The notes below the pieces were generated by a model. That model was not told where the DNA came from. It saw nothing but the letters and a program-made list of their open reading frames with translations, and did no database searches. Source: a virus. Taken from it: DNA of 64,000 nt. Each line of letters begins with the position of its first letter. Within the stretch, counting starts at the first letter, position 1. The position numbers were made by a program, and so were the translations under genes. The stretch is from the IMG/VR virus record IMGVR_UViG_3300043466_002666. One strand, written 5' to 3'. Shown here one piece after another: positions 1 to 64,000 of the stretch.

Positions 1-805
1 CAAACGCAATGTGATCTAGACGATATGATTCCTGATTAGTATAAGTAAACTTCTTATAAAGATCAAGATAGTCTAAAACAGATAGACCTGCAATTTCATA
101 GATGATGTGTGGTCTTCCCATGATTACTACTTCTCTGTTGGTCACTACAGTCCAGGGAGAAATAGACTTCATATGTTTTGTAGATAGAACTTTATCTAGC
201 CTACGCATGATGTATGGAATATCGTAAAGATATACGTTCCATCCAGTTACAACATCAGGAGTGTTATGAACCCACCAATTTAGGAAGTCTTGAAGCATTT
301 CTTGCTCAGTCCAGAATACTCGATATTCTACATCTGAACGAGTGTTTTCATATTCACGAACACCCCACACAATCAGTTGCTTTGTATTAATATCTTTAAT
401 TGTAATACAAAGCATTTCTTCTGCAGCAGCTTCCACATTAGGAAATCCGTTTTCACATGCAACCTCAATGTCTAGAGAAACAATCTTCATCGAAGAAATA
501 TCAAACTTGATCTCTTCTTCAGGAAACTGATCTGCAATGTATTGATACAAGAACCTCTCATAACCGTAGACAACAAAGTTATCTACTCCTTCATATTTTT
601 TGAGAAAGTCTTTTGCATCATTAGTCTTATCGAATTTGATAGGACTCACACATTCCCCATCTAGTGTTGTATACTTACTATTCTTTTTAGATGGAACAAA
701 TAGAGTGGGAGAAAACTTTTCCTGAAATATTTCCTGAACTCCATTGTTGTATCCACGATAGTGAACTATATCACGGATGAGTTGTACGTTGGTGTAAAAC
801 CTCAT
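1..805 (-). CDS. gp43: Family B DNA polymerase (T4 gp43-like), N-terminal/exonuclease part; runs off the left edge of the window
   Basis: Not in ORF track. Manual translation from ATG at 805 gives MRFYTNVQLIRDIVHYRGYNNG..., with ExoI-like SLDIEVACENGFP and ExoII-like TPDVVTGWNVYLYDIPY motifs. ATGA overlap with the upstream gene stop. Confidence 0.95.
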   Translation of the reverse strand, partial: MRFYTNVQLIRDIVHYRGYNNGVQEIFQEKFSPTLFVPSKKNSKYTTLDGECVSPIKFDKTNDAKDFLKKYEGVDNFVVYGYERFLYQYIADQFPEEEIKFDISSMKIVSLDIEVACENGFPNVEAAAEEMLCITIKDINTKQLIVWGVREYENTRSDVEYRVFWTEQEMLQDFLNWWVHNTPDVVTGWNVYLYDIPYIMRRLDKVLSTKHMKSISPWTVVTNREVVIMGRPHIIYEIAGLSVLDYLDLYKKFTYTNQESYRLDHIAF

Positions 806-1167
806 TTAGAAATTAGTTGAGTGTAAAGATTTAGAATTTCAGGTTTTGGTTCAATGATAGTCATAATCTTATCAGAATTGAGAAGAATGTCTACATCATC
901 AGTAAACGATGGATATCTATCTAACTGAGCGTAATCTGTCTGGACAACGGCAATTTCCTTGCCGTCTTTAATATTTTTTTCTTCGGTTGTTTTCAAAAAT
1001 ACTGCATTATCTGGGGGAAAATGTTTGTCTTCATCATTATAATCCCAATAAGTCAATGGATCAACTTTATATGGATTTTTCATATGCAGAGAAGGTTCTT
1101 CATCCAACTCGTCATATTCACAAATAATGTAATCATTGTTGATTAGCTGAATCATTTTAATATTCAT
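802..1167 (-). CDS. Hypothetical protein upstream of DNA polymerase (121 aa)
   Basis: ORF track 802..1224. Start moved to ATG 1167 (MNIKMIQ), which has a GGAG SD; the longer start lies inside a promoter. Confidence 0.75.
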   Translation of the reverse strand: MNIKMIQLINNDYIICEYDELDEEPSLHMKNPYKVDPLTYWDYNDEDKHFPPDNAVFLKTTEEKNIKDGKEIAVVQTDYAQLDRYPSFTDDVDILLNSDKIMTIIEPKPEILNLYTQLISK

Positions 1168-1195
1168 GGTGGGCTCCATCGGAACATCTCTATGT

Positions 1196-1224
1196 ATGGT
1201 AGCATACTCAGGCTCGCTTGTCAA
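1196..1224 (-). promoter_or_regulatory. Sigma70-type promoter for the hypothetical gene + gp43
   Basis: TTGACA-17 nt-TACCAT on the minus strand. Confidence 0.75.
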
Positions 1225-1226
1225 GG

Positions 1227-1264
1227 AAAAAGACCCAATCCCTGAAAGTTGCCAGGGTGGGTCT
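1227..1264 (-). terminator. Intrinsic terminator downstream of hsp20
   Basis: AGACCCA/TGGGTCT plus CCCTG/CAGGG stem, followed by a T-run on the minus strand. Confidence 0.7.
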
Positions 1265-1303
1265 GTGCCGACGATATTTGGGGATTTCCCAATTCTATTT
1301 ATT

Positions 1304-1771
1304 TCAATCTTCTGTTAAAAGTTGTGGCTCTGTTTTTATTCCAGGAATATTCCATGTAGTTTTCTTCTGATGTTCTGGAATGATTCTTTCAATATCTACA
1401 GTTAGTAGTCCATGCTCAAACCCTACAGAGGATACTCGATGTTCATCTGAGAGTTGAATCTTACGGGTGAATGAACGCTTGGATAAACCTTTGTGTACAT
1501 ACTGTCTTGAAGTATCTCGTTCCTCAACTTTGCTGGCAATTGTGAGAACGTTTTGTTCTGTAAAGACTTCAATCTCTTCTGGTTTAAATCCCGAAAGAGC
1601 GACTTCAATTGTGTAGTTACTGTTGTCATGTTTGACGATGTTGTAGGGAGGATAGTTAACATTAACTGAATGATGCATTGCATCTAGTCTGTTAAACATT
1701 TCATCCAGACCTACAGCGAGTGGAGCGTAATCGTTCCAAAATGAGTCTAGTGATTGAGTGGTAAATTTCAT
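1304..1771 (-). CDS. hsp20: Small heat shock protein (Hsp20/IbpA-like)
   Basis: NYPPYNIVK, IEVALSGF, HKGLSKRSFTRKIQL and FEHGLLTVDIERIIPE alpha-crystallin motifs. Start at ATG 1771 with AAGGAG SD. Confidence 0.95.
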   Translation of the reverse strand: MKFTTQSLDSFWNDYAPLAVGLDEMFNRLDAMHHSVNVNYPPYNIVKHDNSNYTIEVALSGFKPEEIEVFTEQNVLTIASKVEERDTSRQYVHKGLSKRSFTRKIQLSDEHRVSSVGFEHGLLTVDIERIIPEHQKKTTWNIPGIKTEPQLLTED

Positions 1772-1779
1772 TTTCTGAA

Positions 1780-1826
1780 TCTCCTTATTAAGCGAGAGTT
1801 TTACTAGAGACCCCGAAGGCATCTCT
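1780..1826 (-). promoter_or_regulatory. ROSE-like RNA thermometer in the hsp20 5' UTR
   Basis: mRNA UCUC(G)CUU-AAU-AAGGAGA: the SD pairs with a UCGCU strand containing a bulged G. It is preceded by a C(UUCG)G hairpin at 1806-1826. Confidence 0.65.
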
Positions 1827-1832
1827 TCACAA

Positions 1833-1861
1833 TTATATATATGTGATGATAAATTTTTCAA
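1833..1861 (-). promoter_or_regulatory. Putative sigma70-type promoter of hsp20
   Basis: TTGAAA-18 nt-TATAAT on the minus strand. Confidence 0.55.
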
Positions 1862-1876
1862 GTTCGGATTTCCGAA

Positions 1877-1884
1877 AATAAATA
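1877..1884 (+). promoter_or_regulatory. T4-type late (gp55) promoter for the riboswitch-peptide unit
   Basis: AATAAATA (T4 late consensus TATAAATA) 7 nt before the first aptamer. Confidence 0.6.
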
Positions 1885-1891
1885 GTAGTAT

Positions 1892-1978
1892 CGTTCATCC
1901 ACTTATGTGGACGGAAGTAAGCCGACTCGGAACGGATCGTTCATCGGGAAACCGACGCAAAAGCCGACTGAAGGAACG
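1892..1978 (+). ncRNA. Tandem glutamine riboswitch aptamers (glnA / downstream-peptide motif class)
   Basis: Two units, CGTTC-A-TCCAC(TTAT)GTGGA-CGGAAGTAAG-CCGACTC-GGAACG and CGTTC-A-TCGG(GAAA)CCGA-CGCAAAAG-CCGACT-GAAGGAACG. P1 CGUUC/GAACG, the P2 hairpin and the CGGAAGUA / GAAGGAACG segments match the glutamine aptamer consensus. Confidence 0.85.
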
Positions 1979-2010
1979 CTCTTTAACCTAAAAAACTAAG
2001 GAGAAACCTA

Positions 2011-2157
2011 ATGTCACAAGCAACTTATCGTGGTGCTCATTACGACACCGAAACTCGTAAAAATCAAATCGCATCAAATTGGTTGACAGTTATTCGTCAG
2101 CAAATTGAAAAAGAAGAAAGACTCAAGCAAGCACAACTTGCCATGGCAATGAAATAA
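2011..2157 (+). CDS. 48-aa YRG-motif peptide, DUF4278 / IF17 N-terminus-like
   Basis: Not in ORF track. MSQATYRGAHYDTETRKNQIASNWLTVIRQQIEKEERLKQAQLAMAMK. AAGGAG SD at 1998-2003, double TAA stop, terminator follows. Confidence 0.85.
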   Translation: MSQATYRGAHYDTETRKNQIASNWLTVIRQQIEKEERLKQAQLAMAMK

Positions 2158-2160
2158 TAA

Positions 2161-2184
2161 AAAAGGGGGCTAAATGCCCCCTTT
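2161..2184. terminator. Probable bidirectional terminator between the peptide gene and regA
   Basis: AAAGGGGGC-TAAAT-GCCCCCTTT perfect stem between convergent genes. Confidence 0.85.
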
Positions 2185-2188
2185 CCTG

Positions 2189-2611
2189 TTATTCTGCTTG
2201 TTTCTTTTTTCCAATATTATATTTGGATTCTAGAGTCCACTCAGGTTTATCCTTAAAAGAAAGAACCTTAATTTGACTCAGTGGTGCCGAATCTGCAACC
2301 TGATCAGCGTTTACAATTTTAACTAACCCCCAATCCTGTAGCAACTGAGCAATTCTATTTTTACGTTGTACGTCATTTAAAAATAGATTAGCTCGTTTAC
2401 CATCAAGAGCAAATAACTCTTTGAAATGGACAATATAATATCTACCTTGCTTGTGCAGTATATGGCAAGATTGATATAGTTTTTTTTCTTTTCTTGATGC
2501 AACTCCAATACGAGTTAGAGTTTCTCTGACTTTTAGAAAGTCGTCTGGTTCGTTCAGAGTTACTTCAACCATTTGTTCTGGTGACCAACTCACTTCACTA
2601 TCAGCGTTCAT
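2189..2611 (-). CDS. regA: Translational repressor RegA
   Basis: DDFLKVRETLTRIGVASRKEKKLYQSCHILHKQGRYYIVHFKELFALDG signature. Start at ATG 2611 after GGAGG. Confidence 0.97.
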   Translation of the reverse strand: MNADSEVSWSPEQMVEVTLNEPDDFLKVRETLTRIGVASRKEKKLYQSCHILHKQGRYYIVHFKELFALDGKRANLFLNDVQRKNRIAQLLQDWGLVKIVNADQVADSAPLSQIKVLSFKDKPEWTLESKYNIGKKKQAE

Positions 2612-2990
2612 GTTTTCCTCCACGATTCAATTTAGCTTTTATAAATTCAAGTTGTTGTTGTGTTAATAGCTTTAAAGCAACTTTAGCTTTTTCATCACTA
2701 TAACCATAATATTGTTTTATGCAATCCAGAGAATCCAATTTCTCTTTCTTTAGCCAAGGAGAGAAACGTTTCTTTGGTCTGATAATATTTATATAAAAAT
2801 CATATTGTAACTTCTTGTCAATATGAGAATTTAAGTTCATCTCATTTGCAAGAAGTATAGTATCCATGAACCCAGAATAGCAACGATTGACAACGTATGG
2901 AGGATATTGACTCTCACATTCTGGATTAGAATCCATCAAATTTTCCTTTGAAATATTGATAGAATTTAAGTAATCTTTAAGTTCTGCCAC
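2601..2990 (-). CDS. gp62: Clamp loader small subunit
   Basis: LKDYLNSIN, YPPYVVNR, LANEMN, LQYDFY, KRFSPWLK and YYGYSDEKAK motifs. Likely GTG start at 2990. Confidence 0.92.
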   Translation of the reverse strand: MAELKDYLNSINISKENLMDSNPECESQYPPYVVNRCYSGFMDTILLANEMNLNSHIDKKLQYDFYINIIRPKKRFSPWLKKEKLDSLDCIKQYYGYSDEKAKVALKLLTQQQLEFIKAKLNRGGKHER

Positions 2991-2994
2991 GAAG

Positions 2995-3282
2995 TCACAC
3001 AATAATTTTTTTATCTGGAGTAATAATATTACTATACATTTTAGTGTATTGGTCTACAATACCTTCATCTGCTTCAGCAATATATACCACAAATTTTCTA
3101 TCTACTGCAATTTCGGTTTGTGCTTTACTAATCATTGGAGACCACGGAGCAAATCCAAGTGTTCCTTGTCCAGTAGGAACTCCAACAATTGCATTCTCAA
3201 CAACAATGTAATCAAAGGTTTCTTTGATTACATTAGCAATTAGATCCTCACCAGAGGACATACGAATCAGTTTTACATTCAT
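2995..3282 (-). CDS. Conserved T4-like hypothetical protein (possible Sm-like fold)
   Basis: MNVKLIRMSSGEDLIA...FAPWSP; GGAGG SD before ATG 3282. Confidence 0.75.
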   Translation of the reverse strand: MNVKLIRMSSGEDLIANVIKETFDYIVVENAIVGVPTGQGTLGFAPWSPMISKAQTEIAVDRKFVVYIAEADEGIVDQYTKMYSNIITPDKKIIV

Positions 3283-3283
3283 T

Positions 3284-3670
3284 TTAAGATCCTCCATCCC
3301 GAAGTCCAGTCTTGGGATTTATACTAAATTTAAGTGGTTTTTTCTTTGAAGCTTTTGGTTTTTTGCTGTATCTTGTATCTCGGTCAAGTTTGGTAAAAGT
3401 AGGTTCAATATCAACTTCTTCAAATTTAACATATTTGAATAGTTTTGTTCCATCAGGTTTTACCATACTTAAACAATAATCTGGTAATGGGTTATCAAAT
3501 GTATACCACATACCAGTATTTCCTTGCCTAAAAAATCCTGTATCTTTTGGCAAATTTGGTAAAATTTCAGTTTTAAAATAATAGTGTTCAGAACTACCTA
3601 TCCATTTTGAATTTGCAGAAGCATCTAATCCGCCTTCAAAAATTTGATAATAAAATTTAGTTCGTTTCAT
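3284..3670 (-). CDS. Hypothetical protein with a basic C-terminus
   Basis: ORF track 3284..3688. ATG 3670 overlaps the gp44 stop (ATGA). Confidence 0.65.
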   Translation of the reverse strand: MKRTKFYYQIFEGGLDASANSKWIGSSEHYYFKTEILPNLPKDTGFFRQGNTGMWYTFDNPLPDYCLSMVKPDGTKLFKYVKFEEVDIEPTFTKLDRDTRYSKKPKASKKKPLKFSINPKTGLRDGGS

Positions 3671-4614
3671 TTGAATTTGCAATCGCACATCAATTCAGTA
3701 AAGCAAGCCAAAGTGTTGATCTCTTGATCTGCAACAAAGGCAGCTTGGTATTGGTATTTAGCAAAAATCAATACAGCCTGTGGTATTGATTGGGGTTCTA
3801 ATGATTTGTACATTTCATTGTAAATTTTACGAATAATTGCATTTACATCATTATCCAAATTCTCAACAACCCACTTACGAACATTGGCAAAGTTCTTTTC
3901 TTTCATGGATTGAACAAGATTTTTCAAATTTATGTCTGATACAGATGCTAGGATGCCAGTATCAATAACACCTCCAGAAGAATATTTCTGAAGTTCATTC
4001 AATACCCTACGCCAATCTGGCAAGAACTTATGAATTACCTCTGCAACAACCTTTGGATCATATTCGACATTTTGCTCCTCAAGTACAACCCGGACACGCT
4101 GGAAGAACTGTGCTGCGATTTTCTGCTTTTCTTTTCCTGAAATGTTGAAATCAAATGCTGCACATCGAGATTGGAGCGGCTCGATGATCTTATTCCTGTA
4201 ATTGCAGGTGAAGATGAATCGGCAGTTGTTATGAAACGTCTCAATATTAGCCCGTAGAAGGAGTTGAACATCGTTGGTTGTGTTATCTGCCTCATCAATG
4301 ATGATGACTTTGTGTTTACCAGTTGCTTGAAGTGATAGGGTCGAAGCAAAGTTCTTTGCCTGGTTCCGTACCGTGTCCAAAAATCGTCCTTCATCAGATC
4401 CGTTGATGACATAATAATCTACTCCAAGTTCATTACATAATGCTTTAGCAATTGTGGTTTTTCCAATTCCTGGTGGACCACATAAAAGTAGATTGGGGAT
4501 TTCTCCCCGCTCTACGAAATTTTGAAAAGTATCCTTAATATCTTTTGGAAGAATACAATCACATACTTTCTGTGGTCGATATTGCTCAACCCACAAGAAA
4601 TCATTACCAATCAT
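3667..4614 (-). CDS. gp44: Clamp loader large subunit (RFC-like AAA+)
   Basis: LWVEQYRPQ, Walker A GPPGIGKT, Walker B IIDEAD, SRC motif. Confidence 0.97.
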   Translation of the reverse strand: MIGNDFLWVEQYRPQKVCDCILPKDIKDTFQNFVERGEIPNLLLCGPPGIGKTTIAKALCNELGVDYYVINGSDEGRFLDTVRNQAKNFASTLSLQATGKHKVIIIDEADNTTNDVQLLLRANIETFHNNCRFIFTCNYRNKIIEPLQSRCAAFDFNISGKEKQKIAAQFFQRVRVVLEEQNVEYDPKVVAEVIHKFLPDWRRVLNELQKYSSGGVIDTGILASVSDINLKNLVQSMKEKNFANVRKWVVENLDNDVNAIIRKIYNEMYKSLEPQSIPQAVLIFAKYQYQAAFVADQEINTLACFTELMCDCKFK

Positions 4615-4618
4615 TCAA

Positions 4619-5293
4619 TCAACCTCCAAAAGTGGAATCTGGTTCAAGTGCAATCCAATATTGCAAGTTATACTTAGTACTAATAAATTGAGAAATATTA
4701 CGGGGTGAAACTAGAACTTTATATACATCAGGAATAATCTTGATGTTTTCAATCTTAAAGTTAAAAGCAAACTCTTTGTCAGTCTCACCTACTTTAGCTG
4801 AATAGCTGTTGGATGTATCATTATCTTTGTTGCGAACTACAAGATTGATCTCCCCGTCCTCACTAATCAATGATAAGTCCTTGAGCTGGTAGACATTTGC
4901 TGCTTTCAAAAGTGATGATAGAACTTCTTCACTAAGCTCAAACTCAACATTCTCCCCATCCATAGGAATTTGCTTGTCTGAAGGACTAGTAATCAAACTA
5001 GGATCAGAGAAAAAATATTTTACTTTAGAACGACCACTTTTAATAGTTAGATGGCTAGAATTATCAAATACAAATTCAGCATCTTTGAATAGATACAAAC
5101 CTCCTAGAAATTCATTTAAATCATATAGAGCAAAGTCTTGTTCAAACACCTCTTTACATACATACTCAGCCAGAATATTTTTGACTGGAGATACTGTACG
5201 AATTACACTACCAGCTTTTACTACTAGAGAAGAATTGATAGTGGAGAAGTTCTTAAGAACATTCAAAGTTTCATTAGAGATTTTCATACTCAT
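4619..5293 (-). CDS. gp45: Sliding clamp
   Basis: LKNFSTINSSL, FALYDLNEFL and YWIALEPDSTF motifs; adjacent to gp44. Confidence 0.95.
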   Translation of the reverse strand: MSMKISNETLNVLKNFSTINSSLVVKAGSVIRTVSPVKNILAEYVCKEVFEQDFALYDLNEFLGGLYLFKDAEFVFDNSSHLTIKSGRSKVKYFFSDPSLITSPSDKQIPMDGENVEFELSEEVLSSLLKAANVYQLKDLSLISEDGEINLVVRNKDNDTSNSYSAKVGETDKEFAFNFKIENIKIIPDVYKVLVSPRNISQFISTKYNLQYWIALEPDSTFGG

Positions 5294-5598
5294 TTAAATT
5301 CCTGAAGACCGTTTTGTGTACGAGAATAGTGACTGTCAAAGTGAAGTAGTAGCATAGCGTAATGAATCACTTTGAGTAGATCTCTCTTATTGAGTCCATC
5401 TTTGTCACCATACCGGCTGCCATACTTGAGAATATTTGCTTGACAGAAGGGAGCAGCAAGACCTTTGGCTGCCATCAGATCAATTGTCTGAATGTCATTG
5501 TAGCCATCTTCATCACCGCAATAGTGACCATGATAGGTGCTGACTACATACTCTTCAATATCTTTGAGGATCTTTTCCTCGTTGTACTTCCATTGCAT
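5290..5598 (-). CDS. Conserved cyanophage hypothetical protein (DUF3310-like)
   Basis: MQWKYNEE...TYHGHY...NILKYGSRYGDKDG...DLLKVIHYA. Start moved to ATG 5598 (GGAG SD). Confidence 0.7.
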   Translation of the reverse strand: MQWKYNEEKILKDIEEYVVSTYHGHYCGDEDGYNDIQTIDLMAAKGLAAPFCQANILKYGSRYGDKDGLNKRDLLKVIHYAMLLLHFDSHYSRTQNGLQEFK

Positions 5599-5614
5599 AA
5601 TTAAGTCTCCAAAT

Positions 5615-5638
5615 AAAAAATGGGGAGAGGAACTCCCC
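5615..5638 (-). terminator. Intrinsic terminator after the cobS-like gene
   Basis: GGGGAG-TTCCT-CTCCCC followed by ATTTTTT on the minus strand. Confidence 0.7.
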
Positions 5639-5640
5639 TT

Positions 5641-5669
5641 AGTATACCGCAATCAGGAGGCGATGTCAA
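5641..5669 (-). promoter_or_regulatory. Sigma70-type promoter for the clamp/clamp-loader operon
   Basis: TTGACA-17 nt-TATACT. Confidence 0.8.
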
Positions 5670-6765
5670 GTACCTCTTCGGTAGTTTCTGGGATAGCTTC
5701 TTCAGTAGTATCCAGATCAGAAGCATCAATATTCTTGTATAGATCTAGGAAAGAACTCTTCGTGTCATCATCAAAACGATTGATACATACATTGATTGCT
5801 TTCTTGCGATTCTTGAAGATAGCAAATGACTGAATGATGTGAACAAGACGACGAGTAGTGATAATTTCGTCTACGCCACCATCATAGAAGGTCTTACGAA
5901 TGGTGTCTGCCCAGACAATCAGTTTGTCCACAAACTCCTCATCAACAACCTCAAAAGAATTCATCAGGTTCATGAGAATCTTTTTCTCAGTAGCCATCGA
6001 AGGATAAGGCTGCTCAAAGGTGATTGGAAAACGCTCAAGGAAAGCTTCGTTCATAACGTTGGTACCAATGAAACGACCATCATCAGAACCTTTACCTTTA
6101 GTGTTTGCAGTGGCAATCACATTGAACCCTGCAGAAGGAGTTACATACTGGTTGATCTTCTTGAGGAAAACACCCTTGCCTTCTAGAACAGATTGCAGAC
6201 ACATGATCTTGTTGCTTGCAAGGTCGATCTCGTCGAGAAGAAGTACGGCACCACGCTTGAGAGCATTCACAACAGGACCGTCGTGCCATACGGTTTCTCC
6301 ATCAACGAGTCGGAAACCGCCAAGCAGATCATCCTCATCGGTTTCAATGGTAATGTTGACCCGAATCAGTTCACGCTTGAGATGAGCACAGGCTTGCTCT
6401 ACGCTGACAGTCTTACCGTTACCAGACAGACCAGTGATGAAGACAGGATAGAACATACCAGACTTCACGATTCGCTTTACATCAGTAAAGTTACCAAACG
6501 AGACATAGTTCTTATCCTTCTGGGGGATAAAGCTAACTACTGGACTTGCAGGGGTGGCAGACATAGAATTAAAGGTTTTTTCAAGTTGTTCGGTTACGGT
6601 CAAATTCCAGACTCCACGACTAGTTTTGTTGGGTTCAAGTGCTTTACAAATAGATGCAAGAGAAGTATCAGAGCTTGCAGCGTATTCGATTAGTTGTTGG
6701 CGAGTGACAGTCTCACCATAAAGAACAGACAGGTTTTGGACAAGCTGATCAATCATTTGAGTCAT
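5653..6765 (-). CDS. cobS: CobS-like MoxR-family AAA+ ATPase
   Basis: Walker A GLSGNGKT, ETDEDDLLGG, Walker B LLLDEID, ATANTKGKG, NEAFLERF. Confidence 0.92.
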   Translation of the reverse strand: MTQMIDQLVQNLSVLYGETVTRQQLIEYAASSDTSLASICKALEPNKTSRGVWNLTVTEQLEKTFNSMSATPASPVVSFIPQKDKNYVSFGNFTDVKRIVKSGMFYPVFITGLSGNGKTVSVEQACAHLKRELIRVNITIETDEDDLLGGFRLVDGETVWHDGPVVNALKRGAVLLLDEIDLASNKIMCLQSVLEGKGVFLKKINQYVTPSAGFNVIATANTKGKGSDDGRFIGTNVMNEAFLERFPITFEQPYPSMATEKKILMNLMNSFEVVDEEFVDKLIVWADTIRKTFYDGGVDEIITTRRLVHIIQSFAIFKNRKKAINVCINRFDDDTKSSFLDLYKNIDASDLDTTEEAIPETTEEVLDIAS

Positions 6766-6794
6766 AATGAAGTTACCTCGTTTGGTATGAATGT

Positions 6795-6823
6795 AGTATA
6801 GGGTAAAAGGCGTGGGTTGTCAA
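6795..6823 (-). promoter_or_regulatory. Sigma70-type promoter of the cobS-like gene
   Basis: TTGACA-17 nt-TATACT. Confidence 0.8.
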
Positions 6824-8979
6824 GCGATTTGCTCGATGAATTTCGATAAGATGATCTTATTGAAAGCTTTCTTTTTCATTTGAGTTTTGAATGTTACTAG
6901 TGGACTCGATGAGCTAGCTGGTGAGATATCAGTAGGAGTACTATTTCCAATCTCAATAAAATACAATTCATTATATCCTAAAGAGGTTGCAGTAAATGAT
7001 CTTGTGTTTCCCCACTCCGATGATACATCACTCCAAGATGAAAACTCATTTTTGAGATAACGAGAAACAAAAGATTTGGCACCATAGAAATCAATAAGCC
7101 TAAACCCTACAGCATTAGATCCAGTTACTTGTCGATAATAATCTACGAATGCACCAGTAATTCCCATACTACCATTCTTACTAATATTCATCATAGTAAT
7201 TTTGTTCTTTTTGTCCTGAAGACACAGAACGTCATTATTTTGAAGCCAACCAGCATGAACAATATTCCTTTGAGTTGGATTATGAACTGATGGACGATTG
7301 AATGATACTGAGTTCGATTCACCATCAGTCAAGAAAACTGTATTGACCTTATCGACGTTATACGTTTTTTTGAACTTTTCAAAAACATCAATAGCTGCAA
7401 AAATACATTCATTCAATGGAGTACTGCCTAGATCATAATGATTATACCCATAAGTTAGATATGTTTGATGATCTAAAGCATATGCAAGTTTCCAAACGTT
7501 TTTCATTTGATTTTCAAGTTGAGTAGTATTCATTTTACTGCTCAAGAAATTTACCAATAGAAAATCCTCAATAATATGAATCTGAGAGCCTTCCAGTTTA
7601 GTTCTTTTACTGCGAGACATTTGAGCATAATTTTTTGCTAGATTCCTATCATTGAAGGAATATACTTCAAAAGGAATTTGCACTTTCTTGCAGAATTGAA
7701 TTAGGTTAAAAAGTTGTTTGATGGTGCCTACTAGATTCCCTTGCATAGAACCAGACCAATCAAGATACATGATCAGACCATGTGACTTACCTTTAGGAAC
7801 AACAGTTACTTTCTTGAAGATATCGTCATTCCACTTGTAGGAATACATTTTATTTGTATCAAGAACACCAGTTCCAGCAGTAGCAGACCGATTGTATTCG
7901 GTTGCTCGCTTCTTCATTTCAAATTCCTTGATCAGATATGATACTGATTTCTTGCACTCATCTTTATAATTTTTGTAATCATTCTCTGCTCTGGCAAACA
8001 TGTTCTCATAATGAGTTTTATTCCTATATCCAGAATGACTTGCATCTTTGATGGTTTCTTTAAAAATATTAGGAAGATCATTTGCACAGTCTTTCCAAGA
8101 AATGATATGACTATCAATATTAATACTTGGAGGAGTTAGGTAGATATAGTTATTATTATTGATGCTAGCAAGTTGTTGTTGATTCTTAGCCCATGCTTTA
8201 TCAGTATCAGAAGTGAAGTCAGCTTCTTTTCCAGAATTATTAGAAGTTGAAGGAGTAGCTTCTTTAGGAGTATCTTCTTTTTTGTCAGAATCTGATTGAG
8301 TAGAATTTTGATTCTGGCTATCACTAACATTACTATCGAGACTTCGATTCTCACCAGAATCAGATTGTTCTACTTCTCCATCAGTATCATCCCCAGATGA
8401 TGAAAAAATCTGGAATTGAAGTTCTACTTCATGTTCAGTATGTTCTACAAGTTCTTTGACAATGTTCACTACATCATCAAAAGTTTCTACATTTGCAACT
8501 TTATCAACAATTACTTTTTCTTCTGGAGTGAAGTTAATAAACATTGCTTTATTGACATTGCCAAGTTTAAAATAAAGATTGATTTTATCAATAAACTTAA
8601 GTTGATTGATATCAATAGAATCAATCTCAAAGAAATCTTTGTCATTGAGTTCTGAATATCCACGATAGAATGCACGAGCAAGGCCAGGATACTTTCGCTT
8701 CATCAGCTTCTCAATACGAGCATCCTCGACAACATTCAAATACCCTTGAGGAAGATTCAGCTCACTTCCATACAAATCTGGAGTGTAGATGGCATGACCA
8801 ACTTCATGGCCCACGAGAAGGTCGTATACATCATTAGAAGTGCCTTCCCAGATGGGCAGAGTTAGAACTCGGTTGTGAGTATCAAAACTGGCAGTAGGAA
8901 CAGACCGATGCTCTACAGTGAGGTTTTCAGTGGCAAGAAGCTTCGCAAGAATACTTTTGGACTGTTGGATGTCGGACAT
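6820..8979 (-). CDS. Metallopeptidase-like (HEXXH) + VWA domain protein, CobT-like partner of the AAA ATPase
   Basis: HEVGH and NVVEDARIE at the N-terminus, acidic/Ser-rich linker, MIDAS DWSGS...TPL...TDGE. Likely start MSDIQQ at 8979. Confidence 0.88.
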   Translation of the reverse strand: MSDIQQSKSILAKLLATENLTVEHRSVPTASFDTHNRVLTLPIWEGTSNDVYDLLVGHEVGHAIYTPDLYGSELNLPQGYLNVVEDARIEKLMKRKYPGLARAFYRGYSELNDKDFFEIDSIDINQLKFIDKINLYFKLGNVNKAMFINFTPEEKVIVDKVANVETFDDVVNIVKELVEHTEHEVELQFQIFSSSGDDTDGEVEQSDSGENRSLDSNVSDSQNQNSTQSDSDKKEDTPKEATPSTSNNSGKEADFTSDTDKAWAKNQQQLASINNNNYIYLTPPSINIDSHIISWKDCANDLPNIFKETIKDASHSGYRNKTHYENMFARAENDYKNYKDECKKSVSYLIKEFEMKKRATEYNRSATAGTGVLDTNKMYSYKWNDDIFKKVTVVPKGKSHGLIMYLDWSGSMQGNLVGTIKQLFNLIQFCKKVQIPFEVYSFNDRNLAKNYAQMSRSKRTKLEGSQIHIIEDFLLVNFLSSKMNTTQLENQMKNVWKLAYALDHQTYLTYGYNHYDLGSTPLNECIFAAIDVFEKFKKTYNVDKVNTVFLTDGESNSVSFNRPSVHNPTQRNIVHAGWLQNNDVLCLQDKKNKITMMNISKNGSMGITGAFVDYYRQVTGSNAVGFRLIDFYGAKSFVSRYLKNEFSSWSDVSSEWGNTRSFTATSLGYNELYFIEIGNSTPTDISPASSSSPLVTFKTQMKKKAFNKIILSKFIEQIA

Positions 8980-9002
8980 AGGTGCCTCAATTCGTTGCAC
9001 TT

Positions 9003-9042
9003 ATACTACCAAGCCCAACCCATCTTGTCAATGGGTTGGGCT
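9003..9042 (-). promoter_or_regulatory. Sigma70-type promoter with its -35 box in the loop of a 12-bp perfect inverted repeat
   Basis: TTGACA-17 nt-TAGTAT; AGCCCAACCCAT-cttgtca-ATGGGTTGGGCT. Confidence 0.7.
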
Positions 9043-9053
9043 ATAAGCATTAC

Positions 9054-10766
9054 TTATATCTCGGTTACCTTGCTAAAGTTTTTAACTTTTTCAAACTGAA
9101 GAACTTTTTCAAATTTATCATTCAGTACATCTCCTTTATGTGATATGACAAATACATTAGTATCACTATCTATACCACGAATAATTTTCAGGAAATCTTC
9201 AGTTCCAGCTGTATCAAGTGAGCTATCAAATACTTCGTCAAGAATCAATAAATTTGTGCTGGCAGAATTTTTAAGTTTAGCAACAGATCTCCAAGTGAAC
9301 ATCAGAGATAAATCAATTCGCATTTTTTCTCCTTCAGAAAAAGAGCTGTAACTAAATTCATCACGAAATCTAGATTTAATAGTTTCCTCAAAGTTTTCGT
9401 CTAAGTTAAAGTTAACATAGAAGTCCATCAACTGAAGATATTTGTTGATAAGTTGATTCATCACAGGAAGATATTTTTTGATGATCTTTGATTTGATTCC
9501 AGTGTCTTTTAGTAGTGTAGATACGATTTCATAATAAGTCTTATTAGCTTTCATTTTGTCAACTTGCTTCTTTAGAGTAACACCTTCAGAAGCTAGAGTA
9601 GTCAACTTTTGTTTTTCGATAGCAATGTCTTTATCGGACTCAGAAATTTTTTGGATTTCATCTTTCAAAGAATCAATAAATTTAGTTAGACTTTTGCAGT
9701 TATAATTTTGACTTGCAATTTTAATGTTCAAGTCATTGATATCATTCAGAATTTTTTGTGACTGTTCAATAATTTCCTGTGCTTTTTCAATCTCAGTTTC
9801 TACTTCAGAAATAGCAGATTCCAATTTAGTAATTTCTGTATTACACTTTGAAATGTGAGTTTCTTTTACTTCCTCGGTTAAATCTTGATGACAGGTTGGA
9901 CAAACATCATTGTCATTGTAGAAACTTATGTTACTCTTGTGATCCGTTAGTTTGGTAGAAAATTTAGTTTTATATTTGTCTAGTTCTTTGATATTTACTT
10001 TAGGTAGTTGTATAAGCTCATCATTTTTAGCAACTAATTGCAGACATAACTCATCGTACTGCTCATTGCATTCTTTGATCTGCTGTTCATAATCTAGTAT
10101 CTGTTCATTTTTTTCATCAATGCTTTTTTGAGACTGTCCTGCAATATAATCAATATGATCCTTTTGCATTTTAACTTTTTCTTTTAGAAAATCAATTTCA
10201 GTCTCAAACGTCTTGATGTTATCATTATTAGTTTTAATTCTATCTTTTAGGATAACATTCATCGTAGAGAATATACGAATATCCAAAAGATCTTCAATAA
10301 CTTCTCGACGGTGTGCTGCAGGAAGTTGCATAAATGGCACAAATGTACTGGAGCCCAAGATTACAATCTGAGTAAAAGATTTGTAATTTAGTTTTAGAAT
10401 ATTTTGCTCCAAGTACTTTTGTTGATCTGATGCAGCAGCCACTTGATCTAGGATTTTACCATCAATCCAAATTTCAAAAATATTTGGCTTCAATCCTCGT
10501 ATAATTTTGTATTCTTTTGATCCAATACTAAACTCAATTTCTACTTTACAATCTTTCTCATTGATTGAATTGATAAGCTGATTTTTATTTACTTTACGAA
10601 AAGATTTATTAAATAAAGCAAACACAATAGCTTCAATTATAGTACTCTTACCAGCACCATTGGTTCCAACGATTAGAGTAGTATTGGCGTCGTTTAAGTT
10701 GATCGTGGTGGGAGTATTCCCTACAGCAAGAAAATTTGAGTACGTTACAGACTTAAATAAAATCAT
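9054..10766 (-). CDS. gp46: Recombination endonuclease subunit, SbcC/Rad50-like ATPase
   Basis: GTNGAGKS Walker A, CPTC zinc hook, FSEGE signature, LILDEVFD, ISH. Confidence 0.97.
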   Translation of the reverse strand: MILFKSVTYSNFLAVGNTPTTINLNDANTTLIVGTNGAGKSTIIEAIVFALFNKSFRKVNKNQLINSINEKDCKVEIEFSIGSKEYKIIRGLKPNIFEIWIDGKILDQVAAASDQQKYLEQNILKLNYKSFTQIVILGSSTFVPFMQLPAAHRREVIEDLLDIRIFSTMNVILKDRIKTNNDNIKTFETEIDFLKEKVKMQKDHIDYIAGQSQKSIDEKNEQILDYEQQIKECNEQYDELCLQLVAKNDELIQLPKVNIKELDKYKTKFSTKLTDHKSNISFYNDNDVCPTCHQDLTEEVKETHISKCNTEITKLESAISEVETEIEKAQEIIEQSQKILNDINDLNIKIASQNYNCKSLTKFIDSLKDEIQKISESDKDIAIEKQKLTTLASEGVTLKKQVDKMKANKTYYEIVSTLLKDTGIKSKIIKKYLPVMNQLINKYLQLMDFYVNFNLDENFEETIKSRFRDEFSYSSFSEGEKMRIDLSLMFTWRSVAKLKNSASTNLLILDEVFDSSLDTAGTEDFLKIIRGIDSDTNVFVISHKGDVLNDKFEKVLQFEKVKNFSKVTEI

Positions 10767-11028
10767 AAGAAACAGTATCAGGAGGAATTACAAAATCGTC
10801 AGGGGTTATTACACAGTAATTATATCCAAAATTCTCACAGGCAATGATGGCATCCTCTTCTTCAATTTGCACTAGTTGCATTTCAGGAAAACCATCAGCT
10901 TCAAGAAGACCAATATAACGAAGAGCATCATCCTCGTCAACAAACATTTGCAAAACTTTACTTCCATCAGAAGTTTCTACTGCATATGCTCCTTCTTCTT
11001 TTTTGTCCTTGAGAGTTAGTATATACAT
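10753..11028 (-). CDS. Conserved cyanophage hypothetical protein between gp47 and gp46
   Basis: Acidic 91-aa ORF overlapping both neighbours; ends ITPDDFVIPP. Confidence 0.75.
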   Translation of the reverse strand: MYILTLKDKKEEGAYAVETSDGSKVLQMFVDEDDALRYIGLLEADGFPEMQLVQIEEEDAIIACENFGYNYCVITPDDFVIPPDTVSYDFI

Positions 11029-12077
11029 TACTGAATTTCAGAAGCTTCCAGGTAAATAGATTTTATGATAGATTTCAATTGAGATTTATCATGATTATTT
11101 TTCATATCTTCTATATATCTCTGCAGAGTGGTTAGGGTATCTTCGTGCTCTAACATTTCATCATCATTTTTATTCAGCAGAATTTGAGTATCTTCAATAA
11201 TTTTTAGATCATGTACTCCGATGGTATAAAATTTTTCAATTACTTTGTCAAAAGTGTATAGATCGGTTTTCTCTTCTACAATTACTTTAACGTAGCTATC
11301 TACGTATTCTGATAGATCTACTTTTGTATAATCATGTTTAATATCATCATAGTAAAATTTATTAAACATTCGATATGGATTACGAATAAATTTTAACTTT
11401 CTAGCATCCAGATCATATAGATGAAAACCTCTTTCTTCATTATAATCACTCCAAGTCATTTCATAAGGATTGCCAAGATAGTAAATATTATCACTTCTAG
11501 ATTTGTGATGAAAATGACCGGAGAATACTCGTTTAAATTTAGAAAATATATCTCTATCCAATCCACCTTCAAACATATGTCCTGGATGAGCTTCAAACCC
11601 ATTAATTTCAAGGTGTCCCATCAATACTTCTGATTTAGTATTTTCTAGGTGATTCATCACTTTGAACTGATTTTCGGAATTAATCCATGGAACCATTGTA
11701 ATGGTATTTCCTAGAACATCAATATCACAGATCTCATCGTATACAGTGATATTGTCATATGAATGTAGTAGTAGTTGGGGAGTATTTACTCGATTAGTAT
11801 TTTTATAATATGCTGTGTGATTACCGACAATCATATGAACCTGAATACCAAGTTCTTGTAGTCGATCATAGTAATGTTTTTTAATACGATCCCATGCAAG
11901 AAAGTCAATAGCCTTTCTATTGTCAAAGGTATCCCCAAGATCAAACAAAATCTTGATATTGTTTTTTTCTAATGTTGGGAAAAATACATTATCATAGAAT
12001 TTTAGAAAAAATTCCCAGAAAGCCTGAGAACCTTTTCTTCCATCCAAATGTTGATCGGTAATAATTGCACTGTTCAT
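11028..12077 (-). CDS. gp47: Recombination endonuclease subunit, SbcD/Mre11-like nuclease
   Basis: Metallophosphoesterase motifs TDQH, GDTFD, GNH, GHLE, SGHFH. Confidence 0.96.
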   Translation of the reverse strand: MNSAIITDQHLDGRKGSQAFWEFFLKFYDNVFFPTLEKNNIKILFDLGDTFDNRKAIDFLAWDRIKKHYYDRLQELGIQVHMIVGNHTAYYKNTNRVNTPQLLLHSYDNITVYDEICDIDVLGNTITMVPWINSENQFKVMNHLENTKSEVLMGHLEINGFEAHPGHMFEGGLDRDIFSKFKRVFSGHFHHKSRSDNIYYLGNPYEMTWSDYNEERGFHLYDLDARKLKFIRNPYRMFNKFYYDDIKHDYTKVDLSEYVDSYVKVIVEEKTDLYTFDKVIEKFYTIGVHDLKIIEDTQILLNKNDDEMLEHEDTLTTLQRYIEDMKNNHDKSQLKSIIKSIYLEASEIQ

Positions 12078-12544
12078 CGGTTGTTGCGATACTCAAGATT
12101 TTCTTTAATGCTATTCATATCAGACATATTAAATCCCATAATATTATCATCTGCAGCAAATACCTGATCGTAACCAGATCTTTCAAGTAATTTAGTTTTA
12201 ACTTCTAGTTGTTTCTTTTCTTTTTGAATTCTGCGAAGGAAAGCAAAGTAAATGATCTGTGTAAAATATGCAAATGGATTAGTAGATTTCTCTGGATCAA
12301 AGTTATCAATATATTGAAGACAGTTTTCTATACCATCACAGATCATATCATCCTTAAACATGTAGTTAACAAAATTAGGGCGATATGATAGGTGAGTAGC
12401 AATCTTTAGAAAACATTCGCCAATATAGTTAGGAACCCTTGGCTTTTCTCTACCTTCTTCTCTTGATAATTTAACTTCTTTTCTGTAAACCATTAAGGCG
12501 TCTAAAAATTCCTTATTGTTTACATAGTGTTCTTTTTTCTTCAT
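12074..12544 (-). CDS. gp55: Late-transcription sigma factor
   Basis: HYVNNKEF, YIGECFLKIATHLSYRPNF and NPFAYFTQIIYFAFLRRIQKEKKQ motifs. Confidence 0.97.
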   Translation of the reverse strand: MKKKEHYVNNKEFLDALMVYRKEVKLSREEGREKPRVPNYIGECFLKIATHLSYRPNFVNYMFKDDMICDGIENCLQYIDNFDPEKSTNPFAYFTQIIYFAFLRRIQKEKKQLEVKTKLLERSGYDQVFAADDNIMGFNMSDMNSIKENLEYRNNR

Positions 12545-12569
12545 TGAAGGACTTGTTTCTGATGATACC

Positions 12570-12598
12570 AGTATAACAGCTTACTGTAGATTTGTCAA
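12570..12598 (-). promoter_or_regulatory. Sigma70-type promoter of gp55-gp47-gp46
   Basis: TTGACA-17 nt-TATACT. Confidence 0.8.
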
Positions 12599-12614
12599 GG
12601 GGTAGGGGGGGGGG

Positions 12615-12643
12615 TTGACAAGGGTGCTGGATTCTGCTACAAT
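12615..12643 (+). promoter_or_regulatory. Divergent sigma70-type promoter with no plus-strand gene downstream
   Basis: TTGACA-17 nt-TACAAT (TG at the extended -10 position), preceded by a G10 run. Confidence 0.7.
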
Positions 12644-12690
12644 AACCATGTCAGGGTTCAGAAATTAGTTCTTTAGAGTACTTAGAGACC

Positions 12691-13089
12691 TTAAGAATCA
12701 ATATTCAATTTAAATGACTTCTCTAGAAGCTTCCTTGCTTCTTCAATCTTATTTTTAAATCCTAGTTCCTTATCTAGAGATACTCTATTATTATGTTCTT
12801 CATTTAGATACTTTTTTAGAGTACTACGATACAGAGTTAATATTTTATTATCTGCTTCACCAACAGTAAATACTTTATTTTTATCTATAAAGAATATATC
12901 TTCCTTTGAGAATTTAATCCAAGGTCTCATATCTACTTTATACATTTCTCCTGCTGGAGTAGAGATTGGTTCTACAGATATTTCAAATGGATTCTCTACA
13001 ACAAATCCATCTTCTTGTTCACATACAACTATATTGCCAACTAACTCAGTACCATCAATTAATTTAATTACTCCATAGAATTCATTCAT
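12691..13089 (-). CDS. Conserved T4-like hypothetical protein (possible Sm-like fold)
   Basis: YGVIKLIDGTELVG...MRPWI; sits between uvsW and gp55. Confidence 0.75.
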   Translation of the reverse strand: MNEFYGVIKLIDGTELVGNIVVCEQEDGFVVENPFEISVEPISTPAGEMYKVDMRPWIKFSKEDIFFIDKNKVFTVGEADNKILTLYRSTLKKYLNEEHNNRVSLDKELGFKNKIEEARKLLEKSFKLNIDS

Positions 13090-14557
13090 GTTCTTTCCTT
13101 GTAAAATTTACTGGAATTATTTCATATTCAAAATTCTCTTCTGAATATGTTTTAATTCTTTCTACTAGATGATTTAAAGTATAATTCTTTTTTTCTCCTT
13201 TTGAGAAATCGTCTGCGATGTCAAATAATTTTGCTTTTGATTTGTTTTCTCCTTTTCGCAATACTCTTCCGATGGATTGGAGATTTCTAACTCTTGATTT
13301 ACTAGGGGAAGCAAAGATAACGTTATGTAGATTTCTAATGTTAATACCAGTAGAAAAAGTACCGTAAGAAGCAATGATGATGGCATTAGATTCTTCTTCT
13401 GTGAGTTTCCTTATTAATTCTCTTTCTTCGGTATCAACACCACCATATACAAAGAATACTTTTCGTTTATCACCTACATCACTATTTATTATTTCGTGAA
13501 GTATCTTGCCATGTTTTTCTACCATAGCAAATAAAATTAGAGTGTTTCCTTCCTGATTTATTGCAAGATTTTTAATATAGTTGTTTCGTCGTTCATGACG
13601 ACAAATGTAATCTATCTCTTCTTGATATGACTCAAATGGCGAATAACCATGTTGGAGAAGAAGGATATTGATTTTGAGGTTTGAGAGATACCCCTTGTCT
13701 ATCAAATTTTTGGTCTTAATAACCTTGTTAACAGGTCCAAATAACCCCTCTAAAACGAGTTGATTTGTGCTTGACCCATCCAGAGTACCTGTGAACCCAA
13801 TTCTATACTTGCAATTATGCAGTTTTGTCATGATCGTAATTAGTGACTTGGCTTTGAATTGATGAGCCTCATCTCCAATTACAACATCATACTTTTCAAA
13901 GAAATTTTTTGGTAACTTATAAATTGATTGCCAAGTTGTAACAGTTACTTGTTTGTTAGTTTGTTTTGATTTGCCAGCATAAATTTTATGCACATCATCT
14001 CCCCACCCATAATCTTGAAAGTCTTTTGATAACTGTTCTACAAGAGAAGTAGTAGGTGTGATAATAAGTACATTTAAATTTCTATCAATATAATATCTCA
14101 TGATGCAGTAAATCATTAAAGACTTACCAGATGCAGTTGGAGATAATAACAGTTTACGATTATTTCGTAATGCTTCGTAAATTGCTTTGTATTGATAATC
14201 ACGAACTTTAAATGGAATATTTAAAGATTTAACATAATCAACTAAACCTTCTGGAGTTATTTGTTGATTGGAATCTTTAGGCATTCCATAAAATTTATTG
14301 TCTTTGTCAATATATGTGTATCCTCTAGAACAAAGCCATTCTGTTAGATAATCATACAGACCAACATATATTGTGCCTTCATATGGACTGAATAATTTAA
14401 TCTTTCCATCCCATAATCTATTTTTATATTGAGGCATAAATTTCGCACCAGGAACCTCAAATGTAAAATACTCAGACAATTCATATTTTATATGAGGTTC
14501 ACATTCAACAGTCAGATATACTTCATTCTTTTTTTGGATAATAACGTCAGCCATCAA
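13082..14557 (-). CDS. uvsW: SF2 DNA helicase UvsW
   Basis: RDYQ, SPTASGKS, DEAH, TGT and QSIGRVLR motifs. Confidence 0.96.
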   Translation of the reverse strand: MMADVIIQKKNEVYLTVECEPHIKYELSEYFTFEVPGAKFMPQYKNRLWDGKIKLFSPYEGTIYVGLYDYLTEWLCSRGYTYIDKDNKFYGMPKDSNQQITPEGLVDYVKSLNIPFKVRDYQYKAIYEALRNNRKLLLSPTASGKSLMIYCIMRYYIDRNLNVLIITPTTSLVEQLSKDFQDYGWGDDVHKIYAGKSKQTNKQVTVTTWQSIYKLPKNFFEKYDVVIGDEAHQFKAKSLITIMTKLHNCKYRIGFTGTLDGSSTNQLVLEGLFGPVNKVIKTKNLIDKGYLSNLKINILLLQHGYSPFESYQEEIDYICRHERRNNYIKNLAINQEGNTLILFAMVEKHGKILHEIINSDVGDKRKVFFVYGGVDTEERELIRKLTEEESNAIIIASYGTFSTGINIRNLHNVIFASPSKSRVRNLQSIGRVLRKGENKSKAKLFDIADDFSKGEKKNYTLNHLVERIKTYSEENFEYEIIPVNFTRKEHE

Positions 14558-14985
14558 ATACTACCTTGCATGAATTTTTGCCAATCAATACTATTCTTGA
14601 TTTGAAATCCTCGTGTGTTTATATTTTCAAGAATTTTTTCAAGAACAAACATCATTTCTTTATAATAATTTAGGATGTTTAAAGACTTTTGAATTTCTTC
14701 ATCAGACTCAATGTATAGTTGAACATCTTGTTTCAAAATTTTTAAATCAAAAGGTTTTTCCTTGTAAACTTCGGAATCTGCCTTTCCAGTGTAATACTCA
14801 AATTTTTCTCTAAGTAATCTTTTGTAATCCTGTTCCTTTTTAACTTTTATAAGCCTTACATCAGAAAGATAATTTAAATACTTGCTGTGTAGTTGTGGAA
14901 TTTTGATTGATTCGTGGTCTAATAAATCTTGATCCATTACTGAATCTTTTTTCCATTCATCTTTAACAAAGTCAATATCAATCAT
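14554..14985 (-). CDS. uvsY: Recombination mediator UvsY
   Basis: WKKDS..D, IPQLHSKYL, EYYTGKA and RGFQIKNSIDW motifs; adjacent to uvsW. Confidence 0.92.
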   Translation of the reverse strand: MIDIDFVKDEWKKDSVMDQDLLDHESIKIPQLHSKYLNYLSDVRLIKVKKEQDYKRLLREKFEYYTGKADSEVYKEKPFDLKILKQDVQLYIESDEEIQKSLNILNYYKEMMFVLEKILENINTRGFQIKNSIDWQKFMQGSI

Positions 14986-15518
14986 AGTTTGTTGTCATTA
15001 ATATCGTATATATCATATATAGTGTACTTAAAAGTGGCTGGTACAGTAAAATACTGAACATCAGTTGCATTAGTATTAAATGTTAATGCTCCAATATCTG
15101 TAGGAAACACATCATTAAATACTACTTTAAATTTCTTTTTAAAGTTTGAATCTAGAATAAACAATACTGCATCACTATAAGTTTTATCTTCTAGATCCTC
15201 ACCGGGAAGTTCTTGAATATCTTGCGATGAATATGGATGGCCTAATTTTCTAATCCAATTATGCACAGTAACATAATTAGACATATTTTCATCTACAATA
15301 AATTCTAACGATAAATCTTGAAAATTTATTTCATCACCTGGATGAGGAATTGCATTGTATCGTGTGGATTGATTTGCAACTGAAATACTAATCCCAGGTA
15401 TTGTTGCAGACTGACAAAAAAATGATACCTTTGGATATTTAATTAACTGAAATTGAAATCCTATACCAGTTAAAAAATTTGAAGGGCAGCCTGAGTTGGC
15501 TATAAAATTTGCAGCCAT
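14982..15518 (-). CDS. gp3: Tail completion / tube terminator protein
   Basis: NFLTGIGFQF, FFCQSATIPGI, FIVDENMSNY, FPTDIGALTF; position downstream of gp23. Confidence 0.88.
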   Translation of the reverse strand: MAANFIANSGCPSNFLTGIGFQFQLIKYPKVSFFCQSATIPGISISVANQSTRYNAIPHPGDEINFQDLSLEFIVDENMSNYVTVHNWIRKLGHPYSSQDIQELPGEDLEDKTYSDAVLFILDSNFKKKFKVVFNDVFPTDIGALTFNTNATDVQYFTVPATFKYTIYDIYDINDNKL

Positions 15519-15524
15519 GGGTTT

Positions 15525-15532
15525 TATTTATA
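15525..15532 (-). promoter_or_regulatory. T4-type late promoter for gp3
   Basis: Exact TATAAATA just upstream of the gp3 start. Confidence 0.8.
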
Positions 15533-15539
15533 TTTAGAT

Positions 15540-15565
15540 AAAAAAAGAGCCCCTTTTGGGGGCTC
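15540..15565 (-). terminator. Intrinsic terminator after the major capsid gene
   Basis: GAGCCCC/GGGGCTC stem followed by T7 on the minus strand. Confidence 0.88.
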
Positions 15566-15586
15566 CTGAATTATGTGAATCAGTGA

Positions 15587-16978
15587 TCACATTAGGTTGA
15601 TGACTCTGGTTCTTCTGTAGTAAACGTTGTCGTTTGCCTGTAGAGCACCAGAACGCTGGGTTAGACCACCTGCGAATGGGTTTGCAACCATGCCATAACG
15701 GGTCTTGAAGCCAATCTTTGGCTGGAAGGTGTCCTGACCGATGGAACGAACCATCTGGAGAGGTACATATGGGCAATAGAAGAGACCTGCATCATATGCA
15801 TTAGAACCCTTATAACCCATCACGTAGTAGTGATCGTTGGAGATATTTGCTGAATATGGATCAACATATACCTTGATGCGACCATTTATTGTACCAGCTA
15901 GAGTTGATACGGTGTCGTCTGGAGTGTCTGAAGTGTTGAGTAGTGGGGTGTAATCCATTACCTTAGCAGCAGCTAGAGCACTTGCAACGTCTGCTGAACA
16001 GACGATGAAGTTACCCTTTCCTCTACGAGTCTCATGACCGATTGCGTTTGCATCACGCTCAATCTGGAATAGTAGACCCTTGAACTTCTCAACTGACCAA
16101 CGACCATTGGAGTCAACGTCTAGGTCGAAAGTACCAGCGTTAGCTACGTTATTCTGAGCACCAGGCTTAGCGGTTACGTAGATGGTACGAACAACTTCAC
16201 GGTTGATTTCAGTTAGAATCTCTGAGCTTAGAATGTTAGCTAGCTCAGTCTCAGCATCAAGACCATGGATAGCCTTGAGGTCTTGTGCTAGTTCTAGGGT
16301 GTACTCAGCTTTTAGAGCACGGCTCTTTGCTGTTACAGTTACCTTCTCGATTGAGAAGCTCATTTCACGGAACTCAGATCCGCTTTCACCTAGAGCTTCA
16401 GCAGCGTTGGTGTTCATACCACCAACATAACCGTAATCGCCAGGGCTTGCTGCGTTTAGTACGCCAGGGTTGGTTGCACCTTCGCCAGTTGCAGCAGAGT
16501 ATGCACCACCAGCAGCAGAGAAACCTGAAGGAACTTCGTTGAAGAAGGTCTCGTTGTCGAATACGTTTGGAGTAGCACCGTTACCATTACGGTCAGTACC
16601 ACGATGAGCACGCATTGCGAAGATTAGACCAGTTGGACCGCTCATTGGCTGAACACCGCAAATGTCATAAGCAATTAGCTTAGGCATTGAACGGCGGATT
16701 AGGCTGATTAGAACTGGGTCGAAACCTGCAACAGGACCACCAGCAGCAGCGCCACCTGAGAAGCCGTGAGCGCCTACACCAGCACCACCTGAGGTGAATG
16801 AACCAGTGCTATTAACTGCAACCTCGGAAAGAACACCACGCTCTTCACGTAGGAATGATTCTTGGTTCTCAAGAAGAACTGCGGTTACGGCCTTACGATA
16901 TCTGTCTGTAATTGGGTTTAGATCGTTGTGCTCCAAAATAGGAGCCCATTTTCTTTGTAGCTGTTCTGAATTAAACAT
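15587..16978 (-). CDS. gp23: Major capsid protein
   Basis: KWAPIL, FDPVLISLIRRSMP, GVQPMSGPTGLIFAMR, KSRALKAEYTLELAQDLKAIHGLDAE, FQPKIGFKTRYG. Confidence 0.99.
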   Translation of the reverse strand: MFNSEQLQRKWAPILEHNDLNPITDRYRKAVTAVLLENQESFLREERGVLSEVAVNSTGSFTSGGAGVGAHGFSGGAAAGGPVAGFDPVLISLIRRSMPKLIAYDICGVQPMSGPTGLIFAMRAHRGTDRNGNGATPNVFDNETFFNEVPSGFSAAGGAYSAATGEGATNPGVLNAASPGDYGYVGGMNTNAAEALGESGSEFREMSFSIEKVTVTAKSRALKAEYTLELAQDLKAIHGLDAETELANILSSEILTEINREVVRTIYVTAKPGAQNNVANAGTFDLDVDSNGRWSVEKFKGLLFQIERDANAIGHETRRGKGNFIVCSADVASALAAAKVMDYTPLLNTSDTPDDTVSTLAGTINGRIKVYVDPYSANISNDHYYVMGYKGSNAYDAGLFYCPYVPLQMVRSIGQDTFQPKIGFKTRYGMVANPFAGGLTQRSGALQANDNVYYRRTRVINLM

Positions 16979-17026
16979 TTGGGGTAAACTCCTTGGTTGT
17001 TAAATTTATTGTTAGGAATCTATTAA

Positions 17027-17034
17027 TATTTATA
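17027..17034 (-). promoter_or_regulatory. T4-type late promoter for gp23
   Basis: Exact TATAAATA in the gp22-gp23 spacer. Confidence 0.85.
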
Positions 17035-17047
17035 AAAATCTAGACTA

Positions 17048-18184
17048 TCACTGAGCCCATCTGGATACAGCTTGTACATAAGCTGCCATTGGTCCCTCGT
17101 AGAAATCTTGATTCTTTTCAACTAGGTCTTCCACATAATTTGATTGAAGTCTTGGGAAATAATTTTCCTTAATAGTCTCAACCTTGTCACGGAAAGATTC
17201 TTCACTAATAAACTCAACACCTTCTGAAAGGTTGAACAGTTTTTCTTTCTGTGTTTCTGCTAGACCTTCGGATACTTCTGCAATAATTCCATTTTTAATG
17301 TATGATCCGATTTCTTGGTTTAGCCCAACATTGATTTCAATCTGTTCGTTGAGTTTTTCCTCCATCTCATCTAGTTTAGTTGCCATTTCGGCAACTACAT
17401 CTTGTTCCTCTTCAGGGAGATCAATATTGTTCTCCAGGAAGAGATTAGCAAGACCTTGCATTAGATTTTCAGCAATTTCGGTCTTGATGCCATTATCAAT
17501 AGAAAGCTGGTTCTCAGCAATCCACTGCTCAGCAACATAATCAAGGTGAGCGTCTACACGAGTCTCTAGGGACTCAGCAATCTCTTCGATTTCTTCGATT
17601 AGACGCTGTTCGTATAGTGCCTCAAACTTTTGAACTTCTTCAACTACTTTTGCTTTTACTGCAGCTTCAAAAATTGTAGCTGCCTTCTGCATGAAGTGTT
17701 CGGAGAGTTCTTCTCCGTAGAAAAGTGCATTGAGATCGTCGGTTACATCGACTTCAATCTCTTCTGCCTTCATTTTTGTTTTTTTCTTGGAAGACTCTTT
17801 CTCTTCCTTCTCATCTTCATCTTCATCTTCTTCTTCATCATCTTCTTGAGCTTCATAAATTAGCTCTTCATCATCTAACTCTTCTTCTTCTCTCATTCCT
17901 TTTTGACCAGGAGCTGAGCCTTGAAGACGAGCCATTCCATCTGGTGACTTTGCACCAGCATTTACTTTAGAAGATGACTTACTCATTCTTGAAGAAGCTT
18001 TCTTGCCAATTTCATCACCTTCTGGTTTGGTTGTGGAAGAACCACCTAGTTCCTCTGGTGATGCACCCTGGCCAGGAGTGCTGTGCTGTAGTTTTTGCAT
18101 ACGGTCTCCTGGTTTAGCGTGAGCAGTGACAACGTTTCCTTCTTCTAGAAATTCGTCAAATTCTGTATTTAATACATTGGACAT
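17048..18184 (-). CDS. gp22: Prohead core scaffold protein
   Basis: Highly acidic; EELSEHFMQKAATIFEAAV, VDAHLDYVAEQW, KVETIKENYF; between gp21 and gp23. Confidence 0.95.
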   Translation of the reverse strand: MSNVLNTEFDEFLEEGNVVTAHAKPGDRMQKLQHSTPGQGASPEELGGSSTTKPEGDEIGKKASSRMSKSSSKVNAGAKSPDGMARLQGSAPGQKGMREEEELDDEELIYEAQEDDEEEDEDEDEKEEKESSKKKTKMKAEEIEVDVTDDLNALFYGEELSEHFMQKAATIFEAAVKAKVVEEVQKFEALYEQRLIEEIEEIAESLETRVDAHLDYVAEQWIAENQLSIDNGIKTEIAENLMQGLANLFLENNIDLPEEEQDVVAEMATKLDEMEEKLNEQIEINVGLNQEIGSYIKNGIIAEVSEGLAETQKEKLFNLSEGVEFISEESFRDKVETIKENYFPRLQSNYVEDLVEKNQDFYEGPMAAYVQAVSRWAQ

Positions 18185-18226
18185 CGAAAAAACCCTCTAG
18201 AAATATGTGATATTTTCTACTATTAT

Positions 18227-18880
18227 TTATGAAATTTTTATATTACGGAGAAAACTTTCAAATACTTGAAGTTTTCTTTCAGTTAAACTATTAGAAGATG
18301 CATTATTAATTGCTCGTCTGTAACTATTAATTACTTTTTCTTCTAACATGCCATTATTCCAAATCCACTCCTTACCTTCCATAATACCTTGTACAAAAGC
18401 ATCTGGAGCAGAAGGATCTGCAACAATATCTGCAGCAGTAGATAACATGAAGTCATCCTTTACTACATTGATTCCGTTTCTTTCTTCAATAGAACCAATT
18501 CCTCTTGAAGATACACCTAGAGTAACGCCAGACTCAAGTAGAGATTTGGCAATTTTACCCATTGGAGTTTCTAGAATCTGAGCCTTACCAATAAAATTGG
18601 TTCCTTCTGAACGAAGAGAAACAATCTTGTGAGACACTCTATCTAGGTTAATTGTTGGACTATCTGGATGACCTAGTTCACCTAGAGCACGACCTTTTGC
18701 AACATAGTTCTCGTTATAAGAACCAACCTCTCTTTCAAGAGTTTGCATAGGGTACATACGACCATTGCGGTTTTTTAGTTCCGCCTGAAGAAATACTCCT
18801 TCAATGTATAGATTCCTTTTACCACCTTTTTCTTCAGTGATAACTTTGATATCTTCGATAGTTTCTGTGATTAGTTTCAT
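18227..18880 (-). CDS. gp21: Prohead protease
   Basis: MKLITE, NRNGRMYP, ALGELGHP, GVSSRGIGS, DIVADPSAPDAFV. Confidence 0.97.
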   Translation of the reverse strand: MKLITETIEDIKVITEEKGGKRNLYIEGVFLQAELKNRNGRMYPMQTLEREVGSYNENYVAKGRALGELGHPDSPTINLDRVSHKIVSLRSEGTNFIGKAQILETPMGKIAKSLLESGVTLGVSSRGIGSIEERNGINVVKDDFMLSTAADIVADPSAPDAFVQGIMEGKEWIWNNGMLEEKVINSYRRAINNASSNSLTERKLQVFESFLRNIKIS

Positions 18881-19134
18881 TGTTCGTACTCTTCTTCTGG
18901 TACATCTTCTTCATATTCATCGTCATCCTCATATTCAACTACAGAGTCGTCCTCTTCATAATAATCATCCTCATCTTCATAGTTTCCTGTTGCAAACATA
19001 TTCTGAGCAAGTTCAATTTTTCTCATTCCGATCTTTTCTGAGGCAAGACCAAACAGAGTATCATAAATTTTTTCATTTGCATTAATATTGTTTCTAGCAA
19101 TAATGCTATCAACAATTTCTTGTGACAAAGACAT
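18877..19134 (-). CDS. Small acidic prohead core protein (gp67/gp68-like position)
   Basis: 85 aa with a D/E-rich tail, between portal and protease; late promoter ATAAATA at 19169-19175. Confidence 0.65.
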   Translation of the reverse strand: MSLSQEIVDSIIARNNINANEKIYDTLFGLASEKIGMRKIELAQNMFATGNYEDEDDYYEEDDSVVEYEDDDEYEEDVPEEEYEQ

Positions 19135-19174
19135 AAAAACCTCAATAATATATGAAAATTACAATAACTATTTA

Positions 19175-20836
19175 TTAAAATTTACCTTTCCCATAATCAG
19201 ATGGAGCGATAAAGTCTTTAAATTGACTATTAATTCCGCCTCCTGCTGGGCCAGCTTCTCCAGATGCAGCTACATCAGGTTGTACCTGGTGATCTTGACC
19301 TGGGGGCAACATACCCTGCTGATCCATCATCATTTGATTTGGATCTTGGATAATTCCAATTTCTTTCTCTTTTTCAATTTGCATATCAATCTCTTCAATT
19401 TCATCATCAGTTTGTTTTAGAATTTGTCTACGAACATATTCTACTGAGAAATATTTACCTAAATATGGTTCAACTTGATTTACAATATTAAGTCTATCAT
19501 TCAAGATTTCAGATTCTTTTAATTCATTGAAATGGTTATCAAAAATATAATCGTATTGAATATATTCTTTCATTTCTTCCCAATCATCTGCAGTAATAAT
19601 TCCTTTTAGAATTAACTGAGTTCTGAGAAGATCATGGAATAAATCACTAAAACGCTTACGAAGTCTACCAACAAATTTAGCAAATTTAAGTTCGTCTCTA
19701 GTGATTTCGTTAGTTCTTCCGATGGTGAATGAAGATTCTTGCTCTAGTCTTGAAAGAGGAATATTAAGAGATTTGTAAAGTTTCTTCTGGAAATACTTAA
19801 CGTCCTCTAGTTCTCCTAGGTTCTGTCCGCCTGGGAGTGTGGTAATTTCTGTACCTCGACCACCTTCACGGCGAGGTAGCCAGAAGTCTTCAAGCATACT
19901 CATATGCTTTCTGTCATCTCTGATTTCACCAGTTGCAGAATCATATACAACTTTATTTCTATATCTACCCATAACTTCACGTAGATATTGTTCTGCCTTC
20001 ACTTTAGGTAGATTACCTACGTCGATATAAAAAATACGACGTTCTGGTGCTCTTGAAAGTCTGTAAATTACAAGTGAGTCTTCAATCATTCGGAGTTGAT
20101 TGACAGATTTAATAGCCTTGTATAGATAACTCAAGACCATGTTTCTGTTATGATCAAATAGTCCAGAAGGAACATAAGTTACAGCATCATTAGAAATTTT
20201 GATGCCATTTGCATCAGAACCTTTGTAACCTCTTGGAAAATAAATGTAGTATTCAATAAACTCACCGTAATCATACTTTTGACCCTCCATTGTAGTGAGA
20301 GAGTCTACGTTTTTTTGTCGTTTAATTTCTCGGACTCTTTTGATTTTTAGAGAGTCAATATATCTAAGTTCTTTGATACCTTCTTTTGGTTTATCAAAGT
20401 CAATAATTTTATGGTAATATAATCTGCCATCAATATACCAGCGACGAAAAATATTATGGCACTTTTTATCAAAATTTAAAAGACGTAAAATATTAGAAAA
20501 TTCTTCTTTAATTGATTTTTTAATTTTATCACTTGCTTGAAGAGTAGAAAGCTCTACAGATACTGGAGCATAATCCAAATCACTACTAATAGCTTCATTA
20601 ATAATATCATCAATAGCACTATCAATCTCTGGATGTAATGCAATTTCTCTATATTTTCTAACCAGCTCAAATTCATTATTATGTTGGCCAACGCCATCTA
20701 GATCTAGATACTGACCAAAATAGGCACCTGCGGCGACTACCGAGGTGCCATCATCATCATTAGGAGGCGCTGGTGAAAACGCCTTGGCTGGTTTCTTCTT
20801 TCTGTCTTCAATAGAGAAACCAAATAGTTGCGTCAT
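19175..20836 (-). CDS. gp20: Portal protein
   Basis: LFGFSI, WYIDGRLYYHK, YRLSRAPERRIFYIDVGNLPKVKAEQY, EDFWLPRREGGRGTEITTLPGG. Confidence 0.99.
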   Translation of the reverse strand: MTQLFGFSIEDRKKKPAKAFSPAPPNDDDGTSVVAAGAYFGQYLDLDGVGQHNNEFELVRKYREIALHPEIDSAIDDIINEAISSDLDYAPVSVELSTLQASDKIKKSIKEEFSNILRLLNFDKKCHNIFRRWYIDGRLYYHKIIDFDKPKEGIKELRYIDSLKIKRVREIKRQKNVDSLTTMEGQKYDYGEFIEYYIYFPRGYKGSDANGIKISNDAVTYVPSGLFDHNRNMVLSYLYKAIKSVNQLRMIEDSLVIYRLSRAPERRIFYIDVGNLPKVKAEQYLREVMGRYRNKVVYDSATGEIRDDRKHMSMLEDFWLPRREGGRGTEITTLPGGQNLGELEDVKYFQKKLYKSLNIPLSRLEQESSFTIGRTNEITRDELKFAKFVGRLRKRFSDLFHDLLRTQLILKGIITADDWEEMKEYIQYDYIFDNHFNELKESEILNDRLNIVNQVEPYLGKYFSVEYVRRQILKQTDDEIEEIDMQIEKEKEIGIIQDPNQMMMDQQGMLPPGQDHQVQPDVAASGEAGPAGGGINSQFKDFIAPSDYGKGKF

Positions 20837-20868
20837 AATAATCCTATAACTCTTTTATGTATTTATTA

Positions 20869-21504
20869 TCAAACTTTATCCTTGGTTACTTCAAAGAAGT
20901 TATATTGGAACTCTACAGTGAATTCTTCAATCTGATCATTTGCTTCAAATGATAAATCAATAGATGAAATTGCAGAAGGCCATGCATCATAGAATTTATA
21001 TGCACGGATTGTTTCCATGCCGTCTGTTCCACCATTAGTTGAGTCTGGACCCCTGGAAGGTGTCTGACCATCTCTGCTGAGTTGGAATACTGTCATATCC
21101 ACACAATATGAAGCTCCACCATCTGCACCATACCCTAACTGTGATACGTTTTCAGTTAAAGCATTGATTCCTCTTGACCATGTTTCAAACGCTTTACGAA
21201 TTTCAAAATTACCATCATTTACTATGGTAACTGACCATGGTTCAAAAGTTCTATCTCCAGCAACTTTAAGCATTCTTCCACGGAAAGGAACTTCAATAGT
21301 TCCAATGTTTGATGCTGGGATTTGAGCAGTTTTTACAAGAAATTCAGCTTGAGTGGTTAAATTTGGTGATGAGGTTGATGCTGGACCACCAACATCCCCA
21401 ATTTGATTTAGCTGAGGTGGGAAATTTAATCTAACTAGAAATAGATTAGGTCTTGCCCCACCTTTCTTTAAATATGATTTGAAATCTGAAATACTCTTAG
21501 CCAT
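20869..21504 (-). CDS. gp19: Tail tube protein
   Basis: GGARPNLF, IEVPFRGRMLKVAGDRTFEPW, IEEFTVEFQY. Confidence 0.96.
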   Translation of the reverse strand: MAKSISDFKSYLKKGGARPNLFLVRLNFPPQLNQIGDVGGPASTSSPNLTTQAEFLVKTAQIPASNIGTIEVPFRGRMLKVAGDRTFEPWSVTIVNDGNFEIRKAFETWSRGINALTENVSQLGYGADGGASYCVDMTVFQLSRDGQTPSRGPDSTNGGTDGMETIRAYKFYDAWPSAISSIDLSFEANDQIEEFTVEFQYNFFEVTKDKV

Positions 21505-21536
21505 TGTGTTCTCCTAGATGGTTTACGAAAAAATGA

Positions 21537-23570
21537 TTACTGAGTTAGTTCGCCAAAGGAAATGCCAGTTCTTGTAGCAACAAAGGTAATTGTGATGAAG
21601 TTGATGCTTCTTGCAGGCTTCACATAAATTTCAGCATTAAATTCATTTCTGTCAATGACATCTGGAGTATTATTGGTTTCATCACACACCACAAGGAAAT
21701 CATAGATACCTCTTCTTCCTTGAACACCTCTTAAGTAAGGTTCAACGGCAGATTTGAAGGAACTTCTAGTTACCTCATCATTTACTTCAAACAACTGGAA
21801 TTTAGAGAATCTTGCAACATTCTTTTCAAGTTCGATGAATAGTCTACGAACATTAATTCTATTGAATGCACTAGGAGAAGATAGTGCAGTCTTATCACCA
21901 AATAAAACAATACCTTGTCCAGGGAATGAAACGATAGGATTGATTCTATTGGTATAAAGTCTGTCTCTTTCTGATTGCTTTGGTGAATATGCAAGCTTAG
22001 TTGCATTTCTCAGATTTCCTCTATTATATCCTGCAGGAGAGAACCAAGTCTCAGAATTAATAGTGGTATTGATGCAAAGACCAGCAACATCTGCTGCACA
22101 TGGGACGTAACGATAAGTATCGTTGAACTTATCATAGATGTACTTATAACCAGAGTCGAACATTGCAAATGAGCTACTTGCAATTCCACTGAAGAAATCT
22201 ACAATGTTTTCAGTTTTAACAGCACTGGTAGAACTATTAATTACATCTGATCTTCTTGGAGAAATTACAGCTACACAATCTCTTCTTGATTCTGCAATAT
22301 CAATAAGCTTAGCTGCTCTATCTGGACTTATAGTTCCAGGGATTAGGAAATCAATATCATTGAAACTTTCAGAATCTCTGAATAGTTCATATCCATTGTC
22401 TATTGCAGCTGTTACATCAACTGTATCACCAGTGAAATTATAATCTGTTCCACCGCTTAAGCTAAATCCGATAACTGGAGAATTTGAACTAGAAATTGGT
22501 GAGAATACCTTATTTGAACTATTTGTTTCGCCAATCACTGCATTTGTTTGACCTTCTAAATTAATTTTAGAAGTTCCAACAAAATCAATTCCGGTTGAGT
22601 GACCTGGGAATACATACTTGGATCTTTCTGCAATTGCAGTATGGAAGTATACTAATGAACCATCTAGAGTGCTTGCATCTTTTGCTTTGGAAACAAATAG
22701 ATACTTCTCAAGAATTGAATTTGGAGTACCAGTAATAATTCCATCTTCATCTAATACTACAATATGCATTTCATCAAATTTGCCGCCTTTAGAAGCAACA
22801 GAAGAAGATGTTCCTGGCTGAGGAGCAACATCTCTCCATTTTAGTCCAGATGCATACTCAAGAGTGTCGTAATAACTATTATCTGGCGCTGCACTGATTG
22901 CACCAGCTGCAATTAAAGTTACTGGGGTTCCTGCATTGTCGGTAATGCTATATGCTGGATACCCATTGGTTGGATCATCTGAAGTTGGAATTCTCTTTGT
23001 ACTATCATTTAAAATGATATGAAGAGTATTATCTGTAGTGCTTGACTTGTAAATCCAGCCAGTTCCTACAGTAGTGCTGCCTTTTTTAATTACAATGGCA
23101 TCTCCTGCTGAGACTGTAGGATCTGCACCAGTGTAAGTAATAATTTGGTCTGCACCATGATCAACTGCAACTACTTTTAAAGAATTTAATTTTGTTCCAG
23201 CAGATCTTGCTGCAAATTTAAATGCAGTTCCAGTGTAGTTATCGTAATCAAATTTACTCTTAATAATGAAAGAACTTAATCCTGCATCAGATGAAGAATT
23301 TAATACAATACTTGAACTTGTTGGTCTTACTACCGCAGCAATTCCACCATACTGAATGATGGTTAATGCAGCAAACCAAGACTCATAGTTATCGTTATTT
23401 GGTGTACCAAATGTATCTAGCAATTCCTTTTCACTAGTAATGTAGGTTACAGTATCTACAGGACCAGTTTCTGCTGCAATTACAATTGCAGCAACATTTT
23501 GATCGGATACATTAATTGTAGGAGTTAAATCAATTTCCTTAATAGATACTCCAGGTGAAGCAAACGCCAT
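21537..23570 (-). CDS. gp18: Tail sheath protein
   Basis: SPGVSIKEIDLT, WFSPAGYNRG, LFGDKT, FNRINVRRLF, KPARSINFI. Confidence 0.98.
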   Translation of the reverse strand: MAFASPGVSIKEIDLTPTINVSDQNVAAIVIAAETGPVDTVTYITSEKELLDTFGTPNNDNYESWFAALTIIQYGGIAAVVRPTSSSIVLNSSSDAGLSSFIIKSKFDYDNYTGTAFKFAARSAGTKLNSLKVVAVDHGADQIITYTGADPTVSAGDAIVIKKGSTTVGTGWIYKSSTTDNTLHIILNDSTKRIPTSDDPTNGYPAYSITDNAGTPVTLIAAGAISAAPDNSYYDTLEYASGLKWRDVAPQPGTSSSVASKGGKFDEMHIVVLDEDGIITGTPNSILEKYLFVSKAKDASTLDGSLVYFHTAIAERSKYVFPGHSTGIDFVGTSKINLEGQTNAVIGETNSSNKVFSPISSSNSPVIGFSLSGGTDYNFTGDTVDVTAAIDNGYELFRDSESFNDIDFLIPGTISPDRAAKLIDIAESRRDCVAVISPRRSDVINSSTSAVKTENIVDFFSGIASSSFAMFDSGYKYIYDKFNDTYRYVPCAADVAGLCINTTINSETWFSPAGYNRGNLRNATKLAYSPKQSERDRLYTNRINPIVSFPGQGIVLFGDKTALSSPSAFNRINVRRLFIELEKNVARFSKFQLFEVNDEVTRSSFKSAVEPYLRGVQGRRGIYDFLVVCDETNNTPDVIDRNEFNAEIYVKPARSINFITITFVATRTGISFGELTQ

Positions 23571-23605
23571 GTTTATTACCTCTATGAGATTTTTTTTCTC
23601 AAAAC

Positions 23606-23616
23606 TATTTATTTAT
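23606..23616 (-). promoter_or_regulatory. Overlapping late promoters for gp18
   Basis: Two overlapping ATAAATA in the gp17-gp18 spacer. Confidence 0.7.
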
Positions 23617-23630
23617 CTTTATATTTTGAA

Positions 23631-25307
23631 CTACTTATATTCCCACATATAAGCCATATCACCATATTCATCAACATTCCACTTATCATCTGTAGCAGCA
23701 GTCCAATAATCTCCTTTAGTATCTACAAATGTAGTTTCAGTATCAGTCAAGCCATCCAATATAAAACCAAATGGAGCCATATCCTGCTCAATAGCCTCTC
23801 TTTGATCTTCAAAAATTCTTTTCCTAACATCATTTGAAGTAAGCTCCCTAAAATAAGGTTGAGTTGATAACCAAGAGAAAATTACGAGACACATTGCCAA
23901 GTCATCATTACAACCTTCCTCTGCAGAAAAAGTATCACTCTTTTGAATGAATGTAGTCAATTCACTAATAATGTCATAATCTGGAACTAAAAGTTTATCA
24001 TCTTCAATCATTGCTTTTAGGTTGGCACATCCATACTTTTTAACTGCCTTGGTCATCTTCACTCCCAGTTGTGCCTTGTTGGAAAATCCAGTTCCAACTA
24101 TCTGGCCAGCACGACCTTTCATTGCACACATTAGCAAGTTATCGTACTCTAGATCAAACTGCAGGATATCTGCTACTTGACCACCGATATCATTGACCTC
24201 AACCAATATATTGGCATTATTGTAGTTTTTACCGACTGTATCTATGATATTGGGGAAGAGGATGGGTTTTATCTCATTATTCTTGTATTTTGCTACCATT
24301 TTATAAGGGATTGTAGTGACATCCATTACCACGAAGGCAGAGTAATCATTTCCAACTCCCCTGGCAACGTCAACGGTCATTACATAATCATGACCATCTA
24401 TTGGGTCTTCATATACATCCAATCCACCACTTCGTTTTAATGGATCTTCATAAACCATTGCACGAAGTTTATTTGGATTGATTAAAGTATCAACAGATCC
24501 TAGGAAGGTACACTCAAATTCTTGCTCAAACTGTCGTTGAGAAGTGTTTGCAATAGTTTCTTCTTTCCACTTCTGGTCTCTTCCTGGAACATCCCACCAG
24601 TTAACTTCCAATGGTGTGTAACTGTTCTTTCCTCGTTCTGCATCGTGCCAGAACTTATAGAACATGTTCATTCCATTTGGAGTGGAAATGATAATTACTT
24701 TAGTAGTTTTACCAGATGAAATAGTAGGGTATACAGAACTAAAAAACTGTTCTGCAATGTGGTTCGGAATGAACGCAAATTCGTCCAGGAAGATGATGTT
24801 GAATGAGTTTCCTCGGACAGCAGATGATGAAGTAGAAGCAGCAATAATCTTGGATCCGTTCTCTAGCTCCAGTGATCCACGGTTCCAAGAACCCACGCCC
24901 TGCTGTAACCATTTAGGTAAGTTTTCGTATGATAACTGCAATCTGGATAGAAGTTCCCTTGAGGTCTCTGCTTTGTTTGCAAGAATTGCGATTTTTACGT
25001 TGGGGTTGAACAAAGCATAATGTAACAGGTAGGAAACAACCGTAGTTGATTTTCCAGTCTGTCTTGGAAGCTTTGCGATATTAAATCTATGCTTATGGAA
25101 ATTGTCAATCAATTTTTCTTGGAAGTCCCACATTTTAAATGGGACTAGACCTTCATCAAGAGAAACAATTTTGATGTACTTTTTTGCAAAGTAAATTGGA
25201 TCTTCTTGACATGTCAAATACTCTTCTAACTGTTCAGAAGTAAATTGTATTTGTACGTTAGAAGGTTTGAGGTTAGGATTACCTTTATAACTAGATCTTT
25301 CACTCAT
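23631..25307 (-). CDS. gp17: Terminase large subunit
   Basis: YKGNPNLK, PRQTGKSTT, IFLDEFAF, STPNG, DVARG, DDLAM; uninterrupted. Confidence 0.98.
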   Translation of the reverse strand: MSERSSYKGNPNLKPSNVQIQFTSEQLEEYLTCQEDPIYFAKKYIKIVSLDEGLVPFKMWDFQEKLIDNFHKHRFNIAKLPRQTGKSTTVVSYLLHYALFNPNVKIAILANKAETSRELLSRLQLSYENLPKWLQQGVGSWNRGSLELENGSKIIAASTSSSAVRGNSFNIIFLDEFAFIPNHIAEQFFSSVYPTISSGKTTKVIIISTPNGMNMFYKFWHDAERGKNSYTPLEVNWWDVPGRDQKWKEETIANTSQRQFEQEFECTFLGSVDTLINPNKLRAMVYEDPLKRSGGLDVYEDPIDGHDYVMTVDVARGVGNDYSAFVVMDVTTIPYKMVAKYKNNEIKPILFPNIIDTVGKNYNNANILVEVNDIGGQVADILQFDLEYDNLLMCAMKGRAGQIVGTGFSNKAQLGVKMTKAVKKYGCANLKAMIEDDKLLVPDYDIISELTTFIQKSDTFSAEEGCNDDLAMCLVIFSWLSTQPYFRELTSNDVRKRIFEDQREAIEQDMAPFGFILDGLTDTETTFVDTKGDYWTAATDDKWNVDEYGDMAYMWEYK

Positions 25308-25313
25308 AGTAAA

Positions 25314-26315
25314 TTATTTTAATTTTGGTTTTCGCCAATCGGGACCTTTTAATTTTGCTTTTGCTGCAGATTGTTCTCCTGCACTTGTTGTTCTATCTGC
25401 AAGATTTCTAATTTTTGCTTGTCTTCTAGCAGAACTATGTCCAGAACCAATTTGAAAACTTACATTATCTGCTTCATTCATAAACTGAGAGAAAGACTTT
25501 GATTCACCTCTTAGTTGACGATAATGAGCTTTTAATTCTGCTCCGCCAGAAGATTTAGCACCTTTGAGCCAAGGATCTTCATCTGAATCATTTGACTTAC
25601 TAACTGGTTTGGTGCTTGATTTATACTTAACTTTTGACGAAGTTGGTTTGCGAGGCATATAGACTTTTCCGCCACTTGCAGTTCTCTCACCAGTATCTAC
25701 TCTATTCTTCAATCTATCTACAATTCTGCTAAGCACTCCTTCATCAATTTTCTCATCTGATGCCAGATATTCTGCAGCAGTATCTACAAAGTCTGCAGCT
25801 CGTGTAATTTTTGATTGTACCCATGCAGGAAGTTGTTGATCAGATTTGCGAATAATTCTGCGAAGCATAGCAATAGATCTTTCCATCTGATCCAATTCAA
25901 GCCTTGCCATATACCCTTCATGGTCTTTAATCTTTCCACTATTAATTTCTTTATGATCTTCTTGCATGTTCAAAAGACTGGTATTCATTTCCCATGCGCT
26001 TGGACCATATGAACATTGTGATTTAGTTTCTTTCTTTTCACAAAGATGACAATAACGAACTTCTTGTTTCTCTTCTTTGACGGATTTTTTTCCATCTTTC
26101 CATTGAGACTTTAATTGCTTTTCCATTTTTAGTAAATGCTTGTAATAGTTAGGAAACTCAGCAATATGTTGGAGAGCAATTCCGTAAGCCTCTTCATGAG
26201 TAGTTACGTGCTCTCTTTCTACAGTAGAACCAACTTCTGCCTGTCTAATAACGTAATCAACAGATACACCATGTTTCTTGGCGATTTCTTGTTCTGTAGG
26301 AACTTTCTTTTTCAT
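25314..26315 (-). CDS. Modular hypothetical protein, probable internal head protein (DUF5661-like N-terminus)
   Basis: EREHVTTHEEAYGIALQHIAEFPNYY, CHLC..C, LPAWVQSKIT, and a KSFSQFMNE motif. Likely start MKKKVPT at 26315. Confidence 0.6.
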   Translation of the reverse strand: MKKKVPTEQEIAKKHGVSVDYVIRQAEVGSTVEREHVTTHEEAYGIALQHIAEFPNYYKHLLKMEKQLKSQWKDGKKSVKEEKQEVRYCHLCEKKETKSQCSYGPSAWEMNTSLLNMQEDHKEINSGKIKDHEGYMARLELDQMERSIAMLRRIIRKSDQQLPAWVQSKITRAADFVDTAAEYLASDEKIDEGVLSRIVDRLKNRVDTGERTASGGKVYMPRKPTSSKVKYKSSTKPVSKSNDSDEDPWLKGAKSSGGAELKAHYRQLRGESKSFSQFMNEADNVSFQIGSGHSSARRQAKIRNLADRTTSAGEQSAAKAKLKGPDWRKPKLK

Positions 26316-27679
26316 TAGTAAATCTCCCTCCACTGAAGACCTGCTCTGATTGTTCCAGCGTTATTACCCATGTTCGTTACCAATACAACATATACTTCAG
26401 ATGAACTTGAGTCAAAATTTTGAACGATAATGTTTTTCTTTGCTGCTGAAATAGAACCTGTTGAAGCAGATCCTAAAGAGTTTTGTGAAGAACCAGCAGT
26501 TACATAACCACCAAATAAGACATCACGATTTGCTGCTGTATAACCAGTAGCACCTACAGAATATTGAACGCCACTATCAGCATCAACATCGGTCCAAGTA
26601 AGTGTTCCTGCCAAACTTGCTTCGCTAGGTAGTTTAGCAATTTGAAATGCCATCGTTTCGCCAGTTGGATACAGAGCAATATTATTCAACTTGACAGAAA
26701 TTCTGTTTGGATAAGATTGGAATGTATTTTTCAAACGAATTGCTAATACTGGTAGAGTGGCAGCTGCTCCAACTGCTCTTGATGCTGTCATCAAATGCAT
26801 AAAGTCAATACCACTTTCTGTGTATCCACCTTCTGACATTACAGTAGAACAAATCTGATCCATCGAACCACCAGAAGTTGTGCCTGTGTTTAGGATCTCA
26901 CATCTTACTGGGAGGTTTGGATTAGACATATAAACTTCTGATAGCACATTAGAGCAGTAGTATTCATGTGCTAAAATGATCTGACCAGCATGAACAAATC
27001 CACAACGAACTCTACCAACTCCAAGCCACTGAAAGTCAATATAAACCAGTTGAGTTTTTGAAGTATTGATGTTGAACTTGGAAGGACCAGTTCCATCACA
27101 AGGATCAATATTCCATTCTGATTGAGGAACTCTTCTCTTGTAGTCTCCTACTGTTGCTTCACTAGCACTGCCGCCAGCATAGGAACGAATTACAAAATTG
27201 AGTGTACCATTTGTTGTGCCGTTGGAAGTTCCATTTCCAACTTGCTCAAAGTAAATGCCATCTCTGTCATCAAAGTATCCAGTTCTCTTGGTTACATTCT
27301 GCTGGGCGTAACCAAAGCATACCGAACTAAAGATAACCTGTGATTTACCTGGCTGGTAATGATGATAGAACTTTGTTTGATGGGAGGCACTAGAAGCAAC
27401 ATTAGATGTTGTTGTCATCGTAGCACATGCTTTATTCACGTCATATTGAATGTTCCCACCATTCAATGTTCTATCGTTGAAGTTAGGATCAATAGCATAG
27501 AGATGCTTATAATCACCGAGAGTGAATGTCTCGGCAACTCTCAAACGACCAAAAGCATCATTAGCAGTTGCACCAGTACCAGTAGTAAGATTGCCGAAGT
27601 TATCGGCAAGCATCACTACTTCATACTCATCATTATTATCACTAGCTAGTGATTGGTCTGAACGGTAAAACTTTGCCAT
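26315..27679 (-). CDS. Putative virion structural protein (beta-rich)
   Basis: 454 aa; DAFGRLRV, YQPGKSQ, IDFQWLGVGRVRCGF; lies in the late operon. Confidence 0.65.
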   Translation of the reverse strand: MAKFYRSDQSLASDNNDEYEVVMLADNFGNLTTGTGATANDAFGRLRVAETFTLGDYKHLYAIDPNFNDRTLNGGNIQYDVNKACATMTTTSNVASSASHQTKFYHHYQPGKSQVIFSSVCFGYAQQNVTKRTGYFDDRDGIYFEQVGNGTSNGTTNGTLNFVIRSYAGGSASEATVGDYKRRVPQSEWNIDPCDGTGPSKFNINTSKTQLVYIDFQWLGVGRVRCGFVHAGQIILAHEYYCSNVLSEVYMSNPNLPVRCEILNTGTTSGGSMDQICSTVMSEGGYTESGIDFMHLMTASRAVGAAATLPVLAIRLKNTFQSYPNRISVKLNNIALYPTGETMAFQIAKLPSEASLAGTLTWTDVDADSGVQYSVGATGYTAANRDVLFGGYVTAGSSQNSLGSASTGSISAAKKNIIVQNFDSSSSEVYVVLVTNMGNNAGTIRAGLQWREIY

Positions 27680-27682
27680 CTA

Positions 27683-28231
27683 TCAACCACCAACAATTTG
27701 AATTTCTGTTGCATATACTTTAGCACCACCACTTCCAGCAATTGTAGCATACTTAAAACTATTATTTAGAGTGGCCGTTCCAGTAAAATCAGCATAACCA
27801 GAAGAATTAAGAGCAACCGAAATTGAAGTATCTGTTACTGCAGTTACTGCTAGGTGTGCAACGCCAGTATTATATGCAGCAACCGAAGAACCAGTTAGAG
27901 TAACATAATCACCAACAACAAACGAATGTGCTGGACGACCAACATCTTGTCTCATATTTAGAACAGTTGTACTCGCACCCTTAGTAATACTAGCAATAGC
28001 AGCTCTTTTTACAGAAGCAACCTTGACTACAATCTCATACCCATCATGGATGTAAAGTGTGCTGTTTGCTGCTAGAGGGTTTCCTCCCCATGCAATTCTT
28101 GCTGGACCTTTTGCAATATCAGCAATAAAACGAATTACACCACTATTGACGATAAATGCAGTAGATTGAGTATCTGTAGTATCTGTAGTATCTACTATAG
28201 GTAAATCTTGTACAACTTTAATGACTGACAT
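27683..28231 (-). CDS. Putative virion structural protein
   Basis: 182 aa, Ala/Thr/Val-rich, with HSFVVGDYVTLTG; late promoter ATAAATA at 28266-28272. Confidence 0.65.
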   Translation of the reverse strand: MSVIKVVQDLPIVDTTDTTDTQSTAFIVNSGVIRFIADIAKGPARIAWGGNPLAANSTLYIHDGYEIVVKVASVKRAAIASITKGASTTVLNMRQDVGRPAHSFVVGDYVTLTGSSVAAYNTGVAHLAVTAVTDTSISVALNSSGYADFTGTATLNNSFKYATIAGSGGAKVYATEIQIVGG

Positions 28232-28251
28232 TTAAATTCTCCGAATTGTTA

Positions 28252-28668
28252 TCATTCTTCCGTATTATTTATTTTGGATTGTTTTAGAAACTTTTGAAGT
28301 TCTGCGGTGCTTCCGATAAACATTGTATTGTTTACAGTAGATGGACCTTTTCTGGAAGGAGTATCTTCTTCAATGGTCTTCATTTTTTTCTGAAGATCAA
28401 TTAATTTGTCAGTCATATCAGCAATATTTTTGATGCCTTGGAAAGCAACTTCATATGCTCTTGGATGATCACTATTTCTAGCTACATCCATGATGCCATC
28501 AATCGCTTCCTGACCCTTTCCAATTAAATTATATAATTGTTCTCTACTATATTCATAATCTTTTTCAATATCTTTTATATCATCTTCAAGTTTTACAATT
28601 TCTGTTTCGGAAACTGTATCTTGAGGGACAATATTAAAAGCGTCATCTAATTTATCGAATGTTGACAT
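28252..28668 (-). CDS. gp16: Terminase small subunit
   Basis: DYEYSREQLYNLIGKGQEAI, HPRAYEV, NNTMFIGSTAELQKFLK. Confidence 0.93.
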   Translation of the reverse strand: MSTFDKLDDAFNIVPQDTVSETEIVKLEDDIKDIEKDYEYSREQLYNLIGKGQEAIDGIMDVARNSDHPRAYEVAFQGIKNIADMTDKLIDLQKKMKTIEEDTPSRKGPSTVNNTMFIGSTAELQKFLKQSKINNTEE

Positions 28669-28670
28669 GA

Positions 28671-29468
28671 TTATTCAGTCCAAAGTTCATTAAATCCAAA
28701 ATCATCATCTGCTTCTACTAAAGCATCATCTAGAGTATTAATAACTCCATCGTTATTATTATCTTCTAATGCTTTTGGAGTTACACTATATGTCACATAT
28801 CTGTTGGCGTTAATTGCAGTACCAATATCAACATTGACCTTTTTGATTATATCTGAAGTTGTAATTGGTCCGTAAATATATGACTTTGCAGTAAATGTTA
28901 GAGTGTAAATAATAGTTCTTCTGACAGTAAAATCTCCTTCATAATCATCTTGAATAGTTACACCATTTAGTAAAATTGGAATATCTTTTTTCTCATCTGT
29001 CTCTGCGACCATATTGATCGTAATTGAAAAATATGGCTGAAAGAAAGGTAAAATTTGTTCTAAAATTTGAACAGCATCGTCGTTATTTTTGCTGATGATA
29101 GCAAGCTCAAAATCTAAATTATATGGAACTGGCATATAATGTGAATATGATATATCAGTTTCTCCATTCTTTGGAGTTCTGCATACCTGAGTTGGTCCTA
29201 ACTTTCTTGAGGGATCATATGTGATTCCTTTTAACTCAAACGCAATTCTAGGTAGCTGAATCTGAGTAGGTCTTCGTTGATCTAAATCTGGTTCTGCTTC
29301 TACTCTTGCTAAAAATTTCTCAACAGGACCATATGCAAAAGGAACTTTAATGGATTGCTTAACAACTCCATCTTTGTCTTTTCTTCTGAGTTCTATATTA
29401 TTAAATAGAGTGCCAAATCCAATAATTGTTTTACGAATTGATTCGTTATAAAAATGTGTGCCTAACAT
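28671..29468 (-). CDS. gp15: Tail sheath stabiliser / terminator
   Basis: FYNESIRKTIIGFGTLFNNI, VPFAYGP, QILEQILPFFQP, DDYEGDF. Confidence 0.95.
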   Translation of the reverse strand: MLGTHFYNESIRKTIIGFGTLFNNIELRRKDKDGVVKQSIKVPFAYGPVEKFLARVEAEPDLDQRRPTQIQLPRIAFELKGITYDPSRKLGPTQVCRTPKNGETDISYSHYMPVPYNLDFELAIISKNNDDAVQILEQILPFFQPYFSITINMVAETDEKKDIPILLNGVTIQDDYEGDFTVRRTIIYTLTFTAKSYIYGPITTSDIIKKVNVDIGTAINANRYVTYSVTPKALEDNNNDGVINTLDDALVEADDDFGFNELWTE

Positions 29469-30565
29469 TAAAATTCTCCCATATTTGAATATTCACCGAA
29501 TGGATTTCTTTCGGACCAGTCGATAATTTGGTCACCTTCATCTTCAAACCATTTGTTTTCGTTGAAGTCATCATTTTCATTTTCAATAGAGCTAAAGGTA
29601 CTGATTACCCACTCTGCATTACTAGTTCCTCCGATTAAAGTTTCTCCGTCTTTAAACTTTCCTACTATATCTATAAGCTCAAGCTCTTTATTAGTTACAT
29701 CATATCTTATAACTTTTCCTTTGGCTCCGCTTATAGAACCTGTTACGATCTCTTCAAATTTATAGATGCCTTTTGGTGCCAATACTGCCTGTGCAGATGC
29801 TCCATTTCCAGCACCACCGATAATTACTGCAGGAACAGAATTATATCCAGATCCAGGTTGAATAATTTTAATTCCTGTAATTACTCCTGCAGAAACTGTA
29901 GCAGCAGCTTGAGCACCAGATGCTCCACTTACAATACCAAAAGTTACAGTAGTTCCAGATGCAGTATATCCGGTGCCTCCATTGAGAACATTAATTTGCT
30001 TAATTCCTTCTGTAAGTTTAAATGTAATAGAATATCCTTCCTCTCTTCTAATTTTATCTATTTCTTCTACCCCAGTTTCAAATCTTTCACTGGAATCCTC
30101 CATTACTTCACAAACTAGTTGATATGTCGCAATCTGTCCTAATTGTCGAAATGGTTTGTTGTGCTCTACAAATTTAATTTGAAATAGTTGATTTGTTAGA
30201 GGGAAATAAATTACATCACCTTCATTAGGTCTTTCGTTGGTGAGTAAATTGTTTGATGAGGAGATTAGATCTTCCCATCTTCTCTTTGAAATTATAAATG
30301 TTGCCTCTTCTGCAATACGTACTCCAAATTTAGTTAATAACGTTCCTTCCCCGGTAAATCCTTCGTAGTTAGAAACATACATTTCTATCATGTAGTTTTC
30401 ATCAAATAATGCAAGAGGATCTTCTTTGAATAATCTGTCATCATCTGAAAATTCTCTTGGCAAATAATAAACATCAAAACCATAAATTTTCAAAGATTCT
30501 ATAATTAAATCTTCATACAATCTTTGTTCTGATGATGTTCCGTGGGAAAAGTAAACGTTTTTCAT
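29468..30565 (-). CDS. gp14: Neck protein with an inserted Gly-rich beta domain
   Basis: EQRLYEDLIIESLKIYG, KFGVRI, RPNEGDVIYFP, NPFGE; insert GGTGY...PGSGY. Confidence 0.93.
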   Translation of the reverse strand: MKNVYFSHGTSSEQRLYEDLIIESLKIYGFDVYYLPREFSDDDRLFKEDPLALFDENYMIEMYVSNYEGFTGEGTLLTKFGVRIAEEATFIISKRRWEDLISSSNNLLTNERPNEGDVIYFPLTNQLFQIKFVEHNKPFRQLGQIATYQLVCEVMEDSSERFETGVEEIDKIRREEGYSITFKLTEGIKQINVLNGGTGYTASGTTVTFGIVSGASGAQAAATVSAGVITGIKIIQPGSGYNSVPAVIIGGAGNGASAQAVLAPKGIYKFEEIVTGSISGAKGKVIRYDVTNKELELIDIVGKFKDGETLIGGTSNAEWVISTFSSIENENDDFNENKWFEDEGDQIIDWSERNPFGEYSNMGEF

Positions 30566-31386
30566 TATCCTACCATATCAAGTGGTGGCAGTTCATATGT
30601 ACTTAGAAGTTCTTCATATAGCTTATCCAACTCTCCAGATGCATCATCATATAATTGACGACCATTGAAAGTTACCCCACCTGGCATCTGAATACCTTCA
30701 AATTTAGATAAATTTTGACCCCACTGCTTTTTGATAAGTGAAGTTAAATATTTTTTGACCCAAATTTCATTATAAAGTTTATTGAACTCATTTGGATCCA
30801 ATGCTCTATAACAATCAATAACAATAAAATCATCTTTAGATTGCATACCCCAATCAAGATCAATATACAATCTATTTTGAACTTTATTATAACGAATATC
30901 TTTGTTGCCTTCTAACATAAAATCTAGTGTTTCTAGATAAGTCAGCACCATATAATAATTCATAATATCATATGAATAGAAATTATAAAAGTCATTTAGA
31001 AAGAACTGATATCTAAAACCAAACATGTTATTAACAAAAGCATTTGATACTTTAAAAATGCCTTGCACTGCAATAACGTGATCTGGAACTGTTAGATATC
31101 CTCTTCCTTCTTCAAAACTTAAAGTCCTGGATGAATCAGAATCATTGGTGTCAGTTTTAGTAGTAGTAAAATTTCTTTTCTTTCCATTATCAAGATCTTC
31201 TTGGGTAAGTTTGTACTTCAAGTACATCCTTTCCATGCCATTATAGGCTCTCTCATTAAAAATTTGAATTGTGTCGTCGATGAGATCTTCTATTTGATCG
31301 TCATCAACATTAATTTCAATCACTGGTTTTCCAAGTCTACGAAGACAATATTCTTTTAATTGTACTCTACTACTTGGTTTTGTCAT
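30565..31386 (-). CDS. gp13: Neck protein
   Basis: LKEYCLRRLGKPVIEINV, KQWGQNLSKF, PGGVTFNG. Confidence 0.95.
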   Translation of the reverse strand: MTKPSSRVQLKEYCLRRLGKPVIEINVDDDQIEDLIDDTIQIFNERAYNGMERMYLKYKLTQEDLDNGKKRNFTTTKTDTNDSDSSRTLSFEEGRGYLTVPDHVIAVQGIFKVSNAFVNNMFGFRYQFFLNDFYNFYSYDIMNYYMVLTYLETLDFMLEGNKDIRYNKVQNRLYIDLDWGMQSKDDFIVIDCYRALDPNEFNKLYNEIWVKKYLTSLIKKQWGQNLSKFEGIQMPGGVTFNGRQLYDDASGELDKLYEELLSTYELPPLDMVG

Positions 31387-31601
31387 TATACTGACCTTCT
31401 AGATTTTGTAAGTTCTTTTGTTGGAGTTTCAGATTTGTCATCAAAAGAACCCCCATCTGAAACTAAAGGTTGCTTTTGGGTAGCAGTTATCATATTATTA
31501 AGATAAATCACTTTAGCTTCAAGCATTATGTTTTGGGATGTCAATTCATTTATCTTTTTTTGCATTACTGCTAATAAATTATTTACTTCATCTGAGTTCA
31601 T
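31386..31601 (-). CDS. Small coiled-coil hypothetical protein
   Basis: 71 aa; late promoter ATAAATA at 31622-31628. Confidence 0.7.
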   Translation of the reverse strand: MNSDEVNNLLAVMQKKINELTSQNIMLEAKVIYLNNMITATQKQPLVSDGGSFDDKSETPTKELTKSRRSV

Positions 31602-31627
31602 AATTACCTCATAGTTTTAGTTATTTA

Positions 31628-34048
31628 TCAATAGGTTCCACCATCAAGAGTTGTAGTCCAAACTGGAACACCAGAACCATTTACAGTTAAAATTTGATTT
31701 GATGTTGTTTCATCAGAAGTTCCTGCAGCAACTGTTCTTGTTAATCTCTTGTATTGATCAAAGAAAGCAACACCATTTAATACCCCATCATCAAGTTTTA
31801 CTGTTTTGAAATATGCACTACCTCTAGTTCCATTGAATACATTTCCAGAATTTGTGGCATCTGGAATGTATGTAAAATAATATGTTGTTACATCTTCAGA
31901 GATTCCAGACTCATCATAACCGAAGAAACCAGTTTTTAAGCTGCCATTGTAGTATCTGTATTCGATACCACGATCCATATTATCGTCTGCACCTTGAGTA
32001 AATGTTAAAGTGACTCCAGCTGCAATTCCCCCAGTTAATGCTGCACTAATGGTTATTTGATTTGAAGTATTAACTACAATTGTAGTGTTTGCAGGAATGT
32101 TGGCATCACCAGTAATAATATCTCCATTATTTAATCCTGTAGTATTATCAAGGATTAAAGTTGTTGCTCCATTTGAAGCAGAAGATGTTAAAACTTTCTC
32201 GCTAATCGCATCTCCAAGAGTAAAAATTGGATCATTTACAGTCATTACGGTAGAATTTACCGTAGTTGTAGTACCAGTTACCTTAAAGTTACCTCTAACA
32301 ATGACATCACCGCCAGCATCTCCGCCAGCAGGATAAGGATCAAGAGTAATTGTTTGACCACTTACATCTCCATAAATTGTAGATCCATTAATTTTTAGAT
32401 CTCCAAAATCAGTTGTGGTAGCAGCAGTACCAAAATTAATAGTAGTGGCGTTACCAAAGGCATTTACAGTAGTTGCATTGCTATTTAATAAATTAAATGT
32501 AGAAGTGGAACAATTTAAAGCTCCACCATCAATAGATATAGTTCCATCAACATCTAAATTATTATTGATATTAGTAGTACCTGTAGCAGCACCAATTTCA
32601 ACCGCAGTGGCGGCACCAGCAAAATTTACAGTAGTTGCATTGGCATTTAATAAATTAAATGTGGATTGATTTGTTGTGAAATTTCCGCCATCAACATTTA
32701 AATTATTATCAATATCAATATTTGCAACTCCAAAAGTAACTAATTCAGTAGAGTTGGTTGTGTCAATTTTAATATAATTATTAGAACCTTCCGCTAGCAA
32801 AAATGCACTTGCTGTATTATCTTCAACCGAAATATTTACTTTAGCAATTGAATTTCCAATTTCAATTAATTCTGAACCATTTATGGTTGTAATATTTAAA
32901 TAGTTTACTAATCCTTCTGTAATTGAAAATGCATTGGAAGCATTATTTAATATATTATTCTTAATAGATGCAATATTATTTCCTAAAATTAATGATTCCG
33001 AAGAATTAGTAGTATTAATTTTAATGTATTCATTAGTACTTTCTTTAACTACAAAAGCAGAAGCAACATTATCTTTAACAATATTATCAATCGCTGAAAT
33101 ATTATTACCTATACTTACTTTTTCAACCGAATTAGATGTTGTGACATCAATGTATACATTAGCATTTTGTTTTAATTGAAACGCCCCTAAAGAATTATCT
33201 AAAACTTCAACGGAAGTTTTAGCTAAAGTATTTCCAATAGAAATTAATTCAGATGAATTTGTAGTGTTTATTTTTAAATATGAGTCTATACCTTGTTTAA
33301 TATCAAGGGATCCTTCAATATTATCTCTTAAATTAAAATTGGTAGCAGAGTCTGTAAAATTTACATCTCCACCCTGAACCGTTAAATCGCCACTGACTGT
33401 TAAATTAGTAGGTGTTCCTGCCAGACCTACATTAAACGATCCAGCAACATAAAGATCTCCTCCAATTCCAACACCACCAGAAACAACTAATGCACCACTA
33501 GAAACTCCTGATGAAACAGTAGTATCAGAAATAGAGACTGCAACACCACTTGTAAAATTCCAATCTGCCCCAGTAACTTCTAGTCTATCATTAGTAGCTT
33601 CATTATATCTAATTTTGGTGTCCTTACTTGTACCAAAAGTTAAATATGTATCATCTGGAATTTGTATTTCTCCAACTCCATTTGGATCTAATACAATATC
33701 CCCATCTGTATTTGTAGATGAAATAGTGTTACCATCTAATCCAAGATTATCTACATAAAATTCATTGACTTTTTTCGCAGAATCTACTAATACCGCAGAG
33801 TTAGCAGTTAATGTTCCATGCCCATGATCGAGCATATCAGTAAAATATTTACCACCAATAACTTCAATATTAGCAGCAATACCTCCAGTTTCAGTACCTG
33901 TACCAAGGTACATTTTACCATAGGATGTTACTGTGGCACTTTGGGCATCAATATAATTACCAGTACCCCAAGAATAACCTAACTCACCTTGACCGAGATT
34001 TGGTTGTCCAATTCCAGAAGATCTTTTAATTTTAATAATAGTTGCCAT
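31628..34048 (-). CDS. Tail fibre-like structural protein with internal tandem repeats
   Basis: MATIIKIKRS...GELGY N-terminus, GALVVSGGVGIG, five 42-aa repeats, C-terminal LDGGTY. Confidence 0.8.
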   Translation of the reverse strand: MATIIKIKRSSGIGQPNLGQGELGYSWGTGNYIDAQSATVTSYGKMYLGTGTETGGIAANIEVIGGKYFTDMLDHGHGTLTANSAVLVDSAKKVNEFYVDNLGLDGNTISSTNTDGDIVLDPNGVGEIQIPDDTYLTFGTSKDTKIRYNEATNDRLEVTGADWNFTSGVAVSISDTTVSSGVSSGALVVSGGVGIGGDLYVAGSFNVGLAGTPTNLTVSGDLTVQGGDVNFTDSATNFNLRDNIEGSLDIKQGIDSYLKINTTNSSELISIGNTLAKTSVEVLDNSLGAFQLKQNANVYIDVTTSNSVEKVSIGNNISAIDNIVKDNVASAFVVKESTNEYIKINTTNSSESLILGNNIASIKNNILNNASNAFSITEGLVNYLNITTINGSELIEIGNSIAKVNISVEDNTASAFLLAEGSNNYIKIDTTNSTELVTFGVANIDIDNNLNVDGGNFTTNQSTFNLLNANATTVNFAGAATAVEIGAATGTTNINNNLDVDGTISIDGGALNCSTSTFNLLNSNATTVNAFGNATTINFGTAATTTDFGDLKINGSTIYGDVSGQTITLDPYPAGGDAGGDVIVRGNFKVTGTTTTVNSTVMTVNDPIFTLGDAISEKVLTSSASNGATTLILDNTTGLNNGDIITGDANIPANTTIVVNTSNQITISAALTGGIAAGVTLTFTQGADDNMDRGIEYRYYNGSLKTGFFGYDESGISEDVTTYYFTYIPDATNSGNVFNGTRGSAYFKTVKLDDGVLNGVAFFDQYKRLTRTVAAGTSDETTSNQILTVNGSGVPVWTTTLDGGTY
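32696..33325 (-). repeat. Five tandem 42-aa repeats in the fibre protein
   Basis: Consensus DNxxxAFxxKExxNxYIKINTTNSSELIxIGN, with a 126-nt period. Confidence 0.85.
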
Positions 34049-34067
34049 TTTTTGTGTCCCTGATGGT

Positions 34068-34307
34068 TTAATAGTTACCGCAATTAATAGTCAGACCATT
34101 TCTTTCTATAATATTAGAAGCAACCCAAGCATCAAGATTAGCATCATATTGCAAAAGGGCTCCATGTTGAGCATTTAGTACATCTACATCACGCAATGAA
34201 GAAATTTTTTGTGCTGCATTTGCAGCAATAGTTATTACTTGTGGTTGGTTAGATACTGTAGCAGATATCTTAGGAGAAGGTGAAGTATTTACTGTAATAT
34301 TAGTCAT
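34068..34307 (-). CDS. Small virion-associated protein
   Basis: LRDVDV, GALLQYD..W, INCGNY (fibre-like C-terminus). Confidence 0.7.
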   Translation of the reverse strand: MTNITVNTSPSPKISATVSNQPQVITIAANAAQKISSLRDVDVLNAQHGALLQYDANLDAWVASNIIERNGLTINCGNY

Positions 34308-34639
34308 TTTGTTACTCCTGGATTAATAGTAACAATTCCCTCTATTACTCTAGTTTTTTTACCAAAAGAATCGGTAAGAACTACATCATATAAGTATCTT
34401 CCTTGTTCTAAAGAAGAAGTTTGCGAAAAACCCAAATCAAGTATAACAATTCCAGTGGCTCTATTAGGCGAAAAAGTTACTGTAAAATCTGTTGATGTGC
34501 TACTATAATAAGATTTTCTTATTTTAGCCAATCCTGTATAACCGGTCAAATTCCATGGCTGATTGTTATCATCATAGATGGTAATTTTAGCGTTGAAATC
34601 AGAACCTTGGTCAACATATAAGTTTTTTACAGCTGCCAT
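34304..34639 (-). CDS. Putative baseplate/fibre-associated protein
   Basis: NLYVDQGSDF, AKIRKSY, GRYLYDV, RVIEGIVTINPGVT; late promoters TATAAATA at 34647-34654 and 34672-34679. Confidence 0.75.
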   Translation of the reverse strand: MAAVKNLYVDQGSDFNAKITIYDDNNQPWNLTGYTGLAKIRKSYYSSTSTDFTVTFSPNRATGIVILDLGFSQTSSLEQGRYLYDVVLTDSFGKKTRVIEGIVTINPGVTK

Positions 34640-34698
34640 TTAAAAATATTTATATAGAGAGATCTCCCTAATATTTATAAGCAGATCTATTCTTGAAA

Positions 34699-34857
34699 TT
34701 ATTTTTTTATTAATAAGTTCATAACTACCTGTTGTTGGATATGATATAATTTTGCAAATTCTTTTGCAATGTGCTTGGCACCCTCTTCGTTCAACGTATC
34801 TATATCATTATAAATTTTTTGAAGAGTAAATTGTTTATTAAGTGGTAGATCGTTCAT
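34699..34857 (-). CDS. nblA: NblA-like phycobilisome degradation adaptor (52 aa)
   Basis: Not in ORF track. MNDLPLNKQFTLQKIYNDIDTLNEEGAKHIAKEFAKLYHIQQQVVMNLLIKK has a two-helix pattern and LxLxxQFxL resembling NblA LSLEQQF. It fills the gap and overlaps the upstream stop. Confidence 0.6.
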   Translation of the reverse strand: MNDLPLNKQFTLQKIYNDIDTLNEEGAKHIAKEFAKLYHIQQQVVMNLLIKK

Positions 34858-35071
34858 TTAATTTTAACAGCAAAGTTTTAATTTCAGTTAGCTCAGATTT
34901 TAGATCTTGTAGCTCATTCTCAATTTTATCAATTTTCTGAGATTTATTCTGTCTCATTTGATAACTTTTCATATATGATTCATACTCATATGTATTACTA
35001 TTAACGATGGCACCACTATCAGAATCTCGATATAACCCTGGGTGCCCATCAACCATTACCTTTTTCATCAT
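34838..35071 (-). CDS. Conserved small coiled-coil protein
   Basis: VDGHPGLYRDSDSGAIVN followed by a heptad-rich C-terminus. Confidence 0.75.
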   Translation of the reverse strand: MMKKVMVDGHPGLYRDSDSGAIVNSNTYEYESYMKSYQMRQNKSQKIDKIENELQDLKSELTEIKTLLLKLNERSTT

Positions 35072-38000
35072 ACTGCTAATGCAATTGCTCTGAAGTTTCT
35101 AATTTTTGGAACATTAGTTTGATCTGCACTAATCATACATACCTTAATTGAGTATTCTTTAAACTCCGGTAAATTCTTTACTTCAAACTCAAATGCTCTG
35201 TAGTCAGATGAATTCACTGAAGTTGGATATGAAATTGGAGGCAATTCAATATAATTCATATCATCAAATGAGCCTAGGTTTCCATCACCATTTATTTTAA
35301 CAAATACCTTAATCTCAGAATAGTCTCCATTCAAACCTTGTTTTCTAATACCATCTAAAAGAACTTTAATTGCAGTCGAAGTATTTTGTAAGGTAACTTT
35401 TTTAGTAATATATGATGAATATTTACCAGAATTTGGAGTCAATTCTGCAGAAATATCTACAACATCATTAAGAATTTTTTTGCTAATTCTATTGCATACA
35501 GTAATTGCTGATGACCCAATTACATCTACTACAGGACTGATGTTATCAATTTCAGTAGACATTCTCAAATTAAATATTAGTGATGATGGATTAGATGGGA
35601 AATAAATTGAATTATTTGCAGATGAAACAACCAATCTAGGTGTAGTCATTTCGCAATACTGCTTATTTTCTACAGATTCTTCATTAATTTGAGAGAATGA
35701 GGATTGTGCAGCATAAATGCTATTTCCAGTAACACTTGTAAATGTAAATGATAAATCTGTTGAAGGAAGCACCAGAGTATTAATATTTGGATATAATTCC
35801 TCATATTGAATATTTCTAGATGCAATTATAGAATTTCCCCCAGCAATAATAGTGGAATTTGCATTAGTGGTTGCTGCAATTTTATATCTATCCAAATCAA
35901 CCACTTGAGTGATTTGATGTACTTTATTAATTTGTGTTAATGGAATTCCATTAATTGAATAGCATTTTACACTAGAACCAATTGCATGTGTTGCTGCTAC
36001 ACTGCCAGAAACTCCTCTTTCAGAGATAGTAAGTGTATTTCCAGAAATACCAGTGTATTTAATAATTTCATTATTGATTAATACAAATCCAGGATTTGTT
36101 GGAGATACTGGAAGTTTATTGATAGTTCCCCAAGTAGTAGCACTTGCATTGCCAACAGTAATATTTCCAGTTTGTGATGCGGTAGTGATTGCAGTATTTA
36201 AACTAGTATCTGGAGCATCTGACATAACAGAAGATAGTTTAACATAATTTTGTATACTGTTCATGCAATGATTTGGATGATATACTTCAATAGTTGCAGA
36301 GTTATCTGTGAATGATAGAGAGTCTGGATTTAATACTGCATCTGGAACAGGATCGTTATTTAACTTGCAGTTATATGTAGTATTTGTAATAAATTTAGCT
36401 CTATTTAATACAAATTTAACATCTTCAAATTGATCTGGTGACCAAGTTGACATATTCTGAGATTTAAATAATGAACCAGAGTATGGTTGTTTATCAATAA
36501 TAAATGAAGTTAATACATCATTTTCAGTAAGTCTAGATATCCACATTTTATATTGTTTAGAATTACTTCTAACTATAAATGCATAATATGTGTCTTGATT
36601 TAAATATACCAATGATGGGAAAGTAAATCTGGTTGCTACAGAAGCATTATTAGAAACATTTACATTAGATGCATCTACGACAGCAACTCCATATGGAACT
36701 ACAGTATTTGTGAGTGTTCCATTCTCCATAGTTCTAATTTCTACAGAGACTGGTACTGAAGGATCTTTGGTTTGGAAGTATAGATCAATTGAAGATATAA
36801 ACACTCCGCCAGTAGAATCTACAAAGAATGACTGTGCTACTGGGTCTCCTCCCCCTGCAGGTGGTGGTGGTGGTGGATCTGGAATGAAGACTGTTCTAGT
36901 TCCTCTGATGGGTGTAGACGTGATTTGTGGGGTTTGTAATGAAACTACATTGCTGGTTAAGCTAACTCTTGCACCTAAAGTATCATATACTGTTTCTGCA
37001 TTTGACTGAGAAATTCCATAAATTGAAGTTCCAGTAATTTCATCACATAACTTAAACACAGATGTGCCAGTCTGGTATGTTTGTGGAGGAATAATCAAGA
37101 AGGCGTTCAATACTCCAAATGAATCTGTTTTTACTCTAGGTGATGTAAGAGTAAGTGTTCCAATTGCACCTGAGGAATTTCCAGATATAACAAAAGTCGA
37201 ACCCAATATAACTGGATTTATATTACTTCCATCAATAGTTAAAATATTGTCAATACTTAAATATGTGGAAGTTGAAGAATATGAACCTAAATCATCAGCA
37301 ATTACTGTTGCAGTAATTACATTAGCTCCTTGGACAGTGCTAGCTAATGTTGGACGTAAAGTTACAGTTTCACCAATTACAAAAGTTCCAGTCCTATTGG
37401 TCATTCCAGTGATATTTTTAGGGAATATCATTGAATCATTCAGTGCATCATCAACAAAGAAGTGGAATAATGTATTGGGCTTTAACTTAGATGCAACTAC
37501 ATTAACAATTCGGGATCTAACAAACTCTTCTGTGCCAATACTATTAATACTATCCCCAACTTGAATTTCTTGAGTTAATGTTGAGAATGTATTATCAACT
37601 CCAGTTCTCTGTTGGAAGACATTAGTGCCGCCACCTGTCCTAGCAGACCCAGTAGAATTCCATGCACCCCATTGTTCACCTGAAGCACCACTATTGTCAA
37701 ATAGGAATCTAATTGGTTCTGATAAATCTATCTGTTGAGTCTCTCTTTGAGTTCTAATTGTATCGAACCAGACATCTTTATTTGGACTTAATACTAATTC
37801 ACCATTCCATGCAATAACCTCAAATGGCTGTAAATTTTCTACTCTACTTGCATAAATTTGGCTAATATATGCAACCTCATCATATGGTAAAGTAACTAAA
37901 GAGCCAGTTTTAGTTGTGGTTGAGTTTGCAGAATCATAATTTAAATTTACATTGTTTACATATGGGTATGGCCTTACTAATGCATTATCTGTATCAATAG

Positions 38001-41000
38001 ATGCAGTATATTGAATATTATTGAAGTCTGCAAGATTAGTAGTTTTAAAATTATCTGCAATAAATCCTGTTTTGAACCTATTATTGCCATCTTCATCTAC
38101 AATACTTAGACTGTTGGTTCCAATTTCAAGAAGATTGAGAGAAGTTAATGTTTCTACAGTTTCAAGTCTTTTATCAATTGAACCAATATCTTTCATTGTA
38201 TATCTTCTAGACTGCTCAATATTTAATGAGGCAGAAGAAACTGTCTTCATATATGGTGGAATATTGACAGTTGCTAGCAATAACGCATTTTGAATATTTT
38301 CTGGGACTTGTGGAGTGTTAGTTTCAGATCCTTTGATTGCAACTAAATTGCCATTTTCATCTAGGAAAATTTTATCAATTCTGCCAAGATAGTAGTCATA
38401 ATCAGCACTAACAATTTCTCCTGGGAAGACAAAATTTGAAATAGATCTAGTTAGTGAATAGTAATTCAATGCTGAGTTAGTTTCTTGATATGGAGTGGAT
38501 AGTGTGCCACCAGTACCAGTAGATGGAACGGTTTCATATCTAAAATCTACAATATCAGTATATGGAGTTCCCTCATATGTATTTGGAATTAATGCATAAT
38601 CTACTTCAGATACATTGTATGAATTTGTAGAATAAAAATCATTAGAAGTATTTGCATGATTATAATAATCAAATACTACAATAAATTTATTTGTTGGGGT
38701 TGGTCTATTTTCAATTCTAACTAATTTTGAAATATTGTAAAATTCTGCATTGTCATTTTTTACAAGTGCATAGTTAGTTGTAATATCTTTATATCTTCCA
38801 TGAGTTGATGTGGTGATATATCTGCCAGTAATTAAAGTACTAGAAATAATATCAACACTTAAAGCTAACGAAGTTCCTTGAATAAACTTTTCGGAACTCA
38901 AGTAAACTACGTATAAAGTTGTTCCGCTAATTGAAATAATTTTAGCTTTAATATTTTCGTATCTAATTATATCTCCAACAGTTAAATCAGACGCATTATT
39001 AATTACCAAAGAATCAAACATTGATTGATTGGTATCTGTAGGAGACAGTGCTTCATGAATAGCATGAACTCTATATACATCCGAGAACTTCAGTGAAATA
39101 TCTTTATCACTAATTCTAGTTCCATATACTAAATTCGTAAGATTTTTTACTTTATCTACAGATAAGAAATTAAATTTATTTGATGACTTAATTTTTATTG
39201 TTGGATTGTTAACTCGTACTTTATATACGACATTTACAGAAGTTCCATTCAATGAAGTACTTACAGCTAAATTTACATTAGTAGCAGAAACAACTGTTGG
39301 TGTAAATGCTACAGTCCCAGATGCATTAGTTATAATAATGTTAGAAGCTGAAATTGTATAGTCTGATGTAGTTGAAATAGTTACAGTGCCAGAAGTTACA
39401 ACTTTATTTTCAGTAATTGTCTTATAGTAAGACATATCACTGGAAGATTTAATAAATTCATTTGAAAATTTGACAAAAAAGTTATTTCCAAATGAGCTTA
39501 ACTTTGGAACTAATTTTTTGACATTATAATAAGTTCCATTTGCAACTGTGCCAGTCACGGTAACACTTGAATCTGAAGACACTGCAGATACTGTTACTGT
39601 TGAAGATCCAACTAAAAGTTTCATTGGAACTTTTAAGTCTTGTAAAAATGAAGTGCCAGTTCCAGTTAATATGTTATTATTAATTACAAAACTACTTCCA
39701 GAAATTGCAACTTGAGTTAATGCTAATGAAGCAGAGAAACCAGAGGCTGTTTTTACATTAGTAACGTTTTCAATTTTATTGTTCTCTACACTAGAAATAG
39801 TATATGTATTTGAATCTCTACTATTTGCAATAGTAGCTCCACTTAAGAATTGTCCAGAAATTTGACTCAATACAATAGTATTACCACTAATAGACTCTAC
39901 AATTCCTTGACTTCCATTAGTAGAAAATACAAAATCTCCAATCACAACAGTTGGAGTTGATTGTGCTGTTGTTATAGTTGTAAATAATGTTAGGTCTGCA
40001 ACGAATAATCTTTCTTCGGCAGTTAAAGATAAAACTCGTGCTTTACCGATTTGAGTTTCTACACTGTTTGTAGTTTTATTTAATATTAATATAGATCCTG
40101 GTGCAACTCCACCGTTAATAGTATTTGCTTGTAAAGTAAAATAATTTCCAAACGATGCAACAGCACCTTGATTGTTTGTGGATAAAAATTTCCTAGGTTT
40201 TTCTATTGTCAAATAGTTTTTACTAGTATTTTGAATTTCAAAACCTTTTACGTATGCTTTTAGTGGATCCAATTCCACTGTATAATAATTACGTCCATCA
40301 ATAGCATTTCCATCTTGAGTGATTGGAGTTCTATTTAAAATTTTTCTGCCATCTGGTAAGACATCGTTTAAATTATATACTCCATTATTTTCACCAGAGT
40401 TATAAGTTTCTTTAATTCTGAGATTAATAGGATTGACAGTATAATTTCCAGACTCATCATAGGTCCTTCTTGCAAGATTTTTTTCTAGTTCATTATAAAT
40501 GGATACATCTGCCTGCTCTACTAATTTACCATCTTCTAGACGTAGTAATTCAATAAAAGTTGGATCTGATGAAAAATTAATATCTTGCTTTGCTAATGCT
40601 GCTTGAATTTGTAATCTATCTGCACCTGGAGCAGTAAAGTTTGAAGAGCCTACTGCGTTATCATATAATGAAGAATCTGTATCTGCAGTTACAATAGTTT
40701 CGGATATAGATAATCCAATCTTATATGATGGGAAATTGGAGTACTGATCTAAAATTATACTTTGTAATGGTACGGTTACAAAAAATCCTCGTAAAAAATA
40801 CACTCCCTCAGTGATATATGCGGCACTTCCAATAAAGCTAGAAGCATTTTGAGTAGCTGTAATAGCTACTGGATTATTTAATTCATCAACTAATGTTTCT
40901 CCATTTGAGAATTTAGTCAGTTGAGTATTGTTTACAACATTTCCCGATGAAATATACTTTACATATAATGTAGCTGTAGATTTTTCAGAATCTGCAGCAC

Positions 41001-41343
41001 TAATACTATTGATTACCCTTGCAGTGACATTACTAGTAGTTCCTCTAATTATAGTATCAGTTAAATTTTCCCTGATAGTTTCAAAACTTGTTCCATTAAT
41101 TGTAGACTGAACAAGTACAGCATTATATTGTAAGTCAAATCCAGTCTGTCCAGGAATTACTACAGACCCCTCTTTGAATACATGCTGCCCAAATTTTTGA
41201 ATTTGGTGTTGTAAAATTGATTGTAGAGTAGTTAGTTCTCTTGCCTGAACTGGATAGTTAGGCTTAAACAGCACTCTATAAAAATTTTTACTTTCATTGA
41301 AATCATCAAAATATGGCTGCAAACTGAGATCTGTATTTTGCAT
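35068..41343 (-). CDS. Large VrlC-like (DUF4815-type) baseplate/structural protein
   Basis: 2091 aa; PYFDDF, VQARELTTLQSILQ, APGADR, LARRTYDESGNY, DPVAQSF, GSLFKSQN. Confidence 0.88.
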   Translation of the reverse strand: MQNTDLSLQPYFDDFNESKNFYRVLFKPNYPVQARELTTLQSILQHQIQKFGQHVFKEGSVVIPGQTGFDLQYNAVLVQSTINGTSFETIRENLTDTIIRGTTSNVTARVINSISAADSEKSTATLYVKYISSGNVVNNTQLTKFSNGETLVDELNNPVAITATQNASSFIGSAAYITEGVYFLRGFFVTVPLQSIILDQYSNFPSYKIGLSISETIVTADTDSSLYDNAVGSSNFTAPGADRLQIQAALAKQDINFSSDPTFIELLRLEDGKLVEQADVSIYNELEKNLARRTYDESGNYTVNPINLRIKETYNSGENNGVYNLNDVLPDGRKILNRTPITQDGNAIDGRNYYTVELDPLKAYVKGFEIQNTSKNYLTIEKPRKFLSTNNQGAVASFGNYFTLQANTINGGVAPGSILILNKTTNSVETQIGKARVLSLTAEERLFVADLTLFTTITTAQSTPTVVIGDFVFSTNGSQGIVESISGNTIVLSQISGQFLSGATIANSRDSNTYTISSVENNKIENVTNVKTASGFSASLALTQVAISGSSFVINNNILTGTGTSFLQDLKVPMKLLVGSSTVTVSAVSSDSSVTVTGTVANGTYYNVKKLVPKLSSFGNNFFVKFSNEFIKSSSDMSYYKTITENKVVTSGTVTISTTSDYTISASNIIITNASGTVAFTPTVVSATNVNLAVSTSLNGTSVNVVYKVRVNNPTIKIKSSNKFNFLSVDKVKNLTNLVYGTRISDKDISLKFSDVYRVHAIHEALSPTDTNQSMFDSLVINNASDLTVGDIIRYENIKAKIISISGTTLYVVYLSSEKFIQGTSLALSVDIISSTLITGRYITTSTHGRYKDITTNYALVKNDNAEFYNISKLVRIENRPTPTNKFIVVFDYYNHANTSNDFYSTNSYNVSEVDYALIPNTYEGTPYTDIVDFRYETVPSTGTGGTLSTPYQETNSALNYYSLTRSISNFVFPGEIVSADYDYYLGRIDKIFLDENGNLVAIKGSETNTPQVPENIQNALLLATVNIPPYMKTVSSASLNIEQSRRYTMKDIGSIDKRLETVETLTSLNLLEIGTNSLSIVDEDGNNRFKTGFIADNFKTTNLADFNNIQYTASIDTDNALVRPYPYVNNVNLNYDSANSTTTKTGSLVTLPYDEVAYISQIYASRVENLQPFEVIAWNGELVLSPNKDVWFDTIRTQRETQQIDLSEPIRFLFDNSGASGEQWGAWNSTGSARTGGGTNVFQQRTGVDNTFSTLTQEIQVGDSINSIGTEEFVRSRIVNVVASKLKPNTLFHFFVDDALNDSMIFPKNITGMTNRTGTFVIGETVTLRPTLASTVQGANVITATVIADDLGSYSSTSTYLSIDNILTIDGSNINPVILGSTFVISGNSSGAIGTLTLTSPRVKTDSFGVLNAFLIIPPQTYQTGTSVFKLCDEITGTSIYGISQSNAETVYDTLGARVSLTSNVVSLQTPQITSTPIRGTRTVFIPDPPPPPPAGGGDPVAQSFFVDSTGGVFISSIDLYFQTKDPSVPVSVEIRTMENGTLTNTVVPYGVAVVDASNVNVSNNASVATRFTFPSLVYLNQDTYYAFIVRSNSKQYKMWISRLTENDVLTSFIIDKQPYSGSLFKSQNMSTWSPDQFEDVKFVLNRAKFITNTTYNCKLNNDPVPDAVLNPDSLSFTDNSATIEVYHPNHCMNSIQNYVKLSSVMSDAPDTSLNTAITTASQTGNITVGNASATTWGTINKLPVSPTNPGFVLINNEIIKYTGISGNTLTISERGVSGSVAATHAIGSSVKCYSINGIPLTQINKVHQITQVVDLDRYKIAATTNANSTIIAGGNSIIASRNIQYEELYPNINTLVLPSTDLSFTFTSVTGNSIYAAQSSFSQINEESVENKQYCEMTTPRLVVSSANNSIYFPSNPSSLIFNLRMSTEIDNISPVVDVIGSSAITVCNRISKKILNDVVDISAELTPNSGKYSSYITKKVTLQNTSTAIKVLLDGIRKQGLNGDYSEIKVFVKINGDGNLGSFDDMNYIELPPISYPTSVNSSDYRAFEFEVKNLPEFKEYSIKVCMISADQTNVPKIRNFRAIALAV

Positions 41344-41386
41344 CTATTTAACCTTCAAATGGTTGCTTCGTTTTTTATTATTTATT

Positions 41387-43021
41387 TTAGAACTCGATGA
41401 CGAGTTTTACATCTTCAATCTGATCATTAGATCTGAATACGGGTTTTCTATTTTCCACGTATAAAATTTTACCACTATATTTTTTAATTTCTCCAGCAGA
41501 ATATCCAGATACAAATGTGATGCCAGCTACAGTGCTGTTATCGGTTGTATCTGGAGTAGCAGTTACACTACTAATTGATCCAGTGATAGCATTTGCACCA
41601 CTAAATTCTACTAATTTGTCTTTGTTATTTCCAGTCTGTTCGGCACTAATATATTCATTTTGATAGTATCTTAAGATTTTATTAATAGAATCCCAATGAA
41701 TTACTCTTCCTTTTGCACCAGTATTAGCTTGAGTAATAATCTCGCCATTTTGATAGTTTACAGTAGTTGATGATGCAAATTTAATTGTTTTGCAAACTGC
41801 TGCAGTTGGAGAAATATAGTCTATACCACTATTTGAAGATGGATCTTCAATAAGACCAAATCTTCTAAATTGCATATTGACTGGAATATCACCGCTACCA
41901 TCTAGAAATTCTAGATTTTTGTTAATCATAATACGATATGCACCCAATTCATAAATTGGATTGGCCCCATGCCCACCAGTAGGAGAAATAATTATTTCAA
42001 TAGATGCAGTTGTTCCTAAACTTGTAGTAGCTCCAGTTCTAGCTAATGCATCATTTAGACTAGAATATGAAGATGTTAAATTTAAAGATGCAAAAGTATA
42101 TCCACTACCAGACTGTTCCATGGTAGCAGTTTCAATTTTGTTTGCAAAGCTTCCACTTGATGGGACAATAATTTTTACTACTGCTTTCGTGGAATTTAAT
42201 CCAAGCCCCCCATTTCCAATTACTGGTACGTAATATGTACCTGGAGTTAAACTTGCACCTCTATTTGTAATTAATACTTGATTTATAGAACCATCTACAG
42301 CCGCAGTTTGTACTGCAGTATCTACTCTAACAGGAATGAAGTCAGTTGATACAAATTTGATATAATCACTGATTGAAATAGTATACATGTATTTCCAACG
42401 ATATCCATCCCCATAAGTAACAATATCAGTGCTTGTTCCGGTTGGCTCTACTGTGGAAGGCTTTCCATTTGGATATGCTTCAGTTGATGGAGTTTGGCCA
42501 TTGTAAATGCACTTATAGACTTGAAAATTACTATTCATCACATAAAAACTAGTATCATATAATTTAGATTGTCCATTTGCAGAGATTTTGGTCACGCCAT
42601 TTGTAACCGTGCCATAATCATGTCTATACATATCATAAACAACCCCTGATTGCCAAGTTCTTTTACGAATTACCTCAGATACATCTGATCTAGTCACTCG
42701 TTTAATTGCAATCATATCATCATAAATTTCATCAATTTCATCCAGACAGTCTACTGGATCTGGTGGCAGAAAGTCTGAAACAGTAGATACGCCATCATAT
42801 TTTTCTACAATAGCTCCACTTGTTGTATCATTCCAATTATAAGATCTTCCTATAAACAAGTATATTTTGCTTCTATATTTTTGTGCAGCATTGGCTTCCG
42901 CTGGATAGTTTAATGCATCCTCTGATGCAGGATTAAACGTAGAACTATATGGCTCTTCTAGAGATTCAATAAATTGCTGAGCTGCAAAAATTCTAAAATT
43001 ATCAGTTACTAATGAAGGCAT
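41387..43021 (-). CDS. gp8: Baseplate wedge subunit
   Basis: YLFIGR, YDMYRHDY, VYKCIYNG, DGYRWKYMYTI, GKILYVENR, EDVKLVIEF. Confidence 0.93.
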   Translation of the reverse strand: MPSLVTDNFRIFAAQQFIESLEEPYSSTFNPASEDALNYPAEANAAQKYRSKIYLFIGRSYNWNDTTSGAIVEKYDGVSTVSDFLPPDPVDCLDEIDEIYDDMIAIKRVTRSDVSEVIRKRTWQSGVVYDMYRHDYGTVTNGVTKISANGQSKLYDTSFYVMNSNFQVYKCIYNGQTPSTEAYPNGKPSTVEPTGTSTDIVTYGDGYRWKYMYTISISDYIKFVSTDFIPVRVDTAVQTAAVDGSINQVLITNRGASLTPGTYYVPVIGNGGLGLNSTKAVVKIIVPSSGSFANKIETATMEQSGSGYTFASLNLTSSYSSLNDALARTGATTSLGTTASIEIIISPTGGHGANPIYELGAYRIMINKNLEFLDGSGDIPVNMQFRRFGLIEDPSSNSGIDYISPTAAVCKTIKFASSTTVNYQNGEIITQANTGAKGRVIHWDSINKILRYYQNEYISAEQTGNNKDKLVEFSGANAITGSISSVTATPDTTDNSTVAGITFVSGYSAGEIKKYSGKILYVENRKPVFRSNDQIEDVKLVIEF

Positions 43022-43061
43022 TCTTTTATGTCCTTATGGTTAGTCTTTGTATGATTATTTA

Positions 43062-46000
43062 TTAAATAAATTTATCAAAGTATACCACATCTCCTTGATT
43101 ATGTGTGGTTGATGATAGTAAACGAGTACATCCAACTAGTTGATTTGATATAATGTTAGTGTACTCAATTACATCTGTGGATATAATTACTCGGAATGTA
43201 TCATATCCTTCACCAGAATTTTTAACCTGTACAGATATCACTCTGCCCATAGCATCCAATACTGGTTTGAGTACACATCCACTTCCACCACCACCAACAA
43301 TAGTAAGTGCTACATCTCTATCATCATATCCAATTCCTTGAGTTATTACCTCAACTTTTCTAATTCTTCCATTGCTGATGAATGGTCTAAATGTTGCAGA
43401 AGATCCAGTTGATGACGTAATGTTAATTGATATATCACTTTCTTCAAAATTTTGAGCATTACTTAATGGAATAATTTCAGTTGTGGAAGTTATATTTGAT
43501 GCTAATTTAGTTCCAATTCTGATATTTGAAGTACTCAATGGTGTTTGAGTTTCTGCAAAAATATATGAAGTGGGAACTATTCTTTGAGCAGCATATTGAT
43601 TGTATCCAGGATACTGAATAGTTACAGGGGATTCAATTTTACCGCCTAATGTATAATTTACTGGTGCGGTTGCTTTAGCACCATAGCCACTTCCAATAGT
43701 TCTCAATATAACTGGATGACGGTACTTAGTTCCGCCATTGGTGATTGTAATTCCAGAAAGTTTTCCATTTGCTAATGTACTAGTTGCATCAAATCCACTG
43801 GGCGAAGTTCCAGAATATGATGCCGTCTTCAGAACAGTAGGTGATAAAATTTGAGTGACAGTTCTTGATGTGGTTTCACCATCAACGAAGATTTTATCTC
43901 CAATATTAACTTGGTAATACACATTGTCAATTTTCATATCTTCTGGAGATCCTTTAAAATCTAATACCACAATTTTGGTTGCACTTGTATTGGAATTGAA
44001 GACTAATTGATTGTTGTCAATATAATAATCATATAATGGACTTTGAATATTTCCATCCTTGATAACTATAATTTGATTTTCATGTGGTCTTGGACGACTA
44101 ATATTGGCATTTGGATAATATGGAGAATTTGTTTGAGTTTTAAGATCATATACTTTTCCACCAAATCCAGAAGTAATACTAAGTAATTTCATGAAAGATC
44201 CAACACATTTTACAGAAATAATATCAGATTGAATCGGAGCAGTGGTAAAAGTAATTTGACTCTTTATATCTCCATCTAACGTATAATCTACACCAGGATC
44301 TAAAATTTTTCCATTTTTAATTACAACTATACTAGAATCTGATGGAGTGGAATCATTTTCAATTGTGCCAGGAGGCACAAAATTTTCTTGATTTAAGAAT
44401 AGATTAAATTTAGTGTTAATTCCGTTATATGGTCTGTGGATTTGGTCTAGTAAATGGAAAATTCCAGCAAATTTAATGCCAAATACATATGTAGATGTAT
44501 TGTTGGAGGATAAAGTTATTCTCGATGTAGTAGTATAAGTGTAATCATTTATTTCATCAAATTTCCAGGTATTGTTAGAGAATATTACTAAATTTTCTTG
44601 TTCTGGCGATGTTATTTGTTGACTTAAATTATATACAGTATTTGATCCAGATACTGAAGTTAAATTTATAACCTTATTGCCATACATTCTAATCATGAAT
44701 ATGTCGTCTGTTTCTTGCGGGGCAACCAAAAATTCAATTTGTCCTCGATTAGGAGTAATTGTATATTGTACACCAGGATATTGAATTACACCATTTACTG
44801 ATACTAAAACATCAGCATCTTCAACGATATCTGATTGGATTAAATTTTGATTATTATATAACAGTCTAAACTTAGTTTTAACCCCATCTGGACAATTGAC
44901 AAGTGAATCTATGTAAGTGATTGGGGCATATAAAATTGCAAAAATTGAATCAATAGTGACTGAAGATGACAATGTTACTACGTTTCCAGAAATGGTAAAA
45001 TTATTTTCATAAAATTGTGGTGCTCCGTTTATATACAATATTAAATCTTTATATTGAGATGGCAATATTGTAGTAGATAATGTTACCGAAACTCCAGTTA
45101 CATTGGAAATATTAATTTTACTGGAGCCATGACGATAATCTAGATAGATATTATCGGCTGCAGTAATATTTGTTGTAAATGTTATACTTCCATTTGTAAT
45201 CGTAAAATCTTCTATTGGATTTTGAACCACTCCATTTCTCAATACAAATATATCGGATGCGGATGGCGGATTAAAACTCTTGTAATTTACTTGTAATTTA
45301 TAAGTGGATTTACTGTAATCATCATTCAAATTATCAACAATTTGAGTTTGATAAGTGGATGATCCAATTTGGTAAATATAAATTATATCTCCAGAAATTA
45401 ACGATGGGTCTAATAATGTTATAGTTGATCCAGAAATACTGTACAGTGAGGGACTTATTGCTTCAGTTCCATTAAGGCTGAGTATTAAATCAGATTTAGT
45501 TGCCGGTAGGTCAGTAGTTATTGTACTACCACTTATGGTTAAATTATATGTATTTGTTCCTGATGCAAATGTGATTGGGTCAATTACACGCTTTGGATTT
45601 GTGAACGCTATAATACAAACTTCGTCTAGTGTTAGACTAACAAAATTTGCAAAGCTCAATATATTGGTACTGGAATTAAAACTCCATGAATTGCCTACTT
45701 GTAAAATACCATTTACATAAACTAAAAATACAGTCGTATCAATTGTCGGAGACTGAGAAGTATATTGTAGAGAGGATGGATTTAGTTGAGTAAATCTATT
45801 TGTAATATTTACTAAATTTTGAGCACTATAATTTACTATATCAATAGTATCAGTTGATGTGGGAGGAATAGTAAATTTAATATTTCTTGCATCAACAAGA
45901 CCTTCAATTGTATAATCTACTTCTGGATATTGATACAGCCCATTTTTGATTACTTGTAGGTGGCTTGAACTATATACGCTGCTGCTAACATAATTTGAGG

Positions 46001-49000
46001 TTAATCCAAAACGAGTTTCTATGCCATTGTACATTCGGAAAGAATCAATCGCAAAGTTTTGATTTAATCCGTCATATGAATAATATACAGAAACTTGGTC
46101 CTCGGCAAGTAATGGATTTGCGAATTGAATACTACTACCAGTTATAGTAAAGTCAATTCCAGGTTTTTGATGTACTCCAGATAAAATTACAACTAAATGT
46201 TGTGCAGATATCGGAGTAAATAAAATTCCATTTATAGATAATGGGAAAGTATCTTGAGTTCCATCTAAACATCCAAACGAATCTAATAATACATTTTTGG
46301 TTTTCTCTGGCTCTAGTTGTCTATTAAAGTATGCAAGTTTAACGACATCAGATAGACTTGGTGCAGTTGTAAATGTAATTTTATTGTTACTAATTGTATG
46401 TGATTGATTAGTCAGTTTGGACAAAATTCCATTTTTGATTACAAATACATCTCCAATATTTGCAATATACTGAGGAACTCCCCTATCAGACAAATTAAAG
46501 ATTTGTCTAGATCCATTTTGTGCAACATTTAATCTATCTAATATTGCAGACTTGAAATTTGTTGTATTTGCTAAGTACTTACTGTTAAAATCTATAACTG
46601 TGCAGGAATCTGTTGAATTGTAAGTTTGAACAAATGTGATTGAGGATCCAGTTAAAGTATATTGATCGTGATCTAATACTTGATTATTGATATTTACTAA
46701 TAAACTATTTTCCCCATTTACTGGAGTATATGGTAGCCCATCTGCATAGGTTAAATTAAATGTTTTTGAAGAGCCGTCAAAAGTAATTTTATTTAAAACT
46801 TCAACATAGCTAGTTGAATATTCTGGGCTAGTATATTTAAATTTGGTGTCTAATCCATATACTGTAGTAGTATCTGTGCCAGAATACACAGTACCATTTA
46901 ACAGAGTCTTGGTTATCTTATGAACAGAATCTTGAGTTTTTACTGAATTTGATTCAATATATTGAGTTACTTTTTTGATTATGCAATTATCAAGTTGTAA
47001 AATTTTATTAGCATTTACTGTAGCTGGATCAATGATATAGCATGAAATGGTTTCATCAATATACCAGCCAAATATATTAGAGACATTGATTGATTCCGAT
47101 AGCACAACTTGATTGCCAACCACAGAAAAATCAGTTAACAGCTGAGATTGACACACTGAATTTGTAAATAGTAATACATTACAACTTGAACTTGGTGAAT
47201 AGTTTATCGAATATGTTGTTCCAGATCCAGAGAAAGTTAATGCCTTTAGCTGTTCATGATATAAAATAAAAATAGAATCTGAGCTTTGTATTGTTTGCGA
47301 TAATGTAACAATATTTCCACTTAATGTGTAGGTAGGTGCTTGGACAACTCCATTAATAGAAATCAATAAATTCTCATATGAATTTGGTACAAAATTTAAA
47401 TCATCTTTAGTCAAAATTAATTTATTATTGTCAACAACATAATCTATTATTGTGAATGGAGTGTCTAGCTCATGCGAAATGATTTCATCCGAAGAATTTA
47501 AGTTGAATGATGGAATAAAATTGGAATCAGATATGTAATATGAAATTCTTGGAGTTTGTAGTATACCAGAGTAAAAGATAAAGTATGAATTTGTATCATC
47601 TATACCAAGACATGCAAAATCTCTTGAAATTGTAAAGAGATACTCACTTAACAATAATGATTTATTGTTTAAGACTTGAATTTCTATATAATTATCTTTG
47701 ATTAATGTTATTAATCCTACTGTACCAGAAAAATTGCCAAACACAAAATCTCCAACAGAGAATGCACTATAATTATCAACATAAACTGTTTGTGTAGTGC
47801 AGTTGGATAATTTTAAGTTTAAATTTGCAACGTTTGATAATGTTGCCTTAAATAAAACTGAGCTGTTAAATGAATCTTCTTGCCTTTCAGATAATTTTGT
47901 AGTATTCTCTACTCTATACTTACCAAAGACTTTATATCCTGCTGGGTGTGTATTTTGAATTACTTGACTCTTCCATTCAGAAGTATTTCTTTGAGATACT
48001 AAGGTATATGCCCAATCTTGGTAGTAATTACTATCAATAATTCTTTGAGTTGAATCACTGACAAAACCAAAATTATCTAAAAATTTGTATGAATATGATG
48101 TGTATGGAGATGGTGTGCAGTATGCACTTGCGGTTTTAATGCTTATAATATTTCCATAAACATTTCCATCTTTAGTGTATACAATATCATTTTCAGAAAT
48201 AGTTCCAGAAACTGGATAATACTCTACAGTAGATGATGGGACATCAAAATGAATTACTCTACATGTAACACTAGAGCCATTGGACACGAATGATAATATA
48301 TCATTTTCTTCTAAGATTTTTCTTTTAATTTTTGCTTCTAGAACAGCACCAACTCCAAAAGCACTATCAATGGTTATTGTTGGAATAGAACTAAAATTGA
48401 ATCCACCTTTAATAACTTGAACTTCTGTAACAATACCAGATGAAGTAATTACCTTAAATTGACAATTAGGATCTACTACTCCATTAACTTTTACTACATC
48501 CGTAATTGGATTGTAATTTAATCCTCCACTTTTAACTAAAATACTAGCAATTTGAAAATTATTAGTTATCTTTGCAGTTGTTGGCATTACAACTGGATAT
48601 TGTGTAAGTTTGTTGCCAATTAACTCATTTCCAATTGATGAATATTCAAATTTACTAATCTTTCCAATATTATCTGAATTTAATTGTATTAATGCACCAT
48701 ATCCATTTTGAGTCAAAATTCCAGTCACTTCGGGTAAACTAGAATAATTTTTTCCTTTGTTTGTGATTATAATTTTATCTATTGATCCACTTGCTGTTCT
48801 TGAATTTGTAATATAAGTCAATCCAGCTATAGTTATAGAACTAAGATTTGATACATTTTCAATAGAAAATTGTGTAGATGAAACTATGCTGTACACAGTT
48901 TGAGTATCTAAAAAATTATTAAATTTTACTTTATCTTTAGTCGCTAATCCATGTGGAGCACTAGTCGTAAATGTGATAACAGCTCTTTCATTGATAGTTG

Positions 49001-51089
49001 ATAATTGATATGATGAAATAGCTTTTCCTTCGACGCTAGCAATTTGTGCATTAAAGCCACTTCCTAAGTTTCCATCATTGTTTATTACTAATTTGTCATT
49101 TACTTTATAATTAATTCCTTTATTTTCAATAATTACTGAATTAATCTCACCATAATTGTACTTATTTGCAGTTAATACAGTTTTGTTTAGTTTGTAGGTT
49201 GTTTCTGGATTCAATTCAAAGACATTAGTATGATATAGTGATCCGCCATCCGCAATAATGGGCTGAGATGGCAACGCATGTAATCTAAAGATAATAGGAG
49301 TTGTATTTCTATCTCCATTCACATATCCTTTGATGAAATAACTTACTTCTCCGGCAGTCAAACATTCTCTACCATATAGAAATATATTAGTATTTGCAGA
49401 TACTGTTAATGAGCCAGGAGTCGTTAAAGTACAATTTATAAATTGAGTGGATGTCCTGCTTTCATAACGAATAATTTTATTGTTTACAAATAATCTTCCT
49501 TTCTTTTGTGGGAAATTAAATGTACTATTTACTGTAATTGTAGAACTTGATGAACTAGTTACAATAGTTGACTGAGTGGTAGTAGTTGAAGAAGGTAAGT
49601 ATAGCTTTTTATAATTTAATTTAGTATCAATTTCAAATTCATACACATTATCTTTTACTCTTGTAATTTCAGAAATATCTAATGAAGTTCCTGGAATCTT
49701 ATTTGTGATATCTCTTGATTGAACTAATTCAATAAAATCAACATTATCAAGATTTTTGATTGAACTGTAATCCTGCAGTAACTCACACCTAATTACTTTC
49801 TTCTCATAATAAGTCGCAGCAGAAGGTTTAATTAAATAATTTTTGGGATACTCTACTGTAGGATCTTGTGAAATAGTCTCAATAGATGGATTTCCTTCTT
49901 TATTAATGTCTGTGATTGGATATGCTTTTGCAATAAAAGATCTTGGGTTTTCCCCGCCTTCTCCAATAATTCTATCTCCGATTCTAAAATAACCAATAAT
50001 TTCAGTCAATAATAATTCATCTGCTCTAGGATCCCAACTATCTACTCTGGCAGATCCAGTTGTAACACCATTTGCATTTTGATTAATTATTTTTTGTCCT
50101 TGTGTAAAAGATCTATCTCTAACTCTTGCAGTAATTGGACCAATATAATTTTGTCCAGCATTAACAACTTGAACTGAAGTAATGGTTCCAGATGAATTCA
50201 TTCCAGTGACAACCATTTGAGCACTGGTTGGAACTTGATTAAGTTGATTAGGTGATCCAGTCCCAGAACCAAGAATATCAATTATTGGGGGAGATACTAA
50301 ATTTGATAAGTTATCTACTTCATAGTAATAATTTAATCCGCCAGAAACTAATTGAAATGCACTAATATCTCCACCATAATTTAAAATTTCAATTTTTGCA
50401 TCCTTTCCACCAGGAACTAGTTTTAATTTTAACTTTTTATCATTAAATAAAATTCGGAAAAATAATTGATGAGATTGCTCACTTCCCTTCGATAAGTAAA
50501 AGGATTTAATATTCTTTAAAAATGAAGATATATTAAGTTCTTCAGTTAATACTTCTGGTAATGTTGGCGATATTTCTGATCTAATTCTTCTGAGAAACTC
50601 CATGACAAAGGAGTACCCAAGATTAATAACTTTTGTGCGAGAAGTATGCTGTTCTGCCGCAGAACCAGTATTATATGAAATTTGATTAAATGGACTATTT
50701 TCTAATACAAATGCACTAGTTCCCCTAACGCAGTCTACAAACTGAGTCTGAGTTTTTGTTCTGTAGAATATAATTTCATCATCAATTGACACATATCCAT
50801 TTTTTTCTGGAAATCCTATAGTGCTATCTACAGAAATTGTAGTGCTGGATGCATTTATGGATGTAGATAATAATGTAGATTCTATTAACCTATTTGGATG
50901 ATAATATCCAATATTATAATATTCAATAAAATTCTTTACAACATCCAGGTACCCATATCTAGATTCTTGCGATTCGTAATATGAACTTAGAAAAGATACA
51001 AATTTTGGATTACTTTCTGCTACAAAAGATGGGAGCTGACGTTCAATTAATGTAGAAATATCTACAATCTTTTCCTTTAAACTGTTCAT
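43062..51089 (-). CDS. gp7: Baseplate wedge initiator (gp7-like), 2675 aa, with many repeated beta-sandwich units
   Basis: QLPSFV..F+..YYESQE, IKSFYLSKGSEQS, DSNYYQDWAY, HPAGYKVFG; repeated NGxxQxPxxDYTI; between gp6 and gp8. Confidence 0.85.
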   Translation of the reverse strand: MNSLKEKIVDISTLIERQLPSFVAESNPKFVSFLSSYYESQESRYGYLDVVKNFIEYYNIGYYHPNRLIESTLLSTSINASSTTISVDSTIGFPEKNGYVSIDDEIIFYRTKTQTQFVDCVRGTSAFVLENSPFNQISYNTGSAAEQHTSRTKVINLGYSFVMEFLRRIRSEISPTLPEVLTEELNISSFLKNIKSFYLSKGSEQSHQLFFRILFNDKKLKLKLVPGGKDAKIEILNYGGDISAFQLVSGGLNYYYEVDNLSNLVSPPIIDILGSGTGSPNQLNQVPTSAQMVVTGMNSSGTITSVQVVNAGQNYIGPITARVRDRSFTQGQKIINQNANGVTTGSARVDSWDPRADELLLTEIIGYFRIGDRIIGEGGENPRSFIAKAYPITDINKEGNPSIETISQDPTVEYPKNYLIKPSAATYYEKKVIRCELLQDYSSIKNLDNVDFIELVQSRDITNKIPGTSLDISEITRVKDNVYEFEIDTKLNYKKLYLPSSTTTTQSTIVTSSSSSTITVNSTFNFPQKKGRLFVNNKIIRYESRTSTQFINCTLTTPGSLTVSANTNIFLYGRECLTAGEVSYFIKGYVNGDRNTTPIIFRLHALPSQPIIADGGSLYHTNVFELNPETTYKLNKTVLTANKYNYGEINSVIIENKGINYKVNDKLVINNDGNLGSGFNAQIASVEGKAISSYQLSTINERAVITFTTSAPHGLATKDKVKFNNFLDTQTVYSIVSSTQFSIENVSNLSSITIAGLTYITNSRTASGSIDKIIITNKGKNYSSLPEVTGILTQNGYGALIQLNSDNIGKISKFEYSSIGNELIGNKLTQYPVVMPTTAKITNNFQIASILVKSGGLNYNPITDVVKVNGVVDPNCQFKVITSSGIVTEVQVIKGGFNFSSIPTITIDSAFGVGAVLEAKIKRKILEENDILSFVSNGSSVTCRVIHFDVPSSTVEYYPVSGTISENDIVYTKDGNVYGNIISIKTASAYCTPSPYTSYSYKFLDNFGFVSDSTQRIIDSNYYQDWAYTLVSQRNTSEWKSQVIQNTHPAGYKVFGKYRVENTTKLSERQEDSFNSSVLFKATLSNVANLNLKLSNCTTQTVYVDNYSAFSVGDFVFGNFSGTVGLITLIKDNYIEIQVLNNKSLLLSEYLFTISRDFACLGIDDTNSYFIFYSGILQTPRISYYISDSNFIPSFNLNSSDEIISHELDTPFTIIDYVVDNNKLILTKDDLNFVPNSYENLLISINGVVQAPTYTLSGNIVTLSQTIQSSDSIFILYHEQLKALTFSGSGTTYSINYSPSSSCNVLLFTNSVCQSQLLTDFSVVGNQVVLSESINVSNIFGWYIDETISCYIIDPATVNANKILQLDNCIIKKVTQYIESNSVKTQDSVHKITKTLLNGTVYSGTDTTTVYGLDTKFKYTSPEYSTSYVEVLNKITFDGSSKTFNLTYADGLPYTPVNGENSLLVNINNQVLDHDQYTLTGSSITFVQTYNSTDSCTVIDFNSKYLANTTNFKSAILDRLNVAQNGSRQIFNLSDRGVPQYIANIGDVFVIKNGILSKLTNQSHTISNNKITFTTAPSLSDVVKLAYFNRQLEPEKTKNVLLDSFGCLDGTQDTFPLSINGILFTPISAQHLVVILSGVHQKPGIDFTITGSSIQFANPLLAEDQVSVYYSYDGLNQNFAIDSFRMYNGIETRFGLTSNYVSSSVYSSSHLQVIKNGLYQYPEVDYTIEGLVDARNIKFTIPPTSTDTIDIVNYSAQNLVNITNRFTQLNPSSLQYTSQSPTIDTTVFLVYVNGILQVGNSWSFNSSTNILSFANFVSLTLDEVCIIAFTNPKRVIDPITFASGTNTYNLTISGSTITTDLPATKSDLILSLNGTEAISPSLYSISGSTITLLDPSLISGDIIYIYQIGSSTYQTQIVDNLNDDYSKSTYKLQVNYKSFNPPSASDIFVLRNGVVQNPIEDFTITNGSITFTTNITAADNIYLDYRHGSSKINISNVTGVSVTLSTTILPSQYKDLILYINGAPQFYENNFTISGNVVTLSSSVTIDSIFAILYAPITYIDSLVNCPDGVKTKFRLLYNNQNLIQSDIVEDADVLVSVNGVIQYPGVQYTITPNRGQIEFLVAPQETDDIFMIRMYGNKVINLTSVSGSNTVYNLSQQITSPEQENLVIFSNNTWKFDEINDYTYTTTSRITLSSNNTSTYVFGIKFAGIFHLLDQIHRPYNGINTKFNLFLNQENFVPPGTIENDSTPSDSSIVVIKNGKILDPGVDYTLDGDIKSQITFTTAPIQSDIISVKCVGSFMKLLSITSGFGGKVYDLKTQTNSPYYPNANISRPRPHENQIIVIKDGNIQSPLYDYYIDNNQLVFNSNTSATKIVVLDFKGSPEDMKIDNVYYQVNIGDKIFVDGETTSRTVTQILSPTVLKTASYSGTSPSGFDATSTLANGKLSGITITNGGTKYRHPVILRTIGSGYGAKATAPVNYTLGGKIESPVTIQYPGYNQYAAQRIVPTSYIFAETQTPLSTSNIRIGTKLASNITSTTEIIPLSNAQNFEESDISINITSSTGSSATFRPFISNGRIRKVEVITQGIGYDDRDVALTIVGGGGSGCVLKPVLDAMGRVISVQVKNSGEGYDTFRVIISTDVIEYTNIISNQLVGCTRLLSSTTHNQGDVVYFDKFI

Positions 51090-53266
51090 GAGCAGGTATC
51101 TGGAATAACTGGAGTAAAGTCTTCAATATTTTGATCTGGTGGTGGACAACCGAGCTGAATAAGTCGTTGTTCACTTTCATTATCTGTAAATCCTTGGGCT
51201 TCAATTTTATTATATATTTTTTGGCATTCATCAATAAAGTCAGTTGGCTGATCTACCGTAACACTTCCATCTGGATTTGTAGTAGTTGCAGTTCCATCAT
51301 CAGCTACGGTGGTGACACTTCCATCTGGGTTTGTTACAGTTGTTCCGGGAACATTTGTTACAGGATCTGTGCCAAACGGATCGCCAGATGGATACGGACT
51401 TGGATTCAATACGGATGGAATTGGTAGTGGTTGAGTGGTATCAAAATCATCTGGTGTAGTATTATTAGTACCAATAAATTCAATATCAATTAATTCTGTA
51501 GTTGGATATGTATCAGCACCAGTGGTGATATCAGCATTTTCAGGAATAACGTAAATATTTATTGGAGTATCTTGGCAGGAAGTAATAGAAAATTCTACTT
51601 CTCCAGTCTCATAATTAATTGTTCCTACTATACCAATAACTCTTTCCCTAGTAGTTAATAAGTAAATATTGTTATCTTGATCACATCCAGAGAAATCATT
51701 TCCAAATGCACCTAAAAATACTGGTTCATTGAAACCTTTTAGGCAGAATGGATCACTGATTAAAGTATATTTTGTTTGAATGTTATATTTTAATTTTGTG
51801 TAATATTTTAATTTATACTTATAGAATATATTCTCAACTAGTGTAACTGATCTTTTAAATAATGCTTTTAGAATGACAAATTTAATATTTGGATCAATAT
51901 CTCGCAATAAGCAAATTAATTTAGATGATGAAAATACACCATTAAAATTTTTAAATTCATCATCTAAATTATATTCTGTAATAATTTGCCTAGCAGCACT
52001 AATTAAAGTAGATGTAGTCCTTCTAGATTTTGCTTCATCAAAAATAATTTTAATATAAAGTTCAATATAAAATGCTATAGCATCTTCTATAATTGGAGTG
52101 ATAGAACCCACTGTATATGGTTGAATTTCGTCTTTAATTCTCTTCTTTTCTATGGTTGAGATAGATGAGCCCACTTTAGGCTTAATAGAAATAAAAACTT
52201 TACCATATTCTGGTGGTGATTTGGTTTCTCCACCCACAACTCGGACTAAATCTGCATTAGGATAGATATTTTGTAAAATACTTTCATAGTCACTGACCAC
52301 TACAGCTCTTTGTTGTGCAGCATAGTAACGTGGTGCCCTATACTTGATAGATCTAATTGGCTCAAATTCAGATCCACCATCTGTTTTAGTTGCTAGTGCA
52401 GTTGGAACTACATTTACTGTGCCAATTTGAGTACCAACTCCAAGATTATAACCGATGGTAGATCCAATAAATTTTAATTCTGATGTAGAAATATTGTTTG
52501 ATTGCGAACCACTAGATACGATATAATTTACGACTACAATCTCTCCATTTTGGAGCTTTCTACCAATTACGTCGTCCCCAAATACTATCTCATATTTTTG
52601 ATCTTGAACTTCTTCTACAAAAAAGATTCTATCTGCAGCACCAACTCCAACAATACTAAGTTTTTTCTGGTACTCTACTTCTAAATTTGTTGCAGGATCT
52701 GAAATTACATAAACTTTGATAGATTCTGCATCAACATAATTATTTGGAACAAAAAATCTCTGATTTTCATTAGATTCATCTACAGTATACCTAATTGAAA
52801 ACTCAGCTCCTTCCTGAACCTCTACATTTTCAAATGTTACACTATTATTGCCTTGAGTATCCTTAGTAATTTCATTTCTAAGAATAAATGTGTAATTTTT
52901 ATTATTTTGAGTTACTGAGAAAATAGGTCCTGGGGTTAAATTTACAGATTGATATTGAGAAACATTGTTTACAGTAATATTATAGCTAATTTTTGCGGAT
53001 ACATATGAATTTGGAGTATATCCAAGTTTTTTTGCATGTGAAACTACATTATCACGAAGAACAGCAGTATCCAAATTTAATTCATTTGCTGCCATATTAA
53101 TATTATATGACGAATACATGCTGTTATATGCCAATACATCCACCAACATGGATAAATTGGACCCTTCAAAGTCATAGTCTTTGAAGTCAGTTTTAGTTTT
53201 GATGAAATTTTTAATGGATTCTCTGATTTGATCGAATTCTAATGCAGAGATAGTAGGTAGTTCCAT
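51086..53266 (-). CDS. gp6: Baseplate wedge subunit with a low-complexity C-terminal extension
   Basis: FKDYDFEGSNLSMLVDVLAYN, AKKLGYTP, FGDDVIG, QQRAVVVSDY, YGKVFISIKP. Confidence 0.95.
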   Translation of the reverse strand: MELPTISALEFDQIRESIKNFIKTKTDFKDYDFEGSNLSMLVDVLAYNSMYSSYNINMAANELNLDTAVLRDNVVSHAKKLGYTPNSYVSAKISYNITVNNVSQYQSVNLTPGPIFSVTQNNKNYTFILRNEITKDTQGNNSVTFENVEVQEGAEFSIRYTVDESNENQRFFVPNNYVDAESIKVYVISDPATNLEVEYQKKLSIVGVGAADRIFFVEEVQDQKYEIVFGDDVIGRKLQNGEIVVVNYIVSSGSQSNNISTSELKFIGSTIGYNLGVGTQIGTVNVVPTALATKTDGGSEFEPIRSIKYRAPRYYAAQQRAVVVSDYESILQNIYPNADLVRVVGGETKSPPEYGKVFISIKPKVGSSISTIEKKRIKDEIQPYTVGSITPIIEDAIAFYIELYIKIIFDEAKSRRTTSTLISAARQIITEYNLDDEFKNFNGVFSSSKLICLLRDIDPNIKFVILKALFKRSVTLVENIFYKYKLKYYTKLKYNIQTKYTLISDPFCLKGFNEPVFLGAFGNDFSGCDQDNNIYLLTTRERVIGIVGTINYETGEVEFSITSCQDTPINIYVIPENADITTGADTYPTTELIDIEFIGTNNTTPDDFDTTQPLPIPSVLNPSPYPSGDPFGTDPVTNVPGTTVTNPDGSVTTVADDGTATTTNPDGSVTVDQPTDFIDECQKIYNKIEAQGFTDNESEQRLIQLGCPPPDQNIEDFTPVIPDTCS

Positions 53267-53269
53267 TTA

Positions 53270-53686
53270 TTAGCTTTCTCTTACGAGGATAAAATCTACG
53301 GTTTGCACAACTGGAGGTAATCCAACTATGAAATATTCTATAGTTACATCAAATTCGTTAGAATCATCATCATTATTAACTGTAATATTCTCTAGTGTAA
53401 TTCTAGGCTCATATGTAATAAGTACAGTCTCAATTTCTTCAATTAATGAGGTTGCAGAAAATGTCGAATTTAGTTCAAATAAGTAACTAGTTGTATCCGT
53501 TCCAATTAATGGATTGAATAATCTTTCACCTAATTTAGTTAAAACTAAATTTTTAACTGATTGCTTAATAGCTTCCTCATTTTTTAACACCACAATGTCC
53601 TTGGTGACTGGATTTAAACCAAAATTTAAGCTAATGTCTTTAAAAGACCTAGAAATTTTGCCTAATTCTTGAGAAACGGTGGACAT
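53270..53686 (-). CDS. gp25: Baseplate wedge subunit (gpW/gp25 family)
   Basis: FKDISLNF, AIKQSVKNLVLT..GERLFNP, YEPRI. Confidence 0.95.
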   Translation of the reverse strand: MSTVSQELGKISRSFKDISLNFGLNPVTKDIVVLKNEEAIKQSVKNLVLTKLGERLFNPLIGTDTTSYLFELNSTFSATSLIEEIETVLITYEPRITLENITVNNDDDSNEFDVTIEYFIVGLPPVVQTVDFILVRES

Positions 53687-53712
53687 TAAGGTAAAAAACT
53701 AGTAGTTATAAA

Positions 53713-53868
53713 CTATTTAGATACATCTTCAAAGTATTCACAGTAATCAATACTATATTTTTTTAATTTTTGAGTTTTTTGAGGAACATAGTCAGTAACT
53801 AATCTAGTTGTTCCCCACATAGTTTTCATATATGTGGTGTCCCTATCGGGATTTGGATGCATTGCCAT
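53713..53868 (-). CDS. Small hypothetical protein (51 aa)
   Basis: Not in ORF track. MAMHPNPDRDTTYMKTMWGTTRLVTDY...; GGAG SD; late promoter ATAAATA at 53929-53935. Confidence 0.7.
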   Translation of the reverse strand: MAMHPNPDRDTTYMKTMWGTTRLVTDYVPQKTQKLKKYSIDYCEYFEDVSK

Positions 53869-53939
53869 CTGTTTTCTCCAAAAATGGGTCTAACAGAACT
53901 TTTAAAGGGGTTTCTATCCCTTCGATGATATTTATTAAT

Positions 53940-53962
53940 AAAAAAGGAGGTCATAGACCTCC
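53940..53962 (-). terminator. Intrinsic terminator
   Basis: GGAGGTC-TAT-GACCTCC followed by T6 on the minus strand. Confidence 0.8.
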
Positions 53963-53972
53963 AAATACTATA

Positions 53973-54116
53973 TTATCGACCTTGACCTCGATAAGCTTTT
54001 TTCCGACCATTACGACTCGTAGCAGAGAGTCGGGTGTTTTTTGAACGACCTTGACGGGTCATTTTGGGGTTGCCGGGTGTGTATCCAGACTTGTTAAAAC
54101 TAGGTGCTTTTGCCAT
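53973..54116 (-). CDS. Small highly basic protein (47 aa, C-terminal YRGQG)
   Basis: Not in ORF track. MAKAPSFNKSGYTPGNPKMTRQGRSKNTRLSATSRNGRKKAYRGQGR; starts right after the PAAR stop. Confidence 0.8.
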   Translation of the reverse strand: MAKAPSFNKSGYTPGNPKMTRQGRSKNTRLSATSRNGRKKAYRGQGR

Positions 54117-54117
54117 G

Positions 54118-54441
54118 TTAGTTCACGAATACGTTGGTGGGAACAGGTAATATTATACGGGGTGAAACGGTATTTGTCAAGTCCCCTACGTGCCCAGATG
54201 GCCTTCCGTTAACAAAGACTTTGCTTGGTGCAATGATGGTCCTTGCAAGAGGGGCACAGCTTGTGTTAGGACACACTGGAAAGCCTGGTGCAGGGGTTAG
54301 AACGTCCCCTGCCTTGGCTCGGGGTCTTCCATTGGCAAATACGGTAGACACAATAGGAGTCACAATATTTGGTGGATAGACACAGCATGGTCTAAATGAA
54401 ATCGAATCTGGATTTCCTAATGCTGCTATTGGTCTTGTCAT
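54118..54441 (-). CDS. PAAR-repeat spike tip protein (T4 gp5.4-like)
   Basis: RPIAALG, VFANGRPRAKAGD, VFVNGRPSGHVGD, NVFVN; Cys-rich. Confidence 0.88.
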   Translation of the reverse strand: MTRPIAALGNPDSISFRPCCVYPPNIVTPIVSTVFANGRPRAKAGDVLTPAPGFPVCPNTSCAPLARTIIAPSKVFVNGRPSGHVGDLTNTVSPRIILPVPTNVFVN

Positions 54442-57400
54442 ACGGCTTTATTTTGAATTGAAATTGGCCAAAATTGAGACAAGTAATTATTCTTCTGATA
54501 ACTATGAATTGCATAGTTACTACCTGAGAATGGAGTTAAAGTACTTTCAAATAACAAAACTTCTCCACTTTCAGTAGTTCCAGATCCATCGGATGTTGCA
54601 GTGAAGATAGTTCCTACACCATATCCATCTGGAGCACCATAATCTTTCCAGTTAACAGATCCAAGAGTCTTAATTATATATGTTACCTCAGATTGAATAT
54701 CGCCTGAGTTTGCAGTTTTTTCAAATGATGATGTGGTATCAAACATTTCTCTTGTGCATTGCAAAAATTGAGTTTCAGTTTTATCTTTATAATAGATAAT
54801 CTCTTCTCCAAGGTAATAATGATATAGTGTCTCATTTCTTGTTTCTGGGTTCACATCTTTCTTCACAATGAATTTTGGAATAATCAAATACCCAGCAGAA
54901 ATAAAATCATGAGTACTATTTACAGTAATAGTAGTATCTGATGTTTTTAGTTCTTGAGTAAGCTTTGCATATGGAGGTTCATCCATATATGGGTTACCCT
55001 TGTTCTTGACTGCACTTGAAAGATTTTTGCTGACTTCATTTACTCTAAAATTTAAAATTTTATCAAAGGTAACTTGGTAGTTTGTATCATTACCATGCCA
55101 GAAGGTAGTTGGTGCTGGTCCTGCTGCCCATGCAGTAGTACTACCTCCAATTGGTGGAGCTGGGAAAGCAACTGCAGAAATAGTTACTGTAGTAATAAAT
55201 CCTTCACCATCAACATTAACATTAGCTTGCCAACCAGTTCCACTTGATGGAGATATGCTGCCCGTCCAGCGAGGAATAGATTTGATCTGAATTTCTATGT
55301 TATTGGCATCAGAATCTGGGAATAATGCAGAATCATCAACAAAACTAAAGTCTTCAATAACGTATTCTAAAGATTTAAATCTAGGTGGAATACGATATGC
55401 AGCTTCAGTTTTAAATACTTGACTAGATTTATCTTCACCTTCAATCAGTGGAGGTAGATTTGGAATAGTTGTTTTCTTTGGTACAGATCCACCAATAGTT
55501 TCAATAGCTCTCAATAGAGTGTTTTGCAGCGAATTTTCATTGGAAATGACTTGTTTGTACATTTCCTCAGGTAAATTGATGTTTGCAAAATTAAAACTAT
55601 TCTGTAAATTTGATGTAATGATACCCTCAAGTTCTTCTTTACTGTAAGTTTTAGGTGTTTTTACATCAACACATGGATCAAAGTTAGTATCATTTTGAAT
55701 TGGTGCAATATATTCATTAAAAGTCTTAAATTCACTGTGCGGATAGTAGACTTTTGAGTAGTCTGGAGTAACATTGTTATCGCATTCAGAGTCTTTTACT
55801 GCTTGGACAGTACGAGTTCCTAATTTTAATCTCTCAGTATCAACAATTTCTCTTTGAATGGTAAGAAAATCAGATGAAGAAAGCTTAGAAATCCAACTGT
55901 CAAGCTCATTTTTCTCTGCAGGGCGATTAAAATACGTCCAAAATACATTGTTTACCTCATATGCAGCATCATTTGCAGGAGAAACACATAAAAATTGCTG
56001 CTGTAAGTAATAACTATCATCACTTAGAATAACACTACCCAGTATAAACTTACCTAATTCATCTTCTAAGTAAGTAGATTCGCAGAATCCATCTCTAGAA
56101 TAGAATAATGGTGTATAAGTATAGAACTTTTTATCATTACTGACATAAACTCCACATACTGCAGACCTATCAATAATGCCTTTGCCAGCAATAACCTGAA
56201 TTCTGTTCTCTGGAATTATTGCACTATTCTGAACTCTGGTTACATTCCACCCACGAACAAAGGTATTGTTTTTATTATCTTGTTTTTTAAACCAAACCTT
56301 AAAGCTTTTGCTGTCTACTACTTCAATTTGTGATACAAAAACAAAAGATTCTTCTACTCCAGATGCAGTTTGATCATCAGTAATAGAAATTTGAATATCA
56401 TTATTGTCACTAATAGTAGTTTCATCTAAGAATGTAACTAGATAATACTTTCTATTATCAGAATCATTAGAACCACCTTCATCATTTTTATTCTTTGCTT
56501 GTATTCTAATATCCTTAGTTGTAGTTAACTGAATATCTTTGTTCTTGTTATCATCAAAAACATGATAAACAGGACTAGTATATTGAGGAGTACTAGGAGT
56601 ATTTTTAGAATAGTATTGATCCTTCACAAATGGAGCACTGCCCCCACTAATCTCTGCATAACATAAGATTTGGTTTGAAATGTTATTTGCAAGACCAGTA
56701 TTAGTAAATTTTACGTTTCTAACCTTTTTCTTGTTTTTATACTTAAGAGGTTTAGTAAGAAAGATTTTGAGTCCTTGAATACTATCTACGTAGGTCTCTT
56801 TTTGAATGCCATACCCAATAACTTTATCACCAACATTGATAATTCTATCCTCTGCTCCGTCGTTTTTGTTAATGAAGATAAACCCAGGAGTCTTATTATT
56901 CTCAGAAACTTTAGAGACTCTTCTTCTAACGGACTCTGTGGTTCTCAGAGATTTCTCGTCAAAGTGCTCAGAGTTATAGTTAACTACTTTGTTTACTGTC
57001 CAACCATTGATGATATCACCAACAGCAATCATATCTTTATTGGTGGTATTCTCATAGTAAAAGAATATCTTATTGTCGAGTGTACCGCCATGGTATGCAA
57101 TACTACCTTCAGGTAGGCCAATTACTTGACTGTCTACTCTAGCAAGTGTGAATGTACCGCTAACACTTGTACTGGATACTGCATATTCTGGGCAAGGTGC
57201 TGGTGCCTCAGGATCTGTACTCGGTGGTGGAGTAGTTACAGTAATACCTCCCACAGGACGTGCAGGAAGTGTATGAGTTAATGGCCACTCAAAGATATGA
57301 TAGAAGTATTGTTCGTCGTATACTTTATCTGCTTTGCAATATCTTTCATAGACTGGTCTACTCTTGATATCATCACCAGAACCAATAATCTCATATTCTG

Positions 57401-57686
57401 GTTGATAAAATACTTGATCAACAAAGTTTACATTCTCGCCATTAGAATTCTCTGTATCAATGGCAGGAACTTGAATTACAGTTCTGCGAAGCTTTTCTTG
57501 CTTACTGCCATTCTGTATAGTTTTATTTGCAGCATCAGGTGGTCTTACTTCGTACCAGTATTTCTCAATATAAGGAAAAGTTATAGTTATCTGAGCTGGT
57601 GGTTGTCCTTCTGGTGCTGGACATTCGGAATATGTAAAAGTTAATTCTGCATCCTTGGGATCTTTTTTTGGACTACAATTAGCCAT
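54438..57686 (-). CDS. Large hypothetical protein, probably virion/baseplate-associated
   Basis: 1082 aa; the C-terminal TITVNSTHDF..AGYL...EIIYYKDKTETQF domain also occurs in gp7; coupled to the PAAR gene. Confidence 0.7.
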   Translation of the reverse strand: MANCSPKKDPKDAELTFTYSECPAPEGQPPAQITITFPYIEKYWYEVRPPDAANKTIQNGSKQEKLRRTVIQVPAIDTENSNGENVNFVDQVFYQPEYEIIGSGDDIKSRPVYERYCKADKVYDEQYFYHIFEWPLTHTLPARPVGGITVTTPPPSTDPEAPAPCPEYAVSSTSVSGTFTLARVDSQVIGLPEGSIAYHGGTLDNKIFFYYENTTNKDMIAVGDIINGWTVNKVVNYNSEHFDEKSLRTTESVRRRVSKVSENNKTPGFIFINKNDGAEDRIINVGDKVIGYGIQKETYVDSIQGLKIFLTKPLKYKNKKKVRNVKFTNTGLANNISNQILCYAEISGGSAPFVKDQYYSKNTPSTPQYTSPVYHVFDDNKNKDIQLTTTKDIRIQAKNKNDEGGSNDSDNRKYYLVTFLDETTISDNNDIQISITDDQTASGVEESFVFVSQIEVVDSKSFKVWFKKQDNKNNTFVRGWNVTRVQNSAIIPENRIQVIAGKGIIDRSAVCGVYVSNDKKFYTYTPLFYSRDGFCESTYLEDELGKFILGSVILSDDSYYLQQQFLCVSPANDAAYEVNNVFWTYFNRPAEKNELDSWISKLSSSDFLTIQREIVDTERLKLGTRTVQAVKDSECDNNVTPDYSKVYYPHSEFKTFNEYIAPIQNDTNFDPCVDVKTPKTYSKEELEGIITSNLQNSFNFANINLPEEMYKQVISNENSLQNTLLRAIETIGGSVPKKTTIPNLPPLIEGEDKSSQVFKTEAAYRIPPRFKSLEYVIEDFSFVDDSALFPDSDANNIEIQIKSIPRWTGSISPSSGTGWQANVNVDGEGFITTVTISAVAFPAPPIGGSTTAWAAGPAPTTFWHGNDTNYQVTFDKILNFRVNEVSKNLSSAVKNKGNPYMDEPPYAKLTQELKTSDTTITVNSTHDFISAGYLIIPKFIVKKDVNPETRNETLYHYYLGEEIIYYKDKTETQFLQCTREMFDTTSSFEKTANSGDIQSEVTYIIKTLGSVNWKDYGAPDGYGVGTIFTATSDGSGTTESGEVLLFESTLTPFSGSNYAIHSYQKNNYLSQFWPISIQNKAV

Positions 57687-57698
57687 ATGTATAAGTCA

Positions 57699-57881
57699 TC
57701 AGTCTCCTACTTTATGTATGCGAATACCAGGAGTATCATGATGATCAAAGTATTCAAATTCTAAAGTATCACCCTCAATCCATTGCATTTCATCGAGAAT
57801 CTCATCGGGGAATGTAATGAAATATTCGCCAGATTTATTATCGTACTGTACTTCTGTGGTAAATGAAGAAAATGTAGACAT
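57699..57881 (-). CDS. Small AbrB/MazE-like hypothetical protein
   Basis: YFITFPDEILDEMQWIEGDTLEF resembles a swapped-hairpin pattern. Confidence 0.6.
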   Translation of the reverse strand: MSTFSSFTTEVQYDNKSGEYFITFPDEILDEMQWIEGDTLEFEYFDHHDTPGIRIHKVGD

Positions 57882-57939
57882 AGTTTGTGTAATAACATAA
57901 TTTATATAGTTGCATAAATAATTAAAAATTTCAACAAGT

Positions 57940-58494
57940 ATGTATAATTTATCAGAATCATATTTGAACGTTTATAACTTAGATGAAAATGTATCTGGTG
58001 GTAGAGCCACTAGGGCAAGTTTTGGTGGTATTTCTCAAAGAACTTCTTCTGCAGAAGCTAGTAGAATTAGATCTGCTGGTCATGAAGCTAAACTTAACAA
58101 AATGAGTAAAGAGCCATCTAAAGGTGGTGTACCCAGAGATTCTGCAAGTCTAAGTAAAAAAAGAACTCCAGAAAAAGCAGCACAAGATAAAAAGAAAAGC
58201 TTACCAAATGTATTGCCTCATATGAGAAAAACTCCAGCACAGCAAAGAACTGGAGAAAGAAATACTAATATTAGAGGAGCATTATCAGATACTCGCTGGG
58301 GAACTCGTGCAGCTAATTATGACTGGAGACAACAGAAAAGAGCTGAAAGAAGTAAAAGACTAGGACTTAATAAAGAAGACATTGAATATATTTTAGATTA
58401 TCTAGTATATGAAGGATATGCAAATAGTTATGATACAGCATGTAATATTTGCGAACATATGTCCGACGATTGGATATTAAATATTTTAGACTAA
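57940..58494 (+). CDS. Hypothetical late protein, probable internal head protein
   Basis: Plus strand, with late promoter CATAAATA at ~57913. Acidic ends (LSESY..VY..LDE; ILDYLVYEGYA...MSDDWI) flank a very basic core. Confidence 0.7.
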   Translation: MYNLSESYLNVYNLDENVSGGRATRASFGGISQRTSSAEASRIRSAGHEAKLNKMSKEPSKGGVPRDSASLSKKRTPEKAAQDKKKSLPNVLPHMRKTPAQQRTGERNTNIRGALSDTRWGTRAANYDWRQQKRAERSKRLGLNKEDIEYILDYLVYEGYANSYDTACNICEHMSDDWILNILD

Positions 58495-58502
58495 TTGTTT
58501 AT

Positions 58503-58535
58503 TCCGAGAACTTAAAAAGTTTTCGGATTTTTTTT
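58503..58535 (+). terminator. Intrinsic terminator after the plus-strand gene
   Basis: TCCGAGAACTT-AAA-AAGTTTTCGGA followed by a T-run. A second hairpin TTCCGAGA...TCTCGGAA follows at ~58548-58575. Confidence 0.7.
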
Positions 58536-58638
58536 GTGTAAAAATTTTTCCGAGATTATTTTAAATGTCTCGGAAAGACATAGAGTAATATATGATAATT
58601 GCTCTCGGAGACTTGTGTTTGTTGGGAGAGGCATAATT

Positions 58639-59229
58639 TTAAATTTTTTTTAGTTTGGCGCAAGAACTTCCAGAGGAGATTGCATTATGTAAACTTTTGG
58701 CAAAAGCTTTTGGAGTTTTTGTTCTTGTTCTTAACTGAATCCAATTCCAATTATCTTCAATCCAACCAGTTAAATTTGTACCACTATAAACTTCTCCAGT
58801 AATTCCATCTAAAAGTTTAAATTGTTTTGCAGTAATTTTAATCATATTCTCTTTTCTAGAGACCCACTTTAAATTATTTGCATGGTTGTTTAATTTATTA
58901 GAGTCAATGTGGTCAATTTCTTTGTACTTATGTGGATTTTCTAAGAAACATTCTGCTATTAATCTATGCACATAATATTTTATTTGCTTTTCAGTTTTCC
59001 CCTCGGCATTTTTTAGAGAAATATTAATGGCTAGATACCTATCAGTTGGATTACTTCCACCTCTTGGGTGTTGTTTTAATTCTCTAAGGCTTCCTTTTTT
59101 AGAGATACATCCAGAAGTTCCTTTAATATGTGTTGAATACCATTCAGTGAAAACTTTACCATCTTCTGAAACATAATAACCATCGAACTTTGTGGGTAAA
59201 ATTTTCTGGGAAAAATTTTTTTGATTCAT
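58639..59229 (-). CDS. Free-standing HNH homing endonuclease (NUMOD4/HNH type)
   Basis: YYVSEDGKVF, VHRLIAECF, IDHIDSNKLNNHANNLKWVSRKEN. Probable start MNQKNF at 59229. Confidence 0.9.
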   Translation of the reverse strand: MNQKNFSQKILPTKFDGYYVSEDGKVFTEWYSTHIKGTSGCISKKGSLRELKQHPRGGSNPTDRYLAINISLKNAEGKTEKQIKYYVHRLIAECFLENPHKYKEIDHIDSNKLNNHANNLKWVSRKENMIKITAKQFKLLDGITGEVYSGTNLTGWIEDNWNWIQLRTRTKTPKAFAKSLHNAISSGSSCAKLKKI

Positions 59230-59347
59230 TGAGTATATCGAAGTCGATGGATAAGGTTTATAGCTTATATAGTATCTATTTTTTTCACGGCCCGGCGGGC
59301 CGGCGACCCATAAGGCCCGCTTATACTGCCCTGCCCGACTGATCAGG

Positions 59348-59423
59348 ACTGCTGATGGATCAGGAATGCTGATCTGTCTTGCCACTGGCTGATAAGCACT
59401 GCTGATGGATCAGGAATGCTGAT
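59348..59423. repeat. Two perfect 26-nt direct repeats (50-nt period), each containing the palindrome CTGAT-GG-ATCAG
   Basis: ACTGCTGATGGATCAGGAATGCTGAT at 59348-59373 and 59398-59423. Confidence 0.9.
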
Positions 59424-59456
59424 GGAAGGGGCCAGCCTGGCTAGCCCCGTTGCTGA

Positions 59457-59624
59457 TCAGGCCAACTCTAGCCAGCCATCCACATAGGTGTTCACTCCGA
59501 ACACTAGGGCTGCAGCCTTGGCCTCAGCCTGCTGGCGGGTCTCGGCCTTAATGCTGATAAGCTCAGCCATCAGCTCGGCGGTCTCGGGTGCGGGGTAGAA
59601 AGCGGTGAAGGTAAAGGTGGCCAT
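59457..59624 (-). CDS. Early small hypothetical protein (55 aa)
   Basis: Not in ORF track. MATFTFTAFYPAPETAELMAELISIKAETRQQAEAKAAALVFGVNTYVDGWLELA; -10 TACAAT at 59652-59657. Confidence 0.7.
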   Translation of the reverse strand: MATFTFTAFYPAPETAELMAELISIKAETRQQAEAKAAALVFGVNTYVDGWLELA

Positions 59625-59696
59625 TGGGGTTCTCCCTTGGTTGACTAGTCAATTGTAGCACGGATGGGGCCAGCCTGGCCAGCCCCTGGCTGCTGA

Positions 59697-59921
59697 TCAG
59701 TCAGCCGATGCAGCCGCTAGCAGTTCGGCGATCTGATCAAACCGATCCCACGCTGCCTTGCCCACGGCGCTGCAGCCGCTGGGGGTAAGGTCTGGCCGAC
59801 GACCCTCTACGGCATCCCGCCAGAGGCTGTGCCAGCGTGTTGCGGCGTCAGCTAGCTGGCTTTGCAGCTGGCGGGCCTCGTTACGGGTGAGGGTCAGTGT
59901 GATAGTGGTTTGCTTAGCCAT
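59697..59921 (-). CDS. Early small hypothetical protein (74 aa)
   Basis: MAKQTTITLTLTRNEARQL...; co-oriented with the early cluster. Confidence 0.7.
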   Translation of the reverse strand: MAKQTTITLTLTRNEARQLQSQLADAATRWHSLWRDAVEGRRPDLTPSGCSAVGKAAWDRFDQIAELLAAASAD

Positions 59922-59983
59922 GGTTCGGGTGTGGTTGATCGGTGGAAGTGGAAGGGGAGGCCCGGAGGCCTCCCGTGTGGGGG

Positions 59984-60169
59984 TCAGGCTAGGACTCGGT
60001 TCAGCCTGTTGTGGAGCGCCTGGGCGCAGAATTGGCCCCGGATCCCCATGGTGAGGGATGCCCCACGGTGAGGGATCAGATCCACCCAGGCGGTGGCCCC
60101 GCTCCGCCAGATGGCAAGGCGGAAGCCCAGGGCGTGAAGGGCGGTGATGTCGGCGGCGTTGTGGGTCAT
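59984..60169 (-). CDS. Early small hypothetical protein (61 aa)
   Basis: Directly downstream of promoter cassette 60170-60240. Confidence 0.7.
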   Translation of the reverse strand: MTHNAADITALHALGFRLAIWRSGATAWVDLIPHRGASLTMGIRGQFCAQALHNRLNRVLA

Positions 60170-60240
60170 GGTCTCGGGGTTGTGGGGGACCGTTTGCCCC
60201 CGTTGAAAGAATTATAGAGGGTGGAAGGGCCAGCTGTCAA
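60170..60240 (-). promoter_or_regulatory. Early promoter + 5' stem-loop cassette, copy 1
   Basis: TTGACA-gctggcccttccaccctc-TATAAT, then GGGGGCAAACGGTCCCCC hairpin and CCCGAGACC-ATG. Confidence 0.85.
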
Positions 60241-60258
60241 TCAGCTGGCCTGTATGGG

Positions 60259-60543
60259 TCACCAATCGCTGGGGTCGTACTGATCACAGAGCCAGTCGGC
60301 CCGCTCAGCTTCTGTCATTGGCCTAGTGAGGCTGAGCGGGCCGCAGGCCCAGATCTCAGCTTCCTCGCCTTGCTCAACCGGGCAGGCCCAGCTGAGAATC
60401 ATCCCAGAGGGGAGATACAGCCACGCCCTGGTGGGCTGGCCAGCCTTGGTATCCACATAGAGCCAGTGGATCACTGTCTGAAACTTAGGGGGAAGCTGGA
60501 GCTGGCCCACGGTGCAAGGGGTGAACAGATCAGCAGTTTGCAT
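60259..60543 (-). CDS. Early hypothetical protein (94 aa)
   Basis: ORF track 60259..60585. Start moved to MQTADLF at 60543, downstream of the promoter cassette. Confidence 0.7.
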   Translation of the reverse strand: MQTADLFTPCTVGQLQLPPKFQTVIHWLYVDTKAGQPTRAWLYLPSGMILSWACPVEQGEEAEIWACGPLSLTRPMTEAERADWLCDQYDPSDW

Positions 60544-60616
60544 GGTCTCGGGTGGTAGTGGGGGACCGTTTGCCCCCGTGATCACAATTGTAGAGGGTGG
60601 AAGGGCCAGCCGTCAA
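60544..60616 (-). promoter_or_regulatory. Early promoter + 5' stem-loop cassette, copy 2
   Basis: TTGACG-gctggcccttccaccctc-TACAAT, with the same hairpin and leader as copy 1. Confidence 0.85.
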
Positions 60617-60634
60617 GCAGCTGGCCCGATGGGC

Positions 60635-60958
60635 TCAAACTGTGGCGTTGCGATCCTGGCTCCAGTCCCGGAGCCGGCGAGTGCTGGCCTTGCTGAACAC
60701 CCGGTCCCCAATGGTGCGGCCATCAGCCAGGGTGATTACAGAGCGCCCAGCGGCGTCAGCCGCTATCTGCAGAGCCTGGCGGCCAAGCTTGCGCTCTGCA
60801 GGCAGAGCGGTGGGGCTCTCCCACAGATCCAGCAACCATTGGGCACGATGCCGGCCAACGATGCAGCCGGTTTTGATCGTGACCTTGGCTACTGCCACAG
60901 CCACGGGGGTGGGGATGCTGGTGCGGGTGAGGCGGTCAGAGCGGTTGGGGTTTGCCAT
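60635..60958 (-). CDS. Early basic hypothetical protein (107 aa)
   Basis: Co-oriented; -10 TACAAT at 61001-61006. Confidence 0.65.
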   Translation of the reverse strand: MANPNRSDRLTRTSIPTPVAVAVAKVTIKTGCIVGRHRAQWLLDLWESPTALPAERKLGRQALQIAADAAGRSVITLADGRTIGDRVFSKASTRRLRDWSQDRNATV

Positions 60959-61057
60959 GTTCCTGGGGGTGTGCGGGCTCCTGTCGGCCCGCTTGATGTA
61001 ATTGTAGGGGATGGGGGGACCCTGCCTATGGGTCAGGCCCCGGATTGTTGCAATCTG

Positions 61058-61339
61058 TCACACTGACGGCAACCCAGCAACCCAGGCTGCTGCAGCCGCC
61101 AAGCTGGAGAACTCAGCTCCCACGCTGGGGCATTGCCAGACGCTAAAGCAGCGGCGCTCCCATTGGCCGGCGTCATTGTGATCGTATGGGGCGTCTACCA
61201 TAACGCTCACAACCTGATCCACTCGGATCAAGTGAACCCAGCCACGGCGGCCCCTGATGGCGGCCTGCCAGTCCCGAACCCAGCGGCGCTGGCCGGGAGC
61301 TGGAGAGAAGACGGCTGGGCGGGAAGCTTGGCTGATCAT
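61058..61339 (-). CDS. Early Trp-rich hypothetical protein (93 aa)
   Basis: Co-oriented; -10 TATACT at 61364-61369. Confidence 0.6.
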   Translation of the reverse strand: MISQASRPAVFSPAPGQRRWVRDWQAAIRGRRGWVHLIRVDQVVSVMVDAPYDHNDAGQWERRCFSVWQCPSVGAEFSSLAAAAAWVAGLPSV

Positions 61340-61426
61340 GGCTGAATGCCTCAGGACTCATTAAGTATACAGACTAGGAAGGGCCAGCCGTGGCTGACTG
61401 ACCCGGTTTGTTGCAAAGCTTAATCT

Positions 61427-62185
61427 CTACACTTTGCTGGTGAGAATCGGCTGAAGCTCTTTACGATAGCCTCCGAACTTACCAGCCCGGCGGCGTGCAA
61501 ACAATGCTTTGCCGTAGGTTGAACCTTTAGGCTGGGTTGAATGCACAAGCAAAGCAAACGGATTGTCGCCGAAACAGTGGCTATCATCATGATCAACCTC
61601 TAAACCCAAAGCCTCAGCTTCCTCGTCATTGTGAACCACTTTACTATAACGAGGGAACAAACCTTCGTCGATCATGTGATCGAACTTGCCCCCATAGCTG
61701 GCGGTCATGTAGAAGTTAGAAGGCAACTCCAAACCTACAAACAGCGGCAGGTTCTTGCTGTAGCAGTAGAACTTGAGATCAGGATTAAGCTTGGCAACCT
61801 CTAGCCAAGCGAGCAAGTAAGCGAGGCTAAAGAAGTCGCCGGACTCGTGAATTCTCACCAGCTCGATCCTTTTAGTGCGAGCATTCTGCAGGCTGGTGTT
61901 CAACAACTCTACAGCAGTGCTGGCCTTAATCGCATCTGCGATTAGCTGGAGATTGCGAGCCCGAGAGAAAAACGGGCCATCGTATTGTGCCTCGCTGGTT
62001 GCAGCAAAGCACCGAAACTGAGTTTGCGGGCCGTCTTGAATGTGGCGCTTGCCGTTCTCACCAACAACAGCAAAGCTCAGGCAGAAAAGGGCACCGGGGC
62101 AGGTCTTGCCTGCCGGCAGGTTGAAAATCAGAGTTTGCTTGCCAAGCTTGGCGTTGCCGGTGGAAAAGGTCAGCAGATCAGACAT
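61427..62185 (-). CDS. GP88-like protein (mycobacteriophage gene 88 family-like)
   Basis: GNAKL, FNLPAGKTCPGA..C, RCFA, VRIHESGDFFS..Y, FYCYSK. Confidence 0.75.
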   Translation of the reverse strand: MSDLLTFSTGNAKLGKQTLIFNLPAGKTCPGALFCLSFAVVGENGKRHIQDGPQTQFRCFAATSEAQYDGPFFSRARNLQLIADAIKASTAVELLNTSLQNARTKRIELVRIHESGDFFSLAYLLAWLEVAKLNPDLKFYCYSKNLPLFVGLELPSNFYMTASYGGKFDHMIDEGLFPRYSKVVHNDEEAEALGLEVDHDDSHCFGDNPFALLVHSTQPKGSTYGKALFARRRAGKFGGYRKELQPILTSKV

Positions 62186-62265
62186 GGGTCTGTGTCGGTG
62201 GTTGACTTGAAAATCTTAGCAGGTGGGAAGGGCCAGGCTGGCCGGCCCTGTAACAAAATGAAATA

Positions 62266-62430
62266 CTATACTTTAGCCAGGCAATTGTCGATAAAGACAA
62301 ACAGCTCGCCCAGGTCAATGGTAGAGTTAACCCAGCGAACAGCAGAGCCATATTCAGCCAAGAATTCATCAGCAACTAGACACCCAGCTGCAAAGTCTAG
62401 GGCTTCAAAATAGCTTAGGGTCGGGTTCAT
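62266..62430 (-). CDS. Early small acidic hypothetical protein (54 aa)
   Basis: Not in ORF track. MNPTLSYFEALDFAAGCLVADEFLAEYGSAVRWVNSTIDLGELFVFIDNCLAKV; -10 TAGGAT at 62455-62460. Confidence 0.7.
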   Translation of the reverse strand: MNPTLSYFEALDFAAGCLVADEFLAEYGSAVRWVNSTIDLGELFVFIDNCLAKV

Positions 62431-62488
62431 TGGTGTGCCTGCAAGTGCCTGTTAATCCTACAGCAATGGGTGAGCCCGAAGACTCACC

Positions 62489-62506
62489 CATGTAACATTA
62501 TGTAAT
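62489..62506 (-). promoter_or_regulatory. HLR1 (RpaB-box)-like direct repeat, best of five copies
   Basis: ATTACATA-AT-GTTACATG versus consensus (G/T)TTACA(T/A)(T/A)-N2-(G/T)TTACA(T/A)(T/A). Confidence 0.5.
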
Positions 62507-62508
62507 AT

Positions 62509-62700
62509 CTACATCTCCAGCTGCCAATCTTGGTCTTTAAGTATATTTACCCAAAAGAAGTTTCGTCCATTCATACTACGCAGGAACACTTTGTCTCCTT
62601 TGTGTTGTTCTACAATACAATGTTCGCATGATTCCATTAGATTAGCGAACCTGTTTTTAGCTTTCTTTGAGATTGGCTTAACCGAAATCATCGGATCCAT
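62509..62700 (-). CDS. Early small hypothetical protein (63 aa)
   Basis: VKPISKKAKNRFANLM...CIVEQ...FFWV..DQDW. Confidence 0.75.
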   Translation of the reverse strand: MDPMISVKPISKKAKNRFANLMESCEHCIVEQHKGDKVFLRSMNGRNFFWVNILKDQDWQLEM

Positions 62701-62828
62701 GATGAGACTTTGCGATTGATTATGCTTAATAATTTAAGCATGATGAGAGCAGCAATGAGTTCAGCTGTCACAATTTGTTATAGTTAATAATTTGGTGGGG
62801 AGTTGCCTCCCCGTGTATAGTTAATAAT

Positions 62829-63092
62829 TTAGACAGTAACAGTTACTAATTCTTCAGTCTTTCGGCCATCAGCAATGGTAGAACCAATGCTAACATCTTT
62901 CAGCATCTGATCATTAGTAAGCAAATCACTCAGGAATTGTGCATAAGACTCACTACATGTGAATGTGTATGCTTTGTCTACATTGCTGTGATAAGTGATA
63001 ATAATATCAGTATTGTCTACAGTAATGGAATGAATGGCACTGGACTGTTCTTTAGTAAACTGACGGTGAACAGGAGAGATTGCAACGGTCAT
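62829..63092 (-). CDS. Early hypothetical protein, KTSC-like
   Basis: SSAIHSI...ITYHSN..AYTF...SIGS pattern. Start moved to MTVAISP at 63092, downstream of the promoter. Confidence 0.65.
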   Translation of the reverse strand: MTVAISPVHRQFTKEQSSAIHSITVDNTDIIITYHSNVDKAYTFTCSESYAQFLSDLLTNDQMLKDVSIGSTIADGRKTEELVTVTV

Positions 63093-63120
63093 GGTGTTCT
63101 GTGTGTTGTGTGTACAGTTA

Positions 63121-63178
63121 ATAATGTAGCTGGTGGGGGCTGAGGTTGTCAACCCCTTTGGGCCAGTTTCAGAATTGG
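63121..63178 (-). promoter_or_regulatory. Early promoter with upstream palindrome, copy 1
   Basis: CCAATT-CTGA-AACTGG...GGGGTTGACA-18 nt-TACATT. Confidence 0.8.
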
Positions 63179-63303
63179 ATCTCGTCTAGAGTTGGCTCTG
63201 CAGAGTTTGTATCATCGTCTGCAGTCAACATGTCCAGAATCGAGAGAATCTCATTGCCAGTTTGGCCTTTACGAAGCATTGAAATCAGAACTGCTGTAGA
63301 CAT
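63169..63303 (-). CDS. Early small hypothetical protein (44 aa)
   Basis: Not in ORF track. MSTAVLISMLRKGQTGNEILSILDMLTADDDTNSAEPTLDEIQF. Confidence 0.7.
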   Translation of the reverse strand: MSTAVLISMLRKGQTGNEILSILDMLTADDDTNSAEPTLDEIQF

Positions 63304-63308
63304 AATAA

Positions 63309-63443
63309 TCAATAATCGTAGTTGGAGTTAATGAAAGCAACAAAATGTTGCTGGGCTTCGGCATCATCATCAGCAGGAATCAGCATATCATCCTGCCAAT
63401 CATAAACCTCAGCTTCAAGTTCAACGAAATCGTAGGTGTCCAT
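63309..63443 (-). CDS. Early very acidic small protein (44 aa)
   Basis: Not in ORF track. MDTYDFVELEAEVYDWQDDMLIPADDDAEAQQHFVAFINSNYDY; directly downstream of a promoter. Confidence 0.7.
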   Translation of the reverse strand: MDTYDFVELEAEVYDWQDDMLIPADDDAEAQQHFVAFINSNYDY

Positions 63444-63463
63444 TGGTTCAGTAGTGAACATTG

Positions 63464-63521
63464 ATAATGTAGCTGGTAGGGGTTGGACTTGTCAACCCCT
63501 TTGGGCCGGTTTCAGAACTGT
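63464..63521 (-). promoter_or_regulatory. Early promoter with upstream palindrome, copy 2
   Basis: ACAGTT-CTGA-AACCGG...GGGGTTGACA-18 nt-TACATT; near-identical to 63121-63178. Confidence 0.8.
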
Positions 63522-63688
63522 CAGTCTAGGCAACCGTTGGCGTTCAGCCAGCCAGCACACCAGCCCTCACCAGTGTAGCATCCGACATAGTAGTTGCCAA
63601 TTGAAATACCAAACTGTTCTTCCATGTGGTAGGTATTCTTCAGATCCCAACCGAGATAGAAGAACTTGGTGTGAATGGAGAATTTCAT
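63521..63688 (-). CDS. Early small aromatic/Gly-rich hypothetical protein (55 aa)
   Basis: Not in ORF track. MKFSIHTKFFYLGWDLKNTYHMEEQFGISIGNYYVGCYTGEGWCAGWLNANGCLD; promoter TTGACA-18 nt-CATACT at 63712-63741. Confidence 0.7.
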   Translation of the reverse strand: MKFSIHTKFFYLGWDLKNTYHMEEQFGISIGNYYVGCYTGEGWCAGWLNANGCLD

Positions 63689-63766
63689 GGTCTTGTGTGG
63701 TTGACTTGTTCAGTATGGCATGGGTTGGGGGCTGGTGTCAACCCCCTGATTGATTAGTAATACTAA

Positions 63767-63949
63767 TCAGACATCATAACAGAGGTATTCCATCATCTCT
63801 TCTTTATACATTGCAGTCTCAGCTTCAGTGTTAAATTTAACACCTGCGAGGAAGTTGTAATGGTCAACCCAAGATGCACACCATGTCATTTTGTAGTCAT
63901 GATTTGCAACTGAGTTGTACTGATTGCAAGTGTCGAGAATCAGAGCCAT
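63767..63949 (-). CDS. Early small hypothetical protein (60 aa)
   Basis: ORF track; co-oriented with the early cluster. Confidence 0.65.
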   Translation of the reverse strand: MALILDTCNQYNSVANHDYKMTWCASWVDHYNFLAGVKFNTEAETAMYKEEMMEYLCYDV

Positions 63950-64000
63950 TGGAGTGGTTCAGAAGTGAACAAAGGTAACTTAACCGATTTTCAGGGTCCT

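Follow-up and report, generated by a model that had tools for sequence, protein, structure and literature searches.

Among the closest described counterparts of the locus reported here is gifB of Synechocystis sp. PCC 6803, which encodes the glutamine synthetase (GS) inactivating factor IF17. This protein consists of a DUF4278 N-terminus followed by an IF7-like C-terminus that binds GS in an arginine-dependent manner, and its gene is subject both to repression by NtcA and to control by a glnA riboswitch (PMC6212724; PMC6316151). Klahn et al. (2018) showed that the gifB glnA aptamer acts as a glutamine-dependent ON switch and proposed a model in which the nucleotides following P1 pair with the ribosome-binding site (RBS) and glutamine binding raises translation (PMC6212724). 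In the gifA promoter, which is repressed by NtcA, the NtcA box is centred at -30.5 (PMC6316151). Weinberg et al. reported tandem glnA RNAs in 2010 (PMC2864571). Marine picocyanobacteria, which are the hosts of many of the phages that carry the element considered here, use the type 2 (Downstream-peptide) aptamer (PMC6212724), and control of GS by inactivating factors has been stated to be ruled out in these organisms, whose DUF4278 proteins are without the IF7-like C-terminus (PMC6212724; PMC6316151).

Glutamine riboswitches have also been listed among the non-coding RNAs of T4-like cyanophages (PMC9602691; PMC9964418), and that of phage S-CREM1 is one of them (PMC9964418, Table 4). A cyanophage glnA riboswitch located in front of a small ORF is therefore a kind of element that is already known. 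We found no paper testing ligand binding by a phage copy, nor any paper testing or discussing what the cyanophage glutamine riboswitches control. A limited search of the literature also returned no paper linking the phage peptides to GS inactivating factors, and in that search we did not find a description of how the two micro-ORFs are coupled, of their fusions, of the NtcA boxes or of the ORF that lies within the second aptamer, although these may be noted elsewhere.

The window analysed here, a stretch of DNA of 64,000 nucleotides, comes from a freshwater T4-like cyanomyovirus (Kyanoviridae), and its sequence was found nearly complete in lake-water and freshwater metagenomes. Among isolated phages, S-CREM1, an estuarine Synechococcus phage, comes closest, with 75% identity across 88% of positions 1700-2400. 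In its genome, an annotated glnA riboswitch occupies the syntenic site between hsp20 and regA and is followed by a 48-aa hypothetical protein that is 81% identical to that of the window. The cassette is a small plus-strand unit lying between hsp20 and the convergent regA, both of which are on the minus strand (Table 1). The other adjoining genes, namely the end of the DNA polymerase gene, a 140-aa ORF and the clamp-loader genes, are on the minus strand as well, in agreement with a first-pass annotation that had described a plus-strand unit within a minus-strand block. When the elements listed in that annotation were checked against the sequence, all of them were present where it had placed them. 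By blastn, the leader and the start of the ORF were found in 86 phage records, including those of S-PM2, P-SSM2, P-SSM4, P-HM1, P-HM2 and P-SSM7, and related loci for comparison were gathered from IMG/VR.

Table 1. Positions of the cassette elements and of the two flanking genes in the window
Feature	Position	Strand	Remarks
hsp20	1304-1861	-	Pfam HSP20, 1.3e-17
Inverted repeat TTCGGA-TT-TCCGAA	1863-1876		Just 5' of the promoter motif; read from the sequence
T4-type late promoter motif AATAAATA	1877-1884	+	NATAAATA class; ends 7 nt before P1
glnA-class aptamer 1	1890-1937	+	P1 1892-1896/1930-1934, CGUUC/GAACG; P2 1898-1902/1909-1913, UCCAC...GUGGA
glnA-class aptamer 2	1936-1982	+	P1 1938-1942/1974-1978; P2 UCGG...CCGA; variant 5' half CGCAA--AAG, canonical 3' half
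Anti-SD CUCUUUA	1979-1985	+	Includes CTCTTT, 1979-1984; directly 3' of P1 of aptamer 2
Shine-Dalgarno UAAGGAG	1997-2003	+	Includes AAGGAG, 1998-2003; 7 nt before the ATG
48-aa ORF, start MSQATYRGAHY	2011-2157	+	Stop codon included; YRG (DUF4278-type) module 2011-2076; NWL helix module 2077-2154
Bidirectional intrinsic terminator hairpin	2162-2184		Common to the convergent regA; on the + strand 9 pairs, of which 6 G-C, loop of 5
regA	2189-2623	-	Pfam Translat_reg, 3.1e-45

Our best explanation of the locus as a whole, to which we would assign a probability of roughly 55%, is that of an ON switch with tandem aptamers that is driven by a late promoter and whose fused peptide product feeds back on host nitrogen assimilation, with GS as the leading candidate target. 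This explanation is built on the observed RNA family, the structural conservation of the RNA, the coding signature of the ORF, the fusion and the usage of the promoter motif; from these we infer a transcription start, an ON logic, glutamine binding and a protein target, as follows. A late promoter of the gp55 type would start the mRNA at the first of two adjacent type 1 glutamine aptamers. At low glutamine, the CUCUUUA that follows P1 of aptamer 2 would pair with the Shine-Dalgarno (SD) sequence and translation would be blocked. Binding of glutamine would release the anti-SD pairing, the 48-aa peptide would be made, and the peptide would most likely act back on the nitrogen assimilation of the host.

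For cyanomyoviruses, NATAAATA has been published as the late promoter (PMC2984593). The string ATAAATA is depleted in the 64-kb window, with 20 occurrences where 34.75 would be expected. The minus strand, which is the coding strand, carries 18 of them, and 14 of these 18 lie no more than 50 nt upstream of an ORF start. The late motif is found 6-48 nt upstream of six structural genes of the window, encoding the major head, portal, sheath, scaffold, baseplate wedge and tail tube proteins, and in this context the reading of the motif in front of the aptamers as a putative late promoter, which had already been put forward in the first-pass annotation, is well supported. With 5 nt between the end of the motif and the aptamer match, the transcript would begin at about the first base of the first aptamer.

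The late motif stands alone upstream of the aptamer in the window, and no NtcA box of the form GTA-N8-TAC is found there. Such a box is present in 44 of 49 distinct upstream regions of relatives. It ends 24-26 nt before P1 in 32 of those 44 and thereby has, as judged from its position in the sequence, the same spacing as in the repressed gifA promoter, a feature that these relatives share with the gif genes. The box is just upstream of a TTGACT -35 element in nine relatives and, to give one example (L035), 11 nt upstream of a TATAAT box. The late motif occurs in 12 of the 49 regions, nine of which also have the NtcA box. The window is without the box because a segment that is present in a close relative is missing here: in L006, whose flanks are 99.6% identical to those of the window, a 106-aa gene (phrog_507) and an NtcA box lie between two copies of the late promoter, and this segment is missing both in the window and in L011.

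The new point of this analysis concerns the peptide, which joins two micro-ORFs that are separate in most related phages. In most of the cyanomyovirus loci from IMG/VR, the same riboswitch is followed by two micro-ORFs. The product of the first, ORF1, has 43-75 aa (MSQATYRGCQYNTD...YRGVAYRPC...) with two or three YRG repeats, while that of the second, ORF2, has 27-28 aa (MNWLNVIRKQIQKQNRLRQAQLAMAMK, starting MNWL). The ATG of ORF2 overlaps the stop codon of ORF1 (ATGA) and an AGGAGG is located inside the end of ORF1, a layout that, to judge from the sequence, is that of translational coupling. In S-PM2 the two are annotated as separate genes. As indicated by the alignments, residues 1 to about 22 of ORF1 are fused in frame, in the peptide of the window, to the 27-aa basic amphipathic helix encoded by ORF2. 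Its residues 23-48 show 69-81% identity to stand-alone ORF2 proteins, and in the DNA alignment the fused forms are without 65-92 nt that carry the second YRG repeat, the internal SD and the start of ORF2. The split form is spread far more widely, and the direction of change was therefore probably fusion by deletion.

The two-micro-ORF layout of the related loci also explains why the PHROGs collection splits the peptide in two, with residues 1-22 corresponding to phrog_5049 (2e-6) and residues 23-45 to phrog_545. A profile search of 1.84 billion representatives recovered other fusions that have different junctions or the reversed order of modules (P0027, P0028, P0040 and P0044), and in the same search no larger protein carrying the helix module was found. 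The repeated fusion, together with the tight coupling of the split forms, argues that the two modules work together. The helical C-terminal half had been suspected of being a separate functional part of the peptide, and its occurrence as a stand-alone ORF of 27-28 aa in most related phages supports this suggestion.

The 48-aa ORF itself, to which the first reading of the sequence had also pointed, is present, conserved and marked by a coding pattern of substitutions. Its family comprises 23 protein clusters of 48-49 aa, two of which were called with longer N-termini, and 19 columns of the family are invariant. Among 18 distinct DNA versions the frame is kept, with no frameshift or stop, and the variable sites are distributed 23/17/39 over the three codon positions; because the third positions vary most, we regard the ORF as coding. 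With the family alignment, AlphaFold2 predicted one long helix covering residues 3-47 (mean pLDDT 84), with the best confidence in the C-terminal half. The 48-aa peptide has no usable match in Pfam, NCBIfam or the PDB sequences, and the ESM Atlas provided weak leads only (0.78-0.79), one of them a cluster with DUF4278 on 33% of its members.

The proposed link to DUF4278 held in one form and failed in another. Pfam DUF4278 (PF14105, cut-off 25.3 bits) gave no match to the 48-aa peptide even at E <= 10. On the other hand, there is homology between the first 22 residues and phage ORFs matching DUF4278, as hhalign of the family alignment A1 against the ORF1 family gave a probability of 98.2% (E = 4.5e-14), and the YRGxxY motif is present in the N-terminus of the peptide (MSQATYRGAHYDT), which has one YRG repeat only. 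The split-type ORF1 proteins scored 21.8-31.2 bits against DUF4278, one of four being above the cut-off. Searches of Pfam, NCBIfam and the PDB sequences gave no match for the helix module, and hhalign of alignment A5 against the IF17-type protein P0062 gave a probability of 0.3% for a relationship with the IF7-like C-terminus of IF17. Kinship of the helix to P0062 or to other long DUF4278 proteins (P0061) was rejected, as hhalign finds no relation; the resemblance of NWLNVIRKQI to NFWNHIQGKIQ of P0062 amounts to four identities in 11 and is not significant.

When the phage unit is compared with gifB, both have a glutamine aptamer in the 5' UTR with a sequence after P1 that is able to pair with the RBS, and both encode a YRG/DUF4278-type N-terminus followed by a separate C-terminal module. 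The phage unit differs from gifB in that its helix is without a detectable relation to the IF7-like GS-binding domain, its peptide has 48 aa versus the 149 aa of IF17, and its copy in the window has a late phage promoter motif and no NtcA box. The Downstream-peptide (Glutamine-II, RF01704) units of Prochlorococcus and marine Synechococcus, for example Yfr6, resemble the phage unit in combining a glutamine-sensing leader with a very short YRG peptide. They differ in their aptamer class, since aptamer 1 of the window scored 18.4 bits on RF01704, below its gathering score of 33, and a helix partner ORF is not known to have been reported for these host units.

Feedback on nitrogen assimilation is suggested because the riboswitch is that found in gifB and because the relatives have an NtcA box like that of gifA, both genes encoding GS inactivating factors; the two-module layout common to IF17 and the phage unit points in the same direction. 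By this analogy, the peptide may tune host nitrogen assimilation late in infection, as had been proposed for it. GS itself is a tentative choice of target, which we would place well short of even odds, and another nitrogen-related target is slightly less probable than GS. To equate the peptide with IF17 is disfavoured by the dissimilarity of the helix to the IF7 region, by the failure of the DUF4278 HMM and by the reported absence of control by inactivating factors in marine picocyanobacteria.

The alternative that survives best keeps the RNA part as described and gives the peptide a target other than GS, which could be PII/PipX/NtcA signalling, GOGAT, a transporter or the translation machinery, with the DUF4278 and helix modules having a function of their own in picocyanobacteria and the phages that infect them. 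It draws on the absence of any similarity between the helix and the GS-binding region of IF7 and IF17, on the statement that control of the IF type is ruled out in marine picocyanobacteria (PMC6212724; PMC6316151), and on the fact that the helix was never seen joined to a larger domain that would indicate its target. We nevertheless consider it rather unlikely, as a glutamine riboswitch combined, in the relatives, with an NtcA box at gifA spacing is the signature of GS inactivating factors, and none of the alternative targets has direct support of its own.

A more specific version of the feedback explanation is that the helix micro-ORF supplies the effector partner which the short DUF4278 peptides lack, the fused or coupled modules being a minimal functional analogue of IF17 encoded by phages that shuts down GS or another step of nitrogen assimilation at high glutamine. 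This is doubtful, but were it true, control of the IF type would be present in picocyanobacteria, where it has been considered absent, and the fusions, repeated and independent, would be the mark of two peptides acting as a single unit. If the peptide acts on GS or on another nitrogen enzyme, phages would carry their own copy of a host nitrogen feedback loop, and the DUF4278 peptides that are widespread in marine picocyanobacteria would gain a function; if it has no such action, the locus adds one more ordinary case to a known type of phage riboswitch. The window contains the smallest version of the unit, with one promoter motif, two aptamers and one product of 48 residues. The fused product provides a concrete hypothesis of cooperating peptides as well as a simple construct for testing it, and the two-module peptide is a compact handle on the role of the DUF4278 peptides and their phage copies. 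The fused form is also present in S-CREM1, which together with its host Synechococcus CB0101 offers a potential experimental system.

With respect to the RNA, the covariance-model matches place it in the type 1 glutamine riboswitch family (glnA, RF01739), and it is ordinary for its phage group. RF01739 matched positions 1890-1982 with 51.4 bits, the gathering score being 35 (E = 2.3e-8), and was the only Rfam family to reach its gathering score within the 64 kb; it is one of the two families that the first-pass annotation had named for an Rfam search. The phage RNA shares with the described glnA motif the covariance-model family, a P1 of CGUUC/GAACG, a covarying P2 and a small P3, as well as the location in the 5' leader of a small DUF4278-type ORF and the existence of tandem forms. 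It differs in that each tandem unit of the phages has one canonical and one deviant half. The best Rfam alignment is a composite, made up of the 5' half of aptamer 1 and the 3' half of aptamer 2 with 46 nt skipped between them, and for this reason the tandem reading is based on separate scans and on the related loci. Scanned alone, aptamer 1 scored 36.2 bits on RF01739 and aptamer 2 scored 34.6 bits, 0.4 bits under the gathering score; the two CGUUC...GAACG units with P2 hairpins that had been claimed are both present. The variant form of aptamer 2 is kept in related loci.

With a covariance model of our own, constructed from 25 single aptamers, an aptamer was found in nearly every related locus, and aptamer 1 of the window scored 63.5 bits (model R1). 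Standard pairs account for 99.2% of the cells across 50 distinct phage aptamers. P1 hardly varies, whereas each of the four P2 pairs has changed at both of its positions. The covariation score was matched by none of 500 column shuffles (0/500), and pairing fell to 32-55% when the partners were slid by one to three columns. Classification of 57 distinct units with complete flanks by aptamer layout showed that 30 have two compact aptamers, as in the window, and that in 18 the first aptamer is followed by another whose P2 hairpin contains an insert of 140-143 nt. A single aptamer is present in seven units and a single aptamer with a long insert in two.

A composite fold has to be weighed as a real alternative because of the deviant halves, the inner hairpin that is possible between them and the join seen in one relative. 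In such a fold, the functional structure would be one composite aptamer formed by the 5' half of unit 1 and the 3' half of unit 2 around an inner GAACG-GAU-CGUUC hairpin, or the RNA would toggle between the tandem and composite forms. The best Rfam alignment is exactly this composite (51.4 bits versus 36.2 and 34.6 for the separate units), and the inner GAACG/CGUUC hairpin forms in the minimum free energy (MFE) fold. In addition, L007, a relative that is 85-88% identical, has a single aptamer and keeps the ORF, and its aptamer looks like the result of a deletion between the AAGCCGACU repeats of both units, which is the same join that is made by the best Rfam alignment. However, complete P1, P2 and P3 elements are found in both units in 30 distinct loci, where the P2 stems covary independently, and unit 2 keeps a P2 stem of 3-8 consecutive pairs even around an insert of 140 nt. 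As tandem glnA RNAs are moreover a recognised arrangement (PMC2864571), we regard a composite or toggling fold as improbable and retain the reading of two adjacent aptamers.

For the tandem-aptamer ON switch, the expression platform would be located in the linker between aptamer 2 and the ORF. CUCUUUA and UAAGGAG are paired in both the MFE and the centroid folds, and the isolated linker hairpin has a predicted energy of -4.4 kcal/mol (z = -2.55 versus shuffles); the pairing of CTCTTT with AAGGAG that had been noticed in the letters is thus reproduced by folding. The CUCUUUA...UAAGGAG arrangement is kept in most of 41 distinct linkers, and the same pairing was predicted for the other CUCUUU-type linkers that were folded. 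A second linker type, CACUUUAC...GUAAAGGAG, retains a shifted pairing of 6 bp, while a few minority types among the 41 linkers are without an anti-SD/SD pairing. There is no terminator between the aptamer and the ORF. Because the pairing after P1 matches the model proposed for Synechocystis gifB, the unit would appear, by analogy, to be a translational ON switch for glutamine. Downstream of the ORF, the terminator stem of nine pairs that had been predicted is present, and on the minus strand (2187-2159) the same region forms a 12-pair stem that serves regA.

It is very improbable that the cassette is a decaying remnant in which deletions took the upstream gene with the NtcA box and half of ORF1, so that the ORF is not a working product: although the 106-aa gene and NtcA box of L006 are missing from the window and the fused ORF is without a second YRG repeat, the 18 DNA versions and 23 protein clusters retain a fixed length of 48-49 aa with an excess of third-position changes and no frameshift or stop, the fused form is kept in the isolate S-CREM1, and the riboswitch, SD and terminator are all intact.

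Contigs from four metatranscriptome runs were compared with positions 1300-2700 of the window. Positions 1805-2033 were covered solely by relatives that diverge after the start codon, and there was no cover by RNA-library contigs over 2052-2286; as these libraries may contain DNA, the result is neutral with regard to transcription of the 48-aa ORF. A search with A1 of species-representative genomes gave one cellular match, on a 7,956-bp contig in an Acidimicrobiaceae metagenome-assembled genome. We took this contig to be mis-binned phage DNA, as its matches to the window resemble those of S-CREM1. Finally, the inverted repeat that lies just upstream of the promoter motif has a comparable upstream counterpart, TTCGGATAGCCGAA, in the related locus L081.

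A number of the related phage loci carry a gene nested inside the glutamine riboswitch aptamer. In 16 distinct loci (L002, L017, L019, L020, L022, L023, L036, L039, L046, L056, L059, L064, L066, L068, L071 and L072), the P2 hairpin of the second aptamer contains an insert of 140-143 nt, around which the closing P2 stem is retained, mostly as UCUAU/AUAGA. The insert codes for a conserved ORF of 50-51 amino acids, MEALILTCLQAQL...KNDLIWEIKQI.PKECKIDAKAD, whose ATG lies within the 5' P2 strand and whose UGA stop lies within the aptamer core (CUGAAGGAACG). This ORF shows a weak match to phrog_504. A P2 insert with a nested ORF is absent from the window.

In locus L007, where the 48-aa ORF is retained, the single aptamer consists of unit 1's canonical 5' half joined to unit 2's canonical 3' half. 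This aptamer looks like the product of a deletion that ran from the AAGCCGACU repeat in one unit to that in the other.

Coordinates of features in the window and in related loci
Feature	Sequence	Position	Strand	Description
Insert-type second aptamer	L002 (DSL-LC02)	2047-2218		
Insert-type second aptamer	L068	1246-1417		
Single aptamer	L007	2910-2972		
Perfect inverted repeat	window	1863-1876		TTCGGA-TT-TCCGAA; abuts the late motif on its upstream side
Sigma-70-like promoter	window	1861-1832	minus	strong, TTGAAA-18-TATAAT (11/12); reads towards hsp20

Upstream of aptamer 1, an NtcA box (GTA-N8-TAC) is found in 44 of 49 distinct regions (loci L001, which is the isolate S-CREM1, L005, L006 and L012-L082). 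In 32 of the upstream regions the distance from the end of the box to P1 is 24-26 nt, a gifA-like repressor spacing; in nine, the box is closely followed by a TTGACT -35 element. No GTA-N8-TAC occurs upstream of aptamer 1 in the window. Alignment with L006, a relative that is 99.6% identical, sets L006 2487-2880 against window 1871-1890; this stretch of L006 holds a 106-aa plus-strand gene (phrog_507) and an NtcA box, flanked by two copies of the late promoter. Both the window and L011 are missing this segment, and the riboswitch therefore stands directly behind the late promoter of the upstream gene.

The inverted repeat before the late motif, which has a similar counterpart in L081, may serve as an operator or form a hairpin. 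Since the sigma-70-like promoter faces hsp20, window 1773-1890 constitutes a divergent promoter region. As the start codon of hsp20, the TTG at 1861 is less likely than an ATG near 1772 that is preceded by AAGGAG.

Contigs from three RNA-library runs of estuary and aquatic metatranscriptomes (X15, X17 and X18), available as contigs only and possibly including DNA carry-over, cover window 1805-2033, taking in the region from aptamer 2 through the linker to the start codon. Past the start codon they depart from the window into other YRG ORFs, indicating that they originate in related phages.

The peptide-family profile search also returned P0025, a predicted protein of 2,849 aa in which 10 separate stretches match the profile's YRG portion. 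P0025 may be a giant protein made of YRG repeats, or its reading frame may have been miscalled.

Follow-up and report, generated by a model that had tools for sequence, protein, structure and literature searches.

Comparative data favour two glutamine-sensor cores threaded one within the other in the leader of a small cyanophage gene

The window analysed here, a 64-kb stretch of viral DNA, carries at positions 1890–1982 (plus strand) two glutamine-aptamer-like units, each lacking parts that are present in the other. This raises the question of whether the RNA holds two aptamers in a row or one composite structure. Tandem glutamine aptamers have been known since 2010–2011. The locus belongs to T4-like cyanomyovirus DNA; the closest record, Synechococcus phage S-CREM1, has one annotated 99-nt “riboswitch glnA” in the homologous position. 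Unit 1 contains the GGAAGUA strand of an E-loop (1913–1919) and ends in CUCGGAACG (1926–1934), while in unit 2 the AGUA strand is replaced by CGCAAAAG (1956–1963) and the end reads GAAGGAACG (1970–1978). Both units contain AAGCCGACU (1919–1927 and 1961–1969), and the sequence between them is GAACG-GAU-CGUUC (1930–1942). A first-pass annotation had described all of these features, and their coordinates check out; the range it covered, 1892–1978, coincides exactly with the span of the outer P1 helix described below. It proposed that the first CGUUC pairs with the last GAACG to complete the E-loop, that the inner GAACG and CGUUC close a circularly permuted second aptamer, and that the whole is a single, cooperative two-site sensor and not two independent aptamers.

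Sequence comparison favours two glutamine-sensor cores threaded one within the other, with a common stem, in the leader of a small cyanophage gene, an arrangement that would explain why neither half seems complete alone. We consider it probable that 1890–1982 is a single interlocked RNA of two glutamine-aptamer cores, taking together the nested register and the coupling and ON sense proposed below. The features of the element, all on the plus strand, are as follows.

1892–1896: CGUUC, 5′ strand of outer P1, pairing with 1974–1978 (Rfam covariance model, RNAalifold, MFE fold); invariant in 89/89 aligned relatives
1898–1911: outer P2 hairpin, UCCAC-UUAU-GUGGA (covariance-model alignment, RNAalifold)
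1912–1914: CGG joining strand; G1914 is the predicted linchpin partner of C1979 and corresponds to G22/G23 of glutamine-I (PMC6698751; PMC6212724)
1915–1919: AAGUA, 5′ strand of the E-loop (covariance-model alignment)
1920–1927: AGCCGACU, 5′ strand of helix H (haplotypes, pair counts, MI ranking, independent-pairs sign test)
1929–1935: inner GGAACGG, identical to G35–G41 of glutamine-II; 1930–1934 are the 5′ strand of P1′, and G1935 is the predicted linchpin partner of C1958
1936–1937: A1936-U1937, making with linchpin nucleotide G1935 the GAU loop that closes inner P1′
1938–1943: inner CGUUCA, 3′ strand of P1′ (1938–1942) plus A1943 (pair counts, RNAalifold)
1944–1955: inner P2′ hairpin, UCGG-GAAA-CCGA, covarying in relatives (RNAalifold)
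1956–1961: CGC and AAA joint, with no E-loop strand; CGC matches C17-G18-C19 of glutamine-II, and C1958 is the predicted inner linchpin nucleotide
1962–1969: AGCCGACU, 3′ strand of helix H (same four analyses as its 5′ strand)
1970–1973: GAAG, 3′ strand of the E-loop, partner of 1915–1919 (covariance-model alignment)
1974–1979: GAACG, 3′ strand of outer P1 (1974–1978), and linchpin nucleotide C1979 (covariance model, pair counts, RNAalifold)

The outer core would be a regular glutamine-I (glnA-type) three-way junction, built from P1 (1892–96:1974–78), P2 (1898–1911) and the linchpin G1914:C1979. Its P3 would be no hairpin, being instead an eight-position helix H formed by the two copies of AGCCGACU. 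The inner core would form another three-way junction, this one circularly permuted, with P1′ (1930–34:1938–42), P2′ (1944–55) and the linchpin G1935:C1958, and helix H would serve at once as P3 of the outer core and as the open stem of the inner one.

The Rfam Glutamine model (RF01739) reads 1890–1982 as a single aptamer whose P3 contains an insert of 46 nt (51.4 bits, E = 2.3e-08; cut-off 35), its only match in the window. The alignment pairs the first CGUUC with the last GAACG, sets AAGUA against GAAG and takes AG...CU as P3, so the complete E-loop is assembled across units (1915–19 with 1970–73), as had been proposed. The AGUA and GAA strands that flank P3 in glutamine-I are thus found across the two units and inside neither, the GAAG partner of AAGUA being present in unit 2 only. 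Taken in isolation, units 1 and 2 score 36.2 and 34.6 bits against the same cut-off, and this proximity explains why pipelines may report one element or two. Pattern scans of IMG/VR and JGI metagenomes retrieved 296 distinct complete elements. The Rfam E value together with this recurrence in viral and metagenome DNA shows that the arrangement is not a chance one. RNAalifold, run de novo on 89 distinct aligned relatives (alignment A1) with no input structure, recovered outer P1, the inner GAACG:CGUUC hairpin, P2 and P2′; the outer P2 stem covaries, columns 11:45 being CG in 50 relatives, UA in 30, GC in 6 and AU in 3.

The P1 strands are invariant in the relatives, some of them having been fixed by the search patterns and the parser, so P1 covariation cannot tell the registers apart, and the case lies with helix H, the linchpins and the split E-loop. 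The first-pass annotation had looked to covariation over relatives for a decision; helix H provides one in favour of nesting, and P1 provides none. In the window, 1920–27 lies antiparallel to 1962–69 with six Watson–Crick pairs and two A·C mismatches. Among the 296 relatives, for which three of the scans had deliberately chosen variants on one strand of candidate helix H, the haplotype pairs keep or improve pairing (AGCCAACU/AGUUGACU, AGUUGACU/AGGCAACU, GGACGACG/CGCCGCCC, ...A/U...). The terminal pair is U-A, G-C, A-U or U·G; G-C is replaced by A-U, and C-G by U-A or U·G; the A·C positions are often A-U or U-A; and A-U becomes G-C in GGACGACG/CGCCGCCC. Double changes occur in 4/8 pairs of the helix in alignment A1, where the nested structure has a covariation score of 0.129 vs. 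0.053 when shuffled, a value reached in 0/500 shuffles. When pairs were ranked without bias by MI/APC across 58 core haplotypes, H5_8:H3_1 and the outer linchpin came out as the top long-range pairs.

A tree-aware sign test, based on 220 nt of downstream flank with the trait columns excluded, gave co-change of H5_8 with H3_1 in 16/16 independent contrasts (p about 3e-5) and of H5_5 with H3_4 in 8–9/11 contrasts, with none opposite (p about 0.004). H5_4:H3_5 fell short of significance in this test, with too few independent changes, and covariation of the outer linchpin likewise comprises few independent events (3/4 contrasts, p = 0.25). Helix H is flanked by AAGUA on one side and GAAG-GAACG on the other, which brings the last GAACG beside the first CGUUCA, P2 and CGG and thereby defines the nested register.

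The linchpin of glutamine aptamers is a long-range pair that joins the third position of the CG[N] strand to the nucleotide following GAACG; crystal structures show it as G23:C60 (glutamine-I) and C19:G41 (glutamine-II) (PMC6698751; PMC6212724). In the nested register the window offers G1914:C1979 and C1958:G1935, whereas in the side-by-side register G1914 faces G1935 and C1958 faces C1979, a clash at both sites. Across the 89 relatives, the nested outer linchpin can pair in 98.9% (columns 50:150; GC in 69, CG in 19, other in 1) and the nested inner linchpin in 97.8% (columns 72:128; GC in 86, CG in 1, other in 2), vs. only 24.7% and 22.5% for the side-by-side linchpins. The pairing of the first CGUUC with the last GAACG, together with the E-loop assembled across units and the permuted inner core, is thus strongly supported by the Rfam alignment, RNAalifold, helix H covariation and linchpin compatibility. 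As predicted structure, comparative data show that the register is nested, that helix H is present and that both linchpins are compatible with it, and the element is, by the same evidence, a real, conserved, nested double glutamine aptamer, with glutamine binding as a prediction.

The inner core runs GGAACGG – AU – CGUUCA – P2′ – CGC – AAA and would be closed by helix H. It has no E-loop, and it contains every nucleotide that builds the glutamine-II pocket: in the glutamine-II structure CGUUCA, CGC and GGAACGG supply the pocket helix, both triples and the linchpin, and here their order is permuted. Inner P1′ (columns 66–70:76–80) is paired in at least 88/89 relatives, and its linker varies in sequence and length, from 3–6 nt to a 22-nt hairpin or an insert of ~590 nt with an ORF. 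The permuted second core proposed at first pass agrees with the RNAalifold hairpin and with the fit of the inner linchpin in the relatives.

The strongest alternative is that the element is a single glutamine-I aptamer whose inner core, the relic of a duplicated aptamer, is an inert P3 insert that serves just to support P3 and does not bind glutamine. To the covariance model the inner 46 nt are indeed an insertion, the inner unit is devoid of an E-loop, the linker and the P2′ loop can accommodate large inserts, among them entire ORFs, and tandem glutamine aptamers are reported as non-cooperative in the passage of PMC5066625 that deals with them. Against this, all glutamine-II pocket nucleotides are retained, even among matches of the first scan, whose pattern lay wholly within unit 1 and did not require them. 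About 98% of relatives are compatible with the inner linchpin, and in rare variants with GAACG-C, unit 2 has CGG, so that the inner linchpin switches to G:C. The stem that closes P2′ also covaries around inserted ORFs (UCUAUG/CAUAGA, UCCUAU/AUGGGA, UCCCAU/CUGGGA). Conservation of the pocket strands and covariation of this stem argue that the inner junction is a maintained structure and not debris, and we regard the inert-insert explanation as unlikely.

The inserted ORFs are of several kinds. In 151 unique relatives (L005:2761–2910 and 150 others, e.g. L003, L007 and L029) the P2′ hairpin gives way to a small ORF in the P2′ loop, encoding a peptide of the form MEALILTCLQAQ...DAKAD with a weak PHROGs match to phrog_504, a family without assigned function. 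Its AUG lies at most 12 nt from CGUUCA in 149/151, within the 5′ strand of P2′ (CGUUCA-UCUAUGG). The median length is 51 aa across 149 ORFs, most of them being 50–53 aa, and in 139 of the ORF-bearing relatives the stop codon (UGA or UAA) extends across the final nucleotide of helix H and into the E-loop strand. With start and stop inside aptamer stems, sensor folding and ORF translation must compete. In six relatives (L242, L245, L249, L262, L292 and L305), an ORF of ~65–75 codons occupies the outer P2 loop, about 190–230 nt upstream of CG[N]-AAGUA; its start is in CGUUCA-UCCUAUG, and the stem is closed by AUAGGA immediately ahead of CGG/CGC-AAGUA. Genes can therefore be enclosed by both aptamer stems. 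In two others (L020, minus strand; L054, plus strand), the loop that joins GAACG of unit 1 to CGUUCA of unit 2 is the precise insertion site of an ORF of ~195 aa, whose reading frame continues into the inner core. Near its C terminus this ORF encodes a segment that looks like a helix-turn-helix (…ELGEIYGTSHTSIRRWKK), and it is similar to the homing-endonuclease genes that stand free in phage genomes.

Thermodynamics alone is not decisive between the registers. The folding energy of the element has z = –0.63, the constrained folds of the two registers lie at –24.0 vs. –23.3 kcal/mol, and the core helices at –19.7 kcal/mol nested (–18.6 with H) vs. –15.5 side-by-side; the single-sequence MFE fold contains outer P1 and the SD-sequestering hairpin described below. 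By these models a side-by-side fold with local 2-bp mini-P3s could form in the window sequence and be populated without ligand. This bears on a second alternative, in which the RNA would switch from the side-by-side register (apo) to the nested one (glutamine-bound) by swapping its identical P1 strands. The four strands are indeed interchangeable, the constrained folds differ by less than 1 kcal/mol, and glutamine-II RNA swaps strands into dimers in crystals (PMC6698751). Set against these points, the 89 aligned relatives yielded no conserved feature specific to the side-by-side register, and H5_8 is G or A in many relatives, which removes the local mini-P3 pair. We judge such register switching very unlikely.

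IMG/VR viral contigs also provide a natural control, in the form of 13 unique true side-by-side glutamine-I doublets. Every unit of these doublets has AAGUA, its own P3 hairpin and GAAG, 25/26 units combine CGG with GAACG-C, and the linkers are 5–10 nt. The window element departs from them in exactly the ways that a swapped topology predicts. That the window holds two independent side-by-side aptamers (a pseudo-cooperative tandem), each with a local P1, is the least credible reading and already disfavoured: each unit alone scores near the Rfam cut-off, in Weinberg's 2010 alignment the motif is unit 2, with unit 1 left as flanking sequence, glutamine doublets are classed as pseudo-cooperative by Sherlock 2022 and local mini-P3s can form, but the local linchpins pair in 23–25% of relatives and clash in the window, the closing pair of the mini-P3s is kept in less than 45% of relatives, the register's covariation (0.004) does not exceed that of shuffled alignments (0.005), neither unit has both E-loop strands, the 3-nt linker holds no expression platform, a single SD hairpin follows, and genuine doublets look different. 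These results bear out the earlier statements that neither unit has a normal P3 and that the two are not independent aptamers.

The true side-by-side doublets are a second class of phage glutamine doublet. Ten of them (L510, L513, L525, L547, L556, L570, L575, L586, L593 and L601) lie behind TATAAATA-like late promoters, and true doublets precede different small genes (MTKYQ..., MTLWTRYCR...). The doublet pattern AAGTA-N9-GGAACG-N2-6-CGTTCA had no match in 401 sampled cyanobacterial genomes (0/401). Matches to CGGAACG-N3-CGTTCAT in genome contigs (L121–L240) were attributed to chance in unrelated bacteria and left out.

Downstream of the nested element, the plus strand continues as follows.

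1979–2003: expression platform; the anti-SD CUCUUUA (1979–1985) pairs with UAAGGAG (1997–2003), the Shine–Dalgarno (SD) sequence (MFE fold)
2011–2157: regulated ORF, a 48-aa YRG-motif peptide (MSQATYRGAHYD...)
2162–2184: terminator-like hairpin that ends the unit

There is one SD-sequestering hairpin only, and it begins at the outer linchpin nucleotide, C1979. Other classes of relatives keep this design with different sequences, and it is analogous to the gifB leader of Synechocystis, in which the homologous C, together with the nucleotides 3′ of it, pairs with the RBS (PMC6212724). The 48-aa peptide had no Pfam match at E ≤ 1; in PHROGs it falls to phrog_545 and phrog_5049, both without assigned function. 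A relative's peptide scores below the threshold of DUF4278 (PF14105; 22.4 vs. 25.3 bits), with the YRG motif alone in common. Upstream, a candidate T4-late-promoter-like motif, AATAAATA, lies at 1877–1884, 6 nt from the element. The palindrome TTCGGA-TT-TCCGAA (1863–1876) is just upstream of this motif, and a sigma-70-like promoter on the minus strand (1861–1832) points the opposite way.

For gifB it has been proposed that glutamine forms the linchpin, reorients P3 and melts the RBS helix, giving an ON switch (PMC6212724). From this proposal we expect by analogy that glutamine would turn translation of the YRG peptide ON. In the mechanism we envisage, glutamine would be bound in both pockets; folding of the inner junction would stabilise the weak helix H and so pre-organise the outer pocket; and glutamine in the outer pocket would form G1914:C1979, opening the anti-SD helix and allowing translation. 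Ligand binding by glutamine-I reorients P3 relative to P1 and P2, so the occupancy of one pocket would tune the other; with P3 common to both junctions, either junction should respond when the other is reoriented or stabilised. This two-site sensor, in which a glutamine-I-type junction and a permuted glutamine-II-type pocket would be coupled via a weak shared helix, and in which the RNA of relatives would be sensor and message in one, is put forward tentatively, its chances being somewhat short of even. Speaking against cooperativity, Ruff et al. 2016 (PMC5066625), in a passage citing Ames & Breaker 2011 in which the architecture is unspecified, give tandem glutamine aptamers as non-cooperative in vitro.

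Compared with known systems, the outer core resembles glutamine-I (RF01739, gifB leader; structure by Ren et al. 2015, as summarised in PMC6698751 and PMC6212724) in its P1 CGUUC/GAACG, P2, CGG, AGUA/GAA E-loop and G:C linchpin. The gifB leader is also alike in lying in the 5′-UTR of a YRG-type small protein, with an anti-SD helix starting from the linchpin C. Unlike the local hairpin of glutamine-I, P3 of the element appears to be the inter-unit helix 1920–27:1962–69, a duplex of two AGCCGACU copies that opens into a second aptamer core, giving two predicted pockets in 93 nt. The inner core shares CGC, GGAACGG, a C:G linchpin and the absence of an E-loop with glutamine-II (Downstream-peptide motif, RF01704; PMC6698751), but instead of an H-type pseudoknot it would be a three-way junction in which GGAACGG precedes CGUUCA and P1′ is closed by a loop. 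The element does not belong to glutamine-II as defined by that topology or by the RF01704 model, which gives 21.1 bits for the element against a cut-off of 33, and 18.4 and 12.4 bits for the two units.

Side-by-side tandem glutamine aptamers, of which 157 doublets are given in PMC9481103, likewise occur in marine and phage DNA and have two cores in one leader, separated by a few nucleotides. They consist of two complete units with their own P3 hairpins, whereas the halves of the window element appear exchanged, with one helix shared; complete units each with its own expression platform, as in independent tandems, are not what it contains. The tandem glycine riboswitch also combines two homologous aptamers for one amino acid, one expression platform and interdependent domains, and the element has the corresponding layout of two cores with the same predicted ligand before one anti-SD/SD hairpin. 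The glycine domains are serial and dock by tertiary contacts, whereas here the secondary structure would be nested and one domain circularly permuted. In the strand swap seen in vitro and in crystals, a glutamine pocket is assembled from strands of different units, as in the element; that swap is intermolecular, whereas the one proposed here is intramolecular, genome-encoded and conserved.

In the passage of PMC5066625 on this subject, tandem glutamine aptamers are taken as side-by-side units and no benefit of the arrangement is identified. Full-text literature searches found no nested description, Ames & Breaker 2011, which may hold one, having been beyond their reach. The nested, strand-swapped architecture would offer a structural answer, as neither unit completes an E-loop or linchpin alone, and would account for the inconsistency of model-based scans. 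An aptamer that is circularly permuted and sits within the stem of a second one would be a rare natural case. The element would also provide a compact 93-nt target for studying allostery between two amino-acid pockets, and it suggests that cyanophages carry their own tuned sensor of nitrogen status.

A related observation concerns a singlet glnA RNA, JCVI_SCAF_1096627355794 (glnA.sto, PMC2864571), which has only CGCCGACU between AAGUA and GAAGG. One copy of the quasi-palindromic GCCGAC motif replaces P3 in this RNA, raising the question of pairing in trans for such singlets.

Follow-up and report, generated by a model that had tools for sequence, protein, structure and literature searches.

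The window analysed here is the whole 64,000-nucleotide stretch of a virus record (IMG/VR IMGVR_UViG_3300043466_002666). Its early region (59.4-64 kb) contains 14 small minus-strand ORFs, and almost all of the intergenic gaps are cassettes in which an upstream box, a GC hairpin covering the -35 position, a -10 hexamer and a leader follow one another from 5' to 3'. A hairpin was present in 12 of the 13 gaps (g3 and g4 are adjacent), a -10-like hexamer in all hairpin gaps except I12-13, and TTGAC(A/G) inside the hairpin in five gaps. The hairpins had not been mentioned in the initial annotation. Taken as a whole, this hyperplastic early region most likely belongs to a T4-like cyanomyovirus that infects picocyanobacteria.

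The initial annotation had described five 18-mers on the minus strand upstream of promoters that lack TTGACA, with proximal halves 36, 36, 35, 45 and 45 nt before the -10 hexamer. The 18-mers, their coordinates and the distances were all confirmed, the -10-like hexamers being TAGGAT (62460), TAAGAT (62218), TAAATT (62736), TACAAT (61006) and TATACT (61369), and the five promoters (I5-6 to I9-10) were indeed found to be without a -35 element. Sites were scored out of 16 with the published HLR1 consensus, two imperfect direct repeats of (G/T)TTACA(T/A)(T/A) lying 2 nt apart. The features are as follows.

62767..62784, minus strand: upstream box of the g6 promoter (gap I5-6), ACTATAACAAATTGTGAC, overlapping the 62764-62781 repeat of the initial annotation; no hairpin before the -10
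62731..62736, minus strand: putative g6 -10-like hexamer TAAATT, 35 nt after the G of GTGACA, position kept in the relative G006
62700-62509, minus strand: g6, the gene behind I5-6
62489..62509, minus strand: upstream box of the g7 promoter (I6-7), GATATTACATAATGTTACATG, the best HLR1 match of the window
62466..62491, minus strand: GC hairpin of I6-7 with a UUCG loop, over the -35 position and directly 3' of the g6 stop codon
62455..62460, minus strand: putative g7 -10 hexamer TAGGAT, 36 nt after the G of GTTACA
62430-62266, minus strand: g7, the gene behind I6-7
62247..62267, minus strand: upstream box of the g8 promoter (I7-8), AGTATTTCATTTTGTTACAGG
62229..62249, minus strand: GC hairpin of I7-8, AGGGCCGGCCAGCCTGGCCCT, over the -35 position
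62213..62218, minus strand: putative g8 -10 hexamer TAAGAT, 36 nt after the G of GTTACA
62185-61427, minus strand: g8, GP88 family (PF17338 match, E=1.7e-41)
61407..61427, minus strand: upstream box of the g9 promoter (I8-9), GAGATTAAGCTTTGCAACAAA, the weakest among the five
61381..61404, minus strand: GC hairpin of I8-9, GGGTCAGTCAGCCACGGCTGGCCC (fold z=-1.6)
61364..61369, minus strand: putative g9 -10 hexamer TATACT, 45 nt after the G of GCAACA, also 45 nt in the L004 ortholog
61339-61058, minus strand: g9, the gene behind I8-9
61044..61064, minus strand: upstream box of the g10 promoter (I9-10), AGTGTGACAGATTGCAACAAT, overlapping the g9 TGA stop codon
61013..61041, minus strand: imperfect GC hairpin of I9-10, GGGGCCTGACCCATAGGCAGGGTCCCCCC (z=-0.3, weak alone)
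61001..61006, minus strand: putative g10 -10 hexamer TACAAT, 45 nt after the G of GCAACA
60958-60635, minus strand: g10, the gene behind I9-10
63090..63171, minus strand: cassette I4-5, with TTGACA within the hairpin, a -10 TACATT and TTCTGAAACTGGCCCAAA at the 36-nt register
63459-63523, minus strand: cassette I2-3, a twin of I4-5
59622..60637, minus strand: cassettes I10-11, I11-12, I12-13 and I13-14 in a 59% GC island, each with a hairpin

As we read these features, a cassette would start at the stop codon of the previous gene and continue with an 18-21 bp box of two half-sites (TGTNAM / KTNACA) spaced by one helical turn. The usual GC hairpin would sit on the -35 position as a probable terminator of the upstream transcript, and 7-11 nt after it would come a TAnnnT -10, a short leader and the ATG. 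Of the five boxed promoters, only I5-6 lacks a hairpin separating box from -10. When the four hairpins were folded against GC-rich shuffles, one was significant (I6-7, -19.9 kcal/mol, z=-4.4) and three were not, including that of I7-8 (-14 kcal/mol, z=-0.9). No match to known RNA families was obtained in 58.5-64 kb at E<=1. Termination at the hairpins is a prediction from folding; none of the window cassettes has a U-tail and the spacer is C-rich, so the efficiency of termination is uncertain. The transcription starts and -10 hexamers of the five promoters are likewise predicted.

The other cassettes set the boxed promoters in context. A clear -10-like hexamer was seen in I10-11, I11-12 and I13-14 but not in I12-13, and register scoring detected no HLR1-like box in any of these four; I13-14 is a -35-less cassette, yet it has no box. 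At the recurrent registers the six other cassettes of the window scored at most 10/16. The proposal that neighbours with TTGAC(A/G) lack the repeat held only in that they fall below threshold, since I2-3 and I4-5 carry a box-like word, TTCTGAAAC(C/T)GGCCCAAA, at the 36-nt register, with an HLR1 score of only 10/16.

Strength and position of the upstream boxes

Across the AT-rich 64-kb window there was no excess of HLR1-like sites: 85 sites with at most 3 mismatches were counted against 72±9.6 in shuffles, and 466 sites on the two strands scored at least 12/16. These numbers speak for the boxes being AT-rich words of an AT-rich phage genome that resemble HLR1 by chance. In the orientation of the initial annotation, only the site at 62489-62506 was a good match to the plain consensus (14/16), the other four scoring 10-12/16, and three of the five sites counted as weak (<=12/16). 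The opposite strand was 1-2 points better (13/16) at 61044-61064 and 62764-62784; orientation is ambiguous because TGTWACA is itself palindromic, and the bottom strand may be the better reading, as it is for psaA and psaD of the host. At the recurrent registers the five sites reached at best 14, 13, 13, 12 and 11 of 16.

Position gave a different result from the window-wide count. Per-site p values were taken from composition-matched shuffles at the recurrent registers only, which had been chosen after inspection of the data, and they ranged from <0.0002 to 0.066. The I9-10 box (13/16 reverse at R58, 12/16 forward at F55) had p<0.0002, the I6-7 box (14/16 forward at F46, 12/16 reverse at R49) p=0.001, the I5-6 box (13/16 in the bottom-strand reading at R48) p=0.008, and the I7-8 box (12/16 forward at F46, 11/16 reverse at R49) p=0.043, while the I8-9 box (11/16 at R58) was not significant alone (p=0.066).

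We used as a comparison set 247 related cassettes of uncultured cyanophages among the IMG/VR relatives (239-240 in individual counts). The cassette anatomy of the window also flanks GP88 (g8) homologues, both at 80 IMG/VR loci and in a relative with a complete genome of 172 kb. HLR1-like matches of at least 11/16 peaked at F46, F54/55, R49 and R57/58 before the -10 (first-base positions), and most other positions held 0-2. Matches of at least 12/16 occurred in 33 of 239 cassettes, compared with 2.6±1.6 in shuffles, a 13-fold excess. The orthologous boxes were also kept where the flanking sequence diverges. G006 combines ATTGTGACAGCTGAACTC with a TAAACT hexamer, keeping the 35-nt spacing of I5-6; L003 and L004 carry ATTTCATTCTGTTACA and ATTTCGATTTGTAACG, respectively, as the orthologs of the I6-7 box; TTAAG(G/C)TTTGCAACA occupies the I7-8 box position in L001 and L003; and the I8-9 box recurs in L001 and L004. 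Together with the low per-site p values, this conservation and the register-specific excess already disfavour the chance explanation, which we regard as very improbable.

A TGNNACA box adjoining the hairpin was present in 92 of 240 cassettes, at 35-37 nt from the -10 in 79 of the 92 and at 44-45 nt in 5. The total distance from box to -10 had an SD of 1.18, compared with 1.23 and 1.32 for its two parts (r=-0.57), and 86% of the distances fell into a single 3-nt bin, the maximum in 2000 permutations being 64%. The total is less variable than its parts, suggesting that the spacing to the -10 is the conserved quantity; hairpin length and position drift while this distance stays fixed. For g9, an alternative -10, TAGTCT, lies 7 nt upstream of TATACT.

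This fixed spacing bears on the view that the boxes have no protein partner and are inherited recombination patches of the PeSL type, AT-rich UP-like DNA or the 3' end of the upstream mRNA. Some boxes do overlap stop codons, and what distinguishes close relatives is the gain or loss of entire units of gene plus cassette, the joints falling within cassettes: L001 (98% g8 identity) has the g8 box fused to the I9-10 hairpin with g9 absent, as well as an extra ORF between g7 and g8, and G006 lacks g7. The I9-10 hairpin family recurs in L001, L002 and L004. Cassettes spread by recombination, so part of the recurrence reflects common descent and not selection. PeSLs, moreover, combine an AT-rich region, a stem-loop and a sigma-70 promoter and mediate shuffling (PMC2839356). 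Passive inheritance would not, however, account for a distance to the -10 that is kept while the hairpin drifts, nor for the 35-nt spacing of I5-6, which has no hairpin at all. The conserved positions are a specific G and C (TG..AC), unlike in UP elements, and the boxes recur at equal distances at host photosystem I (PSI) promoters, which are no phage cassettes. We therefore consider boxes without a partner unlikely.

Several specific candidates were also rejected. An UP element (A/T tracts at -38 to -59) does not agree with the conserved T-G..A-C or with GC variants at the same register. PhoB/SphR, which the initial annotation had offered as an alternative, did not hold up, as the best Pho-box matches (PyTTAAPyPy(T/A), 11-nt period) reached 9-12/16 at scattered positions and strands, no better than HLR1. 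No complete NtcA site (GTA-N8-TAC, expected centre -41.5) was found. An RNA stem between GTGACA and TGGCAC was dismissed because this dominant pair is non-complementary at one position, so that there is no covariation and the stem is not maintained. On reasoning only, if the hairpin were extruded and the box served as a far-off -35, a spacing of about 10 nt would be left, which does not fit.

Host photosystem I promoters and the probable reader of the box

The likely host clade was assigned to picocyanobacteria through the PsbA of a relative that is 81-87% identical in this region; this PsbA is 91-93% identical to the D1 of Cyanobium and Synechococcus. The psbA of the relative has an HLR1-like site, GTTACGTTTCTTCACATA, in its leader, a repressing position, suggesting that HLR1-like sites in this lineage lie at the position that hosts use. 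We compared the phage boxes with the PSI genes of five picocyanobacteria of the likely host clade. In these five genomes, the psaA, psaE, psaD and psaF promoters have no -35, and the DNA between box and -10 is unconserved. The host boxes are equally degenerate (TTTGTAAC, GTGACA, TGTGAA), with only 11-12/16 HLR1 matches, and lie at 35 and ~45-46 nt. In all five genomes, psaA has ATT(A/G)AA(C/T)CTTTGTAAC, whose G precedes TATRCT by 35 nt, psaE has GTGACA at 35 nt, psaD has TGTTGACGGGTGTGAAG at 46-47 nt and psaF has GTCACAACTTGTTTCGAG at register F55. The registers of the conserved boxes are R48 for psaA, F45 for psaE, R58 for psaD, F55 for psaF and R56 for psaI-L. Binding of RpaB, the host OmpR-family regulator, at these picocyanobacterial boxes is presumed by analogy with Synechocystis.

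The resemblance extends to individual sequences. The I9-10 box is similar to the host psaD box and to TGTGACGGATTGTGAAC of phage L008, at a similar distance (~45-46 nt), and near-copies of host boxes occur in L003 (TGTAAACCTTTGTAAC, HLR1 15/16), in G006 and L004 (ATTTCGATTTGTAAC) and in L008 (T at 46 nt). RpaB is known to activate from HLR1 sites whose centres lie between -66 and -45, most often at about the peak position of -51 (PMC6525291; see also preprint 10.1101/2023.12.07.570523). With the -10 placed at -12 to -7, the predicted box centres are -49.5 (I5-6, I6-7 and I7-8) and -58.5 (I8-9 and I9-10), within this activating range. Their geometry is that of the likely hosts' own PSI promoters.

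Because -35-less host PSI promoters share the degenerate boxes and their distances, the comparison partly supports RpaB as the reader. Judged from sequence and position, the five sites would be HLR1 upstream activator boxes and the -35-less promoters most likely RpaB-recruited, with a probability of roughly 0.55. The suggestion of the initial annotation that early genes are wired to a host light regulator is favoured to the same degree: a position-locked box, its predicted centre in the activating range and its host PSI likeness speak for it, weak sites and ambiguous orientation against it. RpaB on the box would recruit transcription at the five promoters. Since the box matches the host PSI box in sequence and position, the small early genes g6-g10 are probably switched by this light/redox regulator: RpaB bound in low or moderate light (reduced state) would turn them on, and a shift to high light would weaken their expression. 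Both the identity of the box-binding protein and this light response are predictions from the host comparison.

A real, fixed-position promoter element read by some other protein, its HLR1 likeness being superficial, is an alternative that we consider rather unlikely. The candidates would be an early protein of the phage or a different host factor, be it RpaA, some other regulator of the OmpR type or a dimer reading GTGACA-N10-TGKCAC. It draws on the commonest family box, TGGCACA (51 of 92), which is preceded exactly 10 nt upstream by GTGACA in 41 cassettes, with some pairs being perfect dyads (GTGACA-N10-TGTCAC). This form looks dyad-like and fits HLR1 poorly (~10-11/16). At the same flank of g8, AT-rich and GC-rich forms swap at the same register in different phages, TGGCACA and TGTCACA occupying the place of the AT-rich boxes. 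TGGCACA occurs, too, on promoters bearing TTGACA, so it is no simple substitute for a -35. However, on the bottom strand the two parts of the GC form (A and B) read as HLR1-like direct repeats at R57 (11-14/16), and host PSI promoters use equally GC-shifted GTGACA, GTCACA and TGTGAA at the same registers. Both forms exist within single contigs at similar GC content, which points to classes rather than drift; a single motif drifting with GC content was rejected on this ground and because TGGCACA is present even in the loci of lowest GC content. The neighbouring ORFs included no candidate for a phage DNA-binding protein. Recruitment by RpaB remains our preferred reading.

Related systems and meaning for cyanophage early genes

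The boxes resemble the activating class of HLR1 sites (Synechocystis PSI promoters and the type III-Dv cas10 promoter) in having two imperfect 8-nt half-sites of the KTTACAWW type one helical turn apart, a centre ~50-60 nt before the predicted start and a promoter without a usable -35. They differ in being phage-borne and placed before ORFan early genes instead of photosynthesis genes, with a GC hairpin packed between box and -10, and in being degenerate (11-14/16) and often better on the bottom strand.

With the PeSL cassettes of T4-type phages (RB49/phi1, PST, nt-1; PMC2839356, PMC4122927), judged sparse in cyanophage S-PM2 (PMC4503421), the present ones share an early host-type promoter with a GGGG...CCCC stem-loop, repeated about once per small ORFan in a hyperplastic region. 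In 59.4-64 kb, a sigma-70-type early promoter and a GC stem-loop accompany roughly each small ORFan, and where close relatives have lost, gained or exchanged DNA, the cassettes form the boundaries. The parts are arranged differently: here the promoter encloses the stem-loop, which covers or contains the -35, whereas in PeSLs it is upstream of the AT-rich region and the -35, and a subset here has a specific upstream box and no -35. Promoter-coupled terminators (Fletcher et al., bioRxiv 10.64898/2026.08.19.745784) likewise have stem-loop DNA overlapping the next promoter; it can double as the -35, with the -10 within ~10 nt. The hairpin over the -35 position is present here, but the T-tract spacer of those terminators is absent, as the spacer is C-rich and there is no U-tail, and the activator box is an added layer.

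Wiring of a phage promoter to a host two-component or global regulator is shared with host regulator sites captured by cyanophages. Zeng and Chisholm reportedly described Pho boxes at phage pstS in 2012, and Sullivan et al. are said to have predicted NtcA sites in cyanophages in 2010. Such cases concern auxiliary metabolic genes such as pstS, whereas here a candidate site in activating position is carried on portable early-gene cassettes. HLR1 has been reported in cyanophage genomes (10.1101/443713). No relevant description of an early-promoter box in cyanophages came up in literature searches.

More tentatively, the cassette could be a portable, recombining unit of box, hairpin, -10 and leader that copies the host PSI box and places new ORFans under RpaB from the onset of infection, possibly with titration of the regulator. 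Present in dozens of copies once phage DNA replicates, the boxes might titrate RpaB and, if so, the host would be pushed to a high-light-like state in which hli and psbA rise and PSI falls. Most of what is known of such cyanomyoviruses of picocyanobacteria comes from uncultured contigs.

Most early genes of cyanophages are ORFans, and little is known of how the physiological state of the host sets their expression. The comparison yields candidate RpaB sites in picocyanobacterial PSI promoters, spaced from the -10 by a constant 35 or ~45-46 nt. If the boxed promoters depend on RpaB, the redox state of photosynthetic electron transport would control some of the first steps of the phage programme, which would help to explain mechanistically why cyanophage infection depends on light, and the shuffling promoter-terminator cassettes would carry a host regulator site, so that new genes arrive 'pre-wired'.

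Early region and promoter cassettes

The window has a GC content of ~32% and is from a T4-like cyanomyovirus: among its large structural genes, which lie on the minus strand, is a baseplate-wedge (gp8) match to Synechococcus phage S-SM1. Fourteen small ORFs, g1 to g14, lie on the minus strand from 64.0 down to 59.4 kb, and only g8 belongs to a protein family (E=1.7e-41).

62185-61427, minus strand: g8, GP88 (PF17338)
59385-58639, minus strand: HNH endonuclease gene (PF13392), low GC, directly after the GC island

This island of small ORFans (59400-62300) has 59% GC within the ~32% GC phage, as does the window at 60-62 kb; its counterpart at 16-24 kb in G006, a relative used in full whose complete 172-kb genome carries terminal repeats, is GC-rich too (47-50% vs 37% overall). 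The island's genes may have come from phages that infect picocyanobacteria of high GC content, or have adapted to hosts of that kind. Upstream of the HNH endonuclease gene, at 59300-59440, ATCAGCATTCCTGATCCATCAGCAG units recur in a stretch that has no promoter.

A GC-rich hairpin was found in all intergenic gaps but one between 59.4 and 64 kb (g3 and g4 are adjacent). In every hairpin gap except I12-13 (gaps are named after their flanking genes), a TAnnnT hexamer follows the end of the hairpin after 7-11 nt. The cassette hairpins cover the -35 position, and TTGAC(A/G), where present (I1-2, I2-3, I4-5, I10-11, and I11-12), lies in the loop or 5' arm. Compared with shuffled sequence, the I6-7 hairpin alone reached significance (z=-4.4); the others, being GC-rich, did not. 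Rfam returned zero family matches between 58.5 and 64 kb at E<=1. The cassettes follow the logic of the PeSL cassettes of T4-type phages, with one early promoter and GGGG...CCCC stem-loop per ORFan and modular shuffling (PMC2839356, PMC4122927), and resemble the recently described promoter-coupled terminators, whose stem-loop DNA also serves as the -35 (10.64898/2026.08.19.745784), although here the parts stand in another order and the spacer is C-rich instead of T-rich.

GP88 homologues occurred at 238 places in IMG/VR; the 80 loci retrieved were flanked by the same cassette, including the common leader (AAGTCAACCAC or CAGTTCACACC). Nucleotide identity of G006 to the window is about 81% over g8 and 68-81% in other matched segments. 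Gene content among the relatives differs in whole cassette-plus-gene units: g7 is absent from G006, and L001, a locus with 98% g8 identity, has an additional ORF between g7 and g8, lacks g9, and has the box downstream of g8 fused to the I9-10 hairpin. These differences amount to PeSL-like modular shuffling.

Several gaps showed further features. In the I5-6 gap (62698-62831, 128 nt), ATTATTAA(C/G) occurs three times: on either side of the hairpin and at the distal -10. The copy that follows the hairpin aligns with the I4-5 -10 region; the gap has the look of a composite produced by recombination of cassettes, possibly with two promoters. The paralogous cassettes I10-11 (60541-60637) and I11-12 (60167-60261) share GGCCAGCTG-TTGAC-GCTGGCC, CTTCCACCCTC, TA(C/T)AAT, and, within the leader, a further hairpin, GGGGGCAAACGGTCCCCC; this near-identity points to a recent duplication. 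Upstream of TTGACA-containing hairpins, a third class of upstream box, the perfect palindrome TTAGTATTACTAA, occurs in I1-2 (63740-63769) and is kept in L002, L003, L004, and G006 (16263-16290). In G006, TTGACA also occupies the loop of a GGGGG...CCCCC hairpin at 101738, 102738, 107257, and 129396 (plus strand), outside the early island, so the use of a hairpin as -35 is a promoter design general to these phages.

HLR1 likeness and position of the upstream boxes

HLR1, the box of the host OmpR-family light/redox regulator RpaB, consists of two imperfect 8-nt half-sites, (G/T)TTACA(T/A)(T/A), separated by 2 nt, and was scored out of 16. The initial annotation had read five minus-strand 18-mers as HLR1-like, with proximal halves 35 nt (I5-6), 36 nt (I6-7 and I7-8), and 45 nt (I8-9 and I9-10) before a -10-like hexamer; all five are present at the coordinates given, and the distances are correct. 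A hairpin lies directly 3' of four, and the fifth, in I5-6, has none between box and -10. By consensus count alone, only 62489-62506 was a good match (14/16), tied with eight other window sites, and at two of the five sites, 61044-61064 and 62764-62784, the plus strand scored above the minus strand. The window holds 466 sites of at least 12/16 on both strands, and a pattern search gave 85 sites with at most three mismatches vs 72±9.6 in dinucleotide shuffles. Without their context, four of the five do not rise above background.

When cassettes were anchored on the -10, matches of at least 11/16 formed sharp peaks, with 0-2 at most other positions.

Peaks of HLR1 matches of at least 11/16 (register: F, forward, or R, bottom strand, with first base that many nt before the -10)
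F46: 10 cassettes
F54/55: 19 cassettes
R49: 14 cassettes
R57/58: 23 cassettes

At these recurrent registers, picked after the data were seen, 33 of 239 non-window cassettes reached at least 12/16 vs 2.6±1.6 with upstream DNA shuffled, and 14 vs 0.4 reached at least 13/16.

Best window scores at the recurrent registers (picked post hoc), with shuffle p
I5-6: 13/16, 0.008
I6-7: 14/16, 0.001
I7-8: 12/16, 0.043
I8-9: 11/16, 0.066
I9-10: 13/16, <0.0002

The window's six other cassettes reached 10/16 at most at these post hoc registers, so the proposed division into boxed and unboxed promoters holds. The sites are more than chance once position is counted: an excess over shuffled controls, absent across the window as a whole, appears at specific registers in related cassettes and makes chance resemblance to HLR1 highly improbable. 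Pho-box readings, including the suggested PhoB/SphR alternative, and NtcA readings fitted worse than HLR1. On the bottom strand, many boxes read as clean direct repeats, TGTNAM-N4-TGTNAM.

Bottom-strand boxes in relatives
L003: TGTAAACCTTTGTAAC, 15/16
L011: TGTTAATGATTGTTAC, 14/16
L032: TGTGAATCTTTGTAAC, 14/16
L073: TGTGACAGTTTGTTAA, 14/16

A TGNNACA heptamer stood 0-4 nt before the hairpin in 92 of 240 non-redundant cassettes (TGGCACA 51, TGTCACA 9, TGTTACA 8, TGCAACA 5, and others), its G 35-37 nt from the -10 in 79; a second mode at 44-45 nt comprised five cassettes, two of them in the window. In the main mode, the SD of the total distance (1.18) was below those of box to hairpin centre (1.23) and centre to -10 (1.32), which were negatively correlated (r=-0.57). 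One 3-nt bin held 86% of distances, vs a maximum of 64% in 2000 permutations. Therefore, the conserved spacing is that from box to -10, not to hairpin. Together with the hairpin-free I5-6 site, where 35 nt is kept in the window and G006 alike, this points to a position-locked promoter element with a DNA-level function at about -49 to -43. The same two observations, the conservation of particular G/C positions, and the similarities to host promoters described below argue against a box with no protein partner (a patch for recombination, UP-like DNA, or the 3' end of an RNA), a reading that we consider rather improbable.

The usual box in the wider family is TGGCACA, with GTGACA exactly 10 nt upstream in 41 cassettes (logo TGTGACAGTyTGAnAAsTGGCACA). 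TGTGACA-N10-TGGCACA is very abundant directly 5' of the hairpin in L009-L080 (e.g. L015:1800-6900), with its G 35-37 nt from the -10. An RNA stem between the units was rejected because the dominant pair is not complementary, and compositional drift from the AT-rich form because single contigs can carry both. This majority form is dyad-like, fits HLR1 at only about 10-11/16 across the proximal 18 bp, and occurs also on TTGACA-bearing promoters; read from the bottom strand, its two distal units make up a repeat at R57 that resembles HLR1, and TGGCAC adds a further half-site at R49. The majority form is perhaps an array of GC-shifted HLR1 units, or else another protein's site. That another protein reads the box, a proposal resting mainly on this dyad, appears unlikely.

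Parallels in host photosystem I promoters

PsbA of G006 shares 91-93% identity with the D1 proteins of Cyanobium and of Synechococcus from fresh water or the sea. Photosystem I (PSI) promoters of five such genomes (G007-G011; loci L176-L180, L184-L185, L188-L196, and L202-L206), from the likely host clade, were aligned.

Upstream blocks of host PSI promoters
psaA: ATT(A/G)AA(C/T)CTTTGTAAC; G of TGTAAC 35 nt before TATRCT; R48, 12/16 (bottom strand GTTACAAAGGTTTAAT)
psaE: GCAACGAACCGTGACATC; G 35 nt before -10; F45, 11/16
psaD: (T/A)TGTTG(A/T)CGGGTGTGAAG; T of TGTGAAG 46-47 nt before extended -10; R58, 11/16
psaF: GTCACAACTTGTTTCGAG; 18-mer 55-38 nt before -10; F55, 11/16
psaI-psaL: ATTGAACTTTTATGTCGC; 18-mer 56-39 nt before -10; R56, 11/16

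In all five promoters, the upstream block and the -10 were conserved and the DNA between was not, and no -35 was found in any of them across the five picocyanobacteria. Box to -10 distances were 35 nt (psaA, psaE), 45-47 nt (psaD, psaF), and 43-44 nt (psaI-L). Host PSI promoters and phage cassettes therefore share two spacings, 35-36 and 45-46 nt. The host half-sites are as degenerate as the phage ones, and near-copies occur: phage ATTTCGATTTGTAAC and TGTAAACCTTTGTAAC vs host ATTGAACCTTTGTAAC, and phage TGTGACGGATTGTGAAC (L008), with its T at 46 nt, vs host TGTTGACGGGTGTGAAG at 46 nt. PSI promoters of Synechocystis are of the RpaB-activated class, activation requiring an HLR1 centred at -66 to -45 and peaking at -51 (PMC6525291); the phage box centres, counted from inferred transcription starts, are about -49.5 and -58.5, within this range. 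As an internal control, the G006 psbA leader carries an HLR1-like GTTACGTTTCTTCACATA at the repressing position known from hosts. This leader also holds TTTACGTT, and the composite psbA promoter (G006 104500-104615, locus L092) has a sigma-70 TTGACA-17-TGgTACTAT overlapping a late-type TATAAATA.

Taken together, the position-dependent excess and the host architecture partly support the RpaB reading of the initial annotation. With a probability of roughly 0.55, the five promoters copy the architecture of host RpaB-activated PSI promoters within PeSL-like promoter-terminator cassettes; where their transcripts start and end, the binding of RpaB, and the response to light are predictions. HLR1 motifs in cyanophage genomes have been mentioned (10.1101/443713), and no report of HLR1 on early-gene cassettes was found in the literature searched. 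The PSI promoter boxes of the five picocyanobacteria are potentially useful candidates for RpaB sites in their clade.
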